Shown: in pieces, positions 1 to 64,000 of the stretch
Layout: each line of letters begins with the position of its first letter
Position numbering within the stretch: the first letter of the stretch is position 1
Virus record (IMG/VR): IMGVR_UViG_3300028131_000005
Span: 1-64,000 of that record
Length of the DNA stretch: 64,000 nt
Strand: one strand, 5' to 3'
Source of the DNA: a virus
The notes under the pieces: generated by a model
Database searches by the model: none
What the model was told of the DNA's origin: nothing
What the model saw: the letters and a program-made list of their open reading frames with translations, nothing else
Position numbers and translations under genes: made by a program

Positions 1-636
1 AATAAAGATGCAATTGCAAAAATGAAAAAAGATCAGGCTAAAAAAGACGGTGAAGCACAAAAAGAAGAGACTCCGAAAAAAGAGCCAGAAGTTGGAGATA
101 CAAAAGCTAAAAGTGCAGAAGATAAAGCTAAAAGTGCAAAAGATACTGACGATACTCCGAAGCCAGATCCTAAAAAGCAAAAAGCGGCAGCTGATAAAAT
201 CAACAAAGATAATGATAAAAAGATAAAAGCAGCAGGAGACGATCAGGAAAAATCAATCAAAGATACTGAGGACAAAATGAAAAAGCAGAATGACGACACG
301 ATGAAGAAGGCCCAGAAAGATATCGATAACATGAACAAGAATATTGATAAAATAAGGAAAAATTCTGCTAAAAAGAAAGAAGCTCCCAAGAAAGAAGAAC
401 CAGCACCGGAAGAAAGCGATAAAGAAAAGAATAAGAAAAAGCTAGCAAGTGCCAAAGAAGATTTTGAGAAAAAGGTAGCTGATAAAGAGAAAGAAGGTTG
501 GAAAAAAGGTGAAAAACCGGATAATGACCACGATCAAATAAATATTAAAGAACCCACTGGAATCGATGACAGTGATGGGGAATTATTCTACAGCAATCCT
601 GGGTTAGCAATGCACAAGAAAAAAGAAGTGGAGTAA
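1..636 (+). CDS. Lys/Asp/Glu-rich low-complexity protein, C-terminal part (frame is open to the window start)
   Basis: ORF 22..636; frame 1 has no stop from position 1; highly charged K/D/E composition. Confidence 0.6.
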   Translation, partial: NKDAIAKMKKDQAKKDGEAQKEETPKKEPEVGDTKAKSAEDKAKSAKDTDDTPKPDPKKQKAAADKINKDNDKKIKAAGDDQEKSIKDTEDKMKKQNDDTMKKAQKDIDNMNKNIDKIRKNSAKKKEAPKKEEPAPEESDKEKNKKKLASAKEDFEKKVADKEKEGWKKGEKPDNDHDQINIKEPTGIDDSDGELFYSNPGLAMHKKKEVE

Positions 637-639
637 AGA

Positions 640-1128
640 TTATTTCTTACCCTTTTTAACAATACGTATAAACTCTTGTTGGTCTTCCAGCAGGAGTTTT
701 TTACAATATTTCCGAAACTCAATACTACTCTTAAGAATACGACTATCTACCATACTTTGTTTCAGGATATCTGAATACTCTGGGTGAATAAAATTCTCAA
801 GCTGAAAGTTATTAAATTTAGCTTTAATGGGTTTACGGCTTATCGCGCAGAACCAATCTATGGTATCATAGGAGTCAATTAGCTCCTCCATCTTAACAGG
901 GGTTTGATTTGTCCAATCATAATAAAACTTATCTCTTAAAACAGTGTTTTTCAGTTTTAACTCTTTTTGCTTAATTCTAAGAATTTGCTCCATAAAAATC
1001 ATATCGTTTTTCCATCTATTCAAGTTACGATGTTCTATCATAAATTTACGAAGAGTTCTAGGAAGACCATCAAGTCTTACTCCGTGGCGATGTGCCTGTT
1101 TAGGATTGTTTGAGCGTTTTATTTGCAT
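640..1128 (-). CDS. hypothetical protein (162 aa)
   Basis: One of only two credible minus-strand ORFs; fills the gap; an AATATATAA motif lies just upstream on the minus strand (~1133-1141). Confidence 0.7.
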   Translation of the reverse strand: MQIKRSNNPKQAHRHGVRLDGLPRTLRKFMIEHRNLNRWKNDMIFMEQILRIKQKELKLKNTVLRDKFYYDWTNQTPVKMEELIDSYDTIDWFCAISRKPIKAKFNNFQLENFIHPEYSDILKQSMVDSRILKSSIEFRKYCKKLLLEDQQEFIRIVKKGKK

Positions 1129-1144
1129 TTATTTATATATTTGT

Positions 1145-1203
1145 TGAAAATAATTGCCACCAGATTTTTTTATGTCGTTTTTTATTCTTATATTTATACT
1201 ATA
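1145..1203 (+). promoter_or_regulatory. conserved ~55 bp early-promoter-like element, copy 1
   Basis: CAGATTTTTTTATGTCGTTT-TTTATTCTTATATT-TATACTATA; ATGTCG-N17-TATACT spacing; 9 copies in the window, all intergenic and just upstream of starts. Confidence 0.8.
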
Positions 1204-1223
1204 TTAATCAAAACAAATAAATT

Positions 1224-1784
1224 ATGGAAATTTTATACTACTTAGGAAAAGGATTAGGATGGTTATTAATGTATGGTGCTATAGCAGCGGCAATAATATC
1301 CGGAATACTACTAACATTCGCTTTAATAATATATTCTACTAGATATGTTATTTGGAAATTAATCTTAGGAAAAGAAACTTCAACCGAGTTTCTTAATAAA
1401 CTTGCTATAGAAAAAGGATATACGTCATATCAGGAGATGCGTGATATATGGGAGAATAAGTTTGGCTCGCATTTTGAGTGGTCTTACTACACAGGAACCG
1501 AAGAGAGCCTTGAACCCTATCTTGAAGAAGAAGAAAGATACGCAGATAAAGAATATGGCAAAATGTATGACAACCTGTATGATATTTATAGACAACACAA
1601 AGACACTTATAATAATCCATGGAAGAAAAGATGGTATATCTTAACCGATTACAAATTAACAGCTAATAAAGAATGGAAAGGCGAGGCTTTTATTGTTGCT
1701 GCAACTACGTTCATTATTTCAATGGCAGCATATATGATAGCAGCAATCACATATTATGCAGAACATGGACATAGCATGCATTAA
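1224..1784 (+). CDS. hypothetical membrane protein (N- and C-terminal TM segments)
   Basis: ORF track; hydrophobic stretches; follows promoter copy 1. Confidence 0.7.
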   Translation: MEILYYLGKGLGWLLMYGAIAAAIISGILLTFALIIYSTRYVIWKLILGKETSTEFLNKLAIEKGYTSYQEMRDIWENKFGSHFEWSYYTGTEESLEPYLEEEERYADKEYGKMYDNLYDIYRQHKDTYNNPWKKRWYILTDYKLTANKEWKGEAFIVAATTFIISMAAYMIAAITYYAEHGHSMH

Positions 1785-1806
1785 TTATTTAAAAAAAGTA
1801 AAAAAA

Positions 1807-1856
1807 GTCACACCAGATTTTTTTATGTCGTTTTTTATTCTTATATTTATACTATA
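1807..1856 (+). promoter_or_regulatory. early-promoter-like element, copy 2
   Basis: CACCAGATTTTTTTATGTCGTTTTTTATTCTTATATTTATACTATA, identical core to copy 1. Confidence 0.8.
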
Positions 1857-1876
1857 ACAAATTAATAATAACAACA

Positions 1877-2611
1877 ATGAATACAGAAAACTTAAATCAC
1901 ACAACACCAGAACAACACATTCCTGCTGTTACTATACCAGCAAAGACTTACATCTTTGCAGAAGAACTAGAAAAAGCAGTACTTGCGTACATGGAAGATC
2001 GATATCATTATCTTGCAGCAGGTCGTCATCCACTTGATGACTTAGGCAAAAGTTCGTATATTCAGAGAATTGCAAGAATTTTTACAAATGTAGATTATGA
2101 AGAAATCGAAAAGCACTTCAACAATCTTGGTGAAAAAATAACTGCAGCAAAAGAGAAAGAACAAAAAGAAAATTATTTTAAAGTTCACGGAATTGATGTC
2201 AAAATAGACCCTGAAATGTTACTTCAATCGTGTATTTTTTTAAGAGAACAGTTTCTTAAAAATAGACCAACGAAAGGATGGCACACAAAGAAAATGCATG
2301 AATGGATGCTACATCATCAAGAACTACTCTTTGAAGAACTAGGCTTAAAAACATATATTAAAGATGAAAAACACTATCTAGACCTTCCAGGATATGAAGA
2401 TATCGATATTTCAATTTACACTGAAGGAATATTCCCAAGAAATGAATGGAATAGTAAAGATCTCGGGTCTTTCTACATTAAAGCCCTTTTTCCTAACAAA
2501 TTTAGATGGGCAGAAGATAAGAAGCACGGATCTTCAGGTATACTTGAAATATACTATAACGAATATAAAAACACAATATCAAATAATACAAACACAATAA
2601 AAATTAAATAA
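1877..2611 (+). CDS. hypothetical protein
   Basis: 244 aa ORF after promoter copy 2. Confidence 0.7.
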   Translation: MNTENLNHTTPEQHIPAVTIPAKTYIFAEELEKAVLAYMEDRYHYLAAGRHPLDDLGKSSYIQRIARIFTNVDYEEIEKHFNNLGEKITAAKEKEQKENYFKVHGIDVKIDPEMLLQSCIFLREQFLKNRPTKGWHTKKMHEWMLHHQELLFEELGLKTYIKDEKHYLDLPGYEDIDISIYTEGIFPRNEWNSKDLGSFYIKALFPNKFRWAEDKKHGSSGILEIYYNEYKNTISNNTNTIKIK

Positions 2612-2612
2612 A

Positions 2613-2975
2613 ATGAGAAGAAGAAGAATAGATTGGTTTAGAGTAACAATGGTAGGAATCATCACATTGGTAGCAGCAATGATATTAACATTTGTAGGCT
2701 TAGAAATAGCATACTACCAAACGGCTGAAACTGTTACATTTACAGTAACGGATAAAGAAACAAAAGTAACATCAGATGGAGAAAACGTATCTTCGAAATA
2801 CATTGTTTTCACAGAAAACGAAACTTTTGAAAATACAGACCTTTTATTTGGAGGTAAATTTAACTCTTCAGATATCCAAGGAAAACTTAAAAGAGGAGAA
2901 ACATACACTGCAGAGGTTTATGGATGGAGAGTTCCTTTCTTCTCAATGTACAGAAATATAGTAATAATAAAATAA
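2613..2975 (+). CDS. membrane-anchored phage protein (OB-fold-like secreted protein family)
   Basis: N-terminal TM followed by VTDKE...KFNSSD...YGWRVPFFSMYRNI, a pattern common in phage proteins. Confidence 0.65.
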   Translation: MRRRRIDWFRVTMVGIITLVAAMILTFVGLEIAYYQTAETVTFTVTDKETKVTSDGENVSSKYIVFTENETFENTDLLFGGKFNSSDIQGKLKRGETYTAEVYGWRVPFFSMYRNIVIIK

Positions 2976-2985
2976 AACAACACAA

Positions 2986-3162
2986 ATGACTAGACAGGAC
3001 GTATTAAATGAAATAATGAAAACAACAGCAAAGGAAATCCACGGATTCGATAACGCAAAATTAATAGAGGCTATTTTAGAAGCTTTTGAAAATCATGTAA
3101 GAATAGATCAGATGAAAAAAGATCGTAAAATGACCATGGAAACTTTTAAAAATCTTAAATAA
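2986..3162 (+). CDS. small hypothetical protein (58 aa, not in ORF track)
   Basis: ATG 2986 to TAA; MTRQDVLNEIMKTTAKEIHG...; fills the gap with an A-rich leader. Confidence 0.5.
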   Translation: MTRQDVLNEIMKTTAKEIHGFDNAKLIEAILEAFENHVRIDQMKKDRKMTMETFKNLK

Positions 3163-3187
3163 ACAAATTAAAGTTTTTTTCTATAAA
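3161..3187 (+). promoter_or_regulatory. AAAC-N17-TATAA promoter-like motif (middle class), example upstream of the clamp loader
   Basis: AAAC 3161-3164, 17 nt, TATAAA 3182; same spacing at 14460, 20434, 29652, 35434, 35901, 36186 (GAAC), 40017, 49002, 61208. Confidence 0.6.
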
Positions 3188-3200
3188 TTAAAAATAAAAT

Positions 3201-4157
3201 ATGCAAGCAGTTCAACAACTTTTCACAGAAAAATATAGACCACAAAACCTAGAAGAACTTATTCTACCAGAAAGAGTTATGAATAAATTCAAAGATGGTT
3301 TAGTCCAAAACATGTTATTAGCAGGTAGTCCAGGTACTGGAAAAACATCAACTGCTAAGGCAATTGTTAAACAATTTAAGATGCCTTATCTTTATATAAA
3401 CGCATCGACAGATACTTCAGTAGATGTTATTAGAACAAGAATTACAGACTTTTGTTCTACTGTATCTATTATGGACGGTCCTAGTTCTATGAAAGTTGTA
3501 ATATTAGATGAGGTTGATGGTGTATCAGATCAATTCTTTAAAGCGCTTCGTGCTACAATGGAAACATTCGCATCGAACAGCAGATTTATTGCAACATGTA
3601 ATTATATTAATAAACTTCCAGATCCAATCCTATCTAGATTTGAAGTTATTAATTTTGACTTTGATAAAGAAGATGAAGCAGAACTGACTAAGAAATATAT
3701 TAGAAGAGTTTATGAAATATGTCAAAAAGAAGGTCTTCAAATTGAAAAGCCAGCTTTGTTAGAATTTGTAAGACGTAATTTTCCAGATCTAAGAGATACT
3801 CTCAATAAATTACAGGGCTTTAAATCTCAAGGAACTTTAGATATTAAAGTAGAAGATGTAAAAAGATTCAACTCAGTCTATAAAGATATATTTGAACTCA
3901 TATTTAATGAAACAAATCCAGTAGTTAATTATAAAACATTAGTAAGCAATTACTCAAATAGAGTTGAAGACGTATTACAAAGTCTAGGTGGTGACTTTAT
4001 TGATTATATAAATCAAGAAAAAAGTCAATATGTAAAGCATATTCCAGAAATAACAGTGGAAGTTGCACATCACCAAGCACAAAGACTTTCTGTAATAGAC
4101 CCAGTAATTACAATGCTTTCATTAGTATTTAAAATACAGACAATTATTAAAAAATAA
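3201..4157 (+). CDS. sliding-clamp loader AAA+ subunit (T4 gp44 / RFC small subunit-like)
   Basis: EKYRPQ N-terminal motif, Walker A GSPGTGKT, Walker B ILDEVD, SRF (SRC-like) motif. Confidence 0.93.
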   Translation: MQAVQQLFTEKYRPQNLEELILPERVMNKFKDGLVQNMLLAGSPGTGKTSTAKAIVKQFKMPYLYINASTDTSVDVIRTRITDFCSTVSIMDGPSSMKVVILDEVDGVSDQFFKALRATMETFASNSRFIATCNYINKLPDPILSRFEVINFDFDKEDEAELTKKYIRRVYEICQKEGLQIEKPALLEFVRRNFPDLRDTLNKLQGFKSQGTLDIKVEDVKRFNSVYKDIFELIFNETNPVVNYKTLVSNYSNRVEDVLQSLGGDFIDYINQEKSQYVKHIPEITVEVAHHQAQRLSVIDPVITMLSLVFKIQTIIKK

Positions 4158-4161
4158 AATT

Positions 4162-5391
4162 ATGATGAAGAAAGGCGGACATACACTTCTTATAGATGGC
4201 AACTATTTTCTACATAGTCGCCTCTTCGTCCTTCCAAGACCTTCGAATGGTAAGATGATGGAAGATGAAGAATCAAGAGCAAATCTTATGCGCAAATTGG
4301 CAATAGATTTAGCATCAGAAGTAAGAAAGATGAGAGACTTTATAGATAAAGTTGTAGTAACAGTAGACGCTAGAAGTTGGCGTAAAGACTTATTTCCACA
4401 AGCAGAATATAAAGGTACTAGAAAACAAGACTCTAAAATAGATTGGTCTGGTGTTTATGGTATCTATGAAGAATTCCAAGCTATTCTACAAAAGCATGGC
4501 GTAATTGTTCATAGAATCGATGGCGCAGAAGCAGACGATGTTCTTTTCGGCTGGTCTTCATACTTAAATACTAAAGGTAAAAACTGCATAATATGGACAG
4601 GCGACAGAGACCTTATTCAATTAGTAAACTATTCTATTCCAAATGATGCATACACTCTATGGTATTCAAGCGCTCACAAAAGCCTTTATGCCTTTGAATC
4701 ATTTGAAGAAGTTATTAATAAGAAAGAAGAAGTAAATAACGATGACATGTTATTCAACATGAGTTCTTATAAAGGTCTTTCACAAGAATCTAGACATGCT
4801 CTTAAAACATGGATGATTAATAATAAAGTAAAATTAACAGAAGTTAATTGCGATGAATTCTTATTCAAAAAGATATTAGTTGGTGATAGTGGCGATAATA
4901 TTCCATCTGTTATTACTTGGCAAAAGGCAATGAAGAATGGCAAATTAAGAACTTACTCTATTACAGATCGAATGGCAGATAAAATATTTGCACAGTTTAC
5001 AAAAGAAAACGATAGTTTTGTTGTAGATTCATTGTTTGTGAGAAGTGAATTAGAAAGAATGGCAGAAATTGTTTACCGCGTTGTAGGTAGAGAATCAGTG
5101 GACATTATAACAAACAAGATATTTAATAATATGTCTCTAATGATGCTTCACACCAGAATAATACCTGAACCTATTCAAAATGAAATATATAAAGCAGTCG
5201 AAAAAGAACTTACATTATTAGATAGAATGGACGTTTCTAAATTAACTAATAAAGATAAAATACTTGAAAATACAAAATGGTTAGATATTCAGAAATCTAA
5301 AAAAGCAGATATCTTTTCTAACTTAGATACTGGAGATAAACCAAAAAAATTAAAATTAATAGATAAGAATAACAACAACAAATTATTTTAA
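4162..5391 (+). CDS. 5'-3' exonuclease / RNase H (T4 rnh, FEN-like)
   Basis: LIDGN, WRK..FP..EYKGTR, EADD, TGDRDLIQL, GDSGDNIP motifs. Confidence 0.9.
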   Translation: MMKKGGHTLLIDGNYFLHSRLFVLPRPSNGKMMEDEESRANLMRKLAIDLASEVRKMRDFIDKVVVTVDARSWRKDLFPQAEYKGTRKQDSKIDWSGVYGIYEEFQAILQKHGVIVHRIDGAEADDVLFGWSSYLNTKGKNCIIWTGDRDLIQLVNYSIPNDAYTLWYSSAHKSLYAFESFEEVINKKEEVNNDDMLFNMSSYKGLSQESRHALKTWMINNKVKLTEVNCDEFLFKKILVGDSGDNIPSVITWQKAMKNGKLRTYSITDRMADKIFAQFTKENDSFVVDSLFVRSELERMAEIVYRVVGRESVDIITNKIFNNMSLMMLHTRIIPEPIQNEIYKAVEKELTLLDRMDVSKLTNKDKILENTKWLDIQKSKKADIFSNLDTGDKPKKLKLIDKNNNNKLF

Positions 5392-5816
5392 TGCTAGACG
5401 ACACTAAACTTTTCGATTTTATTAAAATAATGTTCACGAAACCGGATCATTATAATAAATTAAAGAACTTTTCAAAGAAAAGACACCACTTTATGGTAAA
5501 TAGATTTATGGCCATTAACTTTCCTGTTAATGCACAATCATTTAACTTTAATGGAATCAATGGCGCTTCAGTGATAGACTGCTGGCATATGGTGACAAGC
5601 AGATTTAGTAGAGTACCGGGTTGGATATACACAAAAACAAAAAGTTCTAAAAAGAATATTAAAGACAAATATCAACCAAGCGAAACTGCTTTAAGAATTT
5701 ATATGGAGAAGAATGAAATAGGAAAAAGAGAAATTGAAGAATTGAAAACATTCTGCAAAGAAGAACTTTATAAAGATTTAAAAGCATTAGAAAATCAAAT
5801 AAAAGTATATGGCTAG
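5391..5816 (+). CDS. probable clamp loader small subunit (T4 gp62-like)
   Basis: LFDFI...FMVNRFMA pattern, size, and proximity to the gp44-like gene. Confidence 0.55.
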   Translation: MLDDTKLFDFIKIMFTKPDHYNKLKNFSKKRHHFMVNRFMAINFPVNAQSFNFNGINGASVIDCWHMVTSRFSRVPGWIYTKTKSSKKNIKDKYQPSETALRIYMEKNEIGKREIEELKTFCKEELYKDLKALENQIKVYG

Positions 5817-6465
5817 AGGTTATCATTTTCCAGAAATAGTTGCTATAACTTTGCAAAAATATAATTCTATAGACAATAAGATTTATACTTTAATAAAGAA
5901 TAGAGGTTGCTACACTCCTCATAATAATTCTATTTCTATTTTAGTAAAAAGCTCAGATCTTTATTCTATTGTTAAAGAAACCTATCCTTTAGAAATTGAA
6001 AAATTAGAAATGCTCCCTAATAAAAATCTTTACAAAGGAGCAACCACAATTTATTTTATAAATAAGTTTATGGGTGAAATGAAAAACCTTAGATGGTTTA
6101 AAATTACACTTTGTAAAAATTTATCGTATAGTAGAATAAGCAGTAATTTTCATGAAAACGAAGAAAAAACTTTAAATTTTGACTTTAAAGTAATACGGGG
6201 TAGTTTTAAAACTTTTGAATTCTTTGATGAAGCATCGATGCCACTTGTCAATGACATTCTAAAAAAAGTAGGCTGCATTACAGATAAACATTACAGCGTA
6301 GTCAAATTAAAAAGTTTAGAAGATAGAATCGCAAATTTAAGAGATGCTTCTGAAGGAATGACAGACGAGGAGAACAGAATATGCTCTACAATGATTCTTC
6401 ATTTTTCTGAATGGTCTGAAGATAACCCACAAGCACTTATAATCACGGATTTCTTAGATATATAG
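5809..6465 (+). CDS. hypothetical protein
   Basis: 218 aa ORF overlapping the upstream stop. Confidence 0.7.
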   Translation: MARGYHFPEIVAITLQKYNSIDNKIYTLIKNRGCYTPHNNSISILVKSSDLYSIVKETYPLEIEKLEMLPNKNLYKGATTIYFINKFMGEMKNLRWFKITLCKNLSYSRISSNFHENEEKTLNFDFKVIRGSFKTFEFFDEASMPLVNDILKKVGCITDKHYSVVKLKSLEDRIANLRDASEGMTDEENRICSTMILHFSEWSEDNPQALIITDFLDI

Positions 6466-6486
6466 TAGAAATAGTTCTATTATATT

Positions 6487-6741
6487 ATGAGTAAAAAGAA
6501 GACTTTTTTCGAGAAGGTACTATGTGATGTTGATGGCCAGCCATCTTCAAAAAGATTAGTAACACTTGTTGCATTCGTTTTAATTTCAGCTGCATTTATA
6601 ACAAACCTTATTATTGAAGTTCCACTACAGCGATATATGTTTGAAGGTATGCTTTGGCTGACAGGTGCCGGAATAGGTTCTGCTACTGTTGAAAAATTTA
6701 GTAGAAGAGGGTTTAAAGATAGCTCTGAAGACTCTGAATAA
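6487..6741 (+). CDS. small 2-TM membrane protein (holin-like)
   Basis: DGQPSSKRL followed by two hydrophobic helices and a charged tail; GATATATA motif upstream at 6457. Confidence 0.55.
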   Translation: MSKKKTFFEKVLCDVDGQPSSKRLVTLVAFVLISAAFITNLIIEVPLQRYMFEGMLWLTGAGIGSATVEKFSRRGFKDSSEDSE

Positions 6742-6758
6742 AACTAGATAAATAAAAC

Positions 6759-8720
6759 ATGGTTACAAGTTATACAGCTTCAGAAGTAGGCGATATTATT
6801 ATTGCTAAATTAGTAGACCCTTATAAAGGGGCAGAGCAGATTCTTGATTGGAATATTCAAGCAGGTTTTTCTAATGAATTTACGGTAGGTAAAATTACAT
6901 TCACACAAGGAAGTACTACAGTTACAGGAATTGGAACAAATTTAGACCTTAACGCAGGAGATATCGTTCTTGCTGCAGGATATGAGTTTGAAATTTCTTC
7001 AACTCCAGATGCTAATACAATAGAATTAGTAGCACCTTCACTATATGATTTAGAAAACGTAGAGTTCCATGTTAAAGAAAATGAATGGAATTATTTTAAG
7101 TATGATTTTAGATGGTCTCAAAATGATATAATTGAAAAAGGTGGAGAGCTTAGTGAATGGCATCCATTAAATAAAACAAACGTATTGGGCGATATATTTA
7201 CGCTAGACATAAATCCAGCTGAACCTTTTTGGGTTGAAATAAAAGCAACAGTACAGGATTTACAACCTCTTCATACAATTTCATTTTTAAAAGTAACTTA
7301 TACAATACAATATGAGGATGGAACAATAGAAGAATGTCCTCAAATATGTACAGAATGCGAACCTTATGATGTTATTGGCTGTGCAAACATTTTAGTAGAA
7401 TGTGATTCTGAAAATTTATATGACCCTTATGGTCTTACAAGACCTGTAAAGATATACAATAGTCTTTCTAATTTGGCAAATCAAGTTTATGGTCACCCTG
7501 TAACTTATTATAGAGTAGAACCTAACGTCAGAAGTAAAGATGTAATTTTAAAAGAATACTCTTTATATGATGTTATTGAAAAGGCAACTTTAAAAATAAT
7601 GGTTCCTGATAATGAATTTCCTACTGAAACGCCATCATTTGATATTTTTGGAATGGGCTTTGAAGATTTCGAAATACACTTATTAGGTTCTGAATTTAGA
7701 AAATATTTCGGAGAAGGAAAAAGTCCAGGAGCAAGAGACTATTTATTTATACCCTATAATAATAGAATGTATGAAGTAAGTTCTGTTTCTTTAGCAGATG
7801 AATTCAATAAAGAATTAACTTATTTTAGACTTCATTTGAAAAAATATGAAAATAGAACTTCTACAAATAAAGGAGAATTTGCTGAAGATTTAACAGATTT
7901 AGTAGCAGGAGTAGAAGACGTTTTTGGAGAAGAAATACAAGAAGAATTTACAAAAGTCACTAAACCTTTACAGTACCGTTCAACGCACCATGTATCTCAA
8001 GATGGAGTTAGAAAATATGTACATAAAGATTTAGAAATAAAAGATGTTGATTTAAAGAATAAATGGACGGTAGTTTCTAGAAATTATTATGACATGTCAA
8101 CTATTTTAGGAGATGAAACTCAAAGTCCAGGTGTTGTATATAATGAAATATCAAAAAATGGAGTCGGCGAAAATCTTTCACTACAGCACTGGTTTCAACC
8201 AACGCCTAGATTCGACTACAAAGAGGCAAAACAGTATCAAACAATTGATGGTACAGATATTGAAGGGAATGGCCTTGTAGTTCAAATATCATCAAAGGGT
8301 GTTATTGTTAAAATAAACAATCAAGATTATGTATTTAAACATAAACTTATTTTAGGAACTGACCATTGGTATTCAATTGTAGTTAATATGAGTAACACTT
8401 ATAATGAAATATCAGTTAGTATATTTAAACTAGATGGACAGAATAACTTTGTCAACCCAACAGGTCCTATGGAACTTGAAGAAATGTACTTTGGTAAATT
8501 AGACATGCTTTCAACTCAAGTATGGCAAACTGAAGTTAATTGGGCTTTAAGGGCAAGTGAACTAAATATTACTAATGTTAGAATATTTAAAAGAACTATC
8601 GAAGACGAGCAGAAAGTTGCAGTACTTCATCAATATGTTGTCAGAGATGCACAACACCTTTTACTTGCCGATAATGCAATTCCTTCTTTACAATTGCAGA
8701 CATATGGTCAGGCTCGATAA
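6759..8720 (+). CDS. neck/head-closure protein (T4 gp14-like core) with additional N- and C-terminal beta domains
   Basis: Central YGHPVTYYRV...FDIFG...P.ARDYLFIP...RMYEVSSV resembles gp14; located directly before the terminase genes. Confidence 0.65.
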   Translation: MVTSYTASEVGDIIIAKLVDPYKGAEQILDWNIQAGFSNEFTVGKITFTQGSTTVTGIGTNLDLNAGDIVLAAGYEFEISSTPDANTIELVAPSLYDLENVEFHVKENEWNYFKYDFRWSQNDIIEKGGELSEWHPLNKTNVLGDIFTLDINPAEPFWVEIKATVQDLQPLHTISFLKVTYTIQYEDGTIEECPQICTECEPYDVIGCANILVECDSENLYDPYGLTRPVKIYNSLSNLANQVYGHPVTYYRVEPNVRSKDVILKEYSLYDVIEKATLKIMVPDNEFPTETPSFDIFGMGFEDFEIHLLGSEFRKYFGEGKSPGARDYLFIPYNNRMYEVSSVSLADEFNKELTYFRLHLKKYENRTSTNKGEFAEDLTDLVAGVEDVFGEEIQEEFTKVTKPLQYRSTHHVSQDGVRKYVHKDLEIKDVDLKNKWTVVSRNYYDMSTILGDETQSPGVVYNEISKNGVGENLSLQHWFQPTPRFDYKEAKQYQTIDGTDIEGNGLVVQISSKGVIVKINNQDYVFKHKLILGTDHWYSIVVNMSNTYNEISVSIFKLDGQNNFVNPTGPMELEEMYFGKLDMLSTQVWQTEVNWALRASELNITNVRIFKRTIEDEQKVAVLHQYVVRDAQHLLLADNAIPSLQLQTYGQAR

Positions 8721-8724
8721 AAGG

Positions 8725-8733
8725 GATATATAA
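8725..8733 (+). promoter_or_regulatory. GATATATAA late-promoter-like motif (example)
   Basis: GATATATA recurs just upstream of starts at 6457, 8725, 11230, 13587, 15768, 30158, 32296, 35451, 37772, 40426, 41314, 49699, 51774, 55138; reminiscent of the T4 late promoter TATAAATA. Confidence 0.65.
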
Positions 8734-8748
8734 CTTAAATTAATAAGA

Positions 8749-9402
8749 ATGTCAGAAGATAAAAAGAAAACTATTTCAGAACAGGCTGAATTCATCAGAA
8801 AGGACTTAGAAGAACTTTTAGGACCAAATGAATCTATTGATGTAGAGCAAGATCCGGGAGATTTGCCAGTTCCAAAATTCCACAACTCAAAACCAGCTGT
8901 AAATTACGGAGAGATGAAAGGTCTTTCAGAAAAACAGGCTAAGAAGACAATTACAAGTTTAATGGAGTTTTATTTAGATTCAGAAATTATCGAAAGAGAC
9001 GAATATTTACAGGCTAAAAAGAAAATGGATGAGATGACAATGGGCTCTCTCGTTTATCAGTTAAAAGCAGGTGAAAGAGCACTTACTACATTATTGGAAA
9101 CTATTGAAGGAGGAGAACTTGCTCCTAGAATGTTTGAAGTACTTGCTACGTTACAAAAATCAATGCTTGATATAATTAAAAGTCAGACCATGTATTTGAT
9201 GGCTACTGAAGAAAGTGCAAAACGAATAGCTAGAGATATTGAACTCTATAAAAAGAGAGATAGAGATGGTGCTGTTCAAGATGGCGGAGGTTCTAATGAA
9301 AATGGAAATATTCAAAGAGGAACTAAAGATTTAATGAATCAAATACAGGCAGGTATTAATCAGGCAGATATAGAAGATATAAAACCAGAAGAAGATGAGT
9401 GA
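8749..9402 (+). CDS. terminase small subunit (T4 gp16-like)
   Basis: APRMFEVLATLQK resembles the gp16 PR.YEV motif; overlaps the start of the large terminase gene. Confidence 0.7.
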   Translation: MSEDKKKTISEQAEFIRKDLEELLGPNESIDVEQDPGDLPVPKFHNSKPAVNYGEMKGLSEKQAKKTITSLMEFYLDSEIIERDEYLQAKKKMDEMTMGSLVYQLKAGERALTTLLETIEGGELAPRMFEVLATLQKSMLDIIKSQTMYLMATEESAKRIARDIELYKKRDRDGAVQDGGGSNENGNIQRGTKDLMNQIQAGINQADIEDIKPEEDE

Positions 9403-11209
9403 TAACGTTTGGATTCCAAAGGAAACGGGCCAAGCAACTTCAGAAAGACTTGTTTGGTCAACTAAAAAAATCAATGATTTAGAAATTGCGCTTGACCAGG
9501 GTTATAAGCCACAAGTTAAGATGCCTTTCTATGAAGGAAAGCAATTTTTAAGAAGGGGTAATATTGTATTTGAATACACTGATGAAGAGATTCAAGAGCT
9601 GGCTAGATGTGCGTCAGATATTGTATATTTTGCAGAAAAGTATGCAGTTGTTCTTACTGATGAGGGAATCCAGCAAGTAAAGTTGAGAGACTATCAAAAA
9701 GATATGTTGAGAAACTTTCAAAACAATAGATTTAATATATGTTTAGCAGCCCGTCAGATGGGTAAAACAGTTATGGCCAGTATTTTTAATGCATGGTTCT
9801 TAACATTCAACACAGATAAAAACACACTGTTATTAGCAAACAAATCTGATACAACAAAAGAAATTATCGATAAAGCAAAGGTTGTTATAGAAAATCTTCC
9901 ATTCTTTATGAAACCTGGTATTACGAAATACGACGTAATGAATGTTAAATGTGATAATGGTTGCAGGCTTGTTGGTCAAAGTACAACTGCTAAAGCAGGT
10001 ATTGGTTTTACAATTCACTTACTATTCTTAGATGAGTTTGCACATATACACCCTTCCATAGTTGACGCATTTTATGAAAACGTTTATCCAACGCTTTCTG
10101 CTTCTAAGGTGTCTAGGATTATTATTACAAGTACTCCAAATGGGTTTAATAAGTTTTATAAGATATACAGCGCAGCAGAACGTGGTGATAACGAATATCA
10201 TCCGATGAGAATAGATTGGTGGCAACACCCTGATAGAGACGATGCTTGGTATAAAAGAGAACTTGGTAACTTAGGAACTGTCGAGGCTTTTAACAGACAA
10301 TATGGAAATGAATTTGTAAGTTCATCAAATCTTCTTTTAGACCCAGGTTCTATGAAGAAGATGAGAAGTTCAATGAAAGAATATGTTCATCATGATTTTG
10401 ATTGTTTTACAGACAATCATATAGATATAAAAGGCTTTTTAAGTTGGCATCCAGGATTTGATGTTGAAACTTTAGGAGATAAAGATAAATATTGGCTATT
10501 AACAGTTGATATTGCTGAAGGAAACGGAGGAGACTATTCCATTATTAATATATTTAGAGTCGATCCAATGACTAAGAAGCAAATAGAAAATGTTGTAACA
10601 CCAGGAGCAATGTATGATTTCTTTAAGTTAAATCAAGTCGGTGTTTTCAGAAGCAATGAACATATTATTGAAGATTTTTCAAAAATACTTTATTTAATAG
10701 GAGTAGAATTACTATATAATGAAAATACCAAAATGATTATAGAATTCAACACTTATGGTGCGGTTCTTTTAAAATATCTACAAACAGTATTTCCTAGAAC
10801 AAATGATTTTGATGAAGAGATGATTTTAAGATTTAAACATAGACATGATAGTAAAGGTTTAAAACATGGAATAAAGATAAAAAATGATAATAAGCCAATA
10901 TTTTGTCAGAATTTTAAATCTTTATATGAAAATAATAAAATCAATATAACTGAATTTGAAACAACTAATGAGATAAGTCTTTTCGGTACTTTACCTTCAG
11001 GAAACTATGGTGCTCAGATGGGTCATGATGACCTTGCAATGTCAAGTATTATAGCAACAGAATTTTTTAATACCACGGCATATGCAGATTCTATAGAAGA
11101 AATGCTAGATATAATAGATCCGGATATTCATGATTTCATGGAAATGACTCTATTTAAAGACAATGAAGACCAAGGAGACTTAAATTTTGATATTTATGAC
11201 CTATTATAG
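9395..11209 (+). CDS. terminase large subunit (T4 gp17-like)
   Basis: LRDYQ, ARQMGKT Walker A, FLDEFA Walker B, ITSTPNG, nuclease VDIAEG.GGDYS and HDDLAM. Confidence 0.96.
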   Translation: MSDNVWIPKETGQATSERLVWSTKKINDLEIALDQGYKPQVKMPFYEGKQFLRRGNIVFEYTDEEIQELARCASDIVYFAEKYAVVLTDEGIQQVKLRDYQKDMLRNFQNNRFNICLAARQMGKTVMASIFNAWFLTFNTDKNTLLLANKSDTTKEIIDKAKVVIENLPFFMKPGITKYDVMNVKCDNGCRLVGQSTTAKAGIGFTIHLLFLDEFAHIHPSIVDAFYENVYPTLSASKVSRIIITSTPNGFNKFYKIYSAAERGDNEYHPMRIDWWQHPDRDDAWYKRELGNLGTVEAFNRQYGNEFVSSSNLLLDPGSMKKMRSSMKEYVHHDFDCFTDNHIDIKGFLSWHPGFDVETLGDKDKYWLLTVDIAEGNGGDYSIINIFRVDPMTKKQIENVVTPGAMYDFFKLNQVGVFRSNEHIIEDFSKILYLIGVELLYNENTKMIIEFNTYGAVLLKYLQTVFPRTNDFDEEMILRFKHRHDSKGLKHGIKIKNDNKPIFCQNFKSLYENNKINITEFETTNEISLFGTLPSGNYGAQMGHDDLAMSSIIATEFFNTTAYADSIEEMLDIIDPDIHDFMEMTLFKDNEDQGDLNFDIYDLL

Positions 11210-11268
11210 AATAATCTCCATAACACTAAGATATATACTTTAACAAACTAAAAAAAATAATTTCAATT

Positions 11269-13524
11269 ATGGCACTAAGTCCTCAATTATTGCAATTCAA
11301 ATCTAGTGGTGTTTACCGTCTAGAATTTGATAAGTCTCAAGTATCTAACGTTACTGCAGAGACTATTAGGTTGGTTGCTGGTCACTCTAGAAAAGGACCT
11401 TACAACACACCAGTATATTGCGAAGATACAGAATCTTTTACTCTTATCTTTGGTAATATCGACAAAAAATTAGAAAAGAAGGGAATGTTCTTTCATAGAA
11501 GCTGTTTAGAAGCTCTTAAAAGAGGTCCTATTCTAGCTATGAATTTAGCAGATTTTGATTCAGCTGATAAGGCTGATTACGCTGCAATCGTTACAGATGC
11601 TACAGACTCTACAGCAGCTAGTACAGTTGCAGATAAAGAGTATGAAGATTTTCATAACACTGACAAATTCATGTATCCATCAGATGAAGAAGTTTTAGCT
11701 ACTATTGGTGGTACTGCAACTTCAACTGAAGCATTAAACCTTGTAAATCTTGGACAAGACAATTTATCAATTATCGTAAGACAAGCACAAGATGTTAAAG
11801 CATTCGAAGTAACTGCTAGAGAATGGTACGGAGAAGGAAATCTTCCAGATGGAGTTTCTGAATTTGACTATATTTCAGATTACATGGTAGACGTATTCGT
11901 ATTTAAAGGTAAATTCGATGCATCTGCAATGGATGTTGACCCAGTATATGGAGATTACTTCTCAACAACTGGTTTATTAAAAGACAAATTAAATGATTTC
12001 GCAGATGAAAGATCTGTTTCTTTATTGGCACAATACACTGGTTCAATTTTACCAGGATTCCAAGATTTAGAAGGAAACGGTTTATATTTAGAGCAAATTA
12101 TTAACTCAGAAACTAGAAGAACTGGTTTATTCTGTGCTGTTAATGAAGAAGCAGTAGAAGAAGGAAATTCAAATCTAAAAGGTATTGCAGACAATGCTTC
12201 TGATTTCGAATTATTATCTTATAAGACTTTAGCAGGAGCTAGAGGAATCGATTTTTCAGCAACTGACTTTGTATTTGCTTCAACTGGAGCTACATTTACA
12301 TTTACTTCAGCTGCTGATGATGATTTAGATTTAGAAGTAGGAGATTATATGCCTACTCAAACTGGTAAATTAGCAAGAGTAAATAGAATTTCTCAAGCAG
12401 GTACTGCACCAACAATTTATACTATAACGTGTTCAGAAGCACCAGATAATGGTTTTGACCCAGCTACAGACGTAGCGTTTAAGTCTTTCCATAAAGCAGC
12501 TACAGAATACAGCTTATTTAATCTTGATAAAATTGTAATTTCTGAACAAACTATAGTAGATTGTTTAACAGCATTCTCATCAGGAGGTTTATATTCAGCT
12601 TTAACTGATAGAGATGTTATCGATTTAAGATATATCGTAGATACATTTGGTTCATATGAAGGTGGAGCACTTTTAAATAAAAACGAATTCACAAGAGTTG
12701 CTAAAGCTAGAAAGAACGTATCATGTATCTTAAATGCACCAACTGTTGCAGAATTTAAAAAATCATCAGACCCATCTTTTAAAGATGCATTAACTGGAAA
12801 ATTCAATACTAGATTTATAAAAGACGGTGGAGATTTATCACAAAATCCAACAGGAATCTACGCTTTACCTTCAATTGCAGAAGGAGCTAACTATGGTTTC
12901 TATTATGGACCAGGATTAGAAGTAAGAGAAGCAGGTAAAATTAAAACAGTTGTACCAGCTGCTTACGTATCTAATAACTACATTGATAAATTTACAAATG
13001 CTCTTCCTTGGTCTATCGTATCAGGACCTAGAAGAGGAGTTATCACTGGAACTAACGTTATCGGTGCTGAATATCCATTCGATAAAGATGATAGAGATAA
13101 TTTAGAACCATTTGGAATCAACCCAATCGTATTCGAAAGAGGAGTTGGATTGAACATCAAAGGTAATAAAACTGCACAACAAACTGTAAAATCAGCTTTA
13201 AGTTCTGCTCACGTAAGAGAAGTATTAATCTTCATCGAAAACGGATTAGCAGATATTCTTAAGGATTACTTATTTGAGTTTAACACTGCACAGACTAGAT
13301 TAGAAATTAAAACTCTTGCAGATGCATTCATGGAAGGAGTTTTAGCAGACAGTGGAGTTTATGCATATAATAACGTAATAGACCAAACTAACAATACTAA
13401 CGACGTTATTGATAATAACATCGGTATCCTTGATACATTTGTAGAACCAGTTAAAGGTTTAGAAATTATTGTACATAGAACTACTGTACTTAATACTGGA
13501 GATATAGCTTCAGGTAACTTCTAA
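11269..13524 (+). CDS. contractile tail sheath protein (T4 gp18-like)
   Basis: SSGVYRLEFD N-terminus; C-terminal PWSIVSGPRRG, INPIV, GNKT, VREVL, FEFN, NTNDVID. Confidence 0.92.
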   Translation: MALSPQLLQFKSSGVYRLEFDKSQVSNVTAETIRLVAGHSRKGPYNTPVYCEDTESFTLIFGNIDKKLEKKGMFFHRSCLEALKRGPILAMNLADFDSADKADYAAIVTDATDSTAASTVADKEYEDFHNTDKFMYPSDEEVLATIGGTATSTEALNLVNLGQDNLSIIVRQAQDVKAFEVTAREWYGEGNLPDGVSEFDYISDYMVDVFVFKGKFDASAMDVDPVYGDYFSTTGLLKDKLNDFADERSVSLLAQYTGSILPGFQDLEGNGLYLEQIINSETRRTGLFCAVNEEAVEEGNSNLKGIADNASDFELLSYKTLAGARGIDFSATDFVFASTGATFTFTSAADDDLDLEVGDYMPTQTGKLARVNRISQAGTAPTIYTITCSEAPDNGFDPATDVAFKSFHKAATEYSLFNLDKIVISEQTIVDCLTAFSSGGLYSALTDRDVIDLRYIVDTFGSYEGGALLNKNEFTRVAKARKNVSCILNAPTVAEFKKSSDPSFKDALTGKFNTRFIKDGGDLSQNPTGIYALPSIAEGANYGFYYGPGLEVREAGKIKTVVPAAYVSNNYIDKFTNALPWSIVSGPRRGVITGTNVIGAEYPFDKDDRDNLEPFGINPIVFERGVGLNIKGNKTAQQTVKSALSSAHVREVLIFIENGLADILKDYLFEFNTAQTRLEIKTLADAFMEGVLADSGVYAYNNVIDQTNNTNDVIDNNIGILDTFVEPVKGLEIIVHRTTVLNTGDIASGNF

Positions 13525-13539
13525 AAATAATTAAGATAA

Positions 13540-13567
13540 ATCAGGAAAGACTTCGGTCTTTCCTGAT
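13540..13567 (+). terminator. 12-bp hairpin with cUUCGg tetraloop between sheath and tube genes (terminator or mRNA stabiliser)
   Basis: ATCAGGAAAGAC-TTCG-GTCTTTCCTGAT; weak U-tract. Confidence 0.65.
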
Positions 13568-13622
13568 AAATTTTAAAAAAGAATTAGATATATAAAACAT
13601 AAATAAAAATAAAAATAAAGAA

Positions 13623-14177
13623 ATGGCATTACCACATTATTCAAACGACCAAACTAGCAAGAAAGGTAAGAATTTTGAACCAGTATTAGCGAATATGTTT
13701 GAGGTAACTATTCTTCCACCAGCAGGAGTTGGAGGTCAAGAATTATTAATTCAACATATTAATCAAATATCAGGTTTAGAACTTCATAAAGATTTGGGAA
13801 CAGTAACTCAAAAATTTAAGTGGTCTACAAGGTCTTTCACAGGTGTTCCTGGAGATTCCTTCTTAGACGTTACCGTTAACTTCTCATTAAACTTAAACGA
13901 TGCAAATCAAATGTATCTTTACAAAACAATGAGAGACTGGTACAGATTGGCATATAACCCAGAAACTGGAGAAACAGGTCTTAAAAAAGACTATGTTGGA
14001 CAGATGGTTATTGTTCAATTTAACAGAAAAGGTGATATTTTTAGAAAAATCACATTAGATGATTGTTTCGTTTTCTCACCAATAAATCCTTTGGCTGAAA
14101 ATAACTACGAAACAGGAGACGCACAAGCAATTGACGTTGTTTGGAGAGCTGACAACTGGTCAGAAGAGTTAGCATAA
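13623..14177 (+). CDS. tail tube protein (T4 gp19-like)
   Basis: Follows the sheath gene; W..LAYNPETG.TGLKKDY...IVQFNRKG...C..F pattern. Confidence 0.85.
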   Translation: MALPHYSNDQTSKKGKNFEPVLANMFEVTILPPAGVGGQELLIQHINQISGLELHKDLGTVTQKFKWSTRSFTGVPGDSFLDVTVNFSLNLNDANQMYLYKTMRDWYRLAYNPETGETGLKKDYVGQMVIVQFNRKGDIFRKITLDDCFVFSPINPLAENNYETGDAQAIDVVWRADNWSEELA

Positions 14178-14192
14178 TAACAAACCTATAAG

Positions 14193-14225
14193 AGAGAAGA
14201 CAATATTAATGTCTTCTCTTTTTTT
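14193..14225 (+). terminator. intrinsic terminator
   Basis: AGAGAAGACA...TGTCTTCTCT followed by a T run. Confidence 0.8.
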
Positions 14226-14257
14226 ACACCGAAAACATAATATAATAATATTTTAAT

Positions 14258-14470
14258 ATGTCCAATAAGAAAGATTATTTAGTAGATAAGTTAATTAAAA
14301 AGATACAAGTTTTATTAACAGAGCCGGAGTTTGAGGAGTTAAATAACATAATCTTAAGCGAGGCTTTAAAAAATAAACAAAGACCTAAGTCAGTTAGCGC
14401 TTTTGTTAGAGAGCTAGTTAAAAAAGAAATAAAAAGAATTGATAATATAAACAATTCTGAAACAAAATAA
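14258..14470 (+). CDS. small ribbon-helix-helix-like DNA-binding protein
   Basis: KIQVLL...SVSAFVRELVKKEI pattern. Confidence 0.5.
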   Translation: MSNKKDYLVDKLIKKIQVLLTEPEFEELNNIILSEALKNKQRPKSVSAFVRELVKKEIKRIDNINNSETK

Positions 14471-14505
14471 ATTAAACTAATATAAACCTTAAAAATTCAT
14501 TAAAG

Positions 14506-15519
14506 ATGACGGAAGAAAACAACAATGAAGAATTTGATAAATTCTTAAACAAAAAAGAAGAAGGCAATGGTTTTGATGATACATCAAACCCGGCTTCAAA
14601 TGAAACGAACGAAGCTGCCGAAGAAGTAGACCCTATTGAGGAGGCTATTGAGAAAAAAGGATTAGGTTCTGTAAATATGGCAAATTATGGACGCCAAAGA
14701 GCAGATTCTACCGATACTGTTTTAGGTTATGTACCTTTAGCAATGGAAACTCTTTTTTCTAAAGGTAGATTTTACCCACAAGATGCTAGTATCCATGTTA
14801 GATCTGCTAAAGTAGCAGAAATTAGACATTTTTCAACAATGAACGAAGAGAATATCTTAGACATTGAAGAAAAATTAAACAATATCGTAAAATCTTGTAT
14901 GCGATTTGAATCTAAGTCTAAAAAATTGTCTTATAAAGACCTTATGGAAGAAGACAGAATTGCAGTACTTTTAGCAATTAGAGACCTTACTTTTCCAGAG
15001 CCGGAAAACAAAATCATTGTAAAGGCCGAGAATAGTTATGGTGAATCTAGAGAAGTTGAAGTAGCTACACAAAACTTTACTGCGAATGAAATTCCAGAAG
15101 AGATTGAAAAATACTATGACACGGTTTCAAGATGTTTTAGAATTCAAACTCGTTCTTCTGGTGAAATTCTAATGAGACCCCCATCTATTGGAGTTATGGA
15201 AGAAGTTACTAAGTATATTAGAACTCAACAAGAAACTAAGAAAAGATGGGACCAGGCATTTATTCAAATTTTACCTTATATTCAATTAGACTGGAGAGGT
15301 TTCGGTTCAAAAGAAATCTTTAATAGTGAAATTGAATTCCAGGGTTGGAATGAGAAGAAGTACATGGTAGTATATAGATTAGCAGAAAAAATGAGAATCG
15401 GTGCTCAACCAGAAATGGAAGTAAACATCGAGGGTGAGGACGTTATGGTCCCTCTCGATTTCCCAGGTGGAGTCAAAGGCCTTTTCATTATTTCAGATCT
15501 CGCTGGAGAACTTCTTTAA
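14506..15519 (+). CDS. baseplate hub / tail assembly protein (T4 gp26-like)
   Basis: L.SKGRFY, DLMEEDRIAVLLAIR, ILMRPPSI; lies between tube and tape measure genes. Confidence 0.65.
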   Translation: MTEENNNEEFDKFLNKKEEGNGFDDTSNPASNETNEAAEEVDPIEEAIEKKGLGSVNMANYGRQRADSTDTVLGYVPLAMETLFSKGRFYPQDASIHVRSAKVAEIRHFSTMNEENILDIEEKLNNIVKSCMRFESKSKKLSYKDLMEEDRIAVLLAIRDLTFPEPENKIIVKAENSYGESREVEVATQNFTANEIPEEIEKYYDTVSRCFRIQTRSSGEILMRPPSIGVMEEVTKYIRTQQETKKRWDQAFIQILPYIQLDWRGFGSKEIFNSEIEFQGWNEKKYMVVYRLAEKMRIGAQPEMEVNIEGEDVMVPLDFPGGVKGLFIISDLAGELL

Positions 15520-15766
15520 GGCTAAATTCTATCTGGGTTTCCATTTGCATCTCCAGCCTAGTGAAATCGATGCTCTTGATTTTTATGAATATCAGTATTA
15601 TGTACAAAATCTTACTGAACATCTCAAGAAGCAGAATAAAGAAGAGCAGGAGCAAAACGAACAAATGCAGGAACAGTACAGCACACAAACTCCTAAGGTC
15701 CCCAAAATGAGTGACTATGGAATGAAAATGCCTAAAATGTCTGGTATGAAAATGCCTAAGTTTTAG
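15434..15766 (+). CDS. baseplate hub assembly chaperone (T4 gp51-like); may be translated by +1 frameshift from the upstream ORF
   Basis: SLENFFK..F.L..H...SEIDAL.FYEYQYYV..L resembles gp51; GTG start only, 86 nt overlap in the +1 frame. Confidence 0.55.
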   Translation: MRTLWSLSISQVESKAFSLFQISLENFFKAKFYLGFHLHLQPSEIDALDFYEYQYYVQNLTEHLKKQNKEEQEQNEQMQEQYSTQTPKVPKMSDYGMKMPKMSGMKMPKF

Positions 15767-15794
15767 AGATATATAATAAAAATACTTAAAAACG

Positions 15795-18700
15795 TTGGCA
15801 AAACCATTCGCATCTCCATTCGAGAAATTATCAGGAGATAATCAAAAAGTAATAATTGAACAGCTTTCCCCAGGAGGAGAGCTGTTCAGTTTATTTGAAG
15901 AAATTCTAAAGCAGCTTCAAGGTACTGAAGAGAGAATAGAAAAAGACGAAGCCAAAACTAAAGTAAGTTTATTTGCCGGTTTAACAATGAAAGAGGCCAT
16001 TGCCTGGAAACTTCTAGGTGAAAAAGGTCTTCAAGCGGTAGGTAAAGGTCTAGGTGCTATCGCCGAAGTTATAGATGGTATGCAAACTGGCGGTAAAGAA
16101 GCCAAAGAAAAAATGGATGCTATCGCAACCGGTATCGAAGCTGTAATGGGTATAGCCCCTAAAATTCTTAAATTTGCTATTCTTTTAACACTTGCTCTAC
16201 CTTTCCTTATGGTTGCAATATTGGTAGTTCCACTTGTGGCAGTTCTGATGTTAGGTATTATGTTCGTAATGTCAATACTTAATAAATTAGCTGAAAATTC
16301 AAAAGAAGCCTATAAATCTATGGCTCTTTTAGGAGATGTTGGAGATGCCATTTTTAAATTTGGAGGAATGCTAGCACTTTCATTACTAGTATATCCATTT
16401 GCATTACTCGCATTAGTTGTCGTAATACCAACACTGTTATTAATGTTGGGCGCTCTTACTTTAATAGGGCGTTTAACAGACAAAGAGGCGTTAGAAAAAC
16501 TCAATGGTCTAAAAGATCTTGGGATATCAATACTCTTATTTGGTGCTGCTATAGCTCTAAGTGGGCTTGTATATACGTTCGCACTTCAGGCAATGCCCAT
16601 TGTTTTAGGTGTAATACTTGGATTTGCATTAGTATTCTTTTTATTAGATAAAATAGGTTTTGTAAAATCAGTGAATAAATCTGGTGAAGCATTACAAAAG
16701 GTAGGTATAGCCATATTAGTATTAGGTGCCGCTTTATTTATTTTTGGACTATTATTTCCACCAACAAAAGAAACTTTTCAAACTTTAGGATTTACAATGC
16801 TAGTGCTTGTAGGCGTTGCATTTGCGATGTGGCTAGTTGGAAAAATGTATAAAAAAATGAAAAAAGGTGCAATAGGCTTAGCTCTGACTGGACTTGCCAT
16901 TGTAGTATTAGCATATGCTATTAAAAAATTCCATAAAGCATTACCTCCAAACCCATGGGAATTCTTTGCTCAATTAGGAGTAGCACTTGTAGGTTTAGGT
17001 GTAATAATGTGGGGTTATGGAAAGAAATGGAAAGAAATAGGATACGGAGCACTAGTACTTGCAGGTACTGGAATAGCACTTGCAGTTATGGGATGGGGAG
17101 TTAAATCAATGGCAGACGCCTTAAATAGTACTGGAAATCCTTGGATGTTTATGGCTGAACTTGGAGTATTTCTTGTTGGAATGGGAGTTATGGCAGCCGG
17201 TTGGGGTGCAGCATCTGTATTAATAGGATTAGGAGCCGCAGCAATGGGAGCTACTGGATTAGCATTGAAAGCTGTATCTTTTGGACTTAAAGGCTTTGTA
17301 CCTATATTTGCAGGAAAAGAATGGAAAGCAATGGTAGGTACTCACCATCAATCTAAAGGTATTTTGGGGATGGGTGCAGGACCAGTATCTAATTTTCAAA
17401 CTTTAATGGAAGCAATTGGTTATGGTTTTGCATGGAACCCGATAAACTCTGCTATGATTTTAGCAGGAGCTGTAGCATTAGGTGCTGTTGGTTTAGCATT
17501 GTCACCAATAGCAAAAGGTATAAAAGCAATGATGCCTGTATTTAAAGGAAACGGTTGGAGAGATATGATTTCCACTAAAGGAAACCCAAAATCAGGAGGT
17601 TTTATGGGAATAGGAGCGTCAGCACAAACAAATATTCAACTTTTAATAAATTCATTAGGAGAAGCATTCAAATTTGGTTTCGGTTCTATAAATATTGGAG
17701 CTGGAGCTGCAGCAATGATTGTTGTGGGTAATTCTTTAATAAAAATAGGTAAGGGTATTGCCGATTTCATGAAGCACAAAATAGATAAAAAAGTAGCCAA
17801 AAATATTTCTGTTATGGTAGAGTCTATAGCAGGTGCATTTGGTAGAATTGGTAAAAAATACGGAGGTGCTGGTTTCTTTGGTTTAGGAGCCGGTGCTTTA
17901 TATGATGGTATTCAATCAACAATGGGAATGGGAGAAGCTTTAACAAGTATCGCAAAAGGTATGAAAGCCGTTTCAGTACTTAGATTCCCAACTTATGGAG
18001 ACCCTAATGACCCTGGAAAAATAACTGAGTATATAACAGTTGACAAGGGTGCTATGAATAAAATTTCAGCAAATGTTGCTATGATGGTAGAAAGTCTAGC
18101 AGGCGCATTTGGTAGAGTGGGTAGAATGTTTCCTAATAAACCAAAATCAGGTTTATGGGGTTTCTTAGGAGGAACTGACAACCCTGTAAAAACAGGTATT
18201 CAATCTGTTTCCGGTATGGGTTCTGCACTTGGTGGAATTGCCGAAGGTATGAAATCCTTTTCAACTCTTAAATTTCATAAATATGATGACCCTTCAAAAC
18301 CTGAGAAAATAACAGAGACAATTGATTTAACCAAAGGAGATGTACTTAAAAAAGTAACTGACAATATAGTTATGATGGTTGTTTCTTTAGCAGGAGGTTT
18401 TGCAACAATAGGTAGAAGATATCCAAAGAAAAAACACAAGGGCTTCTTTGGTACAACTTATACGACTACAGGTCCGGTAGGTGTTGGTATCGAGCAATCT
18501 TCTGGTATGGGTGGAGTTGTTGCTGGAATTGGTGCGGGCTTAAAAGACTTTTCAACACTTAAATTCCCAGTATATGAAGGAACTAAAATCAAAGAATATA
18601 TTGATTTAACAAAAGGAAATGTTCTTAAGAAAGTAACTGCAAACATCGTAGATATGATTTTATCACTTGCTACTGGTTTTGGTAATGTTGCTAGAAGATT

Positions 18701-20435
18701 CCCTAGAAGAAAATATAAAACTTGGTGGGGCGCTACTAGATACGCACCAGATGGAAAAGTTGGTGAAGGTGTTAAGCAAGCATCCGGAATGGGAGGAGTA
18801 ATATCAGAACTTGGTAAAGGTTTAAAAGACTTTTCAACTCTTAAATTCCCGGAATATAAAGGTAAAAAGTTAGTAGGGTATACTTCTTTAACCAGTGGAG
18901 GTATGCAAAAGGTTACAGATAATATCGTTGACATGATCGTTTCTCTTATGGACGGTTTTGGTAGAATAGGTAAGAAATATCCTTTCAAAAGAGCGTCTGG
19001 TCTCCTAGGAGAAATGGGTATTAATAATACAGGTGATGTAGGTGCTGGTATTGCACAGGGTAAATATTTAGGTAGAGTACTGGGAAATCTTGCAAGAGGT
19101 ATTAGCTGGTTTGCCATATTGAAATTCCCTAGATATAAAGGTAAAAGAATTGTAGGTTATGACACAATGACAGGAGATGCTCCTAAGAAAGTGGCTAAGA
19201 ATATATTCCAGATGATTTATTATCCAATGGATGCATTTGGTAGAATAGGTAAGAAATATCCAATGGGTCCACCAAAAGGACTTTTTGGTTCACGGCTATC
19301 AGGACCAGCTGGTCAAGGTATATCATCAGCAAAATATTTAGGAAGAACTTTAGCAACAATAGCAATGGGATACGCATATATGGCTAAACTTAGATTTCCT
19401 GAATATGGTGACCCTTCACGTCCAGATAAAATAACAGGTTACAAAACTTTAGCAGGAGATAATTTAAAGAAATTAGGTAAAAACATATACATGATGATTT
19501 ATTACCCAATGGATGCATTTGGTAGAATAGGTAAGAAATATGGCGGAGATGACACAATGTTTGGCTTCAAAGTTGGACCTCCTAAAAGTGATGTTTCGAA
19601 AGGTATGAATCTTGCAAAAGGTTTACCAATGGCTTTAGCTTATGTATTTGCTGGAATAAAAGGAATAGTAAAGGACCCTTCTGTAGTTAAACTTGGTAGT
19701 ATTGCAGCACGTACTATGAAAGAGATGGCACATGCTCTTTTAGGTTTTGATAAAGTAGGTTCATTTAAAATAATGTTTTTAGGAAAAGCAGTACGCTTCT
19801 TTTTAAAATCTTGGCAAGATGGTGTCAAAGGTTTAGGAGCTCTTTTAAAATTCCAAAGATTAGGAAGAACTGCACATGCATTCCAAAGAATGGCAGACGC
19901 ATATACTCAAATAGGTGAAGTAGGGCCATTTGCCCACATGGGAATTAATAAAATGATAAAAATAGCACATGCTGCTAAATTAACAGAAACTGCAAAAAGT
20001 TTTAGATCGATCGCAATATCTTATGGTAAAATACAGGAGACTTCTCAAAGAATGAATTTAGAAGCCCTTGAAAAATCAACAGAAATGTTTAAAGCACTTG
20101 CATATCTTACTGAAAATGGAGGAGAAGATGCAATGGCTACGCTTGGTGATAGTTTAATTGAAGCAGTTAAAGAACTTGCATCTATGATAGCCAATTTTGA
20201 ACAAACTGTAGAAGATGCTAAAGAATCAAACCAAGAGTTAGGTACTCAAATTGAAAAATCAAGCACTGCTATGACAGAGATGCCAGCATGGATGGCTAAC
20301 CAACCAACACCTATTGGAGAACCAGAACCTCAACCAGCTCCGGCTGTAACACCTGCAGGAGGAAACATGCAAGAATTAATAGATATATTGACAAGTGGAG
20401 AAGCTATTATAAGAGTAAAAGAACCCATGGGTTAA
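15795..20435 (+). CDS. tape measure protein (1546 aa)
   Basis: Very long Ala/Gly/Leu-rich protein with a TM-like region and ~70-90 aa repeats; follows the tail chaperone-like genes; GATATATAA at 15768. Confidence 0.8.
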   Translation: MAKPFASPFEKLSGDNQKVIIEQLSPGGELFSLFEEILKQLQGTEERIEKDEAKTKVSLFAGLTMKEAIAWKLLGEKGLQAVGKGLGAIAEVIDGMQTGGKEAKEKMDAIATGIEAVMGIAPKILKFAILLTLALPFLMVAILVVPLVAVLMLGIMFVMSILNKLAENSKEAYKSMALLGDVGDAIFKFGGMLALSLLVYPFALLALVVVIPTLLLMLGALTLIGRLTDKEALEKLNGLKDLGISILLFGAAIALSGLVYTFALQAMPIVLGVILGFALVFFLLDKIGFVKSVNKSGEALQKVGIAILVLGAALFIFGLLFPPTKETFQTLGFTMLVLVGVAFAMWLVGKMYKKMKKGAIGLALTGLAIVVLAYAIKKFHKALPPNPWEFFAQLGVALVGLGVIMWGYGKKWKEIGYGALVLAGTGIALAVMGWGVKSMADALNSTGNPWMFMAELGVFLVGMGVMAAGWGAASVLIGLGAAAMGATGLALKAVSFGLKGFVPIFAGKEWKAMVGTHHQSKGILGMGAGPVSNFQTLMEAIGYGFAWNPINSAMILAGAVALGAVGLALSPIAKGIKAMMPVFKGNGWRDMISTKGNPKSGGFMGIGASAQTNIQLLINSLGEAFKFGFGSINIGAGAAAMIVVGNSLIKIGKGIADFMKHKIDKKVAKNISVMVESIAGAFGRIGKKYGGAGFFGLGAGALYDGIQSTMGMGEALTSIAKGMKAVSVLRFPTYGDPNDPGKITEYITVDKGAMNKISANVAMMVESLAGAFGRVGRMFPNKPKSGLWGFLGGTDNPVKTGIQSVSGMGSALGGIAEGMKSFSTLKFHKYDDPSKPEKITETIDLTKGDVLKKVTDNIVMMVVSLAGGFATIGRRYPKKKHKGFFGTTYTTTGPVGVGIEQSSGMGGVVAGIGAGLKDFSTLKFPVYEGTKIKEYIDLTKGNVLKKVTANIVDMILSLATGFGNVARRFPRRKYKTWWGATRYAPDGKVGEGVKQASGMGGVISELGKGLKDFSTLKFPEYKGKKLVGYTSLTSGGMQKVTDNIVDMIVSLMDGFGRIGKKYPFKRASGLLGEMGINNTGDVGAGIAQGKYLGRVLGNLARGISWFAILKFPRYKGKRIVGYDTMTGDAPKKVAKNIFQMIYYPMDAFGRIGKKYPMGPPKGLFGSRLSGPAGQGISSAKYLGRTLATIAMGYAYMAKLRFPEYGDPSRPDKITGYKTLAGDNLKKLGKNIYMMIYYPMDAFGRIGKKYGGDDTMFGFKVGPPKSDVSKGMNLAKGLPMALAYVFAGIKGIVKDPSVVKLGSIAARTMKEMAHALLGFDKVGSFKIMFLGKAVRFFLKSWQDGVKGLGALLKFQRLGRTAHAFQRMADAYTQIGEVGPFAHMGINKMIKIAHAAKLTETAKSFRSIAISYGKIQETSQRMNLEALEKSTEMFKALAYLTENGGEDAMATLGDSLIEAVKELASMIANFEQTVEDAKESNQELGTQIEKSSTAMTEMPAWMANQPTPIGEPEPQPAPAVTPAGGNMQELIDILTSGEAIIRVKEPMG

Positions 20436-20481
20436 ACTTTTTTAGAATTTCGCATATAACATATAAATAAAAATAAAAAAT

Positions 20482-20718
20482 ATGTCAAAATTATCCGAAA
20501 CAGTAAAGTACAAATCAAGTACGGTAAAATCATCTCATTATAATTTTAACGATTACACGTTAGAGGTTATGTTTAATACTGGTGCAGTATACGAATATAA
20601 AATGGTGCCTATCATAAATTATGAATTTTTTAGAGATGGTTTGTCAACTGGAAAGTCATTCAATGAATACATTAAAAATTTAGAAAACACTAAAATCTTT
20701 CAGGAAGAATGTCTTTAA
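20482..20718 (+). CDS. KTSC domain protein
   Basis: SSTVKS..Y.....LEVMFNTGAVYEY..VP...Y..F....STGKSFN.YIK. Confidence 0.85.
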   Translation: MSKLSETVKYKSSTVKSSHYNFNDYTLEVMFNTGAVYEYKMVPIINYEFFRDGLSTGKSFNEYIKNLENTKIFQEECL

Positions 20719-20909
20719 TCAGAGAAACTGCATTTTATAACGACAGCAATATTACAGGTTCAGCCTATAATGTATCTAATAAAAAACTATCGGTAATATT
20801 TAAAGATGGACATATAGATGAAGTTCAGTTAAGCGATAAACAAGAATACGATTTTTTCAAAAAACATGAAAATCAATCAAAGGCATTAGAATATATAAAG
20901 AAAAAATAG
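20709..20909 (+). CDS. degenerate KTSC domain protein
   Basis: SNITG.AYN....KLSVIFKDG...Y..F....S..K.L.YIK. Confidence 0.6.
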   Translation: MSLIRETAFYNDSNITGSAYNVSNKKLSVIFKDGHIDEVQLSDKQEYDFFKKHENQSKALEYIKKK

Positions 20910-20913
20910 TAAA

Positions 20914-21045
20914 ATGGCAAGATTAACTTCATCAAACGAAAAAGTACAAAAAACAAAAAGACCAGGAGTGCATTCTAAAAACAACACATCTAGGTCTAAA
21001 GAATCTAAAAACTATAAAAAGAAGTACAGAGGACAGGGCAAATAA
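20914..21045 (+). CDS. small basic protein (43 aa, ends KKKYRGQGK; not in ORF track)
   Basis: ATG 20914 to TAA 21043-45; MARLTSSNEKVQKTKRPGVHSKNNTSRSKESKNYKKKYRGQGK. Confidence 0.65.
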   Translation: MARLTSSNEKVQKTKRPGVHSKNNTSRSKESKNYKKKYRGQGK

Positions 21046-21173
21046 CCCGGTTACATGGACTTACCTACTAAAATGGCCACATTAACAGCAGTTCTTGCAT
21101 TTTTCGTAATAGGCTTTGCCTTAAACCACATTGACAAAAAGTGGCCAAATAAATAAAACTTTTTTAAAAAAAA

Positions 21174-21223
21174 GTCACTCCGAATTTTTTTATGTCGTTT
21201 ATTATTGTTATATTTATACTATA
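21174..21223 (+). promoter_or_regulatory. early-promoter-like element, copy 3
   Basis: GTCACTCCGAATTTTTTTATGTCGTTTATTATTGTTATATTTATACTATA. Confidence 0.8.
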
Positions 21224-21246
21224 ATTAATTAATCAAAACAATAACA

Positions 21247-21534
21247 ATGACAAATTTAGAAAACGTTAAAGATTTCATTAGAACAGCTAACCGAAAGGAG
21301 CTAAATGAAATTAGAACTATTTTTAACAGAGCAGTAACTCTTGTTCAGGAAGAAGAAAAAAGCCAATTCAAAATTGGAGATAAAGTTACAATTGTTCACG
21401 AAAGCAGAGACCCAGAAGAGGTTTTTGTAATTGAAAGAATCAATAGAAAAACTATCTCAGTAGTTGAATATTCAACAAACCCTTTTGCAACACAAAAATT
21501 CAAAGTATCACCTAACCTTTTAAAATCATTATAA
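21247..21534 (+). CDS. hypothetical protein (SH3/KOW-like C-terminus)
   Basis: FKIGDKV...IERINRKTISV...FKVSPNLL. Confidence 0.6.
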   Translation: MTNLENVKDFIRTANRKELNEIRTIFNRAVTLVQEEEKSQFKIGDKVTIVHESRDPEEVFVIERINRKTISVVEYSTNPFATQKFKVSPNLLKSL

Positions 21535-21535
21535 G

Positions 21536-21742
21536 ATGTCAAAGAAAAAATCATTTCCAATATTTACAATAATATTTCTAATATTTCTAACTTTAAAACT
21601 GGCTGAAATAGGACAGGTAGCTGCTTGGTCATGGTGGTGGATAACCGCACCCTTATGGCTACCTCTTACAGTAGGATTATTCGTAATAGGATTAACAATC
21701 ACAGTAGGCGTAATTATAGCCTACATAAATAGTAAATTATAA
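21536..21742 (+). CDS. small membrane protein (WSWWW..APLW family)
   Basis: IFLTLKL...WSWWWITAPLWLP, a recurrent phage 2-TM motif. Confidence 0.7.
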   Translation: MSKKKSFPIFTIIFLIFLTLKLAEIGQVAAWSWWWITAPLWLPLTVGLFVIGLTITVGVIIAYINSKL

Positions 21743-21762
21743 ACCCTTAAAAACCAAAAATT

Positions 21763-22224
21763 ATGCCATGTTCAGATGCAGGAGCCTACGATTATTTAGA
21801 TGACCACAGGACTCAAAGACAATTAGATGAAAACGAAGCTCTTCGAAAAGAAGTTTTAAGACTTGAAAAACGATTAGAAGAATCTAAAACTGAAAAAGAA
21901 TTAAAGCTTGAAGCAGAACTTCAAACTGCAAAAATAGCAGCTAAAGATTTTGCACAAAGATTAAATAAGACAACAGAGCTTTTATGTAATGCAACCTTTA
22001 TATTATTTGAAGAAGGATATTTACATGTAAAACCAAAACTTCAAGAATGGTTTAACAATCATACCGAAGAAGACGCAAGAAGAATGAAAACCGATTTAGA
22101 TAAAATAATGAAGCGTAAAAACGGTACTATTCAAAGTCTTATTAAATGGTACGAAACCCTAGATGCAAAAGAGCAATGGGTATTTGAAACTCATAAAAAT
22201 TTTAAAGGATATAAATTAAACTAA
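21763..22224 (+). CDS. hypothetical coiled-coil protein
   Basis: MPC N-terminus, LLC...WF..H...D motif. Confidence 0.65.
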   Translation: MPCSDAGAYDYLDDHRTQRQLDENEALRKEVLRLEKRLEESKTEKELKLEAELQTAKIAAKDFAQRLNKTTELLCNATFILFEEGYLHVKPKLQEWFNNHTEEDARRMKTDLDKIMKRKNGTIQSLIKWYETLDAKEQWVFETHKNFKGYKLN

Positions 22225-22225
22225 A

Positions 22226-22426
22226 ATGGAAATAACATTAAACAGAAAACACACAATAGACCAGATAGAATGGGTAACAACTGAATTCGAATGGCCAGAA
22301 GTAATGAGAAAGGAATGGGTTTCTTTTTTAAGAAGTAAAAATATCCAAAAATTAAAAGATTTAGAAAGTTTGCCCATGAAAGAATTAAACGAAATATATG
22401 GAGAAGCATATACATTATTAACATAA
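22226..22426 (+). CDS. hypothetical protein
   Basis: ORF in operon-like spacing. Confidence 0.55.
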   Translation: MEITLNRKHTIDQIEWVTTEFEWPEVMRKEWVSFLRSKNIQKLKDLESLPMKELNEIYGEAYTLLT

Positions 22427-22439
22427 AAATAAAATAAAA

Positions 22440-22634
22440 ATGAAAAACATTTTAAAATACAAATTATTCGCACTAGTACAAATGATCGCTTTATTCAGTC
22501 TTCCAGTAATTATATACGGCCAATGGATCGAACCTTACAGCCTTGAAAACAACATTTGGATAGGAATTAATGGAGCAGTATGGTTACACTTTTTAGACCG
22601 AGCACGAAATGGTCTACCATCGAAAAAATTTTAG
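22440..22634 (+). CDS. small membrane protein
   Basis: ORF track; hydrophobic. Confidence 0.5.
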   Translation: MKNILKYKLFALVQMIALFSLPVIIYGQWIEPYSLENNIWIGINGAVWLHFLDRARNGLPSKKF

Positions 22635-22636
22635 AA

Positions 22637-22975
22637 ATGAGAAAGATACTACAGAAAATAGCATGGAAAACAAATAATTGGACTACTAAAATAAGTTTAT
22701 TCAGTATTTATTTAGGTGGAGATAATCAAAAATTTGGATTTCAGATACTTAACATAGATAGAGGATTTATATGGTCAGGCTCTCTATTCGAAATCACATG
22801 GCATTTCCCAACAATTACACATGCTGGAGAACTAACAATCGATATTTTATTTTTATTTAAAAAATGGAATTATTGGTGTATTAATATGGACGAAAGAGTT
22901 CTATGGGGTTCAGGACTCAGTAGATGGGAGAGAATTAATAGGTATATTCATGATAAATTAAATCAACTAAGATAA
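22637..22975 (+). CDS. hypothetical Trp-rich protein (likely start MRKILQ at 22637)
   Basis: ORF 22580..22975; the internal ATG avoids overlap with the upstream gene. Confidence 0.5.
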   Translation: MRKILQKIAWKTNNWTTKISLFSIYLGGDNQKFGFQILNIDRGFIWSGSLFEITWHFPTITHAGELTIDILFLFKKWNYWCINMDERVLWGSGLSRWERINRYIHDKLNQLR

Positions 22976-22982
22976 AAAAAAG

Positions 22983-23041
22983 TGAAAATAAATCACTCCA
23001 GATTTTTTTATGTCGTTTATAATGATTATATTTATACTATA
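22983..23041 (+). promoter_or_regulatory. early-promoter-like element, copy 4
   Basis: TGAAAATAAATCACTCCAGATTTTTTTATGTCGTTTATAATGATTATATTTATACTATA. Confidence 0.8.
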
Positions 23042-23075
23042 ACAAATTAATAATAACCTTTAAAACCTTTAAAAT

Positions 23076-24386
23076 ATGCTAGATAGATTACAGCAATTCG
23101 TAGAGAGAAGTAACTCAACAAACTCAAACACTGATAAATTAAATGTCTTAAGAGACTATATATCAGACCAGGAGGTCCTTCAAGCCCTTAGGTATGTATA
23201 TTCTCCATTTAAACAGTATTATGTTACTTCAAAAAATCTTAAAAAGAGAAGTGATCTGGTTAGCCCCATAGGAAATCAATTCGGTACTATATTTACCCTA
23301 TTAGATACTTTAAATGATCGAGTTATTACTGGACATGATGCAATTGCAGCAGTAAACAGATTCATTCTCGAGAACAGACAATATGAAGACCTTATTTATA
23401 ACATCTTCGACCGGAATCTTAAGACCCGTTCTACAACTTCAATGATTAACAAAGTTGTACCAGGTTTGGTTCCAACATTCGATGTAGCATTAGCCGCAAC
23501 CTATGATGAGAAAACCAAAAAGAAAGTCAATCTTGATTCTGATGAATGGTACCTTTCTAGAAAATTGGACGGAGTCAGATGTTTAGCATTCTTCGATAAT
23601 TTCGGAACTGTTACTTTCAAAAGTAGAAGTGGCAAACCATTTGAAACACTTGGAAATGTAGCCAAAGAACTTGAAAAACTGAAACTCTACAACACCGTGA
23701 TGGATGGAGAGATTTGCATCGTTGATGAAAATGGTGATGAAGATTTTCAATCAATCATCAAAGAAATCAAAAGAAAAGACCACACCATCGAAAACCCATT
23801 ATTTCAAATTTTCGATATGATATCTTTAGAAGACTTTGAGAATAAGACTTCTAGGGAAAAATTAAGTGAGAGACTTGATAATCTTTGGCTCGTAATGGAA
23901 AGACTAGAAGACGCACTAATATACAACAGAGTACTTGAACAAGACCTCTTAACCAGTTGGGATATGTTTGAGTCTAAGATGGACCTTGCCGTTCAAAGCG
24001 GTTGGGAAGGTCTAATGCTACGAAAAGACGATAAGTACCAAGGAAAACGCAGTACTGATATCTTAAAGGTAAAGAAATTCTATGATGAAGAATATATCGT
24101 CGTAGACGTAGAGAACTCCCCCAATCGTGTAATTGTCGATGGACTTGAAGTGGAAGAGATGATGCTAAAGAACGTCATCATAGAACACAAAGGAAATAGA
24201 GTACAGGTTGGAAGTGGTTTCACAATCGATGAGAGAAGAAACTATTTTGAAAATCCTAATAAAATTTTAGGTAAGACCATAACTGTTCAGTACTTTGAAG
24301 AGACTACAAATCAAAATGGCACCCATTCATTGAGGTTCCCAGTGATTAAAGCAGTCTACCAAAACGGAAGAGTTGATTACGTATAA
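23076..24386 (+). CDS. ATP-dependent DNA ligase
   Basis: Motif I KLDGVR, III DGEI, IIIa FDMI, IV EGLMLR, V LKVK, OB domain VGSGF and SLRFP. Confidence 0.95.
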   Translation: MLDRLQQFVERSNSTNSNTDKLNVLRDYISDQEVLQALRYVYSPFKQYYVTSKNLKKRSDLVSPIGNQFGTIFTLLDTLNDRVITGHDAIAAVNRFILENRQYEDLIYNIFDRNLKTRSTTSMINKVVPGLVPTFDVALAATYDEKTKKKVNLDSDEWYLSRKLDGVRCLAFFDNFGTVTFKSRSGKPFETLGNVAKELEKLKLYNTVMDGEICIVDENGDEDFQSIIKEIKRKDHTIENPLFQIFDMISLEDFENKTSREKLSERLDNLWLVMERLEDALIYNRVLEQDLLTSWDMFESKMDLAVQSGWEGLMLRKDDKYQGKRSTDILKVKKFYDEEYIVVDVENSPNRVIVDGLEVEEMMLKNVIIEHKGNRVQVGSGFTIDERRNYFENPNKILGKTITVQYFEETTNQNGTHSLRFPVIKAVYQNGRVDYV

Positions 24387-24399
24387 ACCAAAAACAAAG

Positions 24400-24486
24400 A
24401 TGATTAGAATAATATTTATAATAGGAGTGGTAATTTTGGGAGTAACCTTTATTTACGCTTTAAAAGACTTTAACGATTCTCTATAA
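24400..24486 (+). CDS. 28-aa single-TM micropeptide, copy A
   Basis: MIRIIFIIGVVILGVTFIYALKDFNDSL; preceded by TATAAACCAAAAACAAAG. Confidence 0.55.
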   Translation: MIRIIFIIGVVILGVTFIYALKDFNDSL

Positions 24487-24502
24487 ACCAAAAACAAAGA
24501 AA

Positions 24503-24589
24503 ATGATGACAACAATATTTATAATATTAGTGGTATTAATGGGAATAGCCCTTATTGCCGGTATATATGACAACGATTCACTAAAATAA
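24503..24589 (+). CDS. 28-aa single-TM micropeptide, copy B
   Basis: MMTTIFIILVVLMGIALIAGIYDNDSLK; same leader; paralog of copy A. Confidence 0.55.
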   Translation: MMTTIFIILVVLMGIALIAGIYDNDSLK

Positions 24590-24599
24590 AACAAAGAAT

Positions 24600-25031
24600 A
24601 TGAGCAAAGAAATTATTATAGAAGCTTTAATTGCAGCATCAAAGTGGGGTGAATGGGCTTATGACTCAAAAGAAAGAGAAAGACAGGGTAAAACTAATCT
24701 ACAAGACTTTAAGAAATGGAGAAGAGAGATAATGGAAGATATTTACAATGACTATATAAACCATGCTGATACAGACAGTTTACTCAGCTTAATCACAAAG
24801 CAATACGGCCCAATACTACCTGATTTTGATATCAATAAACCTTTATTAATGGTTTATGTAGATCATGAAGAACCCTTTGTATATACAGGAACAGGACCAG
24901 AATTGTTAGAAATTTGTAAGGAGTTGTTTCCAGACAATTGGGAGGATTCACAAGGAAGTGACGAGTCGTTTATAGAATGGTTCACTAATGAGCTATCCCG
25001 CGGAATAACTTGTGCATTTTATGAATTATAA
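24600..25031 (+). CDS. hypothetical protein
   Basis: 143 aa ORF. Confidence 0.65.
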   Translation: MSKEIIIEALIAASKWGEWAYDSKERERQGKTNLQDFKKWRREIMEDIYNDYINHADTDSLLSLITKQYGPILPDFDINKPLLMVYVDHEEPFVYTGTGPELLEICKELFPDNWEDSQGSDESFIEWFTNELSRGITCAFYEL

Positions 25032-25069
25032 GACACTCAAAAAGTATTTAGATAAAAACCAAAACAAAG

Positions 25070-25222
25070 ATGAGTAAAGAAGAAAGATACACTGATAAAG
25101 AAATGTTACAAAGAACTAAAGTAAGTCAATTACCAGATCATTGGACTATACTAGATATAATTGAAGCATACGATGAACATGTGATTGGTCATTTACAAAC
25201 AATTAAAGAATCAAAATCATGA
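25070..25222 (+). CDS. small hypothetical protein (50 aa, not in ORF track)
   Basis: MSKEERYTDKEML...; same AAAACAAAGATG leader; ATGA overlap with the next gene. Confidence 0.5.
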   Translation: MSKEERYTDKEMLQRTKVSQLPDHWTILDIIEAYDEHVIGHLQTIKESKS

Positions 25223-25761
25223 TTTGCAGAAAATGTAGCGAAAGTATTCCACAAGGAAGGGCAGATTTAGGTTACTCTGTTTGTGTTGAATGTTCAGAAG
25301 TAGAAAAGTATGGCTGCGTCGATGTTGTACAGCACAAGACTGGAAATACAATCGAAGTACTTTCTAGAAAAGATGCAGAACAGGCAAACAAATTAACTCA
25401 AAGGACTGGGTTTGGAACTCTAAGAAGTTTAAGATCTGGAACTAGTTCTAAAAAAGAAAAGCTGACATCTGGAAAATGTTGTTCTACTGCTTTTGTCGGA
25501 AACGAAAAAAGTTTCGAAAAAGTCGGAAAGGATTGCATGTTGTGGGTAGAACTTGAAGATTGGGAAAAGGTAACCTATACTCTTCAAAGGGCCTTAGATA
25601 AAAGAGACATCTCAAAAGGACAATGGAATCAATTGACTAAGATATTTAAAGAGTTTATGCCGAAAAAAGAAAACAAAGTGCAAAAAACGACTATAAAACC
25701 TGTAGATGAAGAAATTAGCCATGCATTTAAAAATTGGCGCAATTCAAAAATTTATAAATAA
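25219..25761 (+). CDS. protein with N-terminal DksA/TraR-like C4 zinc finger
   Basis: CRKCSESIPQGR..LGYSVCVEC matches C-x2-C-x3-IP-x2-R...C-x2-C. Confidence 0.65.
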   Translation: MICRKCSESIPQGRADLGYSVCVECSEVEKYGCVDVVQHKTGNTIEVLSRKDAEQANKLTQRTGFGTLRSLRSGTSSKKEKLTSGKCCSTAFVGNEKSFEKVGKDCMLWVELEDWEKVTYTLQRALDKRDISKGQWNQLTKIFKEFMPKKENKVQKTTIKPVDEEISHAFKNWRNSKIYK

Positions 25762-25764
25762 AAG

Positions 25765-25823
25765 TGAAAATAAATGCCCTCAGATTTTTTTATGTCGTTT
25801 TTTATTCTTATATTTATACTATA
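25765..25823 (+). promoter_or_regulatory. early-promoter-like element, copy 5 (upstream of the NAD+ pathway genes)
   Basis: TGAAAATAAATGCCCTCAGATTTTTTTATGTCGTTTTTTATTCTTATATTTATACTATA. Confidence 0.8.
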
Positions 25824-25836
25824 ACAAATTAACAAT

Positions 25837-26694
25837 ATGATACAACTCAACTTATATCCAAATCAAAAAAAAGGAATCGACTACGAAATTTATAAATTTC
25901 CAGATGGTCAACAATCTATTAAAATAGAAGATTTTGCATTTCAGCATGATGTTTTAGAGGTAGAAATTGTAAGCCCTTTTACTTCATTCCTAGATTTAGA
26001 ATTAATAATCTGTGCTAACCAAGCCCTTAAAGAAATGGGAGTTCAAAAAGTCAGTTTATATACCCCATATTTCTTAGGTGGTAGAAGTGATAGAAAATTC
26101 GAAGAAGGAACTTCAAACTATTTAAAAACAGTAGTTTGTCCAATTATTAACAGTCAAAACTTTGATAGAGTTACTGTTTTAGACCCACATTCAGATGTAA
26201 TAGAAGCGTGTCTTAATAACTTCAAAGGAATCGATACTCTTGATTTTGCTGATCAGGTTTTAAAAGATGTAAAAGACCAATATTACCCAACATCGGAATA
26301 CCCAGTGGTACTTGTATCTCCAGATGCAGGAGCTCTCAAAAAAGTATTCAAAATTCAGAAAGCTACAAAGATTGAAAATCTTGTAATTGGCTCTAAAAAT
26401 AGAGATGTTAAAGGTCAAATAACACATACTTCTATTTCAGGACTGAAAGACATAAATATCTCAAACGCAACCTATGTTATCTTTGATGATATATGCGATG
26501 GAGGTAGAACCTTCCTTGAACTTGCTAAAGTTATAAAAAAAGAAAAAGAAAATGCTAGAATAGTTTTAGCAGTAACACATGGTCTCTTTACTAAAGGTCT
26601 TCCGATCGAACATGTCGACCATGTATACACCACAGACTCTATTGTTCGTGAATTTGAATCAAAGAGTCTTACTATTATAAATTGTAACAAATAA
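25837..26694 (+). CDS. ribose-phosphate pyrophosphokinase-like protein (probable ADPR-PP synthetase, NARP1 Adps-type)
   Basis: KFPDGQ, PYFLGGRSDR, LDPHS, VSPDAGA, DDICDGGRTF (PRPP-binding loop), VTHG. Confidence 0.88.
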   Translation: MIQLNLYPNQKKGIDYEIYKFPDGQQSIKIEDFAFQHDVLEVEIVSPFTSFLDLELIICANQALKEMGVQKVSLYTPYFLGGRSDRKFEEGTSNYLKTVVCPIINSQNFDRVTVLDPHSDVIEACLNNFKGIDTLDFADQVLKDVKDQYYPTSEYPVVLVSPDAGALKKVFKIQKATKIENLVIGSKNRDVKGQITHTSISGLKDINISNATYVIFDDICDGGRTFLELAKVIKKEKENARIVLAVTHGLFTKGLPIEHVDHVYTTDSIVREFESKSLTIINCNK

Positions 26695-26705
26695 ACCTAT
26701 ATAAT

Positions 26706-28223
26706 ATGAAAATGAATAGCTTATTTTTAACAGATGGTTACAAAACAGGACACCATCAACAATATCCAAAAGGAACAAACACTGTTTATTCCAACTGGAC
26801 ACCAAGAGGAAACAAGTACGCACCGAGAGGTTGTGATAAAGTTGTTTCATTTGGACAACAAATGGTAATTCAATGGTTAGTAGACCATTTCAATGAAAAC
26901 TTTTTTAGTCAGCCTAAAGAAGAAGTTTGTGGCCAAATGAAAACTGAATTGTCAATGTACTTAAATACAGACTATGATGTAACTCATTTTGAAGAACTTC
27001 ACGATTTAGGTTATCTTCCTATTGAAGTGAAATCTATAGAAGAAGGAATTGAAGTTCCTTTAAGAGTTCCAATGTTGACAGTGCAAAATACTGGAAACTT
27101 TGGATGGTTGACTAACTTTTTAGAGACTATTTTCTCTAACATGTTATGGCAACCAATGACTTCAGCAACAATCGCTTTATTATATAAGCGAATTTTAACT
27201 GAAGGTGCTTTAAAAACGGATAAAGATGCAATTGGTTTCGTAGACTTCCAAGGACATGACTTTTCTATGAGAGGAATGGGAGGATTTATGAGTACCATCT
27301 TAAGTGGACTAGGACACGCTGCCGCATTTAGTGGAAGTGATTCTTTGCCAGTTATTGCAGCAGCCAGAAACTACTATGATGAAGATGGTTTTATCGTCGG
27401 TTCAGTAAACGCTACAGAGCATTCAGTAATGTGTGCTGGAACTAAAGGAGATGAATTAGGAACCTTTAGAAGATTGATGGAGACTTATCCAACAGGAATA
27501 TTAAGTATTGTATCTGATACTTGGGACTTATGGACAGTAGTCACTGATTATTTACCAACTTTAAAAGACGAAATCATGAGTCGAGATGGTAAAATAGTTA
27601 TTCGACCTGACAGTGGAGACCCAGTAGATATTCTTTGTGGATATAACTCTCTTACGACAGACGAGTTCAAGGGCAAGGCAATCACTGTGGGTGATGCACA
27701 TCCTGCTAATAAAGGTTTAATTGAACTTTTATGGGAAACCTTTGGAGGAACCACAAATTCACAGGGTTACAAAGTCTTAGACCAGCATATTGGAGCAATT
27801 TATGGAGATAGTATTACTCCAGATCGAGCAAGACAAATTATTGAAAGACTTGCTAGAAAAGGATTCGCTTCTACAAACGTAGTTCTAGGTATTGGAAGTT
27901 ACACTTATCAGTACAACACTAGAGATACATTTGGTTTCGCGATGAAAGCAACCTATGTTGAAGTTGAAGGAAAAGGAAGAGAAATCTTTAAAGACCCTAT
28001 CACAGATGATGGAACCAAAAAATCTGCAAAAGGTTTATTACATGTAAGTAAGAACCCAGAAACTGGAGAACTAGAACTAAGAGATATGGTTTCTAGAAAA
28101 ACAGAAGCAGAAGGAGAATTGAAAACTATCTTCAAAGACGGTAAATTCTACAATAGAACTACCTTAACTGAAGTTAGAAATAAAATCTCTAACTTAATTA
28201 CAAACCCTAAATTGGTTAAATAA
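26706..28223 (+). CDS. nicotinamide phosphoribosyltransferase-like protein (probable NARP1 Namat-type)
   Basis: TDGYKTGH, HDFSMRG, ATEHSVM, SIVSDTWD, IRPDSGDP, IYGDSIT, GFAMKAT, KDPITDDGTKKSAKG. Confidence 0.92.
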   Translation: MKMNSLFLTDGYKTGHHQQYPKGTNTVYSNWTPRGNKYAPRGCDKVVSFGQQMVIQWLVDHFNENFFSQPKEEVCGQMKTELSMYLNTDYDVTHFEELHDLGYLPIEVKSIEEGIEVPLRVPMLTVQNTGNFGWLTNFLETIFSNMLWQPMTSATIALLYKRILTEGALKTDKDAIGFVDFQGHDFSMRGMGGFMSTILSGLGHAAAFSGSDSLPVIAAARNYYDEDGFIVGSVNATEHSVMCAGTKGDELGTFRRLMETYPTGILSIVSDTWDLWTVVTDYLPTLKDEIMSRDGKIVIRPDSGDPVDILCGYNSLTTDEFKGKAITVGDAHPANKGLIELLWETFGGTTNSQGYKVLDQHIGAIYGDSITPDRARQIIERLARKGFASTNVVLGIGSYTYQYNTRDTFGFAMKATYVEVEGKGREIFKDPITDDGTKKSAKGLLHVSKNPETGELELRDMVSRKTEAEGELKTIFKDGKFYNRTTLTEVRNKISNLITNPKLVK

Positions 28224-28240
28224 AAATCATAGATAAATAC

Positions 28241-28270
28241 AGCAGAGTGAAACTATTCACTCTGCTTTTA
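28241..28270 (+). terminator. intrinsic terminator after the NAD+ operon
   Basis: AGCAGAGTGAA-ACTA-TTCACTCTGCT then TTTA; perfect 11-bp stem. Confidence 0.75.
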
Positions 28271-28280
28271 TATTAAAAAT

Positions 28281-28550
28281 ATGCATTTAAAAGAACAAAT
28301 AACATACGTTAAAAAAATTGTAGGTAGTTGCAAAACAGAAGAACAAAAAACTGTAGCAACTTCTTGGGCTGAAAAGTGGGCCAAAAGAACACAAAAGATA
28401 TTCCCAAACGTCATAGACAATTGGGTAGATTTATTTATAGAGGTTATGCAAGTTGACTGTGCATGTTCAACTGGAAAAGTTGTTAAGTCACATAACCCAA
28501 AATGTAGTTATATGAATGAAATTTTTGGAGAAGATGTGGGAGAGAGATAG
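28281..28550 (+). CDS. hypothetical protein
   Basis: ORF track. Confidence 0.55.
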   Translation: MHLKEQITYVKKIVGSCKTEEQKTVATSWAEKWAKRTQKIFPNVIDNWVDLFIEVMQVDCACSTGKVVKSHNPKCSYMNEIFGEDVGER

Positions 28551-28803
28551 TAGACTTTTAATGGCTTTCCTTTTATTTCTTTTAGGAGTAATTCTTTTAG
28601 CTTCATGCGGAACCAGAGTAGTTACAATAAAAGAACAGATTCCTGTAACTTATAACTATGAAATAGAGACTCCACATTATAATTTAAGTGGAGCTTGTTT
28701 TCCTCAAAAAACATTGCGATTTTCTTATAAAGATACGGTAGAATTAGAATATGAATATGTTAGAAATATTAACAGATATATAAGGAGAAATGGCAAAAAA
28801 TAA
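28516..28803 (+). CDS. putative lipoprotein
   Basis: Hydrophobic stretch ending in a LLASC lipobox. Confidence 0.55.
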   Translation: MKFLEKMWERDSRLLMAFLLFLLGVILLASCGTRVVTIKEQIPVTYNYEIETPHYNLSGACFPQKTLRFSYKDTVELEYEYVRNINRYIRRNGKK

Positions 28804-29113
28804 AAAGAGCGTGAAGACAATTAAAGTAATGAAAGAAGAGTATAAAACTCTTAAACCTGGTGAGTTCAGACATGTTATTTTAGAGAACTTTTTCTTTGGT
28901 TTAAGTGGAGCTATCATAGTTCCATTTATTGCTGTAAGACTAGATATTGCAGTTCTTATTTGTTACATGATTCATTACTTCTATATTAGCAAGGTTATTA
29001 ACAGACCTAAATACGTTACCAGTCTTGCAAAGTTTCTATTATTCCCTATTCCTACTGCACTAGGAGGGTTCACAGGATACAAATTAGCATATTATATAAG
29101 TACACTACTATGA
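28790..29113 (+). CDS. membrane protein
   Basis: Three hydrophobic segments. Confidence 0.6.
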   Translation: MAKNKKSVKTIKVMKEEYKTLKPGEFRHVILENFFFGLSGAIIVPFIAVRLDIAVLICYMIHYFYISKVINRPKYVTSLAKFLLFPIPTALGGFTGYKLAYYISTLL

Positions 29114-29292
29114 CAAAACAAAATACACAGAAAGACTACGAGCATGTTAATTTAATTCTTAAAGAAGCAGAAAAGCACGGTTTAAGATGGGAAGTAGAGA
29201 ACACGGCTACAAAAATAATAAAAGAATACCCAACTATGGAAATAGTAGATGCGTTCACCCATGCATTTAATGATTGGGTAAAATAAACTAAA

Positions 29293-29481
29293 ATGGCAAA
29301 ATTAATAAAAACAGTAATAATACAAAAAACAATTACTTACGAGGCAGATCTTTCTAAGCAAGAAATAGAACAGTACCTGGAAAATGAAGATAGCTGTGTA
29401 CTATTTAATTTTGAAGAAACTGACTGTAAAGAAAGACAAACTGAATGGGTAAGAATTTACACGGACCAAACACCATATTAA
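29293..29481 (+). CDS. hypothetical protein
   Basis: ORF track. Confidence 0.5.
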   Translation: MAKLIKTVIIQKTITYEADLSKQEIEQYLENEDSCVLFNFEETDCKERQTEWVRIYTDQTPY

Positions 29482-29682
29482 ATGACAAGAAAGGAATATG
29501 AAAATCAGCTTAATTCATTATTAGAGCAGATTCAAGAATTAGAAAAAGTACCAGGAAAAAGATCTTCTGAAAAAGTAAGACAACTAAGAACCGAAGTAGC
29601 AAGAACTAAATTAGAAAATTTAAAGTTTTCTAATGTTTTACGCTAAGTGATAAACTATTTTTAACTTTTTTATATAATACAC

Positions 29683-30156
29683 ATGAAACTTATTTTAGTA
29701 GGAAAAGCAGCAGCAGGAAAAGATTATTTAAGAGAAAGATTAGAACATAAATCTTTTATTTCTGGTGTAAGTCATACAACACGTCCTCCAAGAAAAACAG
29801 AAACAGACGGAGTAGACTATCATTATACTACAGAAGAGAAATTTAAAGAGCTTATAGATTCTGGAGAAATGTTAGAACACATGATATTTAAAGGAACCTA
29901 TTATGGTTTAACAAGAGAAGAGTTTGATAAAGGCGACATACTTATTATGTCTCCAGAAGGTCTAGAACTTTTACCAGAAGATATTAAAAAACAATGTATG
30001 ATAATCTATTTAGATATCGAACCAACTACCAGATTAGTCCGATTAATCTTACGCGATGATAAAAACGATACATTAGAGCGTAGATTTGAGGCAGATGAAA
30101 AGCAATTTAAAAACTTTGAAGAATTCGATTTAAGGGTAACGAATTCCGAATTTTAA
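29683..30156 (+). CDS. gmk: guanylate kinase-like protein
   Basis: P-loop GKAAAGKD, SHTTRPPR..E.DGVDYHY, YYG. Confidence 0.88.
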   Translation: MKLILVGKAAAGKDYLRERLEHKSFISGVSHTTRPPRKTETDGVDYHYTTEEKFKELIDSGEMLEHMIFKGTYYGLTREEFDKGDILIMSPEGLELLPEDIKKQCMIIYLDIEPTTRLVRLILRDDKNDTLERRFEADEKQFKNFEEFDLRVTNSEF

Positions 30157-30190
30157 AGATATATAACTAACACCCTAAAATTTATATTAA

Positions 30191-30739
30191 ATGTCAAAAC
30201 TAGAAGACTTAAAAACAAAAAGAGATGAACTAGAAGCTGAAGCAACAAGATTAGCTGAATTAGAAGCATCCAAAATTTTCACAGTAGAAATTGATGATGT
30301 GAAAATGATTAAAACAATCCAAGACCACCTTAACAAAGGTTACACATGGACTACAAAAAATGCAGCAATTATCGTAACTTTATACGATAAATTGAAAACT
30401 GAAAGAACTCGAATCACTAAAGAATTTGCTGAACTCGAAACAGACCAAGAGGTTGCTGATTATCAACCAGTTCTAGAGTTAAAAGCATATGAGCTTAACG
30501 GACTTTACCAAGCCCTATTGAATGTAAATGGCGAAGGTATTGAAAATGCTAGAAAATTCATTAGAATGCTAACATTAGTAGGAGAATCAGTTACAACAGC
30601 AATGACTGAAATGTCAGAGTCTAATAAAGTCATGACTGATTTACATGTAGAACTAAATGACGTTGATGGAACTATCCAACATTTAGAAGATGCAGAAAAC
30701 AGAGAAGAAGTCGAACCAACGTTAACTAGCGAGGGATAG
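30191..30739 (+). CDS. hypothetical coiled-coil protein
   Basis: 182 aa; GATATATAA upstream at 30158. Confidence 0.65.
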   Translation: MSKLEDLKTKRDELEAEATRLAELEASKIFTVEIDDVKMIKTIQDHLNKGYTWTTKNAAIIVTLYDKLKTERTRITKEFAELETDQEVADYQPVLELKAYELNGLYQALLNVNGEGIENARKFIRMLTLVGESVTTAMTEMSESNKVMTDLHVELNDVDGTIQHLEDAENREEVEPTLTSEG

Positions 30740-30746
30740 GATTTAT

Positions 30747-31274
30747 ATGGAAGGTAAAACTTATATAACATCAAACATGCAACTTGGAAGGCCTTCTGCC
30801 ATTGGAAAATGGAAACGGCCTTTCAAGAATGTTGATGAAATGACAGAAACTCTAATTAAGAATTGGAATGATACTGTTACGAACAGAGACGTTGTATATC
30901 ATTTAGGTAACTTTGCATGGGACCCTAAAACAGCTTACGATTCAGTAATGGCTCTTAATGGCCGAGAAATTTATTTTATTCAAGCAGAAACAGATGCTCC
31001 TTTATTAGAGCTTTGGCAAAAAGATACGCTACCTGAAAAAGTCAAAATTATTGATGACGTCTGTTTTGATGCTGAAAAAAACAGAGTTTACTCATATTGG
31101 CCTTTAAAGGAATGGAAAAACAAATCCAAGGGATCTTATAATATTATTGGGTATCCAAATAGAAAATACAAAACTAATCCCAAAAATAAAGTTATTAATT
31201 GCAGCGTAGAGCAATGTAACTATAAACCACAAGATTTAGAATCAATACTAGGTCTTCTCAATGAAATAGGATAA
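30747..31274 (+). CDS. calcineurin-like metallophosphoesterase homolog with the metal ligands substituted
   Basis: Scaffold RPF..VDEM.E.LI.NWN..V...D.VYHLG.F and IN.SVE...YKP retained; D-x-H is NMQ, GD is GN, GNHD is AETD, HGH is IGY. Confidence 0.7.
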   Translation: MEGKTYITSNMQLGRPSAIGKWKRPFKNVDEMTETLIKNWNDTVTNRDVVYHLGNFAWDPKTAYDSVMALNGREIYFIQAETDAPLLELWQKDTLPEKVKIIDDVCFDAEKNRVYSYWPLKEWKNKSKGSYNIIGYPNRKYKTNPKNKVINCSVEQCNYKPQDLESILGLLNEIG

Positions 31275-31281
31275 AAAAAAT

Positions 31282-31340
31282 TGAAAATAAATGCCATAAA
31301 GTTTTTTTATGTCGTTTATTTTTGTTATATTTATACTATA
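31282..31340 (+). promoter_or_regulatory. early-promoter-like element, copy 6 (upstream of the sigma factor)
   Basis: TGAAAATAAATGCC...TTTTTTTATGTCG-N17-TATACTATA. Confidence 0.78.
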
Positions 31341-31359
31341 ATTAAAAAACATAAAAAAT

Positions 31360-31959
31360 ATGAAACAAGCGACTTACAGAGAATTAGGAGAAAACTTCTA
31401 CAACACACGAACAGAAAAAGACTATAACAAGCTCTATTTAAGAGTTAAACCAGGTCTAAAGAATTACATATTCAAAATGGTAAAAGACAGCGAAGTGGCT
31501 GAAGATTTACTTTCTAATACTCTAGTAAAATTGTGGACTAAAATAGACCAATACAATCCAGAATGGCAAATCACAACTTGGTTATATAAAATTGCATTCA
31601 ATGAGTCTCTTGCTTATATTAGAGAAAGAAACAAAAAGTCTTCTCTAGATGGAATGAGAGATGCTGGAGTTCAGCTTTCAAGCAGTGGAGTTGTTAATGA
31701 TTCTATCTCAGGTCTAATTGCAAGTTTTGAACAAAAAACTGAAGAAGACTTCATTATGGAAGATGAAGAAATCATGGACCAGTATTATGGAGCTCTTAAA
31801 GCAATCAATGATTTAAAGCCAATGTATAAAGGTATCATGGAAGACCGTCTTATCAAAAACATGAAATATGAAGATATTGCAGATAAGCACAACGTTAATC
31901 TTCAAACTGTTAAAAACAGAATTCGTAGAGGTAAAGTATTAATCGCAGAAAATATTTAA
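31360..31959 (+). CDS. RNA polymerase sigma factor, ECF/sigma-70 family (regions 2 and 4)
   Basis: AEDLL...LVKLW..IDQY......TTWLYKIA.N (region 2); MKYEDIA....NLQTVKNRIRRGK (region 4 HTH). Confidence 0.9.
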   Translation: MKQATYRELGENFYNTRTEKDYNKLYLRVKPGLKNYIFKMVKDSEVAEDLLSNTLVKLWTKIDQYNPEWQITTWLYKIAFNESLAYIRERNKKSSLDGMRDAGVQLSSSGVVNDSISGLIASFEQKTEEDFIMEDEEIMDQYYGALKAINDLKPMYKGIMEDRLIKNMKYEDIADKHNVNLQTVKNRIRRGKVLIAENI

Positions 31960-31961
31960 AA

Positions 31962-32147
31962 ATGGATAAAGATTTAACAGAAAAAGAAGTAGAGATGTTA
32001 GTAAGATTAAACTCTAGAGCTATGAAAATAATTTTAATAGAAGAGCATTTCTTAAAAAAGAAATTAAGAATCGATACTAAGTACTTAGATACTCTTACGA
32101 CAAAAGAAATAGACGAAATACTAAACACTCATTGCATTGAAAAATAG
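31962..32147 (+). CDS. hypothetical protein
   Basis: ORF track. Confidence 0.5.
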   Translation: MDKDLTEKEVEMLVRLNSRAMKIILIEEHFLKKKLRIDTKYLDTLTTKEIDEILNTHCIEK

Positions 32148-32323
32148 TAAACTCATAAAAATAACCTATTATGTTTCAGGAGAAACTTCTATCATAGAAG
32201 TAGAGGCTTTAACAGAAAGTTCTTTAGAATTTTATATGGAACAATATCAAAGAAATAGAGAAGCTTTTAAGTGGGAAATTGTAGAAAATAAACAGGATAT
32301 ATAATATTCACTCAGAATATACA

Positions 32324-33226
32324 TTGTTTAAAATGAAAAATTGCATTGTACGCATACTTGGTAACGATCTTAGCGGTATTCATGGAGAAAATCAAACTTT
32401 TTCAAATTTAGAATTTACATTAACACACGAACAAGATTTCCAAAACACTGATAAACTCTATATTCTAAATAGGATTGTAAATAAAGAAAAGCGCAAAAGA
32501 ATAATCAATCTTTTAAATAAATACAACACTGATTATCTAGAGATAAAATTTTTAAAAGAAGATTTCGATAAATGGTATGAAATTGAAGATGTTTGTAAAA
32601 AATGGAGTGATTCAAAAACACTTAAAAATATTTTAAAAAATAAATATCGACAAAGAGAGATTTATGAAAGTCTCAAATACCTAAATAGATACGTTATTAA
32701 TATTAACGGTGCTAGAAATTTTGCGCTTGACTATTGCAAAAAGAAATATAAGTGGAGCTTTATTTTAGATTCTAATTCATTTTTACTAGAAGATTTCAAT
32801 AGTATCTTAACAAATGTAGACAGCAGTGTCGAATATATTGCTATTCCACAGATAAGAATTCATTCAAATGATGACATATTTTTACCAGAAAAACTAAATA
32901 AATATCAAAAGAAAGAACCTCAATTGATTTTTAAAAACACATCAAAGATTACTTTTAATTCAAATATGACATATGGCGTCGGCGATAAGGCAGAACTTCT
33001 TAGAGTTTTAAATATTCCTGGAATTTGGGATATTTGGAAAAATAGCGATGTACTATTTGGTATTAAAGACAGGCCAAAGGAAGACGTCAAACACTTAATT
33101 ACAGGTAGGATAATACGCCTTAGCCATTATAATAAAACCATGGATGATTCATATACCAATTTTTTAAATAGATTAAGCGGTTTATTTAATTTAATAAAAG
33201 AAATTAGAGAAGGAAAATATGATTAA
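32324..33226 (+). CDS. putative GT-A-fold glycosyltransferase-like protein
   Basis: RILGNDL, NGARNFAL...W..ILDSN resemble the GT2-type 'ARN.....D.D' region; heads the sulfotransferase operon. Confidence 0.45.
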   Translation: MFKMKNCIVRILGNDLSGIHGENQTFSNLEFTLTHEQDFQNTDKLYILNRIVNKEKRKRIINLLNKYNTDYLEIKFLKEDFDKWYEIEDVCKKWSDSKTLKNILKNKYRQREIYESLKYLNRYVININGARNFALDYCKKKYKWSFILDSNSFLLEDFNSILTNVDSSVEYIAIPQIRIHSNDDIFLPEKLNKYQKKEPQLIFKNTSKITFNSNMTYGVGDKAELLRVLNIPGIWDIWKNSDVLFGIKDRPKEDVKHLITGRIIRLSHYNKTMDDSYTNFLNRLSGLFNLIKEIREGKYD

Positions 33227-33911
33227 AAATTATACAATTTATGGCGAAAGAGCCTCTGGAACTTCTTTTTTAGAGGAAGCAATAAATTACAATTTTAATA
33301 TTGAATTAACTTGGGATTTTGGCTGGAAACATTTTTTTGGCCATGACCAATTAATAAATACCAACGAAACTTTATTTATAGGAATTGTTAGAGACCCACA
33401 TGAATGGCTTAATAGCCTTTATAAGAAGCCATGGCACTTAGAATATTATACTGACATTTACGGATTTTTAAACGATGAGTTTTTTAGTATCAATAATGAA
33501 AATACAAAGTGGCAACATCTTGAAGAAAATGTTAAGGGAGTTACAAAAAAACTAAATTCTGAAATTATCGAAGATAGAAATATTAAAACAGGAAATAGAT
33601 ATAAAAATATATTTGAGTGCAGAGAAGTTAAGTTAGATTATTTATGTAATACTATGCCAAGTTTAGTCGATAACTATATTTTAATAAAATATGAAGATCT
33701 TAGAGATGATTACATAAACACTTTAAAAAATATAGAAAATAAATTTAAAATAAAAAGAAAGCACCACAATATCGCCAAAATCGAATATTATAAAAAGAAT
33801 AAAAGTAAGAAGTTTATTAAATCAAATAATGTTCATTATATAGACATCGACTTTATTAGAAGGCATGGATATTTTAATTCTAATACAGAAAAAAAACTGG
33901 GATATTCATGA
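33219..33911 (+). CDS. sulfotransferase-fold protein 1
   Basis: 5'-PSB-like loop GERASGTSFL, GWKH, 3'-PB motif IVRDP..WL.S, IKYEDL. Confidence 0.8.
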   Translation: MIKNYTIYGERASGTSFLEEAINYNFNIELTWDFGWKHFFGHDQLINTNETLFIGIVRDPHEWLNSLYKKPWHLEYYTDIYGFLNDEFFSINNENTKWQHLEENVKGVTKKLNSEIIEDRNIKTGNRYKNIFECREVKLDYLCNTMPSLVDNYILIKYEDLRDDYINTLKNIENKFKIKRKHHNIAKIEYYKKNKSKKFIKSNNVHYIDIDFIRRHGYFNSNTEKKLGYS

Positions 33912-34708
33912 ATTTAATTTACTATTATCATTTACCTAAATGCGCCGGAACTTTCATTGCTAGGAATTTGCAACAAAACGCTGATAGCAATATTCATCCA
34001 AAAAGCCCATATTTAGAATCAGAAATAGAATTACTCAAAAATAATAAAAATCTAAAAGATAAAACAGGAAAGAGTATTTGTTACAATTTTAATAGACTTC
34101 CTGTTTCATCTCTTAAAGATCTCGGAGTAAGAAATGAGTGTAGTAGACAAATAAACGATTTTTTAGACAATATAATTAATAGCAGATTCGATACTGTCTA
34201 TGTTCATCATCACATGGGATATCCTGGTATATTTGATTTAAAAGATAAATTAATAAAATTAAGAACAGCTGTTGAATCCACCGGCGGTAAACTTTTTCTT
34301 TTTACATGTATTAGAGAAACTGTAAGTTTTATAGAATCCAAAATTAATTATCAAGCAAATAACAGAAATAACGATACAGATATTCAAAGACAAATAAAAA
34401 CAAAGTCTCAACATAATGCACAGTCCAAATATCTATTACATAATCATTCTAATTTATGGCCACATCAAAAAATAGATATTATGCAAGAAGACGTAATAGA
34501 GACTTATGATTTTTTAGATAAAGTTTACACCACAAAAAATGTAAATTCTATAAAAAACGATATTAGCTCTATAATAAATAAAGAAATAGTATGGGATACG
34601 ACTAGAAAGAATGTATCTACTAAAACATATGAAATACCGAAAGAGCTATATACTCAATTAAGAGAATTGAATCATATAGATTCTTTTATTTATAAAAAAT
34701 ACGAATAA
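33908..34708 (+). CDS. sulfotransferase-fold protein 2 (Sulfotransfer_2-like)
   Basis: YYHLPKCAGT 5'-PSB loop, IRE.VS..ES 3'-PB motif, N.Q..YL, C-terminal N..D..IY. Confidence 0.8.
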   Translation: MNLIYYYHLPKCAGTFIARNLQQNADSNIHPKSPYLESEIELLKNNKNLKDKTGKSICYNFNRLPVSSLKDLGVRNECSRQINDFLDNIINSRFDTVYVHHHMGYPGIFDLKDKLIKLRTAVESTGGKLFLFTCIRETVSFIESKINYQANNRNNDTDIQRQIKTKSQHNAQSKYLLHNHSNLWPHQKIDIMQEDVIETYDFLDKVYTTKNVNSIKNDISSIINKEIVWDTTRKNVSTKTYEIPKELYTQLRELNHIDSFIYKKYE

Positions 34709-34710
34709 AA

Positions 34711-35430
34711 ATGAAACATATTGCTATCATATCTTATGGTTGTTCTGGTACAAATGCTATTGTTGACCAATTATTAAACAATTCTAATTTTTGGTTTCAT
34801 GAGAATAAAGAGCCTTTAAATGTTAATAGAGAACATTATAATGGTTATCTTAAAGATGGAGATGCTCACTGGTACAATGACCATATTAGTAAAATGATAA
34901 AATCTGCTGAAAAAGAAGGAAAGCTTCTTTTAATACATATTAAACCAATGCATTTTTTAGGTCTTAAAGTTGACCTCCGCGAAGGTATAGAAATGCTATC
35001 AGATAAATTTGACTTTGTAACAATCAAAAGAAATAATTATTTAGCCATACTTTCAAGTGGACATTTTAAAAAAGCTAGAAAAATAAAAGGTTCAAAAACA
35101 GTAACAATTGATGAAAATAAAGTTAAATCAATTTTTAACATTTTCCAAAGAATGGATCTGACAAACATCGCTATTCAAGAATATACAAAACCAAACACCA
35201 TACACATTGATTATGAAAAGGAGTTAAATGTTGACACTAGAAATGCAGCAGATAAAATAACCAAGTTTTATAATATTTTTGAAGATTACAAATATGAACG
35301 AAAAAGGCATAATTTTCATGCTAAGAAAAATCAATGGTCAAATATTTTATTAAAAGAAAAATTAAATAATTTTAAAGATATTGAAAAAGAACTTTATGGA
35401 ACTATTTATGAGTGGATGTTAAAAGAGTAA
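34711..35430 (+). CDS. sulfotransferase-fold protein 3 (Stf0-like)
   Basis: ISYGCSGTN loop, EPLN, KR.NYLA..SS, IDYE, L.EKLNNF. Confidence 0.7.
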   Translation: MKHIAIISYGCSGTNAIVDQLLNNSNFWFHENKEPLNVNREHYNGYLKDGDAHWYNDHISKMIKSAEKEGKLLLIHIKPMHFLGLKVDLREGIEMLSDKFDFVTIKRNNYLAILSSGHFKKARKIKGSKTVTIDENKVKSIFNIFQRMDLTNIAIQEYTKPNTIHIDYEKELNVDTRNAADKITKFYNIFEDYKYERKRHNFHAKKNQWSNILLKEKLNNFKDIEKELYGTIYEWMLKE

Positions 35431-35478
35431 GTAAAACAAAATAAAAAAAGGATATATAATAAAACAAAAAGAAAAACA

Positions 35479-35784
35479 ATGGCAGAAAAAGAACACATAT
35501 TAGATACTATCTTAAATACGGTTAGAGAATCATTAACCGAAGAAGTCAAAATATTTTTAGCTAGGGATGGAGAAGATAACGAAGTTTTAGCAGTTGAAAC
35601 AAAAGATTGGCAGAAAGGTCTTTCAATCGATCAGCTAGTTAACAGTTATGGAACTCTTAGAATCTATCAAACAGATTCAGAAGAAGAAGCAATTCAACAA
35701 TTAGCTGCAAGTATTAGATTTTCAATCGATAATATGTTGAAAGAAGAACTTCCTTCTGACGCTGAAAAAGAAGATAAAAAATAA
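35479..35784 (+). CDS. hypothetical acidic protein
   Basis: ORF track; overlapping AAAC-N17-TATAAT and GATATATAA motifs upstream. Confidence 0.65.
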   Translation: MAEKEHILDTILNTVRESLTEEVKIFLARDGEDNEVLAVETKDWQKGLSIDQLVNSYGTLRIYQTDSEEEAIQQLAASIRFSIDNMLKEELPSDAEKEDKK

Positions 35785-35790
35785 CCGTTC

Positions 35791-35864
35791 GGGGGATTAG
35801 CTCAGCTGGCTAGAGCACTTGCCTTGCACGCAAGGGGTCATCAGTTCGACTCTGATATCCTCCA
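35791..35864 (+). tRNA. tRNA-Ala(UGC), 3' CCA not encoded
   Basis: Acceptor GGGGGAT/ATCCTCC with G3:U70; D-arm AGCTCAGCTGGCTAGAGC; anticodon arm CTTGC-CTTGCAC-GCAAG; T-loop GTTCGAC; discriminator A followed by CAA. Confidence 0.95.
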
Positions 35865-35868
35865 CAAC

Positions 35869-35900
35869 AAAGCTCTATTAATTTAGGGCTTTTTTGTTTT
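35869..35900 (+). terminator. intrinsic terminator after the tRNA
   Basis: AAAGCTCTA-TTAATT-TAGGGCTTT then a T run. Confidence 0.7.
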
Positions 35901-35952
35901 AAACAAAATCTAAAAACCTTATATAAAAACCATAACTTTTAAAATTTAAAAA

Positions 35953-36147
35953 ATGAGTGAACGAGAAGTAATGTTAGAACTATTAGAACAATTACAAGTT
36001 ACATTAAATGATGTACAAGAAGATGCTACAAAATTTAGTGAAAAAGGAAACAAAGCAGCTGGTACTAGAGTACGTAAGCAAATGCAAACAATTAAGACAT
36101 TGGCTCAAAACGTAAGAGTTGCTGTTTCAGAAGCAAACAAGGCTTAA
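35953..36147 (+). CDS. histone H1-like (Hc1-family) small protein
   Basis: D..KF.EKGNKAAGTRVRK.MQ.IK.LAQ..R, typical of Bacteroidota Hc1-like proteins. Confidence 0.8.
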   Translation: MSEREVMLELLEQLQVTLNDVQEDATKFSEKGNKAAGTRVRKQMQTIKTLAQNVRVAVSEANKA

Positions 36148-36162
36148 TTGAAGTTTTAATTT

Positions 36163-36185
36163 AAGGGGCTTAACGGCCCCTTTTT
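36163..36185 (+). terminator. intrinsic terminator
   Basis: AAGGGGC-TTAACG-GCCCCTTTTT. Confidence 0.8.
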
Positions 36186-36216
36186 GAACAAAATCTAAAA
36201 AGCATATATAATAAAT

Positions 36217-36702
36217 ATGAAACTTATAAAGAATTACATACTTTACCCATTCTTACACTGGTTTGGCTTTTTTCAAGAAATGAGAATTTGGCTTTTGTTT
36301 ATGAATAAATCAAAGTCTAATAGAGAATTATTAGAAAAAAATGAATTAAGAGTAGATTGGATAGGAAGAGTTTACGGAGTTGTAAATGTTCCTGATGAAG
36401 TTTTAGGCGCAGCTGAAGAAATTCAACAAGCATATGTTTTAAAAGAAATGGGAAGATTTGGTTCTGTAATGACTGAGTTGAATCTTTCAAATATTGTATA
36501 TCCTCAAATGCAAGAAATTAAAGGATCTGGCGCATATTTAGTTATATTTTGGCCAGTACTTGATAAACTTGATTTGATGTCAATTCTTTTAAATATATTG
36601 GGTTCTTCTGCATGGCTTTTTGCGAATTATATAATTATAAAACTTATTATGAAAACAGGTGTTTTATCAATTATCTGGGACTTTATATATAATTTATTGT
36701 AA
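36217..36702 (+). CDS. hypothetical membrane protein
   Basis: LRVDWIGRVYGVVN; hydrophobic C-terminus. Confidence 0.65.
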   Translation: MKLIKNYILYPFLHWFGFFQEMRIWLLFMNKSKSNRELLEKNELRVDWIGRVYGVVNVPDEVLGAAEEIQQAYVLKEMGRFGSVMTELNLSNIVYPQMQEIKGSGAYLVIFWPVLDKLDLMSILLNILGSSAWLFANYIIIKLIMKTGVLSIIWDFIYNLL

Positions 36703-36817
36703 AATATGGAAGATTTAAAAAAATACGCAGACGAAATTTCTTTTAGGTTATTGGCAACTAGAAATCACGAAGATTACGAATGGCTTTTAGAAATTTTAAA
36801 AAAAGTTAGAGATAATA

Positions 36818-37009
36818 ATGCTGATAAAAGTAAAGAAGATTGATATAATCAAGGAGTTTGAGGTAGAAGTAGAAGGAGAAACCTTTATTTTTAAAATCGT
36901 AAGAAATGGTAATGCAGTATCTTACTTTATAGATAACCTGCCTTATGACCCTAAATCGCCATTTCATGATGAATTCATGAATCATTGGCCAAATTCATTT
37001 CAAATATGA
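36818..37009 (+). CDS. hypothetical protein
   Basis: ORF track. Confidence 0.5.
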   Translation: MLIKVKKIDIIKEFEVEVEGETFIFKIVRNGNAVSYFIDNLPYDPKSPFHDEFMNHWPNSFQI

Positions 37010-37767
37010 TAGAAGAAATAAAAAGAGTCTATAAAGAAGACGGAAAACGTTTTTATGAAGTGACTCAAGATGGTAAAGTTATAGCAACTTTGCCCTCAGT
37101 AACAACCGTTATGGGCTCTATGGCTGATAAGTCTGGCCTAGAAAAATGGCGGCAAAGGGTTGGTGAAGAAGAGGCTGATAGAATCAGTAAACTTTCGATG
37201 AATAGAGGGACCATCATGCACCGACTTATAGAATTATATAAACCCCTGCCAGGTTCACCTCAAGAAAAGAGAGATTATTTAGAAGACACTGCAGCAAAAG
37301 ATTCAGAAGTTATAGAAATAACAGATCTTGAAAATGGACAGCTTTACTATAATGAGGCTTGGAAAATGTTCGATAAGTTCTGGTACAATAATAGTAGATT
37401 TTTTGGAAAGGTTGATGAAGTTCTAGAATCAGAAAGATTTTTATGGACTGTCAAAGGTGGTGAATTCGCTGGAACCCTGGATAATGTATCAAGATTAAAA
37501 GATGGTACTGTAAAAATCATTGACTATAAAAACTCTAGAAAACCTAAAAGAAGAGAATGGATTCAAGATTATTTCAGACAGACTGCAGCCTATTGGATTG
37601 CTTATTGGGATAGAACTGGAATAAAAGCAGATGGTGCTGAGATATGGATAGCCAATGAAATAGATTTAATGCCACAATGTTTTGAACTCACTAAGGATGA
37701 CTTAGAATATTATTATAAGAGTTTCATGGAGATAAGAAAAGCTTTCCGTGACAAATTTAATTATTAA
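36985..37767 (+). CDS. PD-(D/E)XK exonuclease (RecB/Cas4-like phage exonuclease); likely start at 37006
   Basis: LPSVTTV, W..RVGEEEA, RGT.MH, AGTLD, IIDYK, Y..Q..AY. Confidence 0.85.
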   Translation: MAKFISNMIEEIKRVYKEDGKRFYEVTQDGKVIATLPSVTTVMGSMADKSGLEKWRQRVGEEEADRISKLSMNRGTIMHRLIELYKPLPGSPQEKRDYLEDTAAKDSEVIEITDLENGQLYYNEAWKMFDKFWYNNSRFFGKVDEVLESERFLWTVKGGEFAGTLDNVSRLKDGTVKIIDYKNSRKPKRREWIQDYFRQTAAYWIAYWDRTGIKADGAEIWIANEIDLMPQCFELTKDDLEYYYKSFMEIRKAFRDKFNY

Positions 37768-37802
37768 ATTAGATATATAACTTATTAAAAAAAAATAGAA
37801 CT

Positions 37803-38105
37803 ATGAATAAATTCAATCAATTTTTTAAAGAACACGGAATAAAAGTACTTTGTGTGCTTTTACTCTTAAATTATTTCAAGTCATGTTCAACTTCAAGATC
37901 TGTAGCTAGAGTAGATGAAAACATCGAAGTGGTAGATAATAAAGTTGAAGAGATTAGAAAAGAATTCGGAGAGAAAATCATATCAGCTCCAGAAATGATA
38001 GAGATTATTAAAAACACTCCAGCATGGAGAACTCTAGAAATAGAAGAATTAAGTGACAAGAATAGAATTCCAATTAATTCTTTTAAGAATAAAGAAGAAA
38101 ACTAA
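37803..38105 (+). CDS. membrane-anchored/lipoprotein-like coiled-coil protein (spanin-like candidate)
   Basis: N-terminal hydrophobic stretch then Cys; near the endolysin; GATATATAA at 37772. Confidence 0.4.
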   Translation: MNKFNQFFKEHGIKVLCVLLLLNYFKSCSTSRSVARVDENIEVVDNKVEEIRKEFGEKIISAPEMIEIIKNTPAWRTLEIEELSDKNRIPINSFKNKEEN

Positions 38106-38719
38106 TGAAACCAAGTTTAGTAAGAAAATTCATTATAGGAATATTTTGTTCACTTTATATCCTAGTATCATTAATATCAACTGTCCACGTTATTGACTTT
38201 TTTGAAATAGCAAACCCAAGTTGGATGGCGATAACCTTAGCAATAGCTTTTGAAATTGGAGCAGCAGCTTCTTTAGCCTCTCTTGTTATTTTAGACAAGA
38301 TGAATAAAAGTTTAGTTTGGGCCCTTTTTATAGCAATTACATTAATGCAGATGCAGGGAAATCTTTATCATGCATTTACCCATATCGGAGACTATACCCA
38401 ATGGTCAGAATTGTTTTGGTTATCTGAAGAAGAGCCATTATTTCAAAAAAGAGTCTTTTCACTTGTTGCTGCTGGTATTTTACCTTTAGTCGCTTTAGGG
38501 TTTATTAAGTCCTTAGTAGACTATATTAAACCAGGAGAGACTGAAGAACTTAAAGAAGAGTTAGACGATATTTTAGATCCTCCAGGAAATCCAGAATACA
38601 TGCCACATGATTTTGAATTATATCCAGAAGAGTCTGAAATAGACCCTCTAGATATTGCTACTAAGGAAAATGAAGATAATAAAAGGTCTAATATTTTAAA
38701 AGAAGAGGATGATAAATGA
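38105..38719 (+). CDS. multi-pass membrane protein
   Basis: Four hydrophobic segments and an acidic tail. Confidence 0.65.
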   Translation: MKPSLVRKFIIGIFCSLYILVSLISTVHVIDFFEIANPSWMAITLAIAFEIGAAASLASLVILDKMNKSLVWALFIAITLMQMQGNLYHAFTHIGDYTQWSELFWLSEEEPLFQKRVFSLVAAGILPLVALGFIKSLVDYIKPGETEELKEELDDILDPPGNPEYMPHDFELYPEESEIDPLDIATKENEDNKRSNILKEEDDK

Positions 38720-39137
38720 TATAGGTTTTAGATTACCTGATCTGTATTTAACAAAGCCGATAGAAAATAATTCTTTAAAAAATATTAAAGATGAAAGCTT
38801 CACAGTTATCAAAAGAATCTTTATGATAAAAAGCGAAGTTAACTCAGATTATTATTTTATGGACTTAGACGTATCTTCTGGCTTTACTCTTTCAGCTAGA
38901 ATAATACCCAACTACATTATTGCTGGAAGTGCTGCTAAACAATTAAAAAATGCAGCCATAAAAAATCAGAACACAGAAGCCCCTCATTTTAGAATAAAAG
39001 TATCTCTTTATAAAATAAATGAATATAAGCAAATTTGGAAGTTTGAACATTTTACTAAAAATGAAAGTGAAATATATAAAACAATAAAACAAATAAAAGA
39101 ACACTTGAACTATGAGCTCAAAAAATATAATTCTTAA
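38709..39137 (+). CDS. hypothetical protein
   Basis: ORF track. Confidence 0.55.
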   Translation: MINDIGFRLPDLYLTKPIENNSLKNIKDESFTVIKRIFMIKSEVNSDYYFMDLDVSSGFTLSARIIPNYIIAGSAAKQLKNAAIKNQNTEAPHFRIKVSLYKINEYKQIWKFEHFTKNESEIYKTIKQIKEHLNYELKKYNS

Positions 39138-40017
39138 ATTTGGAAGCGAAGGAGAACTTGTTGGAATACTGCAAGGAATCTTAGGTATCAGGGTAGATAA
39201 TCACTTTGGTAAATTAACACACACTGCGGTAACAAAATTCCAAAAATCAAAAAAATTAGCAGCAGATGGCATCGTAGGTCCATTAACATGGAAGTCTTTA
39301 GGATATGACCCAATAGAATTTGAATTAGACACTGATAGGTCTTCATACGAAAATTGGATAGAAAAATATCATCTTCCAAAAGGAGAATATATTCATAAAA
39401 TAACTAATAAAGAATGGATAATGCTGCACCATACAGCAGGAAGACATAACCCTTACAAATGTATAGACCATTGGGCTAGAGATAGCAGAGGTAGAGTAGG
39501 TACCAATTATGTAATTGGCGGTACGTCTTCAAATGGAAAAGATACAAAACATGATGGTAAAGTCTTAAGAGCAATTGATGATGAGTACTTTGGATGGCAT
39601 ATAGGAAAAGGTGGAATCTATGCACTTAAAGAAAATTCAATAAGTATAGAAGTTTGTAGTGCAGGTGGTTTAAAGCAGAAAAATGGAAAATGGTACACTT
39701 GGTTTAAAGAAGAAGTTGACCCAAGTCAAGTTTGTATTTTAGACAAACCCTTTAGAGGATATAAAGCATTCCATAAATATTCAGAAGAACAAATAAAATC
39801 TTTGAAAGCACTTTTAATATTTTTAGGAGAAAAGCATTCAATCAATATAAAAGAAGGAATGGCAGCAATGCTTCACTCAAACGTTAATGCATTTGAATGG
39901 AATAAAGCAGTATGTGAAGGTAAAATAAAGGGAATCATAAATCATACAAATGTCAGAAAAGATAAAAGTGATATGTTTCCACAGCCAGAACTTATAGAAA
40001 TGCTATTAAGTCTTTGA
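39112..40017 (+). CDS. endolysin: PG-binding domain + N-acetylmuramoyl-L-alanine amidase (Amidase_2)
   Basis: FG..T..AV.KFQ....L.ADGIVGPLTW (PG_binding_1); LHHTAG, WHIG, SIEV, H..VRKDKSD. Confidence 0.88.
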   Translation: MSSKNIILKFGSEGELVGILQGILGIRVDNHFGKLTHTAVTKFQKSKKLAADGIVGPLTWKSLGYDPIEFELDTDRSSYENWIEKYHLPKGEYIHKITNKEWIMLHHTAGRHNPYKCIDHWARDSRGRVGTNYVIGGTSSNGKDTKHDGKVLRAIDDEYFGWHIGKGGIYALKENSISIEVCSAGGLKQKNGKWYTWFKEEVDPSQVCILDKPFRGYKAFHKYSEEQIKSLKALLIFLGEKHSINIKEGMAAMLHSNVNAFEWNKAVCEGKIKGIINHTNVRKDKSDMFPQPELIEMLLSL

Positions 40018-40047
40018 AACTAATTAAATAAACCTTATATAATATTT

Positions 40048-40242
40048 ATGGAAAATAAAGAAATGACATTACAAGAAGCAGTAAAAGTTCTACATCAAGT
40101 TGCAGAATTAGCTCAAAAAGCTGGAATACTTTCGATGCAGGATGCAGCATTAACATTTAGCGCAGTGAATGTAACTACTAAAGAAATATTGAATAACTTT
40201 CCAGTTGACAAAAAAAGTGACCCTGCGTTAGCTGAATCATGA
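40048..40242 (+). CDS. hypothetical protein
   Basis: ORF track; AQKAG.LS..DA motif. Confidence 0.6.
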   Translation: MENKEMTLQEAVKVLHQVAELAQKAGILSMQDAALTFSAVNVTTKEILNNFPVDKKSDPALAES

Positions 40243-40436
40243 ATCAGGAAGTTAAAGAAATATTAGATAATATCAATAAACTTCAAAAAGAACTAGAAGC
40301 AATTCAAGAAAACTGTACCCACGAAGAATACAATATTGAATTGATAGAGGGAAGTTTAAGAAAAGTCTGTAAGGCTTGTAAGAAAAACATAGGATACGCT
40401 AGTCAAGAAGACTTGGCAGGATCGGGATATATATAA
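40239..40436 (+). CDS. small Cys/His (zinc-ribbon-like) protein
   Basis: C.H...C..C. Confidence 0.55.
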   Translation: MNQEVKEILDNINKLQKELEAIQENCTHEEYNIELIEGSLRKVCKACKKNIGYASQEDLAGSGYI

Positions 40437-40447
40437 AAAACAGCATT

Positions 40448-40735
40448 ATGAAAAATAATATAAATAAATTCTTAGAGCTTTTTTCAGACTTTGATTTAGT
40501 AGTAACAAAGTCCGGTAAATATTCAGAATCAGATGAATATTATAGAGAAGTTGTAGAAACTGAATTAACTCTTTCTGAGCAAGACCTTAAAAGAAATATT
40601 AAAAGATTAGAAAAAGAATACTCTGCCGCTAAAAGAGCATGGAAAGCTGGTAAATTACAAAGAGAAGAACTTTTTGATTATGAGTGGAGATTATATGAGT
40701 TAAAAGAAGAACTCAAAAAAATCCAAGGTGAATGA
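40448..40735 (+). CDS. hypothetical protein
   Basis: ORF track. Confidence 0.55.
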   Translation: MKNNINKFLELFSDFDLVVTKSGKYSESDEYYREVVETELTLSEQDLKRNIKRLEKEYSAAKRAWKAGKLQREELFDYEWRLYELKEELKKIQGE

Positions 40736-41037
40736 AAGAACTTGTTTCAAGTCACATTATAGAGTGGGCATTAATTGCCCTTTCTGCATTTTTAGGATTT
40801 GCATTAAAAGACCTAATACAAAACTTTTTTATAGGACTTCAATTCTTATGGGGTCATGATTTTGATGTAGACGATATTGTATACATTAAAGGAAATAAAA
40901 AGGCAAGAATAGTCAGACAAAATATATGGAAGACAACATTTTATGTTTTTCCACATCAAAGAAAATTCATTATTCCAAACTCTATGCTTTGGAAACTAGA
41001 CATAGAAAAACAATTACCCTTAAATAATAACGATTAA
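40732..41037 (+). CDS. minimal MscS-like (mechanosensitive channel TM3 + beta-domain) protein
   Basis: LGFALKDLIQNFFIGL......FDVDDIV.I.G....I......T......IIPNS. Confidence 0.7.
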   Translation: MKELVSSHIIEWALIALSAFLGFALKDLIQNFFIGLQFLWGHDFDVDDIVYIKGNKKARIVRQNIWKTTFYVFPHQRKFIIPNSMLWKLDIEKQLPLNNND

Positions 41038-41049
41038 ATCTAAAAACAA

Positions 41050-41322
41050 ATGTTAAGTTCTCTATTTTATGGCTTTTTTGGAGCCGCATTTCTAGTATTT
41101 TTAAATTACATGGTCCTTAAAGTTTACAAGCAATTTCCTAAATATGGCATAGGACTTGTATGGGGAAGTCTAGGTATCAAACTTATATTTCTTTCAGGTT
41201 TTACTCTTATGATGAGAGAATTCATAAATCAACCAGTCATGTATGCCTTTCTTATTTTAGCAGGCGTTATATTTTCTAACATTCAAACTTTATTAACTTT
41301 AAATAAAAACGGTGATATATAA
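41050..41322 (+). CDS. small 3-TM membrane protein
   Basis: Hydrophobic throughout. Confidence 0.6.
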   Translation: MLSSLFYGFFGAAFLVFLNYMVLKVYKQFPKYGIGLVWGSLGIKLIFLSGFTLMMREFINQPVMYAFLILAGVIFSNIQTLLTLNKNGDI

Positions 41323-41328
41323 ACCGTT

Positions 41329-41916
41329 ATGAGCCCAAACGAGTTAAACGAAGCAAAACCCTATAAAGACAAAGGAAAGATTCTAGTGTTCGATCTTGAT
41401 GACACCATTATAGTATCGGCAGCCAGAATCTGGGTAACCAATAAAACTACTGGTGAAAAGTTCTCTTTGACACCAGAAGAGTTTAACACCTTTCAAAAGA
41501 AACCTAGCCAGATTTTAAATTTTGATGAATTTCAAAGTTTAGAAATTATGAAAGCTGGGAAGTTGATTAATTACTATTTCAAAATCTTTAAAGAAGCATA
41601 TAGAAATAAAATAGCAATTGCTATTGTAACAGCAAGAGATGACCATAGAATGATTTATAGATGGTTAAAGGAGCATTTGAAATATCCAATAGATTCAGAT
41701 TTAGTTTTTGCTGTAAATGATAACGCACACCATAAATTTAAAGGTGATATTGCTGATAGAAAAAAGGAAGCATTTAGAGAAATTATTGATAAAGGTTTTA
41801 ATGACCTGCAATTCTACGACGACGATGATGCCAACTTAAGATTAGTAAAATCTTTAGAAGACGAATATCCAAATGTGACCATTTCTACTATTAAGGCGAA
41901 AAAAGCACATAGATAA
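41329..41916 (+). CDS. HAD-superfamily phosphatase (polynucleotide 3'-phosphatase-like)
   Basis: Motif I FDLDDT, II VTAR, III K (RKK), IV FYDDD..N. Confidence 0.8.
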   Translation: MSPNELNEAKPYKDKGKILVFDLDDTIIVSAARIWVTNKTTGEKFSLTPEEFNTFQKKPSQILNFDEFQSLEIMKAGKLINYYFKIFKEAYRNKIAIAIVTARDDHRMIYRWLKEHLKYPIDSDLVFAVNDNAHHKFKGDIADRKKEAFREIIDKGFNDLQFYDDDDANLRLVKSLEDEYPNVTISTIKAKKAHR

Positions 41917-42548
41917 TGAATAAAATACCCAGAATAATCCATCAAATATGGATTGGTCCAGACCCAATTCCACAACATTGCACGGAATTTTCAGAAGAAA
42001 TGAAAAAAATGCACCCTGAATGGGAGTATCATTTATGGGGCAATGAACTATTTACAGAGTTATATAAAGATGACATCTTTTTACAAAATTATATAAAAAA
42101 TCCAAAGCTATACAAATGGGCGTATATAAGTGATAGGGTAAGGCTCCTATTATTAAGAGATTTTGGAGGAGTTTATGTTGATGTTGATTCGAAACCAATA
42201 AGACCTTTCGACATTATTTTAAATAAATGTAACGATGAGCATACTTTTTTTGCTGGAATTAAAAGAGTAAGATGGAACGACAAGGTTAATGAAGAAAAAA
42301 TGGGTTGGATTGTAGACTGTACTGTTTACGGCGCTGCAAAAAATTCTAGAACTATAAATTTAATATTAGGAACTTATAATAATGTTAACTGGGCAAATGG
42401 TGGAAGAATGTTTAGCAATGAAATATTAAATAATATAGACACTGATATGCTGATTTTAAGTAAAGACTATTTTTATTCAAATAGTATTAACGATAAGACA
42501 ATTATTTTGCATGATGTAAATCAAACTAGACTTAATTCATGGAGGTAA
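41916..42548 (+). CDS. glycosyltransferase, DxD sugar-binding family (GT32-like)
   Basis: IPRIIHQIWIG, HPEWEY.LW, SD.VR...L..FGGVYVDVD. Confidence 0.88.
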   Translation: MNKIPRIIHQIWIGPDPIPQHCTEFSEEMKKMHPEWEYHLWGNELFTELYKDDIFLQNYIKNPKLYKWAYISDRVRLLLLRDFGGVYVDVDSKPIRPFDIILNKCNDEHTFFAGIKRVRWNDKVNEEKMGWIVDCTVYGAAKNSRTINLILGTYNNVNWANGGRMFSNEILNNIDTDMLILSKDYFYSNSINDKTIILHDVNQTRLNSWR

Positions 42549-42788
42549 TAAACTTTTCTGAATTTCATGTATATATAATATAATAAACCCTAAAAACATT
42601 TATTAAAGATGGACAGAATTTCAGAAGAAGCCAAAACTTCTGAAATGAAACCAATTCAACCTCAGGAGGAGTTTGAAAAAACCTTACAACAAGAAGATCT
42701 TTTCGGTATCTTCTTAAGCGAAGGTACAGATGATGAATCAGATGATGATATGTTTCTTTTCGGAGTAGGTGGCCCAGCTTAAAACATT

Positions 42789-42812
42789 AAGGACTCTAAG
42801 GAGTCCTTTTTT
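42789..42812 (+). terminator. intrinsic terminator abutting promoter copy 7
   Basis: AAGGACTC-TAAG-GAGTCCTTTTTT. Confidence 0.8.
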
Positions 42813-42862
42813 ATGCCCTCAGATTTTTACTTGTCGTTTATTATGATTATATTTATACTATA
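42813..42862 (+). promoter_or_regulatory. early-promoter-like element, copy 7 (variant TTGTCG-N17-TATACT)
   Basis: ATGCCCTCAGATTTTTACTTGTCGTTTATTATGATTATATTTATACTATA. Confidence 0.75.
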
Positions 42863-42881
42863 TAAAATCAATATATAACTT

Positions 42882-44036
42882 ATGAGAATTAAACCAATAA
42901 ATGAATTCATGAATATTTTAGAAGCACAGCAGAATCTAAAATTAAATGTACCAAAAGATGTTAAAGACCTTCATAAACTTTTTAAGAAGAATAAAAGGGA
43001 ATTATACATTGTTGGAGGAGCTGTCCGAGATGCACTTCTTGGCCAAAAACCAAAAGACTTTGATTTAGCAACCGATGCTAAGCCAGAAGAGGTTATAAAA
43101 ATCTTAAAATCTGGAGGAGTTCCAACAATTGGAGAAGTTGGTCATCAGTTTGGAGTTGTAATTGCAAAAACACCAAGTTTTGCAGAAGGAATGGAAATTG
43201 CTACATTTAGAGAAGACATTGGAAAGGGTAGAAGACCTGATGCTGTAGAATACTCAACAATAGATAAAGATGTTCTTAGAAGAGACCTTACAATCAATGC
43301 GTTGTTTTACGATATTGAAAGTCAAAAAGTAGTTGACCTGGTAGGAGGAGTTGCAGATATTCAAAGTAACACAATTAGAACAGTTGGTCGAGCTCAAGAA
43401 AGATTTGATGAAGACCCATTAAGAAAATTAAGAGCATTGAGATTTGCAGGTAGAACAGGAAGTAAACTTGAAAAGAATACAGCAGAGGCTATAATTAGCG
43501 ATAACAGCTTAGAAGATATCAGTAGCGAAAGAATTAGAGACGAGTTTAAGAAATCTGTAGAAAGCGCAAAGTCTGCCAAGTTCTACTTAGATATGGTTTC
43601 GGAATTTAGTCTTTGGGGAGTAATGTTTCCCGGCTTGGAAATCAACAAAACATTTTTAGATACTAATAATTGGCTTTTGCAAATTACTCAGTTGTTTGGA
43701 GATAACCAAGAAGAACTTCTTAAAAAAGAATTAAATAAGATGTCTTTTTCAAATCAAGAAATAGATACAATTATATTCTTTAAAAGATTTTTAGAACTTA
43801 AACCAGAAACTGCGTTTCAATTAAGTAAGGAATGGAAAATTGCAAAATTAGATAAAAAATTACTTTTAGAATTTTCTAAGATAAATAAACTAGACCTTAA
43901 ATTAGTAAAGGCATTCTTTAAATACAAACCTTCTACGAATGGAGGTCAAATAATGAAAGAATTTGGTCTTAAAGGTTCTGCAATTGGAGATAAAATAAAA
44001 GAAATAGAAACAGAAAAATTTAAAAAATTACTATAA
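42882..44036 (+). CDS. cca: tRNA nucleotidyltransferase (class II, CCA-adding type) with an N-terminal leader extension
   Basis: VGGAVRD..LG..PKDFDLAT, EIATFR, RRDLTINAL, RFDEDPLR.LRALRF, SSERIRDE. Confidence 0.88.
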   Translation: MRIKPINEFMNILEAQQNLKLNVPKDVKDLHKLFKKNKRELYIVGGAVRDALLGQKPKDFDLATDAKPEEVIKILKSGGVPTIGEVGHQFGVVIAKTPSFAEGMEIATFREDIGKGRRPDAVEYSTIDKDVLRRDLTINALFYDIESQKVVDLVGGVADIQSNTIRTVGRAQERFDEDPLRKLRALRFAGRTGSKLEKNTAEAIISDNSLEDISSERIRDEFKKSVESAKSAKFYLDMVSEFSLWGVMFPGLEINKTFLDTNNWLLQITQLFGDNQEELLKKELNKMSFSNQEIDTIIFFKRFLELKPETAFQLSKEWKIAKLDKKLLLEFSKINKLDLKLVKAFFKYKPSTNGGQIMKEFGLKGSAIGDKIKEIETEKFKKLL

Positions 44037-44038
44037 AA

Positions 44039-45568
44039 ATGGCACAATTAATAAATAAATTTGAAAAAATTAATAGGTTTAAAGCAGGCGTCGACGTTGA
44101 CGTTGTATTATTGCAAGAACCTACTGTAGAAACAGGAATTGAAAAAAGTGAAGGACAAACCGGTATTTTTGTTCACTCAGAAGGAGGAGAATATTCCGTT
44201 TATTTTTACAACACAGATACTTCTTCATGGGAATTATACGGTGCGGTTTCAGCTGAAAATACAAGTATTAATTTACAGTGGGCTCCTCATCACAGTGCAG
44301 TTGCATTTACTACAACTATTCCAGAACATGTTTTTAGAGTTGTAGGTTTATCTGGTGATATTATTATAGATAGCGACTTAACAGATGGTATTAGTAGTGA
44401 GGGAGATTCACTAGTTGTTAGTCAAAATTCTTATGCATTGAAAACTGTACAATTAGCGGCTTCAGCTGCTGTAAATTCTTCAATACCTTCATCCGGTAAA
44501 TCTAAATGGTCAAATTGGATGGGTCAGGCTCCAGGTTTTCAAGCTGGAAATATGGAATATGGCGGAGCTTCAACTTATGGCGAGGCTACACAGTTAACAT
44601 TTCATAAAGAAGATGCAAATGGAGACGACCAATCAACATTTTTAGACCAATATTTAAACGCAAAATCTGGTCAAATTAAAACAATACTTGATGCCAACCC
44701 TGGACATAACAATGTTTACCAAATAGTAGGAGCAAGTATAGATGCTAATGGAAATTATGTATTTGATGTATATAATGTATCGTATGACCAGATAGCAGTT
44801 AACACAGGAAGTACTGAAGTATATTTTGTACTTGTAGGAGCTGAAGGTGCTAAAGGAGACGACGGCGCTGATGGAACTTCAGTAAAATATGCAACTACAT
44901 TTAACGGTCCACATTCACTAGGTGATGATAGAAATCCAGGTAATGTAACATTAGGTTCAGTAACTGTAGATACTGGTTTATCTTACCAAAGTGGTGATTA
45001 TGCTATAGTATCTTTAGATGCTGGTCCAGATAATTTTGATATAGTACAAGTAACTTCATATGATAGTGCTACTGGTGTAATAACATGGAATAACATTTAT
45101 CAAAGTACACAATCTTCATTTAGTTCTAATTGGAATATCAACTTAACTGGTATACCAGGACTAAAAGGTGATGATGGTGCAACAGGACCTCAAGGACCTG
45201 CTGGGGCAGATGGAAACAATGCATATACAGATAGTGATGTTGCAGACTACCTTAATGGTAATTTAGATGGACATATTATTCCAAGCGCAAACGCACAATA
45301 TGATTTAGGAAATGCAGAATATAAAATCAGACACCTTTTCTTAAGTGATAACTCAATGTATATTGGAGATACTTGGATAAAGGCCGAAGGCGATCAGATA
45401 AAAACGCCTAATCTACTTGTGGGTGATATTAACCTAAATAATGAAGGAAGAGAAAATGAAGTAGATGGTACTTCTGGACACTGGTCGATTCAAGAAGGTT
45501 CTGACGATTTATTTTTAATTAATAGAAAAACTGGTAAGAAATATAAGTTTAATCTTACTGAAATGTAA
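44039..45568 (+). CDS. tail fibre / structural protein with short collagen segments
   Basis: GAKGDDGADG and GLKGDDGATGPQGPAGADG; C-terminal GDINLNNEG..NEVDGT.G.W.IQEG.DDLFLINRKTGKKYKFNLTE domain typical of marine phage fibres. Confidence 0.7.
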   Translation: MAQLINKFEKINRFKAGVDVDVVLLQEPTVETGIEKSEGQTGIFVHSEGGEYSVYFYNTDTSSWELYGAVSAENTSINLQWAPHHSAVAFTTTIPEHVFRVVGLSGDIIIDSDLTDGISSEGDSLVVSQNSYALKTVQLAASAAVNSSIPSSGKSKWSNWMGQAPGFQAGNMEYGGASTYGEATQLTFHKEDANGDDQSTFLDQYLNAKSGQIKTILDANPGHNNVYQIVGASIDANGNYVFDVYNVSYDQIAVNTGSTEVYFVLVGAEGAKGDDGADGTSVKYATTFNGPHSLGDDRNPGNVTLGSVTVDTGLSYQSGDYAIVSLDAGPDNFDIVQVTSYDSATGVITWNNIYQSTQSSFSSNWNINLTGIPGLKGDDGATGPQGPAGADGNNAYTDSDVADYLNGNLDGHIIPSANAQYDLGNAEYKIRHLFLSDNSMYIGDTWIKAEGDQIKTPNLLVGDINLNNEGRENEVDGTSGHWSIQEGSDDLFLINRKTGKKYKFNLTEM

Positions 45569-45587
45569 AAAACCAAATATATAAGTT

Positions 45588-45818
45588 ATGGAAAAATGGA
45601 AACAAATATTCGAAGAGACATTAAATGAAGAAGTTAAGTCTCCTAAAGGCTCAAAAGCTCGTCAATTACAATTTATGTTAGATAGAGCAATTAATCTTAT
45701 AGATGAGAATTTAGACTACAAAGAACTTGCAGCTGCAGTTGCACTACAATTAGAAGATACTTATGGAGAACATAATTATAAGCCATTTTTAAAAGAACTA
45801 GAAAAGCAATTAAAATAA
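45588..45818 (+). CDS. small protein with leader ending LNEE (candidate internal head protein)
   Basis: MEKWKQIFEETLNEE; AATATATAA 12 nt upstream. Confidence 0.55.
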   Translation: MEKWKQIFEETLNEEVKSPKGSKARQLQFMLDRAINLIDENLDYKELAAAVALQLEDTYGEHNYKPFLKELEKQLK

Positions 45819-46435
45819 TGAAGCATTTAAAAGAATTTGCAGCTTTTTCTAAGCAAGGAAAACATTTAGTTGATACTGCAACAGGACTTCCGTTAAAAGC
45901 ACTTTCATTAGATGCAGTAAATGACAACATCACTGTGTTTTTTAATGAGAAGCAGAATATAATGTTTCCAGCTGGAAAGGTACTTGCATATTTTCATGAT
46001 GAAAAATGGTTACCTTTATATGATGAAGGTAAAGCTGGAATTTTGATGTTTAACCCGATGAGAGGAAGTCTTAGTCAATATGGGGCGTCACCTATCACAG
46101 ATATTTGGAAAAAGAGTTATAATAAAAGAATTGAAAATTCAGAAATGATATGGTCTTGTATAGAGGGACAGGTAACTGAAGGATATCTTATTATTGAAAT
46201 GATGAGTACCAGACCAGGTTATAAGAGAAATAGCATTAATAAGAAAATGTTAGATGCCATTAGAAAAGACCATAAAGAGCCACTTGTTTGGGACTCTCCA
46301 ACTGAGGACGGACTTAAATTCATAAAAAGTTATAGTGGAGATGATGCTAAGTTCTGGTTTGCTGGCAAATACGGAAGACCAAAGAACTTTTTAAAATTAT
46401 ACCCTGATGGGGAAGAAAGAGTTATAGAATTTTAA
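45818..46435 (+). CDS. GNAT-like protein with MKHLKEF leader
   Basis: IEMMSTRPGYKRNSINKKML and S.PTEDGLKF resemble GNAT acetyl-CoA-binding motifs. Confidence 0.5.
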   Translation: MKHLKEFAAFSKQGKHLVDTATGLPLKALSLDAVNDNITVFFNEKQNIMFPAGKVLAYFHDEKWLPLYDEGKAGILMFNPMRGSLSQYGASPITDIWKKSYNKRIENSEMIWSCIEGQVTEGYLIIEMMSTRPGYKRNSINKKMLDAIRKDHKEPLVWDSPTEDGLKFIKSYSGDDAKFWFAGKYGRPKNFLKLYPDGEERVIEF

Positions 46436-46464
46436 AAACTCTTGAAAACTTTTTGAAATCTGGA

Positions 46465-46523
46465 TGAAAATAATTCACTCCAGATTTTTTTATGTCGTTT
46501 TTTATTGTTATATTTATACTATA
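46465..46523 (+). promoter_or_regulatory. early-promoter-like element, copy 8
   Basis: TGAAAATAATTCACTCCAGATTTTTTTATGTCGTTTTTTATTGTTATATTTATACTATA; downstream leader nearly identical to copy 3. Confidence 0.8.
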
Positions 46524-46546
46524 ATTAATTAATCAAAACAACAACA

Positions 46547-46861
46547 ATGAAAATGACACAAGAATTTAAAACACAAACATTAGGATTCGCCGGAACTATC
46601 TGTGAAGTACGGAGAGAAAAGTACGCAAACGGTCAAAACTGCCTAAGATTGGTAGATTCAGAAGATGGATTTACTTTTTGCACAGCATCTGTAGCCTTAG
46701 AACATGAGATGGTCAATATCGACGAGAATGATGTTATAATAAAAAACTATAGCGAGAACGAAGGTATTCTTACAGCACTAATAAATGCTGGTATTATTGA
46801 AGAACCACATAGAGCATTTTCATATAATTACGTTACATTATATGTTTGCAAATTAAAATAA
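46547..46861 (+). CDS. conserved phage hypothetical protein (DUF4313-like)
   Basis: Y.NG...L.L...DG..F..ASV.....IKNYSENEG.L.ALI.AGII. Confidence 0.6.
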   Translation: MKMTQEFKTQTLGFAGTICEVRREKYANGQNCLRLVDSEDGFTFCTASVALEHEMVNIDENDVIIKNYSENEGILTALINAGIIEEPHRAFSYNYVTLYVCKLK

Positions 46862-47020
46862 AAATTATGAAACAGTACACTCAATTGTCAATAAATGAAA
46901 AAATACAAATTAAGCAATATGCTATTAATTTATATGGTAAGAGGTGGCATACAGCAGTACCTAATTTTATTAACAGATTAAATGAGTTACAAATTCACAC
47001 AATTTTAAACTAAAAATAAT

Positions 47021-47076
47021 TGAAAATAATTCACTCCAGATTTTTTTATGTCGTTTATAATGATTATATTTATACT
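47021..47076 (+). promoter_or_regulatory. early-promoter-like element, copy 9
   Basis: TGAAAATAATTCACTCCAGATTTTTTTATGTCGTTTATAATGATTATATTTATACT; leader similar to copy 4. Confidence 0.8.
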
Positions 47077-47114
47077 GTAGTTAACAATTAATAATAACCT
47101 TTAAAACACACAAA

Positions 47115-47333
47115 ATGAACCAAACAATTCAACACTTTTTAGACCAAATAAGAAAAGGTCAATATAAAGCAGCAGCTCAAATTTACTTTAATAGAGCGTA
47201 TCAGTACAAAGCAGAATTCGATGAAATCCTAAATAACTGTTTTCTCGATCCTTATTATAACGGCGTAAAAGAAGTTGTTATGTTAGAACTAAGAAATTTA
47301 GAATCTTACGGAGAATATAACGACCAAATATAA
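47115..47333 (+). CDS. hypothetical protein
   Basis: ORF after promoter copy 9. Confidence 0.6.
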   Translation: MNQTIQHFLDQIRKGQYKAAAQIYFNRAYQYKAEFDEILNNCFLDPYYNGVKEVVMLELRNLESYGEYNDQI

Positions 47334-47338
47334 TAGAC

Positions 47339-47554
47339 ATGATCAGAAAGAAACAACCCAACAGAGAAATCATCATAGACCTAACAGGTCCAGATGGAAA
47401 CGCATTCGTACTACTTGGAAAGGCTAGAAGACTGGCTAAGCAACTAGGAATACCACATCAACCAATCGAAGACGATATGATGTCAGGAGATTATGAAAAC
47501 CTTTTAGAGGTATTTGATAAAAACTTCGGATCATTCGTAATTTTAGAAAGATAA
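47339..47554 (+). CDS. conserved small phage protein
   Basis: IDLTGPDGNAF.LLG.A...M.SGDYENLL.VFD..FG. Confidence 0.7.
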   Translation: MIRKKQPNREIIIDLTGPDGNAFVLLGKARRLAKQLGIPHQPIEDDMMSGDYENLLEVFDKNFGSFVILER

Positions 47555-47571
47555 TTTAAAAACAAATAAAA

Positions 47572-47760
47572 ATGATAAAAGAAAGATTAGTATCAGTAGA
47601 AGAGAGACAATCGATTTTAGATCGAATTCAAACGGCATTAGTAGTTGGTAATTATCCGACTTCAGCTAACGACCCTCTTATGAAAGACTTACAAAGGTTG
47701 ATAACAGATGCAACCGAAAAAGTAATTAATAAAAGACTTAATAATTTAAAAATCAAATAA
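47572..47760 (+). CDS. hypothetical protein
   Basis: ORF track. Confidence 0.5.
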   Translation: MIKERLVSVEERQSILDRIQTALVVGNYPTSANDPLMKDLQRLITDATEKVINKRLNNLKIK

Positions 47761-48085
47761 AAACAGAAACCATGAAAAAAGAACAACAATTAGACGACAC
47801 CTCAATTTTTAAGCTTATTAAGGAGCTAGCTAAGAAGTATCCAAATGATGCAGATTTAGGAGGCGCAATACGACTAGCAATTATTAACACAAAACCAATA
47901 TTATGATAACATTCGGAGCATACTTTTTAATGGGTTCATCAATACTTTTAATGGGTATTGCAATAGGTTCCCAAAGAGAAAACACAAAATGTCAGAAAAA
48001 ATTAGGCATGAGCCATAAAGAATGGCAAGATCTGTGGGAAGAAGAAGATTTCACAGAAAGATATCAAAAACTTAATAAGTAAATT

Positions 48086-48328
48086 ATGGAAGACCTCAAA
48101 TTCAAAAACATAGACCTAGCAGAAACGCTAAAAATATTAAAAACCATTTGCATGTATACTACAATAGCAATATTCTCATTATGGGCAATGTACTCGGTAA
48201 TATCATTCGCAGTATGGTTTTTTACAATGATGTTTCTCTATCCAACAATAGCACTGGTTGTTTTGTTAGGAGGATTCTTAGCAATGTTAGGAATTACAAG
48301 AATGATAGAAATTTACAATAACAAATAA
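48086..48328 (+). CDS. small membrane protein
   Basis: Two hydrophobic helices. Confidence 0.55.
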   Translation: MEDLKFKNIDLAETLKILKTICMYTTIAIFSLWAMYSVISFAVWFFTMMFLYPTIALVVLLGGFLAMLGITRMIEIYNNK

Positions 48329-48485
48329 AAACAAAAACAAATGAAAATATTTTTAACTTTAATGGTATTCTGGTGTTTAACAATGACAGGATACTACTAC
48401 ATCACAGAACCAGAAGCAGCAGGCACAATTACATGGTGGGCAATGCTAACCCTATTTAATAATCAAAATCTAATAAAATTACATA

Positions 48486-48998
48486 ATGAAAAAAACGAAA
48501 AATAGATTAGAATACAGAATGTACGGATTGGTACCATATAACATTAGCCCAATTCAACAAGGAATTCAATTCGGCCATGCAGTAGTAGAATATGGTTTAG
48601 AACATGGAAGAACACGTGTAATTAATGATAAAGTTTGTACTTATACTCAATGGGCAAGAAATGATAAGACATTCATTATCCTGAATGGTGGAACAACTAG
48701 TACCAATCCTGAATCTCCAGGTACATTGAATTACGCAGAATCTGAATTATATTCAATGGGTGTTCAATTGTCAACCTTCCATGAACCAGATCTTGGAGAC
48801 CAATTAACTGCCGTAGTCTTTTTAGTAGATGAGCGAGTTTGGAACAAAGAGAAATATCCTGAATGGGATGGAACTCATAGGGGCCAAAAGGTACAAACCG
48901 GTTTGGGCCCAATAGCACATTACAAAAACCTCTTTGGCGAGGATGCAACTTGGGTATTAGAAATGAGAGAATTCCTTTCTAGATTCAAACTAGCCTAA
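48486..48998 (+). CDS. peptidyl-tRNA hydrolase type 2-like protein
   Basis: MY.LV...IS..Q..IQ.GHA..EY...KT.IIL...F.EPDLGDQLTAV matches the phage PTH2-like pattern. Confidence 0.65.
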   Translation: MKKTKNRLEYRMYGLVPYNISPIQQGIQFGHAVVEYGLEHGRTRVINDKVCTYTQWARNDKTFIILNGGTTSTNPESPGTLNYAESELYSMGVQLSTFHEPDLGDQLTAVVFLVDERVWNKEKYPEWDGTHRGQKVQTGLGPIAHYKNLFGEDATWVLEMREFLSRFKLA

Positions 48999-49165
48999 TA
49001 GAAACATTTTAAAAACCGTTAATATAAAATATATGTTTAAAAACAAAAGAATATCAGAAGTGATGCCTCATCTAGAATCAGTTGCTAGAGACCATGGTCT
49101 TAAGTTGAATCTAGTTAGAGATTTTAAAATAGCAAAAAAACTTTTATTAATTAGATATTTGTCTT

Positions 49166-49654
49166 ATGGTAATTTTAAATAGAATAAATCTTTGCCTTAC
49201 TTTTTTATACATTCCACTTTTTCCAATTGGAGAAAACTTTAAATCTTCAATTGTTATTGAAAGAGAAGAGAAGATAGAAGTTGTAAAAGTTGTAGAGGTA
49301 ATAGAAGAAGAATCAAATCTTTTAGAAGCAATGATTCAAGTAGAGAGCAGAGGAAATGAAGCTGCAGTTGGAGATACTCACATGGACGTTCCATCAATTG
49401 GAGTTTTACAAATTAGACCTATTATGGTTAAAGAAGTAAATAGAATTCTTGGAAAAGAAGTATATACTTTAAAAGACCGGGCTAGCAGAGAAAAATCAAT
49501 TGAAATGTTTGAGGTTTGGAAATACCACCACCATAAAAATTCAAGCGATGAAAAAATAGCAAGATGTTGGAATGGAGGGCCCTTAGGATATAAATATTCA
49601 GGGACAGATCATTATTGGGCTAAAGTTCAATCGGAGATGCAAGTTAGTAGGTAG
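49166..49654 (+). CDS. lysozyme-like / lytic transglycosylase with N-terminal anchor
   Basis: AMIQVESRG...A.GD, GVLQI, AR.WNGGP. Confidence 0.8.
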   Translation: MVILNRINLCLTFLYIPLFPIGENFKSSIVIEREEKIEVVKVVEVIEEESNLLEAMIQVESRGNEAAVGDTHMDVPSIGVLQIRPIMVKEVNRILGKEVYTLKDRASREKSIEMFEVWKYHHHKNSSDEKIARCWNGGPLGYKYSGTDHYWAKVQSEMQVSR

Positions 49655-49729
49655 GTCCATGTAACCGGCCAGCATATAAAAACGCCACTAATAAAAAAGA
49701 TATATAATTAATAAAAATAAATTAAGAAA

Positions 49730-51736
49730 ATGAGTAGAGTTTTAACGTCAGAGGCATTTATGTTAGTCAACGGTTTAGATATTCAACATTCAGGAGAATG
49801 GGAAGATTATTTAGAAATGAATGCACAGATAAATGGTTTAACAAGGGAAGAATATGCAGCATACTATTTAAACACACAATGGCAAATGCAGTGTATGGAA
49901 AGTATTGTTACTTTATTTGAAGCTAAAAAAGTTACAAGAAAGCAATTAGATAAGGCTCTTGGCGAAATCACAAGAATTACTCAAGATTTGAAAGCAACCG
50001 TTCTTTTATGGAAAGATGCTAAAGAAAATGGAAATGGTGCTAAAGAAAAAGAACATTTAGATACTTTAAAGAAATTAAATGCTGAGAAGAAAGAAGCAGA
50101 GAAAGAAGTAGAAGGGTTTATTAAAGGACTTGATAAGAATGTAGAATTAGACATGTCAGAATCTGTTAATGAAGGTTTTAGCGCAAAAGAAAAATCTTCG
50201 GTCGAAGCTATTACAGTAGCTGTTGAAAATTGGTTAGGTGATTATGACAACGTTGAAGATTTCAGAGAGTTTGCAACCCATTCTACACATAAAGATTCGA
50301 AAGAAAAGGAAAAGATAATAGCAAAAGCTTTATCTAAACTTCGAATCATGAATTTTGATGATGGTGAAAAAGAGCCACATGAGTATTTGATTAAGAAAAA
50401 ATCTAAAGAATTAACAAAACATATTGCAATGGAGCTTGGTCAAGCTTGGGAATCAAAAGTTAATGAAGGTACTGAAGTTACCAAAGATATGTGGGACAAA
50501 GAATGGCCACTTAAAAAAGTATTTGGAAAAGAATACGAGGCTAATTTCGCAAAAAGAGTAGAAGCAGCAATGTCAAAAGCTAAAGACGAAGAACAAGCTG
50601 AAGAATGGGCTTATAAAAACTTTAAACAACTTCCAAACCCTGCAAAAGGAATGACTATCGAAGAATCTGTATTTAACGAAGCTAAATTTGTGAGCCACTA
50701 TGCGCCTGGAGATGAATTTATGCGAAAAAAAATCAAAAGTATAGAATTGATTGATAAGAGAAAAGAAATTTATACTATAACATACGTAGATGGAGAAACT
50801 CAAAATGTTCAAGCAGGTACAGGAATGCAATTTCACGTAAAACGACTTTTTGATGAATCAATTGTGAATGAGAAAAAAGGAGGCCCATGGCCAGAACAAT
50901 TAGAAAAAGGTTTAACCCACTGGGGTCACAAAAAAGGAAGTCATGTCAGAGAACTTAAAACCCTTCCTTGTAGAATTGGAAGAAATGCAAATGATTATGG
51001 TGGACCTAACCATGCACAAGAACTTGCAGACCTTAATATGAAAGACCCAATGGTTAAGAAATTCTTTAAGCCTAAATTTAAAACTAGAGCAGATGGAAAT
51101 TATGTAAATGACTATGTTGAACTAATTCCTAAAAAGGGTTATTTATATAAATTATTTGTAGGTACTGGAGGATTTGAATATTTCTGTTTAGCGATTAAGC
51201 CAGGAGAGGTTTACATATTTAGAAAATATGACCGAGCATATAACCAATATGAATATTTCCAGCATGAAGAAGGTATGTCAACAAGATCAGGAGTATTTGA
51301 TTTTAAAAGACATAGAGAAGAAGAGCAATGGAAATGGAATAAACAAGAACCAGAAAGCGCTAGTCATATCGTAAAAGTTGGATGGGGAATCATGGATATT
51401 GGTCTAGAGTATACTCAATTAGAACTTCCATTCGAGCATCTAAAAACTTATGAAAGTTTTGTTACTGAAAAAAAAAACCTAACTAGTGAAATTAAAGACG
51501 CATTAGAAAATGGTTTAGTTAATGTTGGAGGAGACAGGGTTAAAGTTTCTGTTACAAATAAAAACCAATATAAAATTTATCCATACGACTCTCTTAGTGA
51601 TGGTGATTGGACAAAAGCAGATTTACGAGATAATTTCAAAGATTTAGTTGACGACCTTAATTTTGCATTTAATGGGAAATACGCATTTTCACCAATTGAT
51701 GTTACTAATAAAGAATGGATAATAGAATTACTCTAA
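49730..51736 (+). CDS. modular polyprotein-like ORF A (668 aa) with repeated ES(x)VNE linkers; candidate internal head protein
   Basis: Linkers ESVNEG (50159), ESKVNEG (50450), ESVFNEA (50663), ESIVNEK (50855), HLKTYESFVTEK (51437); GATATATAA at 49699. Confidence 0.7.
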   Translation: MSRVLTSEAFMLVNGLDIQHSGEWEDYLEMNAQINGLTREEYAAYYLNTQWQMQCMESIVTLFEAKKVTRKQLDKALGEITRITQDLKATVLLWKDAKENGNGAKEKEHLDTLKKLNAEKKEAEKEVEGFIKGLDKNVELDMSESVNEGFSAKEKSSVEAITVAVENWLGDYDNVEDFREFATHSTHKDSKEKEKIIAKALSKLRIMNFDDGEKEPHEYLIKKKSKELTKHIAMELGQAWESKVNEGTEVTKDMWDKEWPLKKVFGKEYEANFAKRVEAAMSKAKDEEQAEEWAYKNFKQLPNPAKGMTIEESVFNEAKFVSHYAPGDEFMRKKIKSIELIDKRKEIYTITYVDGETQNVQAGTGMQFHVKRLFDESIVNEKKGGPWPEQLEKGLTHWGHKKGSHVRELKTLPCRIGRNANDYGGPNHAQELADLNMKDPMVKKFFKPKFKTRADGNYVNDYVELIPKKGYLYKLFVGTGGFEYFCLAIKPGEVYIFRKYDRAYNQYEYFQHEEGMSTRSGVFDFKRHREEEQWKWNKQEPESASHIVKVGWGIMDIGLEYTQLELPFEHLKTYESFVTEKKNLTSEIKDALENGLVNVGGDRVKVSVTNKNQYKIYPYDSLSDGDWTKADLRDNFKDLVDDLNFAFNGKYAFSPIDVTNKEWIIELL

Positions 51737-51795
51737 AATAATCCCATATCAAATCTATCTTAAATATATTTTAGATATATAAAAGAAAAGATAGA

Positions 51796-52179
51796 TTGAT
51801 TATGCCAGACAAATCAAATGCTGAATTAGTAAAAGAATTAATTGATGCCTTTACGGACTTAAAGACTAAAATTGAAGACCCAAATAGAGTTTATTTAGAA
51901 AGTTCTATAAAACAGCTTATCGAAAACCAAAACGATATGAAGGAAGCTATTTCAGGTTTAAAGAAAGAAATCTTAAATCCATATAGTGGGGTTGTTGTAG
52001 AAACAATCAAAAACACAGAATTCAGACAGAAAATGGAAGAAAAGGGAGACCTTGGAATCGATCTATTAACAGAGCACAAAGAACTTATGAAGTGGAAAAG
52101 CCAAATCACAAAGATGGGATGGATGGTTATAACTACTTTATTAGGTATGTTGGCTTTTTTAATAACAGGAAACTTTTAA
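51796..52179 (+). CDS. coiled-coil protein with C-terminal TM (likely ATG start 51802)
   Basis: ORF track; GATATATAA at 51774. Confidence 0.6.
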   Translation: MIMPDKSNAELVKELIDAFTDLKTKIEDPNRVYLESSIKQLIENQNDMKEAISGLKKEILNPYSGVVVETIKNTEFRQKMEEKGDLGIDLLTEHKELMKWKSQITKMGWMVITTLLGMLAFLITGNF

Positions 52180-52180
52180 G

Positions 52181-52684
52181 ATGGTTGCAGATAGAATATC
52201 ATTAATAACAATTTATAGGTCTCTTTTACCGATCGATAGAAATGACGGTAAAATAGAGTCTATTTTGTTGAATAGAAAAAACGACTATGGAACAAAATCA
52301 ATTCCTAAGTTTAATTCATTAGAAGAACTTAAGGAATTTATAGATTCATTTTATCCATACGTACCAGCATCAAATTGTAATTGTCTCACTAGTAATGAGG
52401 GAATATATAATTTAGTAAGTTTTAGTTTTAAAAACAAGGGAGAGCTTGTTTATGTAAACAATCTTCCAAATAGATTTGAAACTGCCAAACCAGATAAAAT
52501 CAATAATATTCATTTTAAAGGTTTAACTAAGATAAAATCTATAAATGTAGAACTTAATAAACTTTACGGAGAATATGTTTGTTTTCCTTACATAGAATAT
52601 GGTTACATTGGATGTGATTATATTGAGATGGTAACAAATGAAAGATACGACGACTTAATAACACTATACAAAAAAATAAAATAA
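52181..52684 (+). CDS. hypothetical protein
   Basis: ORF track. Confidence 0.6.
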   Translation: MVADRISLITIYRSLLPIDRNDGKIESILLNRKNDYGTKSIPKFNSLEELKEFIDSFYPYVPASNCNCLTSNEGIYNLVSFSFKNKGELVYVNNLPNRFETAKPDKINNIHFKGLTKIKSINVELNKLYGEYVCFPYIEYGYIGCDYIEMVTNERYDDLITLYKKIK

Positions 52685-52686
52685 AA

Positions 52687-54117
52687 GTGAGTAAACCTTT
52701 AGACCAATACACAGCACTAGATTCACAAGCCTTTGCAGATAATATTCATAGAGAGGCTGACGGATACTGGAAACCAATTTATCCAAGTGAATTGAATAGA
52801 CCCCTTAAACATGTCGAGGCGGACTATAACTACAAAGTTCTTACAGGAACTTTAGCAAATTATAGAATTTATCCATCTGCATTACCTCCTGGTTCTACAG
52901 GAGTTGCAGTAGAAGATTTTACTGGAGATGACAATAAATTCTTACAATTAAAATATGATGTCACAGAAGGTTGGTATTGGACTGTAGCACCCGCTGCCGG
53001 AGTTTCAACAGATGAAAACGTAAAAATTTCAGCAGCTGATACAACTTCAGGATATTTAGAAGATAAGATTGTTGCTGGAGCAAACGTCAATATTACTAAA
53101 CAAAATACAGGTGCTAATGAAACTATAGAGATATCAGCATATACACCGCCTGCAAGTATAGGAACATTAACAACCAATGGTATTATTTCAGGTCTTATTA
53201 CTAACTTTGCAGTTGGAACAAACCCTGAATTTGTAGATTGGAACGGAACATTAAGTCCGGCTTCAACTAATAATTCTGCTTTGCACATACCTTTCGATAT
53301 GAAAATAACGAAAGTATCTGTTAAGTATCTAGACACTACAGCAGCAAGTGTAGATGCAGCCTTCGATTATCAAATAAGTGTAGGTAAATTAACTTCACCG
53401 GGCGCTTCATCGGATAATGCAAATTATGTAGATTATGCTGGTGGAAATAACGTTTTAAATTTAACTTTTGCAAATACAGATGGAAATCATTTCTTTGAAG
53501 AGTCATCTGCAATTTCTCTTAGTGTAACAGCTGGAGATGTTTTAGTAGTTAGAGGTCATAAAGTCGCTGGTAATAATACAGGTGGAAGTAACGAAGAGGT
53601 AATGGTAACTGTAGAATATGAAAAAGACTACGATTATCTTTTATCTGGAGCAGCTGGACCTACTGGAGCAACAGGAGCAACTGGACCTGCTGGAGCAACA
53701 GGACCTGCTGGACCTGCTGGACCAACTGGACCAACTGGACCAGCCGGTTCTAGTTTAACAGGTACTTATACTTATACTCAAGCAGATTTACTTGCAAACA
53801 ATTTAGTAGATTTACTACCTGCACCTGCAGCAAATGAGTACTATAAATTTGAAATTACATTTGAATATCATTTTGGAACTACACCATATACTATATCCGG
53901 TTTCGGAAATGGAAATTTGTTGGTACCTAGTGCTAGGCTGGAATCTTTTGTTGGTGGAGTCATGTCAAGTGGAAGTGCAGATAAAGTCATAGGATTCGCT
54001 ACAGGTGCAAATAGCTTAGGTTCTGCTTTACAATTTCAATTGAAAACACCCTCTACACTGACTGGAGGAGATGGACAATTGATTATTAAAATATTTTACG
54101 ATATAATTACATTCTAA
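52687..54117 (+). CDS. structural / fibre-like protein with a collagen-like segment
   Basis: Ala/Gly/Thr-rich beta composition; (G-X-Y)12 stretch. Confidence 0.65.
   Translation: MSKPLDQYTALDSQAFADNIHREADGYWKPIYPSELNRPLKHVEADYNYKVLTGTLANYRIYPSALPPGSTGVAVEDFTGDDNKFLQLKYDVTEGWYWTVAPAAGVSTDENVKISAADTTSGYLEDKIVAGANVNITKQNTGANETIEISAYTPPASIGTLTTNGIISGLITNFAVGTNPEFVDWNGTLSPASTNNSALHIPFDMKITKVSVKYLDTTAASVDAAFDYQISVGKLTSPGASSDNANYVDYAGGNNVLNLTFANTDGNHFFEESSAISLSVTAGDVLVVRGHKVAGNNTGGSNEEVMVTVEYEKDYDYLLSGAAGPTGATGATGPAGATGPAGPAGPTGPTGPAGSSLTGTYTYTQADLLANNLVDLLPAPAANEYYKFEITFEYHFGTTPYTISGFGNGNLLVPSARLESFVGGVMSSGSADKVIGFATGANSLGSALQFQLKTPSTLTGGDGQLIIKIFYDIITF
53647..53754 (+). repeat. collagen-like 9-bp tandem repeat, (Gly-X-Y)x12
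   Basis: GGAGCAACA / GGACCTGCT / GGACCAACT units. Confidence 0.9.
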
Positions 54118-54124
54118 ATAAGAG

Positions 54125-54451
54125 ATGGAAGAGTTCAATTTTGACAATTTTGAAGAATATAGTGAGAGCCAAGAAGAACTTTTAGAGAGGTCTATGGAAA
54201 ATGGTTATAAAATTCTTTCAGGAGAGATAACAATCGATGAACTTTTATTTACAACCGGAATTATAGACTTGGTATATTTACCATTTGACTTTTATAAGAT
54301 GCTTTCAATGCAGAAGTTTGAAGAAGTAGTCCAAGAAGAAATGGTAAAATACTTTGAAGATCGAGAAGAATTTGAAAAATGTAAATTTCTATCTAACATG
54401 AAGTATTCAGATTATTCTAAACTTTTTAATGATTTTTATGATAGAATTTAA
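54125..54451 (+). CDS. acidic protein with UVR-like C-terminal motif
   Basis: MVKYFEDREEFEKC..L. Confidence 0.55.
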   Translation: MEEFNFDNFEEYSESQEELLERSMENGYKILSGEITIDELLFTTGIIDLVYLPFDFYKMLSMQKFEEVVQEEMVKYFEDREEFEKCKFLSNMKYSDYSKLFNDFYDRI

Positions 54452-54633
54452 ACAATAATACACATCACAAATATAACAACTATGGATATTAAAAAAATAC
54501 AAGAAAGATTAAGAGTATTAAAAGAAGAAATAACCATGGATTCATATTATGATGGATGGACATTAAAAGGTCTTATAAAGGAATATAATGAAAAGAAAGC
54601 TTTGCTTGAAAACCTTAAAAATAATGAAGAAAC

Positions 54634-55137
54634 ATGAAACGTATCCTACTCCTACTTATTTTAATAACATCATTTATTACAAAATCTCAAACTATTAACT
54701 TTCATCCTAGTTCTTCTCCAGCAGAAATAGTTTTTTTAACTAAAGCAGCCCAAAAATATATTAATGACGATGATGTCACAATTATTTATCAACCATACTC
54801 ACCTTTAAATAGAGCATTTAACGGGGTAACTTATCAATATAATAAGTATCTTTATCAAATATCTTTATCTGTATTTAGAACCGATAATATTCTAAGAACT
54901 TGGGCTTTATTTCACGAAGTAGGTCATATTATTGATTTCCACAAAGGCAGATTAGAACAAATGCCAATCCGATGGAAAGGAGAAGAATATAAAGAATATT
55001 TAGATTGGAAGGATAGGCCATGGGAAAAAAGCGCTGAAAAACACGCTAGAAAATTATGGAAAGATATAATGGGTTTTCCAGCCCCTTTTGAACTTTTAAA
55101 TTCTTCTGAGATAGAATTTAAGTGCGAACATAAATAG
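54634..55137 (+). CDS. secreted zincin-like metallopeptidase
   Basis: Signal peptide MKRILLLLILITSFITKS-Q; LFHEVGH (HExxH) and downstream PWE. Confidence 0.7.
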   Translation: MKRILLLLILITSFITKSQTINFHPSSSPAEIVFLTKAAQKYINDDDVTIIYQPYSPLNRAFNGVTYQYNKYLYQISLSVFRTDNILRTWALFHEVGHIIDFHKGRLEQMPIRWKGEEYKEYLDWKDRPWEKSAEKHARKLWKDIMGFPAPFELLNSSEIEFKCEHK

Positions 55138-55169
55138 GATATATAATATCATAATAAACATACTAATTA

Positions 55170-58100
55170 GTGATGAAAAACAAATTTATAAATGAAAACA
55201 CATATTTAGATGCGTCTAATGATTTTGTAAAAGAATTAGAAAAATCAAAAATTTTAGCAGATAATATAGATGTTTCAGTTGGCCCTTCTCAATGGGGTAA
55301 ACCAGGAGAACTTAGATTTAGAGACCATGTTACATTAAGAGCAGCTGGAATAGAAACTGAGTTATACGTAATACCTAGAGGAAGTTACACTGAATTCGAA
55401 TTATATACCGATACTGGATATGATACAGGAAGAGAAGTAAAAGTAGGTGATGCTAAGACTATTATTAAAGCAATGAAAAGATACGTTAATAAAATGAATG
55501 AATCGATGGTTAATGAAGCTAAAGTCAAACTTCCTAAAGGAATTGTAAAGCATAAAGATATTCCAACTTGGGCTGGGTGGGTTGCACAGCATTCTGATGG
55601 AGAATGGACTTGGTACGAATCTTACCCTTTTGTCGTTAACTTTAAAGACGGTGGAGGTGCTTGGAAACAAGAAGAATCAGAAGGATATCAAATTTACACT
55701 GGAGTAAAAACAGACCCTAAAAACTGGAAAGAAGGCCCATATCGAGTAAGATATGATGGAGATGTTGTACTGAAAGAATCTAGACATGTAATGACATTAG
55801 AATCATTTGTAAATGAAGGTAAAGTTGATTGGAATATCATCGCAAAAGAAGTAGCAAATAGATTGAAAGAAGGTTCATGGCCATGGGCAATTAAAAATGG
55901 CGTAGAAAATATAACCACTGAAAATATCGGAAGTGTTCTTATAAGCGGTGGATATACTACTACTTCTGGTGTCGAAAAAAATATAGGAGGTGTTATTGAT
56001 AAAGTATTAGCTCTTGTCAAAGAATCATTTGTAAATGAAGAATTGCCTACACAAGAAATAGACCCAAATGCTTTTCAAAATCCTTACAAATCAGATAAGA
56101 ATTTCTTTAAAAGAGGTTATAAAGATGAAGAGGTAATGGACGATGTTGTTAAGACTAGACCTGTAAAAATACAAGCAAGCCAATTAAAACCATCACAAGA
56201 TGCAGTATATTTAGGAAAAGCACTTGGCATGGCTATTGGTGGTGTTGAAGGCGGAAATCTTGAAGCTGTTATATCACAAGACAATAGAATCTTAGATGGT
56301 CATCATAGATGGGCAGCTACTATCTTTAATAACCCTAAAGCAAGGGTAGGAGGGGTTCAAGCAGAACTTAAAATTGGAGATTTAGTACCAGTTCTTAGAC
56401 AAGCAGGAGATGCACTTGGAAATAAAAGAGGTCTTCCACCAAAAGGAGGAGACCAAAATATTTTCAAAGCAACTTTAGATGATGTCAAAGACGCTATATA
56501 TGATGGTAAATATATGAATCCTCAGTTTTATAACAGAGATAAAGCAATTGCTTGGTTTGAAGAGCAAGGTGAAAAGAAAATACAAAGTGCATTGAATCTT
56601 TTACAAAGAGTTGGTCCTCCAGCTGGAGCTCCACCAAGAGCAGATATGCCTAAGATTGAACCAGAACAGGTTCAACAAGTTGCAAAAAAACTACAAGGTG
56701 GTGCAATTGATGTAAGAGCACCCTATGTAAAAGAAGAGTTGAATCATTTAACTTCTTTAGAAAATTTTATAGATGAAAAGAAGCCAGGTCCAGATCCTTA
56801 CATGACCGGTTTAAGTGATGGCGACGAAGAGGATAAAGAGGAGCAAATGAAAAAGCAGGCTGCCATGGACGATGACGATCCAAATGCATATAAAGATATG
56901 CCAGGAGACAAAGAGGCCAGAGAAAAAGGCGACATGAAGAAATCAAAACATACTAGTGCGTATCATAAAAAATTCAAGAAAGTTAAAAGTCTTGAAGAGT
57001 TTGCAAATGATTGGGCGGTTATTAAAGAGGGATATAATGCAGATGCAGTCGCTCAAAATGTTGTAGTTGCGCTAGACAGCGCTGCCCAATTCTTTCCAAG
57101 ATATCAACCTGCTGAAGCAGAAGCAGAAGTAAAAGATGTATTGAAGAAATATAAAAAACTAAAGGGTAAAAATGCTGAAAAAGCAGCTAAAGAGATAAGA
57201 AACTCTTTAGAAGATAGAGGTTTATTAGCAAATGATGTTTTACCATTAGATGTAGAAATAATCATTATGGATAACCTTAATGAATCTAAAGTACATGAAG
57301 CTGCAACTGATAGATTTTTACAATCAGCAGCAAGAAACTTAGCAAAACAGATGAGAGGAAAATCTGCTAGCAGGACAACTCTTAAGAATCGATTAAATTC
57401 AATGCCATTGGCAAACATGCTTAAACCAGATGAATTGGAAAAGATTATTGATTATGCAATGGAGGAAATGGGATTAGCTGAATCAGTAAATGAAGGTACA
57501 GATGATGTTGTGTTTACAATAGATGATGGAAATTTAGATAATAAATTTTTAATGACTAAAAGTCTTTCCAGAAATCTAGACTATCAACATGACAGCGGAG
57601 ACCAATATTATGTTTTACCAAAAAGAGATTTTGATAGATTAGAAGACTATGCAGATTCTCATGGTTATGATACAGACACTATTTATGTAATTGAAGAATC
57701 AGTAAATGAAGAGAAAGACAATCTTTATTTACAACTACATAGAAAATATGCTCAACAAATCAAAGGACTTAAGGCTAAAAAGATTAAGAAATTAACTGAC
57801 TTAGTAAGTGTACAAAGATGGTCGATGGAATATAGAGAAGACTATTTCGATATGGATAAAAAGAAAAAGAAAGAACTTTCAGCGGAATATGATGAGGAAA
57901 GAAGGCTATTTAAGAAATATATGGCTAAAGACTATTCAGTAATGCTACCTAAAGGAACAGAAAGTCTTAGAGAATCCATCAATGAGGGAGAAATATCTGA
58001 TACATTCGATCTTATTTTAGATACTATTAATAAGTATAAGAAAATAAAACCAGTAAAGCCATATTTTAATGCAGATAGAAGAATGGCATTAAAATCTAAA

Positions 58101-58598
58101 GGACTTGAGAATTTAGAAGATATCCGTGACCATTTAGATAAAACTCTAAAAGATTTTACAGTTACGTCAATTTCTAAAGGCGATAATTATCCTTCGCAAG
58201 AAAGTTTTAGAGTAATTAATAAAAATAGAAAAATTTATTCTATTGCAATGGACCTTAAGGAACCTGGAGAATTTGATATTACATACTCAGACTTAAATGA
58301 ATCAGTTAATGAAGAGAAAGACCAAACTAACGATAAAAGCAAAATAGACGGTGAAGGTATAGAAACTGGTCTTAAGAAAAAGGCTGATGAAACTGGAGTT
58401 CCAATTGGAATTTTAAGAGTTATTATGAGAAGAGGAATGGCAGCTTGGAAAAGTGGTCACAGACCTGGAACTAATTCAACTCAATGGGGTTATGCTAGAG
58501 TAAATTCATTCTTAACAAAGGGTGATGGAACTTGGGGCAAAGCTGACAAAGATATGGCTAAAGAGGTAAGAGATGGTGGTCACGATAAAAAACTATAA
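55170..58598 (+). CDS. modular polyprotein-like ORF B (1142 aa), about 11 modules including a ParB/Srx-like domain
   Basis: About 10 ES(x)VNE-type junctions; ParB/Srx-like LKPSQ...ILDGHHRWAA; C-terminal RRGMAAWKSGHRPG...QWGYARVNSF domain; GATATATAA at 55138. Confidence 0.75.
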   Translation: MMKNKFINENTYLDASNDFVKELEKSKILADNIDVSVGPSQWGKPGELRFRDHVTLRAAGIETELYVIPRGSYTEFELYTDTGYDTGREVKVGDAKTIIKAMKRYVNKMNESMVNEAKVKLPKGIVKHKDIPTWAGWVAQHSDGEWTWYESYPFVVNFKDGGGAWKQEESEGYQIYTGVKTDPKNWKEGPYRVRYDGDVVLKESRHVMTLESFVNEGKVDWNIIAKEVANRLKEGSWPWAIKNGVENITTENIGSVLISGGYTTTSGVEKNIGGVIDKVLALVKESFVNEELPTQEIDPNAFQNPYKSDKNFFKRGYKDEEVMDDVVKTRPVKIQASQLKPSQDAVYLGKALGMAIGGVEGGNLEAVISQDNRILDGHHRWAATIFNNPKARVGGVQAELKIGDLVPVLRQAGDALGNKRGLPPKGGDQNIFKATLDDVKDAIYDGKYMNPQFYNRDKAIAWFEEQGEKKIQSALNLLQRVGPPAGAPPRADMPKIEPEQVQQVAKKLQGGAIDVRAPYVKEELNHLTSLENFIDEKKPGPDPYMTGLSDGDEEDKEEQMKKQAAMDDDDPNAYKDMPGDKEAREKGDMKKSKHTSAYHKKFKKVKSLEEFANDWAVIKEGYNADAVAQNVVVALDSAAQFFPRYQPAEAEAEVKDVLKKYKKLKGKNAEKAAKEIRNSLEDRGLLANDVLPLDVEIIIMDNLNESKVHEAATDRFLQSAARNLAKQMRGKSASRTTLKNRLNSMPLANMLKPDELEKIIDYAMEEMGLAESVNEGTDDVVFTIDDGNLDNKFLMTKSLSRNLDYQHDSGDQYYVLPKRDFDRLEDYADSHGYDTDTIYVIEESVNEEKDNLYLQLHRKYAQQIKGLKAKKIKKLTDLVSVQRWSMEYREDYFDMDKKKKKELSAEYDEERRLFKKYMAKDYSVMLPKGTESLRESINEGEISDTFDLILDTINKYKKIKPVKPYFNADRRMALKSKGLENLEDIRDHLDKTLKDFTVTSISKGDNYPSQESFRVINKNRKIYSIAMDLKEPGEFDITYSDLNESVNEEKDQTNDKSKIDGEGIETGLKKKADETGVPIGILRVIMRRGMAAWKSGHRPGTNSTQWGYARVNSFLTKGDGTWGKADKDMAKEVRDGGHDKKL

Positions 58599-58608
58599 TA
58601 TATAAGTT

Positions 58609-59001
58609 ATGAAAAAAGTAGTATTATTTGAACAATTTGTTAATGAGAACATTAACAAAAGAATTCCGGAATTCGTAGAAAAAATTAAAAACGCGGAGAC
58701 TGAATTCGATGCAAAAAATAAAAGGTCAGAGATACTTAAATTAGCTAAGAAATCTGGCGGAGAAACTATCGACCAAGATACTAAATTTACCTATTCTCCA
58801 GATGGTGAAATATTTGTCGTATATAAATATGAAGACCAAGATGCAGTAGATGCCTGGTTATATAAGGGTGAAGGATCTGAAAAGTCTAAAGAAAATCTAG
58901 TAAAGTCTATGGTATATGCTGAAACTGGAAGACCCGGTTATAGAGTAATGTCAGATGGCAGTAAAACAAAGATAGGTAAACACGGAGAAACAAAATATTA
59001 A
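58609..59001 (+). CDS. protein with leader MKKVVLFEQFVNE (candidate internal head protein)
   Basis: Leader shared at DNA level with 59006 and 60102. Confidence 0.65.
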   Translation: MKKVVLFEQFVNENINKRIPEFVEKIKNAETEFDAKNKRSEILKLAKKSGGETIDQDTKFTYSPDGEIFVVYKYEDQDAVDAWLYKGEGSEKSKENLVKSMVYAETGRPGYRVMSDGSKTKIGKHGETKY

Positions 59002-59005
59002 GATT

Positions 59006-60097
59006 ATGAGCAAAGTAGTATTATTTGAAAAATTTATAGAAGAAAGGTCAAATGCCGGGAGAGCATGGCAAGGAAGATTAGATAACGTAGACGATTTAAT
59101 GGCCTGGTTATATAGAAAAGATATTCTTTCAACACAGGATAAGATGGAAAAAGACAAGATATTTACCGGATATTATAGATTCTATAATGACGGAGATACA
59201 CCAGATTGGTTAAGAATAGATCGAAATGAAACTCCTGAAGAAGCATTAGAAGACGCTCTTGACAACTTTATTAAGGAAATACTTGCTAAATATGCTGGTA
59301 AATATGATAGAAACACATTTAGATACGATACTCTGTTATCTCAATTAAATACTTTAAAAAGTAATTTGAAAGATACTGCTACTCCGCAGTTTTCTCAATA
59401 CGACGTACATTCTTTTTTATATTTCTATAATAAAAATCCTAAAACTGGAAATGCAAAGTTTGATAAATCAGTTGTGCAGTTAGAAAAATTATTTAAAAAA
59501 TTCGAAAAAACAGCAGATGCTCAAATTGAAAAATATCTTAAAGATAGTAAAAAGAAAGAAGAATTTGGAGGAATATCTACAAATCTTATTTTAGGTGCTA
59601 AAGTTGAGAAAATGCTAGATGCAGGAATATGGAATGACAAAAACAAAAAAGAATATAAAGATATAGTTGAAGTGGGTGATAGACTTTATCAAATGATTGA
59701 AGAAATTATTGAAGGTATAAAAATGGCTCAGAAACTAGAAGAAGGTAATTATGAAGCATTAGACAAATCTACTTTAATTATGGAAAAGTCAAGTGGTAGA
59801 GACTTTATGAATTATGTGTTAGCACATAAAAAAGGAACAAGTGCTTTCAAACAATTTAAAATTTCAGATGAACATAGAAAAGAAATAATAGATATGTGTA
59901 TTGAAGTTATGGATGAAGTAGGAGATAAAGGTTCTTCTGTTCTTGGAAGCGGCTTATATATTAATGATGAAAAATTCTTAAGAGCATATTCACAAGGAAA
60001 TGTAGGACCTGAAAGAATTTACAATAAGGTTGAAGCATTTTTAAATAAAAACTATCCTAAATTAGATGTAAGAGTATCTAAAGGAAATATGGACTAA
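59006..60097 (+). CDS. two-module protein with leader MSKVVLFEKFIEE
   Basis: Leader as above; internal KLEE...LIMEK junction; YYRFYNDGD motif. Confidence 0.65.
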   Translation: MSKVVLFEKFIEERSNAGRAWQGRLDNVDDLMAWLYRKDILSTQDKMEKDKIFTGYYRFYNDGDTPDWLRIDRNETPEEALEDALDNFIKEILAKYAGKYDRNTFRYDTLLSQLNTLKSNLKDTATPQFSQYDVHSFLYFYNKNPKTGNAKFDKSVVQLEKLFKKFEKTADAQIEKYLKDSKKKEEFGGISTNLILGAKVEKMLDAGIWNDKNKKEYKDIVEVGDRLYQMIEEIIEGIKMAQKLEEGNYEALDKSTLIMEKSSGRDFMNYVLAHKKGTSAFKQFKISDEHRKEIIDMCIEVMDEVGDKGSSVLGSGLYINDEKFLRAYSQGNVGPERIYNKVEAFLNKNYPKLDVRVSKGNMD

Positions 60098-60101
60098 GAT
60101 T

Positions 60102-60683
60102 ATGAAAAAAGTAGTATTATTTGAACAATTTATAAAAGAAGCATCTAGGGGTAAATGGACTAAAATCGATCCTAAAAAAGATAAGGACCTAGATGACCAT
60201 TTTTACGATTTAATAAATGTTGCATATGCTGAAATAGGAGGCCATGTTAAAATCAATAAACCAGAAGACGTATTTGCTGATAAAGACTGGACTTTTTGGA
60301 GAGGAATAGACCTTCATGGTTCTCCAGACTTAGACCTTATTATTTGGGGTAAAGATACCAAGTATGGCGTTAAATTTGCAGGAGTCGGTCATGATGGTGA
60401 AAGAGACAGCAGAAAAGAATACTTAAATCATAAAGGCAGCGACCTTAAAAAACTAGGATATTATGGTGAAGTCTCTGGTAAACTAGCAGAAATTTTACTA
60501 ATTAAATATGGAGTTCCTGCAGTATCTGATGAAGCAGAAGTAGAAGCTGCTATTGGTGGTAAAAATGTCGAATGGCATGGACAACATCCTAAAGATAATA
60601 CTATTCCTGGAAATGGATGGTACAGCAGAAAAATAGGAGGTCAGATGCATACTAAGATACTTGTAGGTAGACCTAAAATATAA
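60102..60683 (+). CDS. protein with leader MKKVVLFEQFIKE (possible GNAT-like fold)
   Basis: Leader; YDLI..AYAEIGG...K.TKYG.K..G.GHDG...YSRKIGG..HTK..VG.P. Confidence 0.6.
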   Translation: MKKVVLFEQFIKEASRGKWTKIDPKKDKDLDDHFYDLINVAYAEIGGHVKINKPEDVFADKDWTFWRGIDLHGSPDLDLIIWGKDTKYGVKFAGVGHDGERDSRKEYLNHKGSDLKKLGYYGEVSGKLAEILLIKYGVPAVSDEAEVEAAIGGKNVEWHGQHPKDNTIPGNGWYSRKIGGQMHTKILVGRPKI

Positions 60684-60685
60684 AT

Positions 60686-61219
60686 ATGAAAGTTGTATAT
60701 TTACATGGTCTAGAGTCAACATCAAGGCCATCGAATCCTAAGATAAAATGGTTAAATGCCAATTTTGATGAGGTATATGCTCCCCAAATTGATTATAGAA
60801 ATGAAAAGACTTTCAAAGACCTTTTAGGTAAAATTAAGTCAATGAACCCAGATCTTATTATTGGTTCTTCAATGGGCGGATATTTTAGTTATATTATTGG
60901 AAGTACTCTTAAAATTAAAACATGTCTATTTAACCCAGCAGTTCATAGTAGAAGTATGGAACCTGCAGTTGATGATTCTAATAAAAAAGGAAATCAAAAT
61001 AATGTTTATTTAGGAGATAAAGATAGAGTAATTCCAGGAGATGGCGTTAAAAAATACTTTGCTTCACACGGCACGGGAACTTTTAAATATAGTTCTTACA
61101 AAGGAGGACACAGAGTACCTTATAATGTTTTCACTTCATCAATTGCTGAAGTAGCAGGCATAAAAGAGTCTTTACATATAATGCTATACGAAGAATATAA
61201 CCAGAGTAAACTAAAGTAA
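60686..61219 (+). CDS. alpha/beta hydrolase (YqiA/UPF0227 esterase-like) with a C-terminal linker-like tag
   Basis: YLHGLES, GSSMGG nucleophile elbow, NPA, D.VI, GGH. Confidence 0.85.
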   Translation: MKVVYLHGLESTSRPSNPKIKWLNANFDEVYAPQIDYRNEKTFKDLLGKIKSMNPDLIIGSSMGGYFSYIIGSTLKIKTCLFNPAVHSRSMEPAVDDSNKKGNQNNVYLGDKDRVIPGDGVKKYFASHGTGTFKYSSYKGGHRVPYNVFTSSIAEVAGIKESLHIMLYEEYNQSKLK

Positions 61220-61238
61220 CTTTAATAATATAATAGAT

Positions 61239-61778
61239 ATGAAATTTGTAAAATCATTCCAAGACTACAACAATGTATCAGAAGGTCTTAAACAACACGT
61301 AGAAGAGGGGTTAGATTTAACTAATTCTTTCTTTAGATTAGGAAGCGAGGCTTACACTAAATTGTTTGAAGAAGTAAAAGAATACTGGGATAAAGGTAAT
61401 ATTATTCTTAAAGGACCTAGCGGTTGGATGGCAAAAAACCTAGAAGTAGGTAAAAAAGCTGTTTATAAACCAAGAGGTGGAAATCAAATAAACGTAAAAT
61501 TAGATAGTCCAGAAAGAGGAGGAAAGGCTAAATTTAGAGTTTATAGAAATAGTGGTAGAACTGACAAAGAGGGTAATATTGTTGCAAAGATTGTTCAATG
61601 GGGCGATCCTAGTACTACTGTAAAAAATGACGATCCAGGTAGGGCTGCTAATTTTTGGGCTAGACATGGTTGTGATAAAAAGGAAAAGATGAATCCTGAT
61701 AAGGCTGGATTTTGGGCTTGTTATGGGCCAACTCTTTTTGGAAAGCAATTAGGTCTTAAATCAGATAACCCATGGTAG
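61239..61778 (+). CDS. conserved phage protein with leader MKFVKSFQDY...SE
   Basis: V.WGDP....KNDDP.R..NF.ARH.C.....KAGFWAC; a pattern seen in marine T4-like phages. Confidence 0.65.
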   Translation: MKFVKSFQDYNNVSEGLKQHVEEGLDLTNSFFRLGSEAYTKLFEEVKEYWDKGNIILKGPSGWMAKNLEVGKKAVYKPRGGNQINVKLDSPERGGKAKFRVYRNSGRTDKEGNIVAKIVQWGDPSTTVKNDDPGRAANFWARHGCDKKEKMNPDKAGFWACYGPTLFGKQLGLKSDNPW

Positions 61779-62128
61779 ATAAACCTTGTAAATGCCAAAC
61801 ATGTAAATGTGGTAAAGAAGAATGGGCTTCCATCGAAGAAAAGATGACTGACTTTACAAGACCTTTTACTGAAGACTTTATTGGCAAAAATAAAATCATA
61901 AGGAAATTCGATCCCAAAGCAGAAGACCATTTATTCAAATGGCATATTGACCCAGAATCTAGAATTATAAAGGCAACAGAAGAAAATGATTGGAAGTTTC
62001 AACTAGACAATCAATTGCCCGAAAAATTAGAAGTAAATAAATCAATATTAATTAATAAAGGAGAGTATCACAGACTTATTAAAGGTACAAATAAACTTGT
62101 TTTAGAAATAGAATTAATAGAAGAATGA
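61772..62128 (+). CDS. cupin-like protein
   Basis: WH.D...R......WKFQLDN.LP.....I.KGEYHRLIKG. Confidence 0.6.
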   Translation: MVDKPCKCQTCKCGKEEWASIEEKMTDFTRPFTEDFIGKNKIIRKFDPKAEDHLFKWHIDPESRIIKATEENDWKFQLDNQLPEKLEVNKSILINKGEYHRLIKGTNKLVLEIELIEE

Positions 62129-62655
62129 AAAGATTCTGGAGATGTTTATTAGGTATTGATAAGAATGGATTTAAAAAATATAAAATCCGTAAAAATAGAC
62201 ATAGGTCAGTTTGGAGAGCAAGAACTACGAAAAAAACAAATTTTAAACTTCAGGTAATTTTTGATGAGACTGCAAAATACAAGTCTAAAGACCCAATAAA
62301 CCAGTACGATATAAATAAATTATGGGGAATTAGTGATTGTGGTGAACACCACATGAGATGTTCTATTAGATTTGGTTGGAGATGGTTAAATGGAAATTTA
62401 GAACTTCATTGGTTCAAACATGAGGGTAGTGAATTTATTTTCGAAAAAATAAAAAATATAGAAATTGACAAACCAGTAAATTTAGAAATTGATATTATAG
62501 ATGGTTTCTATGTTGTGACAGTCGATAGAGTTTCTAAATACACGCCTAGACCCTGTTCTGGCAATTACATTAAATATAAATTATATCCTTATTTTGGAGG
62601 AGATGAAACAGCTCCACATAATATCAATATAAAGATAAAAGAAATGGACTGCTAA
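62125..62655 (+). CDS. hypothetical protein (concanavalin-like beta sandwich possible)
   Basis: DINKLWG.SD, S.RFGWRW, LYPYFGG.E.APH. Confidence 0.6.
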   Translation: MKRFWRCLLGIDKNGFKKYKIRKNRHRSVWRARTTKKTNFKLQVIFDETAKYKSKDPINQYDINKLWGISDCGEHHMRCSIRFGWRWLNGNLELHWFKHEGSEFIFEKIKNIEIDKPVNLEIDIIDGFYVVTVDRVSKYTPRPCSGNYIKYKLYPYFGGDETAPHNINIKIKEMDC

Positions 62656-62678
62656 TATTTTAACAGTCCATTCTTTTT
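62638..62678. terminator. probable bidirectional terminator between convergent genes
   Basis: AAAGAAATGGACTG...CAGTCCATTCTTTT inverted repeat. Confidence 0.55.
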
Positions 62679-62694
62679 AAGATTTATTCAGATA

Positions 62695-64000
62695 TCAATT
62701 AACTACTATCTTCTGAATTACAATGTTTTCTTTTATAATCATATAGATTCCAGTAGAAAGTTTATCAGGATTAACCTCTTGACCCATCATGTTTATTATT
62801 TTAAGATTTTCTTCTTTAATAGTCTTTAAAACATTAGCCGGAGTACCTTCTCCATTAGATATGATTATTGCACTTGCATCTGAGTTTGAATCTATTTGAG
62901 CATCTGGTTTAGATATGATAATGACGTCATCTATTGGTGATATTCCACCTTGTGAATTTTCAATATCTAAGTTTCTTTGAACTTGAGAAACTGCGTATCC
63001 TGCATTTAATCTTCCAGCTCCCATTTGCCCTATATAATCAGGGTTTAAATCGTCTATATTTCTTGCAGTGAATCTTAGTATACTATCAATTTCTTCATTA
63101 GTTATTGTAGGGTCTAAAGAAAGCATAAGACCAACTGTACCTGTAACCATAGGAGCAGCATAAGAAGTTCCGCTTCCGAATAGATACCAGTTAGGTGCTG
63201 CAGATAAAGGTACTACATAACCAGGAGCCATTAAATCTACACTTGCATTATGTTGGTGAGTTCCACCACTTCCATAAGTATTCCAGTGTTTATCATCAGC
63301 ACCAACACTAGATACTGCGAATACATTTTCGAATGCTGCTGGGTAAACAAGAGCTTCAGAACCTCCACATGTTGAACCATTTCCGGCAGCTGCAACTAAA
63401 AATGTACCATTATCATATATTTCATTCATTGCGTCTTGAATATATTGATTGAACGTACATCCGCTAGTCCAACTCATATTTATAACTCTGTAACCTGAAT
63501 ATGAAGCTTCTAGAACTTCATTGTAGTTCATTCTATAAAGTGCAAGTTTAGAATTGTAACCATGGCTGGCAAGTCCTAAACCATTGGCATTAAGTGGGTT
63601 ATTGGTATTTCCAGCAGCAAGAATAGCAACTGCAGTACCATGACCTTGACTAGATGTATTTGTGTTATCATAATGAACTACCTTTCCTACAATTTCTTCG
63701 TGATTTACAAAGTAATTTTGATCAGATATTGCAACAGTTGCAGAATCTCCTTTTGAGAAATTCCAAGCCTGCGCAGCGTTTGTTAATTTTAAAGGCCAGT
63801 GAGACCAATATCCAGGATCTGTTGGTGCTACTCCGTAATTATTAAATACCCCATAATCTATAGGTTCTTCTAATGATTTGTAATTAGGTCCAAATTCAAC
63901 TCCTTTGATTCCTTGCATTTCTACCATACTTACATAAAGGTCATTTACGTCACAGTCACATTTAATTTCATAAACATTTAGAAGTCTTTCATTTCTAGAT
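62695..64000 (-). CDS. subtilisin-like (S8) serine protease with T9SS-type C-terminal sorting domain; 5' end lies beyond the window
   Basis: VAISD, GHGTAVA, AAAGN, GTSYAAPMV; C-terminus KIINMMGQEV....LSTGIYMI....QKIVVN; frame stays open from 63927 to 64000. Confidence 0.85.
   Translation of the reverse strand, partial: SRNERLLNVYEIKCDCDVNDLYVSMVEMQGIKGVEFGPNYKSLEEPIDYGVFNNYGVAPTDPGYWSHWPLKLTNAAQAWNFSKGDSATVAISDQNYFVNHEEIVGKVVHYDNTNTSSQGHGTAVAILAAGNTNNPLNANGLGLASHGYNSKLALYRMNYNEVLEASYSGYRVINMSWTSGCTFNQYIQDAMNEIYDNGTFLVAAAGNGSTCGGSEALVYPAAFENVFAVSSVGADDKHWNTYGSGGTHQHNASVDLMAPGYVVPLSAAPNWYLFGSGTSYAAPMVTGTVGLMLSLDPTITNEEIDSILRFTARNIDDLNPDYIGQMGAGRLNAGYAVSQVQRNLDIENSQGGISPIDDVIIISKPDAQIDSNSDASAIIISNGEGTPANVLKTIKEENLKIINMMGQEVNPDKLSTGIYMIIKENIVIQKIVVN

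Follow-up and report, generated by a model that had tools for sequence, protein, structure and literature searches.

A candidate multi-cargo precursor protein in an uncultured giant relative of phage T4

The polyprotein A locus and its modules

The window analysed here is a stretch of 64,000 nucleotides (positions 1 to 64,000 of IMG/VR record IMGVR_UViG_3300028131_000005) from an uncultured giant phage, a relative of T4. The open reading frame (ORF) that an earlier note had placed in it is present and encodes polyprotein A, which is split into seven modules by six junctions that follow the pattern (E)ES(x)V(x)N/T-E (Table 1). The coordinates given in that note were confirmed for all six junctions. 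The neighbouring genes are tail-fibre-like (collagen-like fibre) rather than head genes, which counts against a head-cargo reading; the genes of the T4 internal proteins (IPs) are likewise scattered. Searches of Pfam and PHROGs return no family match for polyprotein A.

Table 1. Features of the polyprotein A region (arrows mark the predicted cleavage point)
Feature	Position	Strand	Description
Promoter-like motif ATATATAA	49700..49707	+	30 nt upstream of the polyprotein A start codon
Polyprotein A (P0001)	49730..51736	+	668 aa
A1, aa 1-64	49730..49921	+	ends in J1
J1, ESIVTLFE↓A	49898-49921	+	ends A1
A2, aa 65-148	49922..50173	+	helical hairpin; AF2 pLDDT about 90 (70-135); ends in J2
J2, SESVNE↓G	50159-50173	+	ends A2
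A3, aa 149-246	50174..50467	+	ends in J3
J3, ESKVNE↓G	50450-50467	+	ends A3
A4, aa 247-317	50468..50680	+	helical; ends in J4
J4, ESVFNE↓A (EESVFNE↓A)	50663-50680	+	ends A4
A5, aa 318-381	50681..50872	+	small beta sheet; AF2 strands 333-361, pLDDT about 80; ends in J5
J5, ESIVNE↓K (DESIVNE↓K)	50855-50872	+	ends A5
A6, aa 382-580	50873..51469	+	alpha/beta domain; ends in J6
J6, LKTYESFVTE↓K	51440-51469	+	ends A6; HLKTYESFVTE↓K at 51437/51452
A7, aa 581-668	51470..51733	+	alpha/beta, C-terminal block; AF2 pLDDT about 75
Polyprotein B	55170..58598	+	1142 aa; seven ES(x)VNE junctions; N-terminal tag MKNKFINE↓
Three adjacent genes (58609, 59006, 60102)	58609..60683	+	leaders MKKVVLFEQFVNE (58609) and MSKVVLFEKFIEE (59006)

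The promoter-like motif ATATATAA is intergenic and occurs on the contig in 30 copies on the plus strand and 4 on the minus strand. Most of the plus-strand copies (25 of 30) lie 11-40 nt upstream of an ORF start, including those of polyprotein B and the leader-tagged genes. Copies also precede an amidase gene and a CCA-adding-enzyme-like gene, and because of the latter the motif could not be upheld as a 'late' promoter. Some C-termini give the impression of type IX secretion, a hint at the host; Pfam does not detect the sorting domain.

The blocks had been described as having no mutual similarity, and BLASTP of each one against all ORFs of the contig indeed returns self-hits only (E<=0.05). When all 668 residues are modelled with AlphaFold (AF2), pTM is 0.33 and the expected independent domains appear, with low-confidence linkers at the junctions. 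A2, A4, A5, A6 and A7 are confident separate domains, packing between domains is absent, and each of the six main low-confidence stretches (56-65, 137-159, 239-246, 312-323, 367-410 and 536-584) falls on a junction. When A6 is modelled alone, it reaches a pLDDT of 75 and a pTM of 0.73, with a disordered tail (183-199) at the junction. Foldseek with the full model finds nothing in the PDB at E<=0.001, VIA-align wide with the A6 model gives no solved-fold match (best Z 2.7), and the ESM Atlas yields no usable feature match and a structure TM<=0.40. Since the modules match no known fold or family, the label 'effector' rests on analogy. The module sizes (7.5-23.5 kDa) are in the T4 IP range; complete cutting of the 75-kDa chain would give pieces of about 7.5, 9.5, 11, 8, 7.5, 23.5 and 10 kDa. 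T4 IPs, however, are small, highly basic and DNA-associated, whereas six of the seven modules have a pI of 4.2-7.0, in the acidic to neutral range, and A6 has one of 8.6, so that size alone fits and the charge counts against a T4-IP-like cargo.

Block-wise homology and module turnover

Relatives of polyprotein A number only 41 among 1.84 billion (1.84e9) representative proteins. They contain the same blocks in varying order and number, every block is bounded by the junction motif of polyprotein A, and homology to them is per block, with block limits at the motif positions. Searched block by block, as the earlier note had suggested, the modules have different neighbours in the relatives, and stand-alone or two-block homologs carry an N-terminal tag (MK..F.EFVNE type) resembling the T4 capsid-targeting sequence (CTS). 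Among ten relatives searched with Pfam, the matches are limited to DUF3008 and DUF192 in two distant members, with no ART, peptidase, methylase or MuF domain.

The modules differ in how freely they move. A1 is N-terminal in 14 of 15 representative homologs and internal in P0007; its first residues (MK.LLTLEA.MLVNG in relatives) are like the internal linker MKNLLTLESFVNE without the final Glu. A2, present in 21 representatives, does not always accompany A1; in P0036, for instance, it comes behind YESITE↓. The most mobile block is A4, which has 24 representatives, proteins of 78-1008 residues in which its position ranges between residues 15 and 487, in nearly all of them with a motif of the ..VNE↓ type on both sides; in P0022 (MKLHSFTQFINE↓) and P0035 it lies directly behind an N-terminal tag. 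A5 alone makes up a protein of 55 residues (P0030), and a stand-alone A7 homolog of 124 residues (P0037) starts with MKKLVNTFNEFVNE↓. A6, in which 54 columns are invariant among six sequences, follows MLFEEFVNE↓ in P0011 and MEESIDE↓ in P0015.

Closer homologs can be compared module by module. Another metagenome contig (L002) carries a copy of polyprotein A at 99% identity, and P0002 (92% identical, 570 aa) is missing exactly the 98 residues of A3, a module flanked here by an exact 12-nt direct repeat, GTTAATGAAGGT (50165-50176 and 50459-50470). The homolog at L003, on contig G003 (71% identity, synteny conserved), is also without A3 and has an unrelated block instead of A5, between the same junction types; its flanking genes and those of polyprotein A are roughly 90% identical by eye. 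Other A3 homologs amount to two copies, both within P0031, a polyprotein of 972 residues. At the junctions of polyprotein A, the 12-nt pair and a 15-nt pair (49898/51452) are the only DNA repeats that rise above the expectation from the motif and AT-rich codons.

The lineage has no known cultured member, and neither tblastn of P0001 nor megablast of 20 kb finds a cultured homolog among 50,697 phage records. In the nearest phages by TerL, cultured or assembled (PTm1, LR756500, PAU, pT24 and MaF61) the ESVNE DNA pattern has 0-4 matches per genome, with no sign of a polyprotein; given these counts in the cultured distant relatives PTm1, PAU, pT24 and MaF61, no model phage is known to show such polyproteins. 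The linker and tag strings were not found in the literature searched.

The junction motif and the head genes of relatives

The junction motif is far above chance, and on the contig it occurs in bulk only in polyproteins A and B. The pattern from the earlier note has six matches in polyprotein A, whereas shuffling the protein 20,000 times gives a mean of 0.04 and a maximum of 2. With the stricter form ES-x?-hydrophobic-x?-[NT]E there are five matches in polyprotein A, seven in polyprotein B and a single one in the remaining ORFs >=45 aa of the 78.9-kb contig, which together comprise 33,122 residues. J1 (..TLFE↓A) falls outside the ES(x)VNE type first described and is kept in relatives as L/I-x-E↓(G/A/S/K)KKVT, the canonical T4 form L/I-x-E. 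Over 150 distinct sites the consensus is Glu at P6 and P5, Ser at P4, V/L/I at P3, N/T at P2, Glu at P1 and A/S/K/G at P1', where P3 is hydrophobic (V/L/I/F/M) by construction, the search having taken only hydrophobic-[NT]-E sites. At the six junctions found with the earlier pattern P3 is V or F, with L at J1, and not S, A or G. At the level of sequence, all six fit V/L/F-x-E (hydrophobic P3, Glu P1) and lie in low-pLDDT inter-domain segments. The T4 prohead protease, gp21, cuts after Glu in L/I-x-E, and the consensus fits this rule.

Likeness to the T4 CTS is less close than 'nearly identical', as it had been called. LKTYESFVTE at J6 matches the T4 IPII/IPIII tag MKTYQEFIAE (sequence from AF158101; named as CTS in bioRxiv 10.1101/2021.01.19.427310) at 5 of 10 positions, the other five being mostly conservative. 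A much closer copy, at 8 of 10, is MKTYEEFINE↓A, with which a protein of the relative G001 (176438) is tagged at its N-terminus. The N-terminus of polyprotein A itself, MSRVLTSEAFMLVNG, is tag-like, but Gly replaces the scissile Glu (VNG), so that there is no cleavable CTS, a point against the head-cargo reading; the tag-like sequences that do end in Glu are internal, at six places, with LKTYESFVTE the best of them. The linker motif doubles as an N-terminal tag on single-module proteins. At least eight unrelated ORFs of this contig begin with it, as do ten or more in G001 (MKTYEEFINE↓A among them), and further leader-tagged genes lie at 71562-76745 of G000 (L001). MKKIKLFEEFLNE is one form of the tag. 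For three leader-tagged paralogs Pfam has no match at E<=0.01. The last block of polyprotein B is DUF5824 (PF19141, E 6.5e-14).

The contig is a fragment (31% complete by CheckV) from which the head module, with its protease, portal and capsid genes, is absent, and the link to a protease therefore rests on relatives. There, a T4 gp21-type protease and head proteins with the hydrophobic-N/T-E motif can both be seen. Peptidase_S77 (T4-type PF03420) is above the Pfam cut-off in G001, G002 and G003, and His85 and Ser140 are conserved when the G003 protease is aligned to T4 gp21. The gene order in the three is portal, small core protein (MKIKTFNQFITE↓A), protease-scaffold fusion and gp23-type capsid protein. 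The small core protein, tagged and gp67/68-like, lies between the portal and protease genes; the protease-scaffold fusion, in the G003 relative a 627-aa ORF (L009, 1423-3306) whose protease domain spans about residues 1-200, contains AESINE↓N; and the major capsid protein starts ..MANLINE↓AEI, where T4 gp23 has FLTE↓AEI. Positional homology of these two capsid sites was not borne out: BLASTP aligns the proteins only from residue 94/93 and the spacing is off by about 46 residues, which limits the claim to local resemblance.

Interpretation and comparison with known systems

In the reading that we propose, polyprotein A serves a jumbo myovirus of the T4 superfamily as a precursor of multiple cargos. 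With a probability of roughly 0.6, it is a capsid-loaded chain that the prohead protease cuts after Glu into about seven proteins of 7.5-23.5 kDa. Translated as a single chain, it would be taken up by the prohead core during assembly through CTS-like amphipathic segments, namely the conserved A1-A2 head and the internal CTS-like linkers. A gp21-type (Peptidase S77) protease would cut at the six exposed, disordered junctions, after the Glu of hydrophobic (P3)-N/T (P2)-E (P1) and before A, S, G or K. About seven unrelated proteins would thus be released and kept in the head, and would enter the host with the DNA as T4 IPs and Alt do. We infer loading, retention in the head and ejection, and, by analogy, presence in the virion, cutting and an effector role of the pieces.

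A chain with the same junctions could instead serve as a prohead core or scaffold protein in the manner of gp22, gp67 and gp68, its fragments leaving the capsid and its modules having no host role. The conservation of A1-A2, the long helical hairpin of A2 and the acidity of most modules, a property of scaffold proteins, agree with this, and T4 core proteins are cut by gp21 at many L/I-x-E sites and then expelled. The T4 core proteins, however, are conserved assembly proteins whose fragments exit the head, whereas polyprotein A has folded domains, several of them compact alpha/beta domains of 7-23 kDa, the size of head-retained T4 IPs. Its module content differs between phages whose flanks are roughly 90% identical by eye, and turnover of this kind among close phages is unlike the expectation for a structural scaffold. 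The relatives, moreover, already own a protease-scaffold fusion and a gp67/68-like core protein in their head module, and we consider a scaffold role unlikely. An uncleaved beads-on-a-string protein, in the virion or elsewhere, for which ES(x)VNE is just a favoured linker or recombination joint, seems quite improbable to us. The gene does adjoin collagen-like fibre genes, fibres and adhesins also show linker-bounded domain shuffling, and the 12-nt repeat surrounds the A3 indel; but the motif tags many unrelated single-domain proteins and is also on the capsid N-terminus, core and scaffold proteins of relatives, it resembles the T4 CTS and the gp21 site (P1 Glu invariant, P1' small), and the AF2 model lacks inter-domain packing.

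It is very improbable that the junctions are processed outside the capsid by another protease, of host or phage, in the cytoplasm, which would make the gene a plain expression polyprotein. In its favour, the link between the gp21 homolog and the junctions is an indirect one, by motif resemblance, and the contig does encode a subtilisin-family protease (PF00082). The subtilase, however, has a signal-peptide-like N-terminus and is on the opposite strand in a separate gene block, and the likeness to the T4 CTS together with the motif on the relatives' head proteins indicates a head pathway.

The T4 CTS, the internal proteins and the polyvalent proteins are known already, and polyprotein A is a variant on them. 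With the CTS-tagged IP/Alt class of T4 it shares a short amphipathic tag (MKTYQEFIAE↓A in T4, LKTYESFVTE↓K here), predicted cutting after Glu with a hydrophobic P3, unrelated and fast-changing cargos with only the tag in common and, in relatives of this phage, a gp21-type protease and the T4 head-gene order. In T4, however, there is one gene per cargo, with one N-terminal tag that is cut once, whereas here a single reading frame joins as many as seven cargos, the tags are internal linkers, the chain begins with a tag look-alike lacking the Glu, and nearly every site has N or T at P2.

The polyvalent proteins known from phages and from conjugative elements (Iyer, Burroughs, Anand, de Souza and Aravind 2017) are described in the summary in PMC9503650 as several unrelated modules in one long polypeptide, thought to be packaged in the virion and delivered with the DNA. 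The seven mutually dissimilar blocks of polyprotein A, independent AF2 domains in one chain that is putatively virion-associated, are similar. The polyvalent proteins of that summary have known enzymatic domains (ART, peptidases, methylases) and often MuF/portal-associated anchors, whereas the blocks here match no Pfam family, are small and are separated by a repeated prohead-protease/CTS-like motif. Also comparable are the inner-body or ejection proteins of the jumbo myoviruses phiKZ, 201phi2-1 and SPN3US, which the gp175/gp245 prohead protease processes at several sites. Cleavage behind Glu affects many of the proteins inside these heads, and some of them are cut more than once. Their motif, however, is S/A/G-x-E or A-x-E, whereas P3 is V, F or L at the junctions here and the protease of the relatives is T4-type PF03420. 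They also belong to a separate phage lineage and have long propeptides (over 100 aa), and their multiple sites clear propeptides rather than separate unrelated cargo modules.

More tentatively, the linker may have a dual role, the peptide acting as a capsid-loading and cut signal and DNA/peptide micro-homology providing an in-frame joint at which modules are inserted, deleted or swapped. If so, the lineage would keep its injected proteins as exchangeable cassettes, much as polymorphic toxin loci do, with an A1-A2 'loader' head that carries a changing string of small host-takeover or anti-defence proteins.

CTS fusions are already in use for T4 engineering. If polyprotein A is indeed loaded and cut, it would be a natural template for filling a phage head with several proteins that one gene encodes, with 'one chain, many cargos' as an extension of 'one tag, one cargo'. 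The exact module gains and losses in near-identical phages would then illustrate cleanly how domains shuffle in frame at a defined joint. A very distant jumbo branch, whose hosts are probably Bacteroidota, would have kept the capsid-targeting and prohead-protease system of T4, and dozens of small 'dark' families would be likely virion-delivered, early-acting proteins and candidates for new anti-defence functions.

Junctions and modules of polyprotein A

Polyprotein A (P0001) had been described in an earlier note as a chain of unrelated modules joined at six junctions by ES(x)VNE linkers. All six junctions are found in place; the A1/A2 junction departs from that form, reading L/I-x-E↓(G/A/S/K)KKVT in all relatives (↓ marks a proposed cut point), which is the classical L/I-x-E form of T4. 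The pattern used in that note occurs six times in polyprotein A, against 0.04 expected from 20,000 shuffles. A stricter pattern occurs five times here and seven times in sister polyprotein B; the remaining contig ORFs, 33,122 residues in total, contain a single match. Cuts after every junction Glu would give seven blocks (A1 to A7) of 64, 84, 98, 71, 64, 199 and 88 residues; BLASTP finds no similarity among the blocks or to the rest of the contig, so the modules do appear mutually unrelated. When 150 distinct sites, selected from the family as hydrophobic-N/T-E, are pooled, the consensus is P7 L/I, P6 E, P5 E, P4 S, P3 V/L/I, P2 N/T, P1 E and P1' A/S/K/G.

The AlphaFold2 model of the full-length protein (27-sequence alignment) has a mean pLDDT of 63 and a pTM of 0.33, values that argue against an integrated fold. 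Confident separate domains are the helical hairpin of A2 (pLDDT about 90), helical A4, beta A5 and alpha/beta A6 (each about 80), and alpha/beta A7 (about 75). The model has six main stretches of low confidence (56-65, 137-159, 239-246, 312-323, 367-410 and 536-584), each with a junction inside it, and A6 modelled alone reaches a pTM of 0.73 while its junction peptide at the C-terminus stays disordered; independent domains with low-confidence linkers had been expected. Instead of being basic, the modules range from acidic to neutral. No recognisable family or fold was found for them with Pfam, PHROGs, Foldseek against the PDB, VIA-align with A6 or the ESM Atlas; Pfam on ten relatives detected DUF3008 and DUF192 alone, in two distant members.

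A promoter-like octamer, ATATATAA, stands 30 nt upstream of the ORF. On the contig it occurs 30 times on the plus strand versus 4 on the minus strand, and 11-40 nt ahead of 25 ORF starts, making it a candidate promoter element. It is not restricted to structural genes, since copies are also found ahead of an amidase gene (39112) and a CCA-adding-enzyme-like gene (42882).

Features of the source contig and of related loci
Feature	Location	Strand	Remarks
Polyprotein A, 668 aa	window 49730-51736	+	intact ORF
Sister polyprotein B, 1142 aa	window 55170-58598		
Octamer copies (include)	8726, 13588, 15769, 49700, 55139, 58598		
12-nt repeat flanking A3	window 50165, 50459		exact
tRNA nucleotidyltransferase / poly(A) polymerase family protein	window 42882-44036	+	PF01743 (E 7e-34), PF12627; starts MRIKPINE↓F, a loose likeness to the tag
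Collagen-repeat (G-x-y) tail-fibre-like proteins	window 52687-54117; relatives, L006 12898-17260		directly downstream of polyprotein locus; C-terminal domains and repeat number variable
Subtilisin-family protease, 494 aa	window 62695-63927, continuing to contig 64179 (L001 695-2179)	-	PF00082 (E 6e-30); signal-peptide-like N-terminus; among few minus-strand genes; C-terminal tail resembles a Bacteroidota type-IX-secretion sorting domain, no such domain in Pfam search
Three tandem leader-tagged paralogs, about 300-336 aa	L001 10520-13455 (contig 72520-75455)		Pfam, none at E<=0.01
Protease-scaffold ORF	L009 1423-3306 (G003), L008 1423-3321 (G001)		gp21-type protease, C-terminal region about 430 aa
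ORF directly after capsid gene	L012 2777-3802, L010 2759-3622		tag-like start MKRFYLKENLKTYSEFTSLNE↓ / MKKTLILNEKVLTISEWLTE↓; highly charged; possibly another tag-bearing core or decoration protein
Tagged ORF, 136 aa	G001 176438-176848 (L029)		starts MKTYEEFINE↓A

Module turnover among relatives

When 1.84 billion representatives are scanned exhaustively with HMMER, only 41 homologs of polyprotein A are returned, and homology is block-wise. A4 (24 representatives) has positions between residues 15 and 487 in proteins of 78-1008 aa, bordered in nearly every case by ..ES(x)VNE↓ in front and a closing ..MTIEES(x)VNE↓. A2 (21 representatives) is at times distant from A1. A6 (four) is preceded by ESIMNE↓, ESVVNE↓, MLFEEFVNE↓ or MEESIDE↓ and followed by KTYESFVTE↓, STFKSFQLNE↓ or PTFEKFINE↓, and A3 has only two other copies, both within one 972-aa polyprotein. 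Different neighbours or stand-alone homologs had been predicted; A7 occurs as a 124-aa protein starting MKKLVNTFNEFVNE↓. In P0040 (579 aa), a distant A4 relative, an A4-like block shares the chain with an N-terminal nucleotidyltransferase-like GGFKPPH motif and DUF192 (E 3e-21) and has no adjoining ES(x)VNE-type junction, so A4 exists outside the polyprotein grammar too.

Modules turn over quickly. The homolog P0002 is 92% identical to polyprotein A and lacks exactly A3, which the exact 12-nt repeat GTTAATGAAGGT flanks in the window. At locus L003 the homolog lacks A3 and has A5 replaced by a different block, while neighbouring genes keep the same order and are roughly 90% identical by eye. 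The more distant loci L004 and L006 retain only A1-A2, followed by other blocks with linkers LKESMNE↓, VKESVNE↓ and MKNLQTLESFINE↓.

The tag and the prohead protease

The T4 internal proteins IPII and IPIII start MKTYQEFIAE↓A, and IPI starts MKTFKEF...ITE↓A (read from AF158101); MKTYQEFIAE has been named as the capsid-targeting sequence, CTS (bioRxiv 10.1101/2021.01.19.427310). The internal LKTYESFVTE↓K, previously called nearly identical to it, is clearly similar but matches at only 5 of 10 positions. At least eight unrelated ORFs on the contig start MK(x)(I/V)KLFE(E/Q)F(L/V/I)(N/E)E, and at least ten ORFs of the 205-kb relative G001 carry such an N-terminal tag. In one of these, the 136-aa ORF starting MKTYEEFINE↓A, it is identical to the IPII/IPIII tag at 8 of 10 positions, although the terminase of this phage shares only about 30% identity with T4-like terminases. 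The linker and tag strings were not found in the literature searched, nor comparable ESVNE-rich ORFs in the nearest cultured jumbo phages.

The 78.9-kb IMG/VR source contig, with the window as its first 64 kb, is 31% complete (CheckV), implying a genome of roughly 250 kb, and the head module was not found on it. It encodes a T4-type clamp loader, large terminase, tail sheath, DNA ligase and NAMPT. Its terminase has its nearest match, at 45% identity, in a 462-kb phage that is uncultured, followed at about 33% by those of the jumbo Tenacibaculum phages PTm1/PTm5 and Sphingomonas phage PAU.

The head module is present in relatives G001, G002 and G003, the last of which also carries the L003 homolog, and in all three Peptidase_S77, the family of T4 prohead protease gp21, exceeds Pfam's cut-off. 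The G003 protease aligns with gp21 across 144 residues at 27% identity (E 3e-10) and keeps both His85 and Ser140. Its C-terminal, scaffold-like region contains AESINE↓N, repeated Y(V/I)AEKTDQ.I.Y.E units and an acidic stretch. The ORF is apparently a protease-scaffold fusion, whereas T4 genes 21 and 22 are separate. Gene order is that of T4: portal, a small core protein starting MKIKTFNQFITE↓A, protease/scaffold and gp23-family capsid protein (PF07068). Near its N-terminus the capsid protein has ..KMANLINE↓AEIR, and the T4 gp23 cut site is FLTE↓AEIG; the local likeness is striking, but BLASTP alignment of the two proteins did not establish positional homology.

Interpretation

The simplest account of polyprotein A is that the lineage retained the system of T4, where proteins are drawn into the prohead core by a short amphipathic tag and are cut by gp21 after the tag's Glu, and that tagged cargo genes were then concatenated in frame, turning tags into linkers. 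Some internal linkers read M-K-N-L-x-T-L-E-S-F-(V/I)-N-E with the start Met kept, which suggests fusion of once-separate tagged genes.

Polyprotein A might instead serve as a core or scaffold protein and be expelled in fragments, as its acidity and helical A2 would allow; we consider this unlikely, since it clashes with module turnover and relatives already have a dedicated scaffold. That the chain stays uncut, as a multi-domain protein in which one linker is favoured, seems quite improbable, since this would not explain why the same peptide heads the capsid protein and many proteins of a single domain. Processing by a different protease lacks positive support and is very improbable.

Under retention of the T4 system with in-frame concatenation, cleavage would release seven proteins of 7.5-23.5 kDa, matching the size range of the T4 internal proteins. 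The A1 N-terminus (MK.LLTLEA.MLVNG in relatives) mimics the Met-containing linker without its Glu. It may act as a targeting helix that is not cleaved off, and the common loader may be the conserved A1-A2 head. Cutting, packaging and ejection are inferred by analogy with T4. Polyprotein A would work like the T4 CTS/IP/Alt system, but two features of that class are missing from it: an N-terminal tag that can be cleaved, and mature proteins that are basic. The 'polyvalent proteins' of Aravind, as summarised in PMC9503650, are similar in concept; Pfam and PHROG searches found none of the domains that define them in polyprotein A. The inner-body proteins of phiKZ/SPN3US differ in cleavage motif and protease family.

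Follow-up and report, generated by a model that had tools for sequence, protein, structure and literature searches.

A Polyprotein with Repeated Leader-Like Linkers, Probably a Cargo of the Phage Head, in a Giant Marine Relative of T4

Introduction

Why would a phage string some ten unrelated protein modules into one chain and place a recurring short peptide at the joints? The question is raised by a locus in the window, the stretch of 64,000 nucleotides analysed here (positions 1 to 64,000 of IMG/VR record IMGVR_UViG_3300028131_000005), which comes from a giant, uncultured phage of the sea that is related to T4. Judging from the sequence, the capsid is probably loaded with this polyprotein, which would be cleaved to individual proteins and reach the host together with the DNA.

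The Polyprotein Gene and Its Surroundings

The ORF is present exactly where a preliminary description of this DNA had placed it, at 55170-58598 on the plus strand, as one open frame of 1142 residues counted from a GTG; the probable start is the ATG at 55173, the choice of the gene callers, which gives 1141 residues. A metatranscriptome contig of 4171 nt spans positions 54466-58636 with zero differences, with DNA carry-over being possible in this case. The polyprotein stretch is also found intact in many seawater runs. Some contig and read joints in seawater runs skip parts of the ORF; they were considered as module deletions and rejected, their sides being shorter than 40 nt, and they probably derive from other phages that have conserved modules in common with this one.

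The preliminary description had also pointed to a late-type motif upstream, and such a motif is there: the promoter-like GATATATAA lies at 55138-55146 (plus strand), about 25 nt upstream of the ORF. The window has 12 copies of GATATATAA, on the plus strand only, compared with 2.3 expected, and each copy is 25-35 nt ahead of a start codon. The motif is common to tail and terminase genes, since further copies stand ahead of the gene preceding TerL (8749), of the tail tube gene (13623), and of a second polyprotein (49730). Collagen-like tail-fibre genes are found upstream of the polyprotein as well.

The window's own contig is 78.9 kb long and about 31% complete, and no portal, capsid, or protease gene is found in it. 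Profiles PF03420 (the gp21 protease) and PF07068 (gp23) likewise gave zero matches in this contig, a result that is uninformative because this fragmentary contig lacks head genes altogether.

The Linkers

Nine clear linkers of the ES(x)VNE type divide the polyprotein, each at a junction that had been claimed earlier and all on the plus strand. Linker 1 (ESMVNE) is at 55500-55517. Linker 2 (ESFVNE, 55800-55817) is a long-form copy, upstream of which lies a fossil leader; its 18 nt are identical to those of linker 3 (ESFVNE, 56022-56039), where the leader of the next module's stand-alone homologues ends. Linker 4 (ENFIDE, 56760-56777) closes module 4, and linker 5 (ESKVHE, 57282-57299) closes modules 5-6. 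The short form begins with linker 6 (ESVNE, 57480-57494), whose 15 nt are identical to those of linker 7 (ESVNE, 57696-57710), and is followed by linker 8 (ESINE, 57972-57986) and linker 9 (ESVNE, 58299-58313). Linkers 1-3 and 6-9 were placed by a scan with the strict pattern and a coordinate check. Eight of the nine fit this strict pattern, ES.?[VIL][NDSH]E, while 5000 shuffles of the polyprotein sequence contained a mean of 0.03 copies and a maximum of 2.

The codons of the linkers differ synonymously from copy to copy, Ser being encoded by TCN in some cases and by AGT in others. The conserved entity is thus the peptide, and the linkers are a peptide-level signal under selection. A logo built from 257 + 239 distinct instances (496) in homologues gives the form of leader and linker as [LIVF]-x-E-S-(x)-[VIL]-[NT]-E; the next residue is A, G, E, or K, and the whole comprises two hydrophobic-x-Glu sites in tandem. 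In the long-form linker, P7 is hydrophobic, P4 aromatic or hydrophobic, P3 aliphatic, and P1 Glu; the short-form linkers have no hydrophobic residue at P4.

The Modules

The polyprotein was described earlier as having about 11 modules. Ten are well delimited; an eleventh requires a junction near position 56980, which is unsupported because relatives keep residues 537-709 as one undivided unit of 173 residues. The modules range from 7 to 27 kDa in size and match thousands of metagenomic proteins. The named blocks of the preliminary description can all be found: the Trp-rich block at residues 117-216, the ParB/Srx-like block at residues 291-536 with an invariant DGHHR motif, the DDDDPxAYK block beginning at residue 537, and the terminal block, which matches the Pfam family DUF5824.

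The ParB/Srx-like block is module 4 (56040-56777, plus strand, 246 residues), which ends in linker 4. Its AF2 model has a pLDDT of 90.3, and DGHHR is invariant in 24 sequences of the module. The matches of the model to the PDB are modest in Foldseek (E 0.025-0.5) and reach a Z of 4.4 at best in VIA (85-94 residues, rmsd 3.2-3.9), and the best relevant match of the module's profile to the PDB is weak (E 0.14); all 22 of the 22 top structural matches are nevertheless ParB, Noc, sulfiredoxin, serine kinase, or SbnI. The module is a putative NTP-dependent nuclease or nucleotide-handling enzyme of the ParB/Srx-like type.

Modules 5-6 (56778-57299, plus strand) consist of a basic/acidic DDDDPxAYK..PGD peptide and a helical part, and correspond to the 173-residue unit of the relatives. 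In small proteins the DDDDP peptide accompanies DUF5824, standing before or after it; the peptide is present also in gp130 of HTVC008M. DUF5824 itself (Pfam PF19141) forms module 11 (58314-58595, plus strand, 94 residues), with a match at residues 1071-1128 that scores 52.6 bits against a curated cut-off of 25 (E 6.5e-14). It is the near-universal C-terminal module in this protein family; among the matches listed, PF19141 is in most of the 120 homologues. Its AF2 model is a five-helix bundle with a pLDDT of 90.5, for which a fold search of the PDB gave no E below 1.7 and a feature search of the ESM Atlas without PF19141 gave zero usable matches. In the open-access literature, DUF5824 is mentioned in zero papers.

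None of the modules matched known anti-defence proteins, and their role as effectors is suggested by analogy. The HExxH motif is absent from all 1142 residues, as are peptidase families in Pfam and PHROGs. Any processing of the polyprotein would thus need a separate enzyme.

Leader-Tagged Genes

The linker has a counterpart outside the polyprotein: it is an internal copy of an N-terminal leader found on about 10 single-module genes of the contig. The motif is within the first 18 residues of 12 of the 97 ORFs of the contig, compared with 0.9% of internal 18-residue windows. About 10 of the 12 leader-bearing ORFs look genuine, and they cluster at 55-61 kb and 71.5-76.7 kb. In stand-alone homologues of the ParB-like and DUF5824 modules, the end of the leader coincides exactly with the end of the polyprotein linker. 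The polyprotein has a leader of its own, 8 residues ending in F-I-N-E (55173-55196, plus strand), and in the relative P0003 the module that follows this leader lies within the chain, behind a full linker.

Directly downstream are three tightly packed single-module genes (58609-60683, plus strand), each with a 13-residue leader ending in F-(V/I)-x-E. The leader DNA at 58609-58646 has different flanks in other seawater contigs. The second polyprotein, with 668 residues (49730-51736, plus strand), contains 5 linkers of the same type, has its own upstream GATATATAA, and matches zero families in Pfam. Three leader-tagged paralogues farther along the contig (72520-75455) also have zero matches in Pfam and PHROGs, and PF03496 is unmatched in the contig.

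The Linker Motif in Head Proteins of Relatives

The enzyme that could read such a peptide has to be inferred from relatives, as the contig itself carries no protease gene. The search for a gp21-like protease proposed in the preliminary description succeeded there: PF03420, the T4-type prohead protease, matches in all five of the long relatives, whose TerL is 72-89% identical, although not in the window's own contig with its completeness of about 31%. PF03420 matches also in PTm1 and LR756500. One of the relatives, G005, and the isolate HTVC008M each have both the protease and a DUF5824 polyprotein. Cultivable carriers of such a polyprotein are the Pelagibacter phage HTVC008M (gp130) and the Methylophilales phage Melnitz.

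It had further been predicted that the linker motif would be present in capsid and scaffold proteins, and this is what the relatives have. Their protease domain ends in an invariant R-V-N-E, and the scaffold-like part of the protease fusion contains A-E-S-x-N-E-G in 5 of 5 relatives and A-E-S-I/L-N-E in 4 of 5. The N-terminus of their capsid protein is a mini-leader that ends in L/I-N-E, followed by A or S, and a full leader heads the small gene in the core position, which lies between those for portal and protease. The capsid protein of the relatives does not have the motif at the position aligned to the Glu65 site of T4. A complex prediction for G005 protease residues 1-166 with polyprotein residues 192-236, run without controls, returned no verdict (score 0.00) and counts neither for nor against cutting.

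The picture is different in a more distant genome, G001 (141.8 kb, about 77% complete), which encodes a DUF5824 polyprotein with linkers of the N-E-E-V-E type. Searches of this incomplete contig for a head protease, be it T4-like or HK97-like, found none, and the G005 protease used as a query matched nothing in it.

Module Shuffling at the Linkers

Clustering of the modules found that relatives 89-96% identical have the same modules in another order and number. Gain and loss of modules at the linkers, as claimed in the preliminary description, is indeed seen in these relatives, in the form of additions, losses, and reordering. The breakpoints of homology also fall at the linkers: 60 of 81 HSP ends (74%) are within 10 residues of a linker, compared with 21% by chance. 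The chains of the relatives have up to 16 segments between strict linkers, and enzymes such as a cytidylyltransferase and ATP-grasp domains are inserted in some of them. Hundreds of homologous single ORFs are found on independent contigs.

Proposed Mechanism and Alternatives

We consider it fairly probable that the polyprotein is a late precursor of about ten modules that is loaded into the head via the tag and cut by the prohead protease, with the modules then injected. The precursor would be expressed late, with some ten independently folding modules arranged end to end, joined by internalised copies of the N-terminal leader of the single-module genes. The tag would recruit the precursor to the prohead core, where a T4-type protease of the gp21 family would cut in trans after the Glu residues of the linkers; the released modules would remain in the head and exit with the DNA upon infection. 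That the chain is targeted, cleaved, kept in the head, and injected is our inference, as is the role of its modules as effectors, which is proposed by analogy only.

The same scheme may account for the shuffling. Since every module bears the same in-frame address-and-cut joint, the exchange of modules would be tolerated: recombination at these joints, or the fusing and splitting of genes there, could add, drop, or reorder modules without loss of function. A wider form of the idea, which we hold tentatively at somewhat less than even chances, is a plug-and-play cargo in which one peptide serves as capsid address, cut site, and recombination joint at once, so that modules are co-packaged 1:1 and effectors are readily reshuffled. 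Leader-tagged genes and polyproteins might then interconvert by fusion and fission, and this could be a widespread, undescribed way of loading the heads of tailed phages; this extension is tentative to the same degree.

Cleavage by the prohead protease would also fit a structural role. The polyprotein could be a precursor of the prohead core, scaffold, or "inner body", one that is cut but serves to fill or size the giant head, its fragments being expelled or left inert. In T4, gp22 as well as gp67 and gp68 are cut to small pieces (PMC5694885), and giant phages, in which a gp22 counterpart has not been recognised, contain large internal protein masses (PMC9026906); in the present case, many modules are small helical units, and the protease fusion bears the linker motif in its scaffold-like part. 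Yet the content of modules varies strongly among relatives that are 89-96% identical, quite unlike an essential architectural part, and neither the invariance of a catalytic-type DGHHR in the 24 ParB/Srx-like sequences nor the insertion of enzymes in the relatives' chains is what a core precursor would lead us to expect. We regard a structural role as unlikely.

Nor must the chain be cut at all. Polyvalent proteins can arrive in the host unprocessed, as does the virion RNA polymerase of N4 (PMC5512222), and the linker could be a flexible joint in an uncleaved multi-domain protein of that kind, working as a single chain whether packaged or not, or a microhomology for recombination, which the identity over 15-18 nt between the linkers at 55800 and 56022 and at 57480 and 57696 could aid. 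The other copies, however, keep the peptide while varying synonymously. A mere spacer is also inadequate because it leaves unexplained why the same peptide is the N-terminal leader of separate genes and why the relatives have it in their protease, scaffold, and capsid proteins. An uncleaved protein is thus rather unlikely too.

Less probable by some way is that another machine reads the tag, be it a host protease or chaperone, a phage peptidase, or an export route, and that the infected cell, not the capsid, is the place where modules are released or sorted. The absence of a prohead protease from the window's contig would be in keeping with this, and a candidate peptidase is near at hand in a small, secreted zincin-like protein with an HEVGH motif, encoded directly upstream of the polyprotein (54634-55137). 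This protein has a signal peptide, though, and only weak peptidase matches (E 0.005-0.03), and the linker lacks the hydrophobic character of an export signal. In five relatives, moreover, the motif is carried by the protease-scaffold protein, the capsid protein, and proteins in the core position, which ties it to head assembly. A chance pattern, or an artefact of assembly or gene calling, can be practically dismissed given 8 strict motifs versus 0.03 in shuffles, hundreds of homologous ORFs on independent contigs, and a stretch that is intact in many seawater runs.

Significance

If the linkers are indeed cut in the head, this clade has turned the capsid-targeting tag of T4 into a general joint for cargo polyproteins. 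Head loading of this kind would account for the many small proteins held in the heads of giant phages, and would widen the concept of polyvalent proteins to include processing in trans by a morphogenetic protease. It would also provide a catalogue of candidate injected effectors, with hundreds of module families delimited by the motif, which could aid the discovery of anti-defence functions in uncultured marine phages, and it would give DUF5824 its first functional context. A natural design rule for delivering multiple proteins with T4-type capsids would be a further gain.

Comparison with Known Systems

The internal proteins of T4 are one obvious point of reference. T4 IPI, IPII, IPIII, and Alt are otherwise unrelated proteins that carry a short tag and undergo processing by gp21 (Mullaney & Black 1996, via PMC9026906 and PMC3012670), and it has been suggested that this capsid targeting sequence (CTS) is an evolutionary device to load various proteins (PMC9026906). 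In the T4 record, IPII and IPIII start with a 10-residue tag that ends in F-I-A-E, followed by A, and gp23, whose propeptide has 65 residues (PMC5694885), reads S-F-L-T-E(65), followed by A-E. Positions 4 and 7 of the T4 CTS are important for targeting, and positions 8 and 10 for processing, a Glu-to-Asp change at P1 being reported to block cutting in T4 (PMC9026906); P7, P4, P3, and P1 of the long-form linker are these four positions. The resemblance spans only 4-7 residues, and hydrophobic-x-Glu is a low-information pattern in a proteome rich in Glu, Asn, and Lys. The two systems are also alike in that a protease of the gp21 family is present in the lineage and the tagged genes are in variable clusters. 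While T4 uses a separate gene and a single tag for each cargo, up to about 11 modules are fused here and the tag is repeated as the joint; unlike the T4 tag, the linker has a second, upstream hydrophobic-x-Glu site. Among the open-access papers listed for "capsid targeting sequence", none concerns tagged polyproteins by its title or the start of its abstract.

The other reference is a class of multi-domain proteins in phages and conjugative elements that Iyer, Burroughs, Anand, de Souza, and Aravind (2017) described as "polyvalent proteins"; their entry into the host along with the DNA was proposed, and these authors likened them to viral polyproteins (PMC5512222). The preliminary description was aware of no multi-module version of the T4 arrangement; polyvalent proteins precede the present case in this respect, with processing ascribed instead to a peptidase within the chain, either a zincin-like MPTase or, at the C-terminus, an assemblin-like domain, a feature not considered obligatory (PMC5512222). 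The word "linker" is absent from that paper, "internal protein" there means T4 IPI only, and DUF5824 does not appear in the part of its domain inventory available to us (PMC5512222). Polyvalent proteins have 2-15 unrelated domains per chain, compared with 10-11 modules here, and share with the present polyprotein a location near late or virion genes and extensive mosaicism; in phages they typically have ParB/Srx-type domains. A hallmark is a domain such as the DdrB-like ParB; module 4 here has a putative ParB/Srx fold with DGHHR, matched at modest scores. The present polyprotein has no peptidase domain, and its repeated joints match the site of a prohead protease that is encoded by another gene.

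Processing within the head is extensive in other giant phages. In phiKZ, 201phi2-1, and SPN3US, the gp175/gp245 proteases cut head and inner-body proteins (PMC5694885, PMC9026906). As in our proposal, the protease is related to the T4 prohead protease and cuts many head proteins after Glu in a short motif, often at several sites in a protein, and the cargo is ejected into the host. The extra sites in the phiKZ type, however, are in long propeptides that are discarded, leaving a single mature product per gene; there are no interchangeable modules and no uniform joint. Polyproteins cut at a repeated short motif are familiar from eukaryotic viruses, where picornavirus-like RNA viruses and pp220/pp62 of African swine fever virus each have one product cut in this way, and some of the pieces are virion components. 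Their proteases, motifs, and domains are unrelated to those described here, and the likeness is one of operation alone. Of the kinds already described, the CTS-tagged internal proteins of T4 and the polyvalent proteins come nearest, and we take the polyprotein of this marine phage to be a variant of these.

Modular Organization of the Polyprotein

The polyprotein is encoded at 55170-58598 (+) in one uninterrupted frame of 1142 aa, for which gene callers place the start at the ATG at 55173. The series of junctions read along this frame in the preliminary description was confirmed in position, and a strict junction pattern occurs eight times in the protein versus 0.03 in shuffles. One junction, proposed near 56980, is not used as a boundary by relatives, which leaves the protein with 10-11 modules of 65-246 residues each. 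The consensus of the linker, built on 496 distinct instances from homologues, reads hydrophobic-x-E-S-(x)-V/I/L-N/T-E, where (x) is optional, with A/E/G/K next. The copies vary in synonymous codons, including TCN versus AGT at the serine, and selection therefore acts on the peptide. A few of them are also identical across 15-18 nt, and these could act as microhomology.

A Pfam search of the polyprotein found a family, DUF5824, in the last module only, and apart from this and the ParB-like module none has known relatives in Pfam or PHROGs. The 246-aa module has a confidently predicted fold (pLDDT 90.3), of which residues 39-133 resemble the ParB/Srx core in a structure comparison, at a modest score (Z 4.4); its DGHHR motif is invariant. 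For the ParB/Srx domains found in polyvalent proteins of phages, a role as NTP-regulated nucleases has been proposed (PMC5512222). The DUF5824 model is a confident five-helix bundle that found no match in a fold search of the PDB, and a charged DDDDPxAYK peptide accompanies this domain nearly always. A second polyprotein of the same build lies at 49730-51736 (668 aa, five linkers, GATATATAA upstream), with no Pfam or PHROG family.

Exchange of Modules among Relatives

A word-indexed search returned 336 related proteins, which are 628-1999 residues long; DUF5824 forms the C-terminal end in most of the 120 matches listed. In a full HMMER scan, proteins with at least one module in common numbered 2353. 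When every protein was split at the strict linker and the pieces were clustered, the shared modules were found to differ in order and number, even among relatives 89-96% identical across their common parts. For example, the module that comes first in the window's protein takes eighth place in the related polyprotein P0003 and third place in each of P0007 to P0009. The breaks in similarity fall mostly near the linkers: high-identity alignments have 81 internal ends, and 60 of these are no more than 10 residues away from a linker, where 21% would be expected. The recurring core is the ParB-like module, the DDDDPxAYK unit and the terminal DUF5824. There is a simpler version in the isolate Pelagibacter phage HTVC008M, in whose gp130 a cytidylyltransferase is followed by one linker and then by the DDDDP peptide and DUF5824. 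Another lineage, the more distant contig G001, carries a DUF5824-containing polyprotein of 1538 aa (L011 9020-13636) with a different joint, of a repeated N-E-E-V-E-x-x-E type.

A Leader Common to Free Genes and Polyproteins

The linker peptide, placed after M-K-x-x, is also the start of the three genes directly downstream of the polyprotein and of more at 71.5-76.7 kb. The motif occurs within the first 18 residues of 12 of 97 ORFs, versus 0.9% of internal 18-residue windows. Elsewhere, both the ParB-like module and DUF5824 also occur as stand-alone proteins, with a leader that stops exactly at the point where the polyprotein's linker stops; long linkers still look like leaders minus the Met. 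Seven leader-tagged genes form an array at 71562-76745 of the window's contig (G000; L113 7562-12745); three of them are paralogues, about 300-336 aa in length, and matched no Pfam or PHROG family. The N-terminus of the tRNA nucleotidyltransferase-like protein encoded at 42882-44036 (PHROG 2244, residues 39-383) resembles a leader, a hint that tagging for the head extends to enzymes. The DNA of a 13-residue leader, at 58609-58646, has unrelated flanks on both sides in other seawater contigs, with loose ends at 58609 and 58646 in four seawater runs, as expected if the leader is common to many different genes of co-occurring phages.

Head Genes and the Proposed Processing

The T4 internal proteins IPII and IPIII have a 10-residue N-terminal tag ending in F-I-A-E, followed by A, and residues 61-65 of gp23 read S-F-L-T-E, followed by A-E (T4 record); the gp23 propeptide has 65 residues (PMC5694885). 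Targeting depends on positions 4 and 7 of the tag and processing on 8 and 10 (PMC9026906), which are P7, P4, P3 and P1 counted back from the cut. The long linker is alike at all four: hydrophobic at P7, hydrophobic (often F) at P4, V/I at P3 and E at P1. The hydrophobic-x-Glu rule is of little information.

No head genes were found in the window's contig, which is about 31% complete (CheckV). In all five long relatives (terminase 72-89% identical), as well as in PTm1 and a 462-kb phage, a PF03420 protease is fused to a scaffold-like region; in the closest, G005, a DUF5824 polyprotein is on the same contig as the protease. In these relatives, an invariant R-V-N-E closes the protease domain, two conserved linker-like motifs lie in the scaffold-like part, and the capsid protein (PHROG 138) opens with a mini-leader ending in L/I-N-E. 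The motif is absent from the replication and repair genes of the same loci. A full leader starts the small gene between portal and protease of these relatives, the slot occupied in T4 by gp67 and gp68, core proteins that are cleaved.

The best reading of linker and leader is a prohead-protease and capsid-targeting signal. The polyprotein would be cleaved at its linkers by a separately encoded prohead protease, known from relatives only, and would be packaged in the head and then injected; we consider this composite explanation rather probable. It is limited by the G001 polyprotein, with its other linker on a 141.8-kb contig in which head proteases of the T4 or HK97 type were looked for and not found, and by the capsid alignment, which has no motif at the position aligned to T4 Glu65. 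One of the two main alternatives accepts the cuts and gives the products a scaffold or inner-body role. The other is a polyvalent protein that stays uncleaved.

The Phage and Its Promoter-Like Motif

The window makes up the first 64 kb of an IMG/VR virus contig of 78,889 bp; its G+C is about 31%, and nearly all ORFs of at least 90 aa lie on the + strand, ORFs nested in larger + strand genes excepted. Its genes include those for a large terminase, the tail sheath and tube, a clamp loader, a ligase and enzymes of NAD salvage; a PRPP synthetase-like gene adjoins a nicotinamide phosphoribosyltransferase gene at 25837-28223, forming an NAD salvage pair. The terminase is nearest to those of uncultured huge phages and jumbo phages of Tenacibaculum, Flavobacterium and Sphingomonas (29-45% identity), and this affinity and the gene content mark the phage, as judged from sequence, as a giant marine member of the T4 superfamily. 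The polyprotein stretch is present in many seawater metagenomes and is covered in full by one 4171-nt contig of a seawater metatranscriptome library.

The motif GATATATAA has 12 copies in the window versus 2.3 expected, all on the + strand and 25-35 nt 5' of a start codon (8725, 13587, 15768, 28775, 30158, 32296, 35451, 37772, 41314, 49699, 51774 and 55138). It is a candidate for a late-type promoter in this clade of phages. Its presence upstream of both polyproteins, the tail tube gene and terminase-region genes fits late co-expression. The classic T4 late box TATAAATA is enriched too (29 versus 13.8), but on both strands. One copy of GATATATAA precedes a 1546-aa ORF past the tail tube region (15795-20435), which has no PHROG match and a G+C (0.36-0.37) and GC skew above those of its surroundings. 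Directly upstream of the polyprotein, 54634-55137 encodes a protein of 167 aa that has a clear signal peptide and an HEVGH zincin-type motif; its matches to metallopeptidases are weak (PHROG 87, E 0.005; Pfam M90, E 0.026).

Comparison with Known Systems

In the open-access literature we found no description of a repeated, uniform CTS-like joint combined with a separately encoded prohead protease and a tag common to free genes and polyproteins. The T4 internal proteins share the logic of tag plus protease. The polyvalent proteins described by Iyer et al. (2017) share that of many domains in one delivered protein, and these authors likewise noted ParB domains, mosaicism and an analogy with viral polyproteins (PMC5512222). 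Embedded peptidases were invoked for the polyvalent proteins, whereas no embedded peptidase motif was found in the polyprotein described here.
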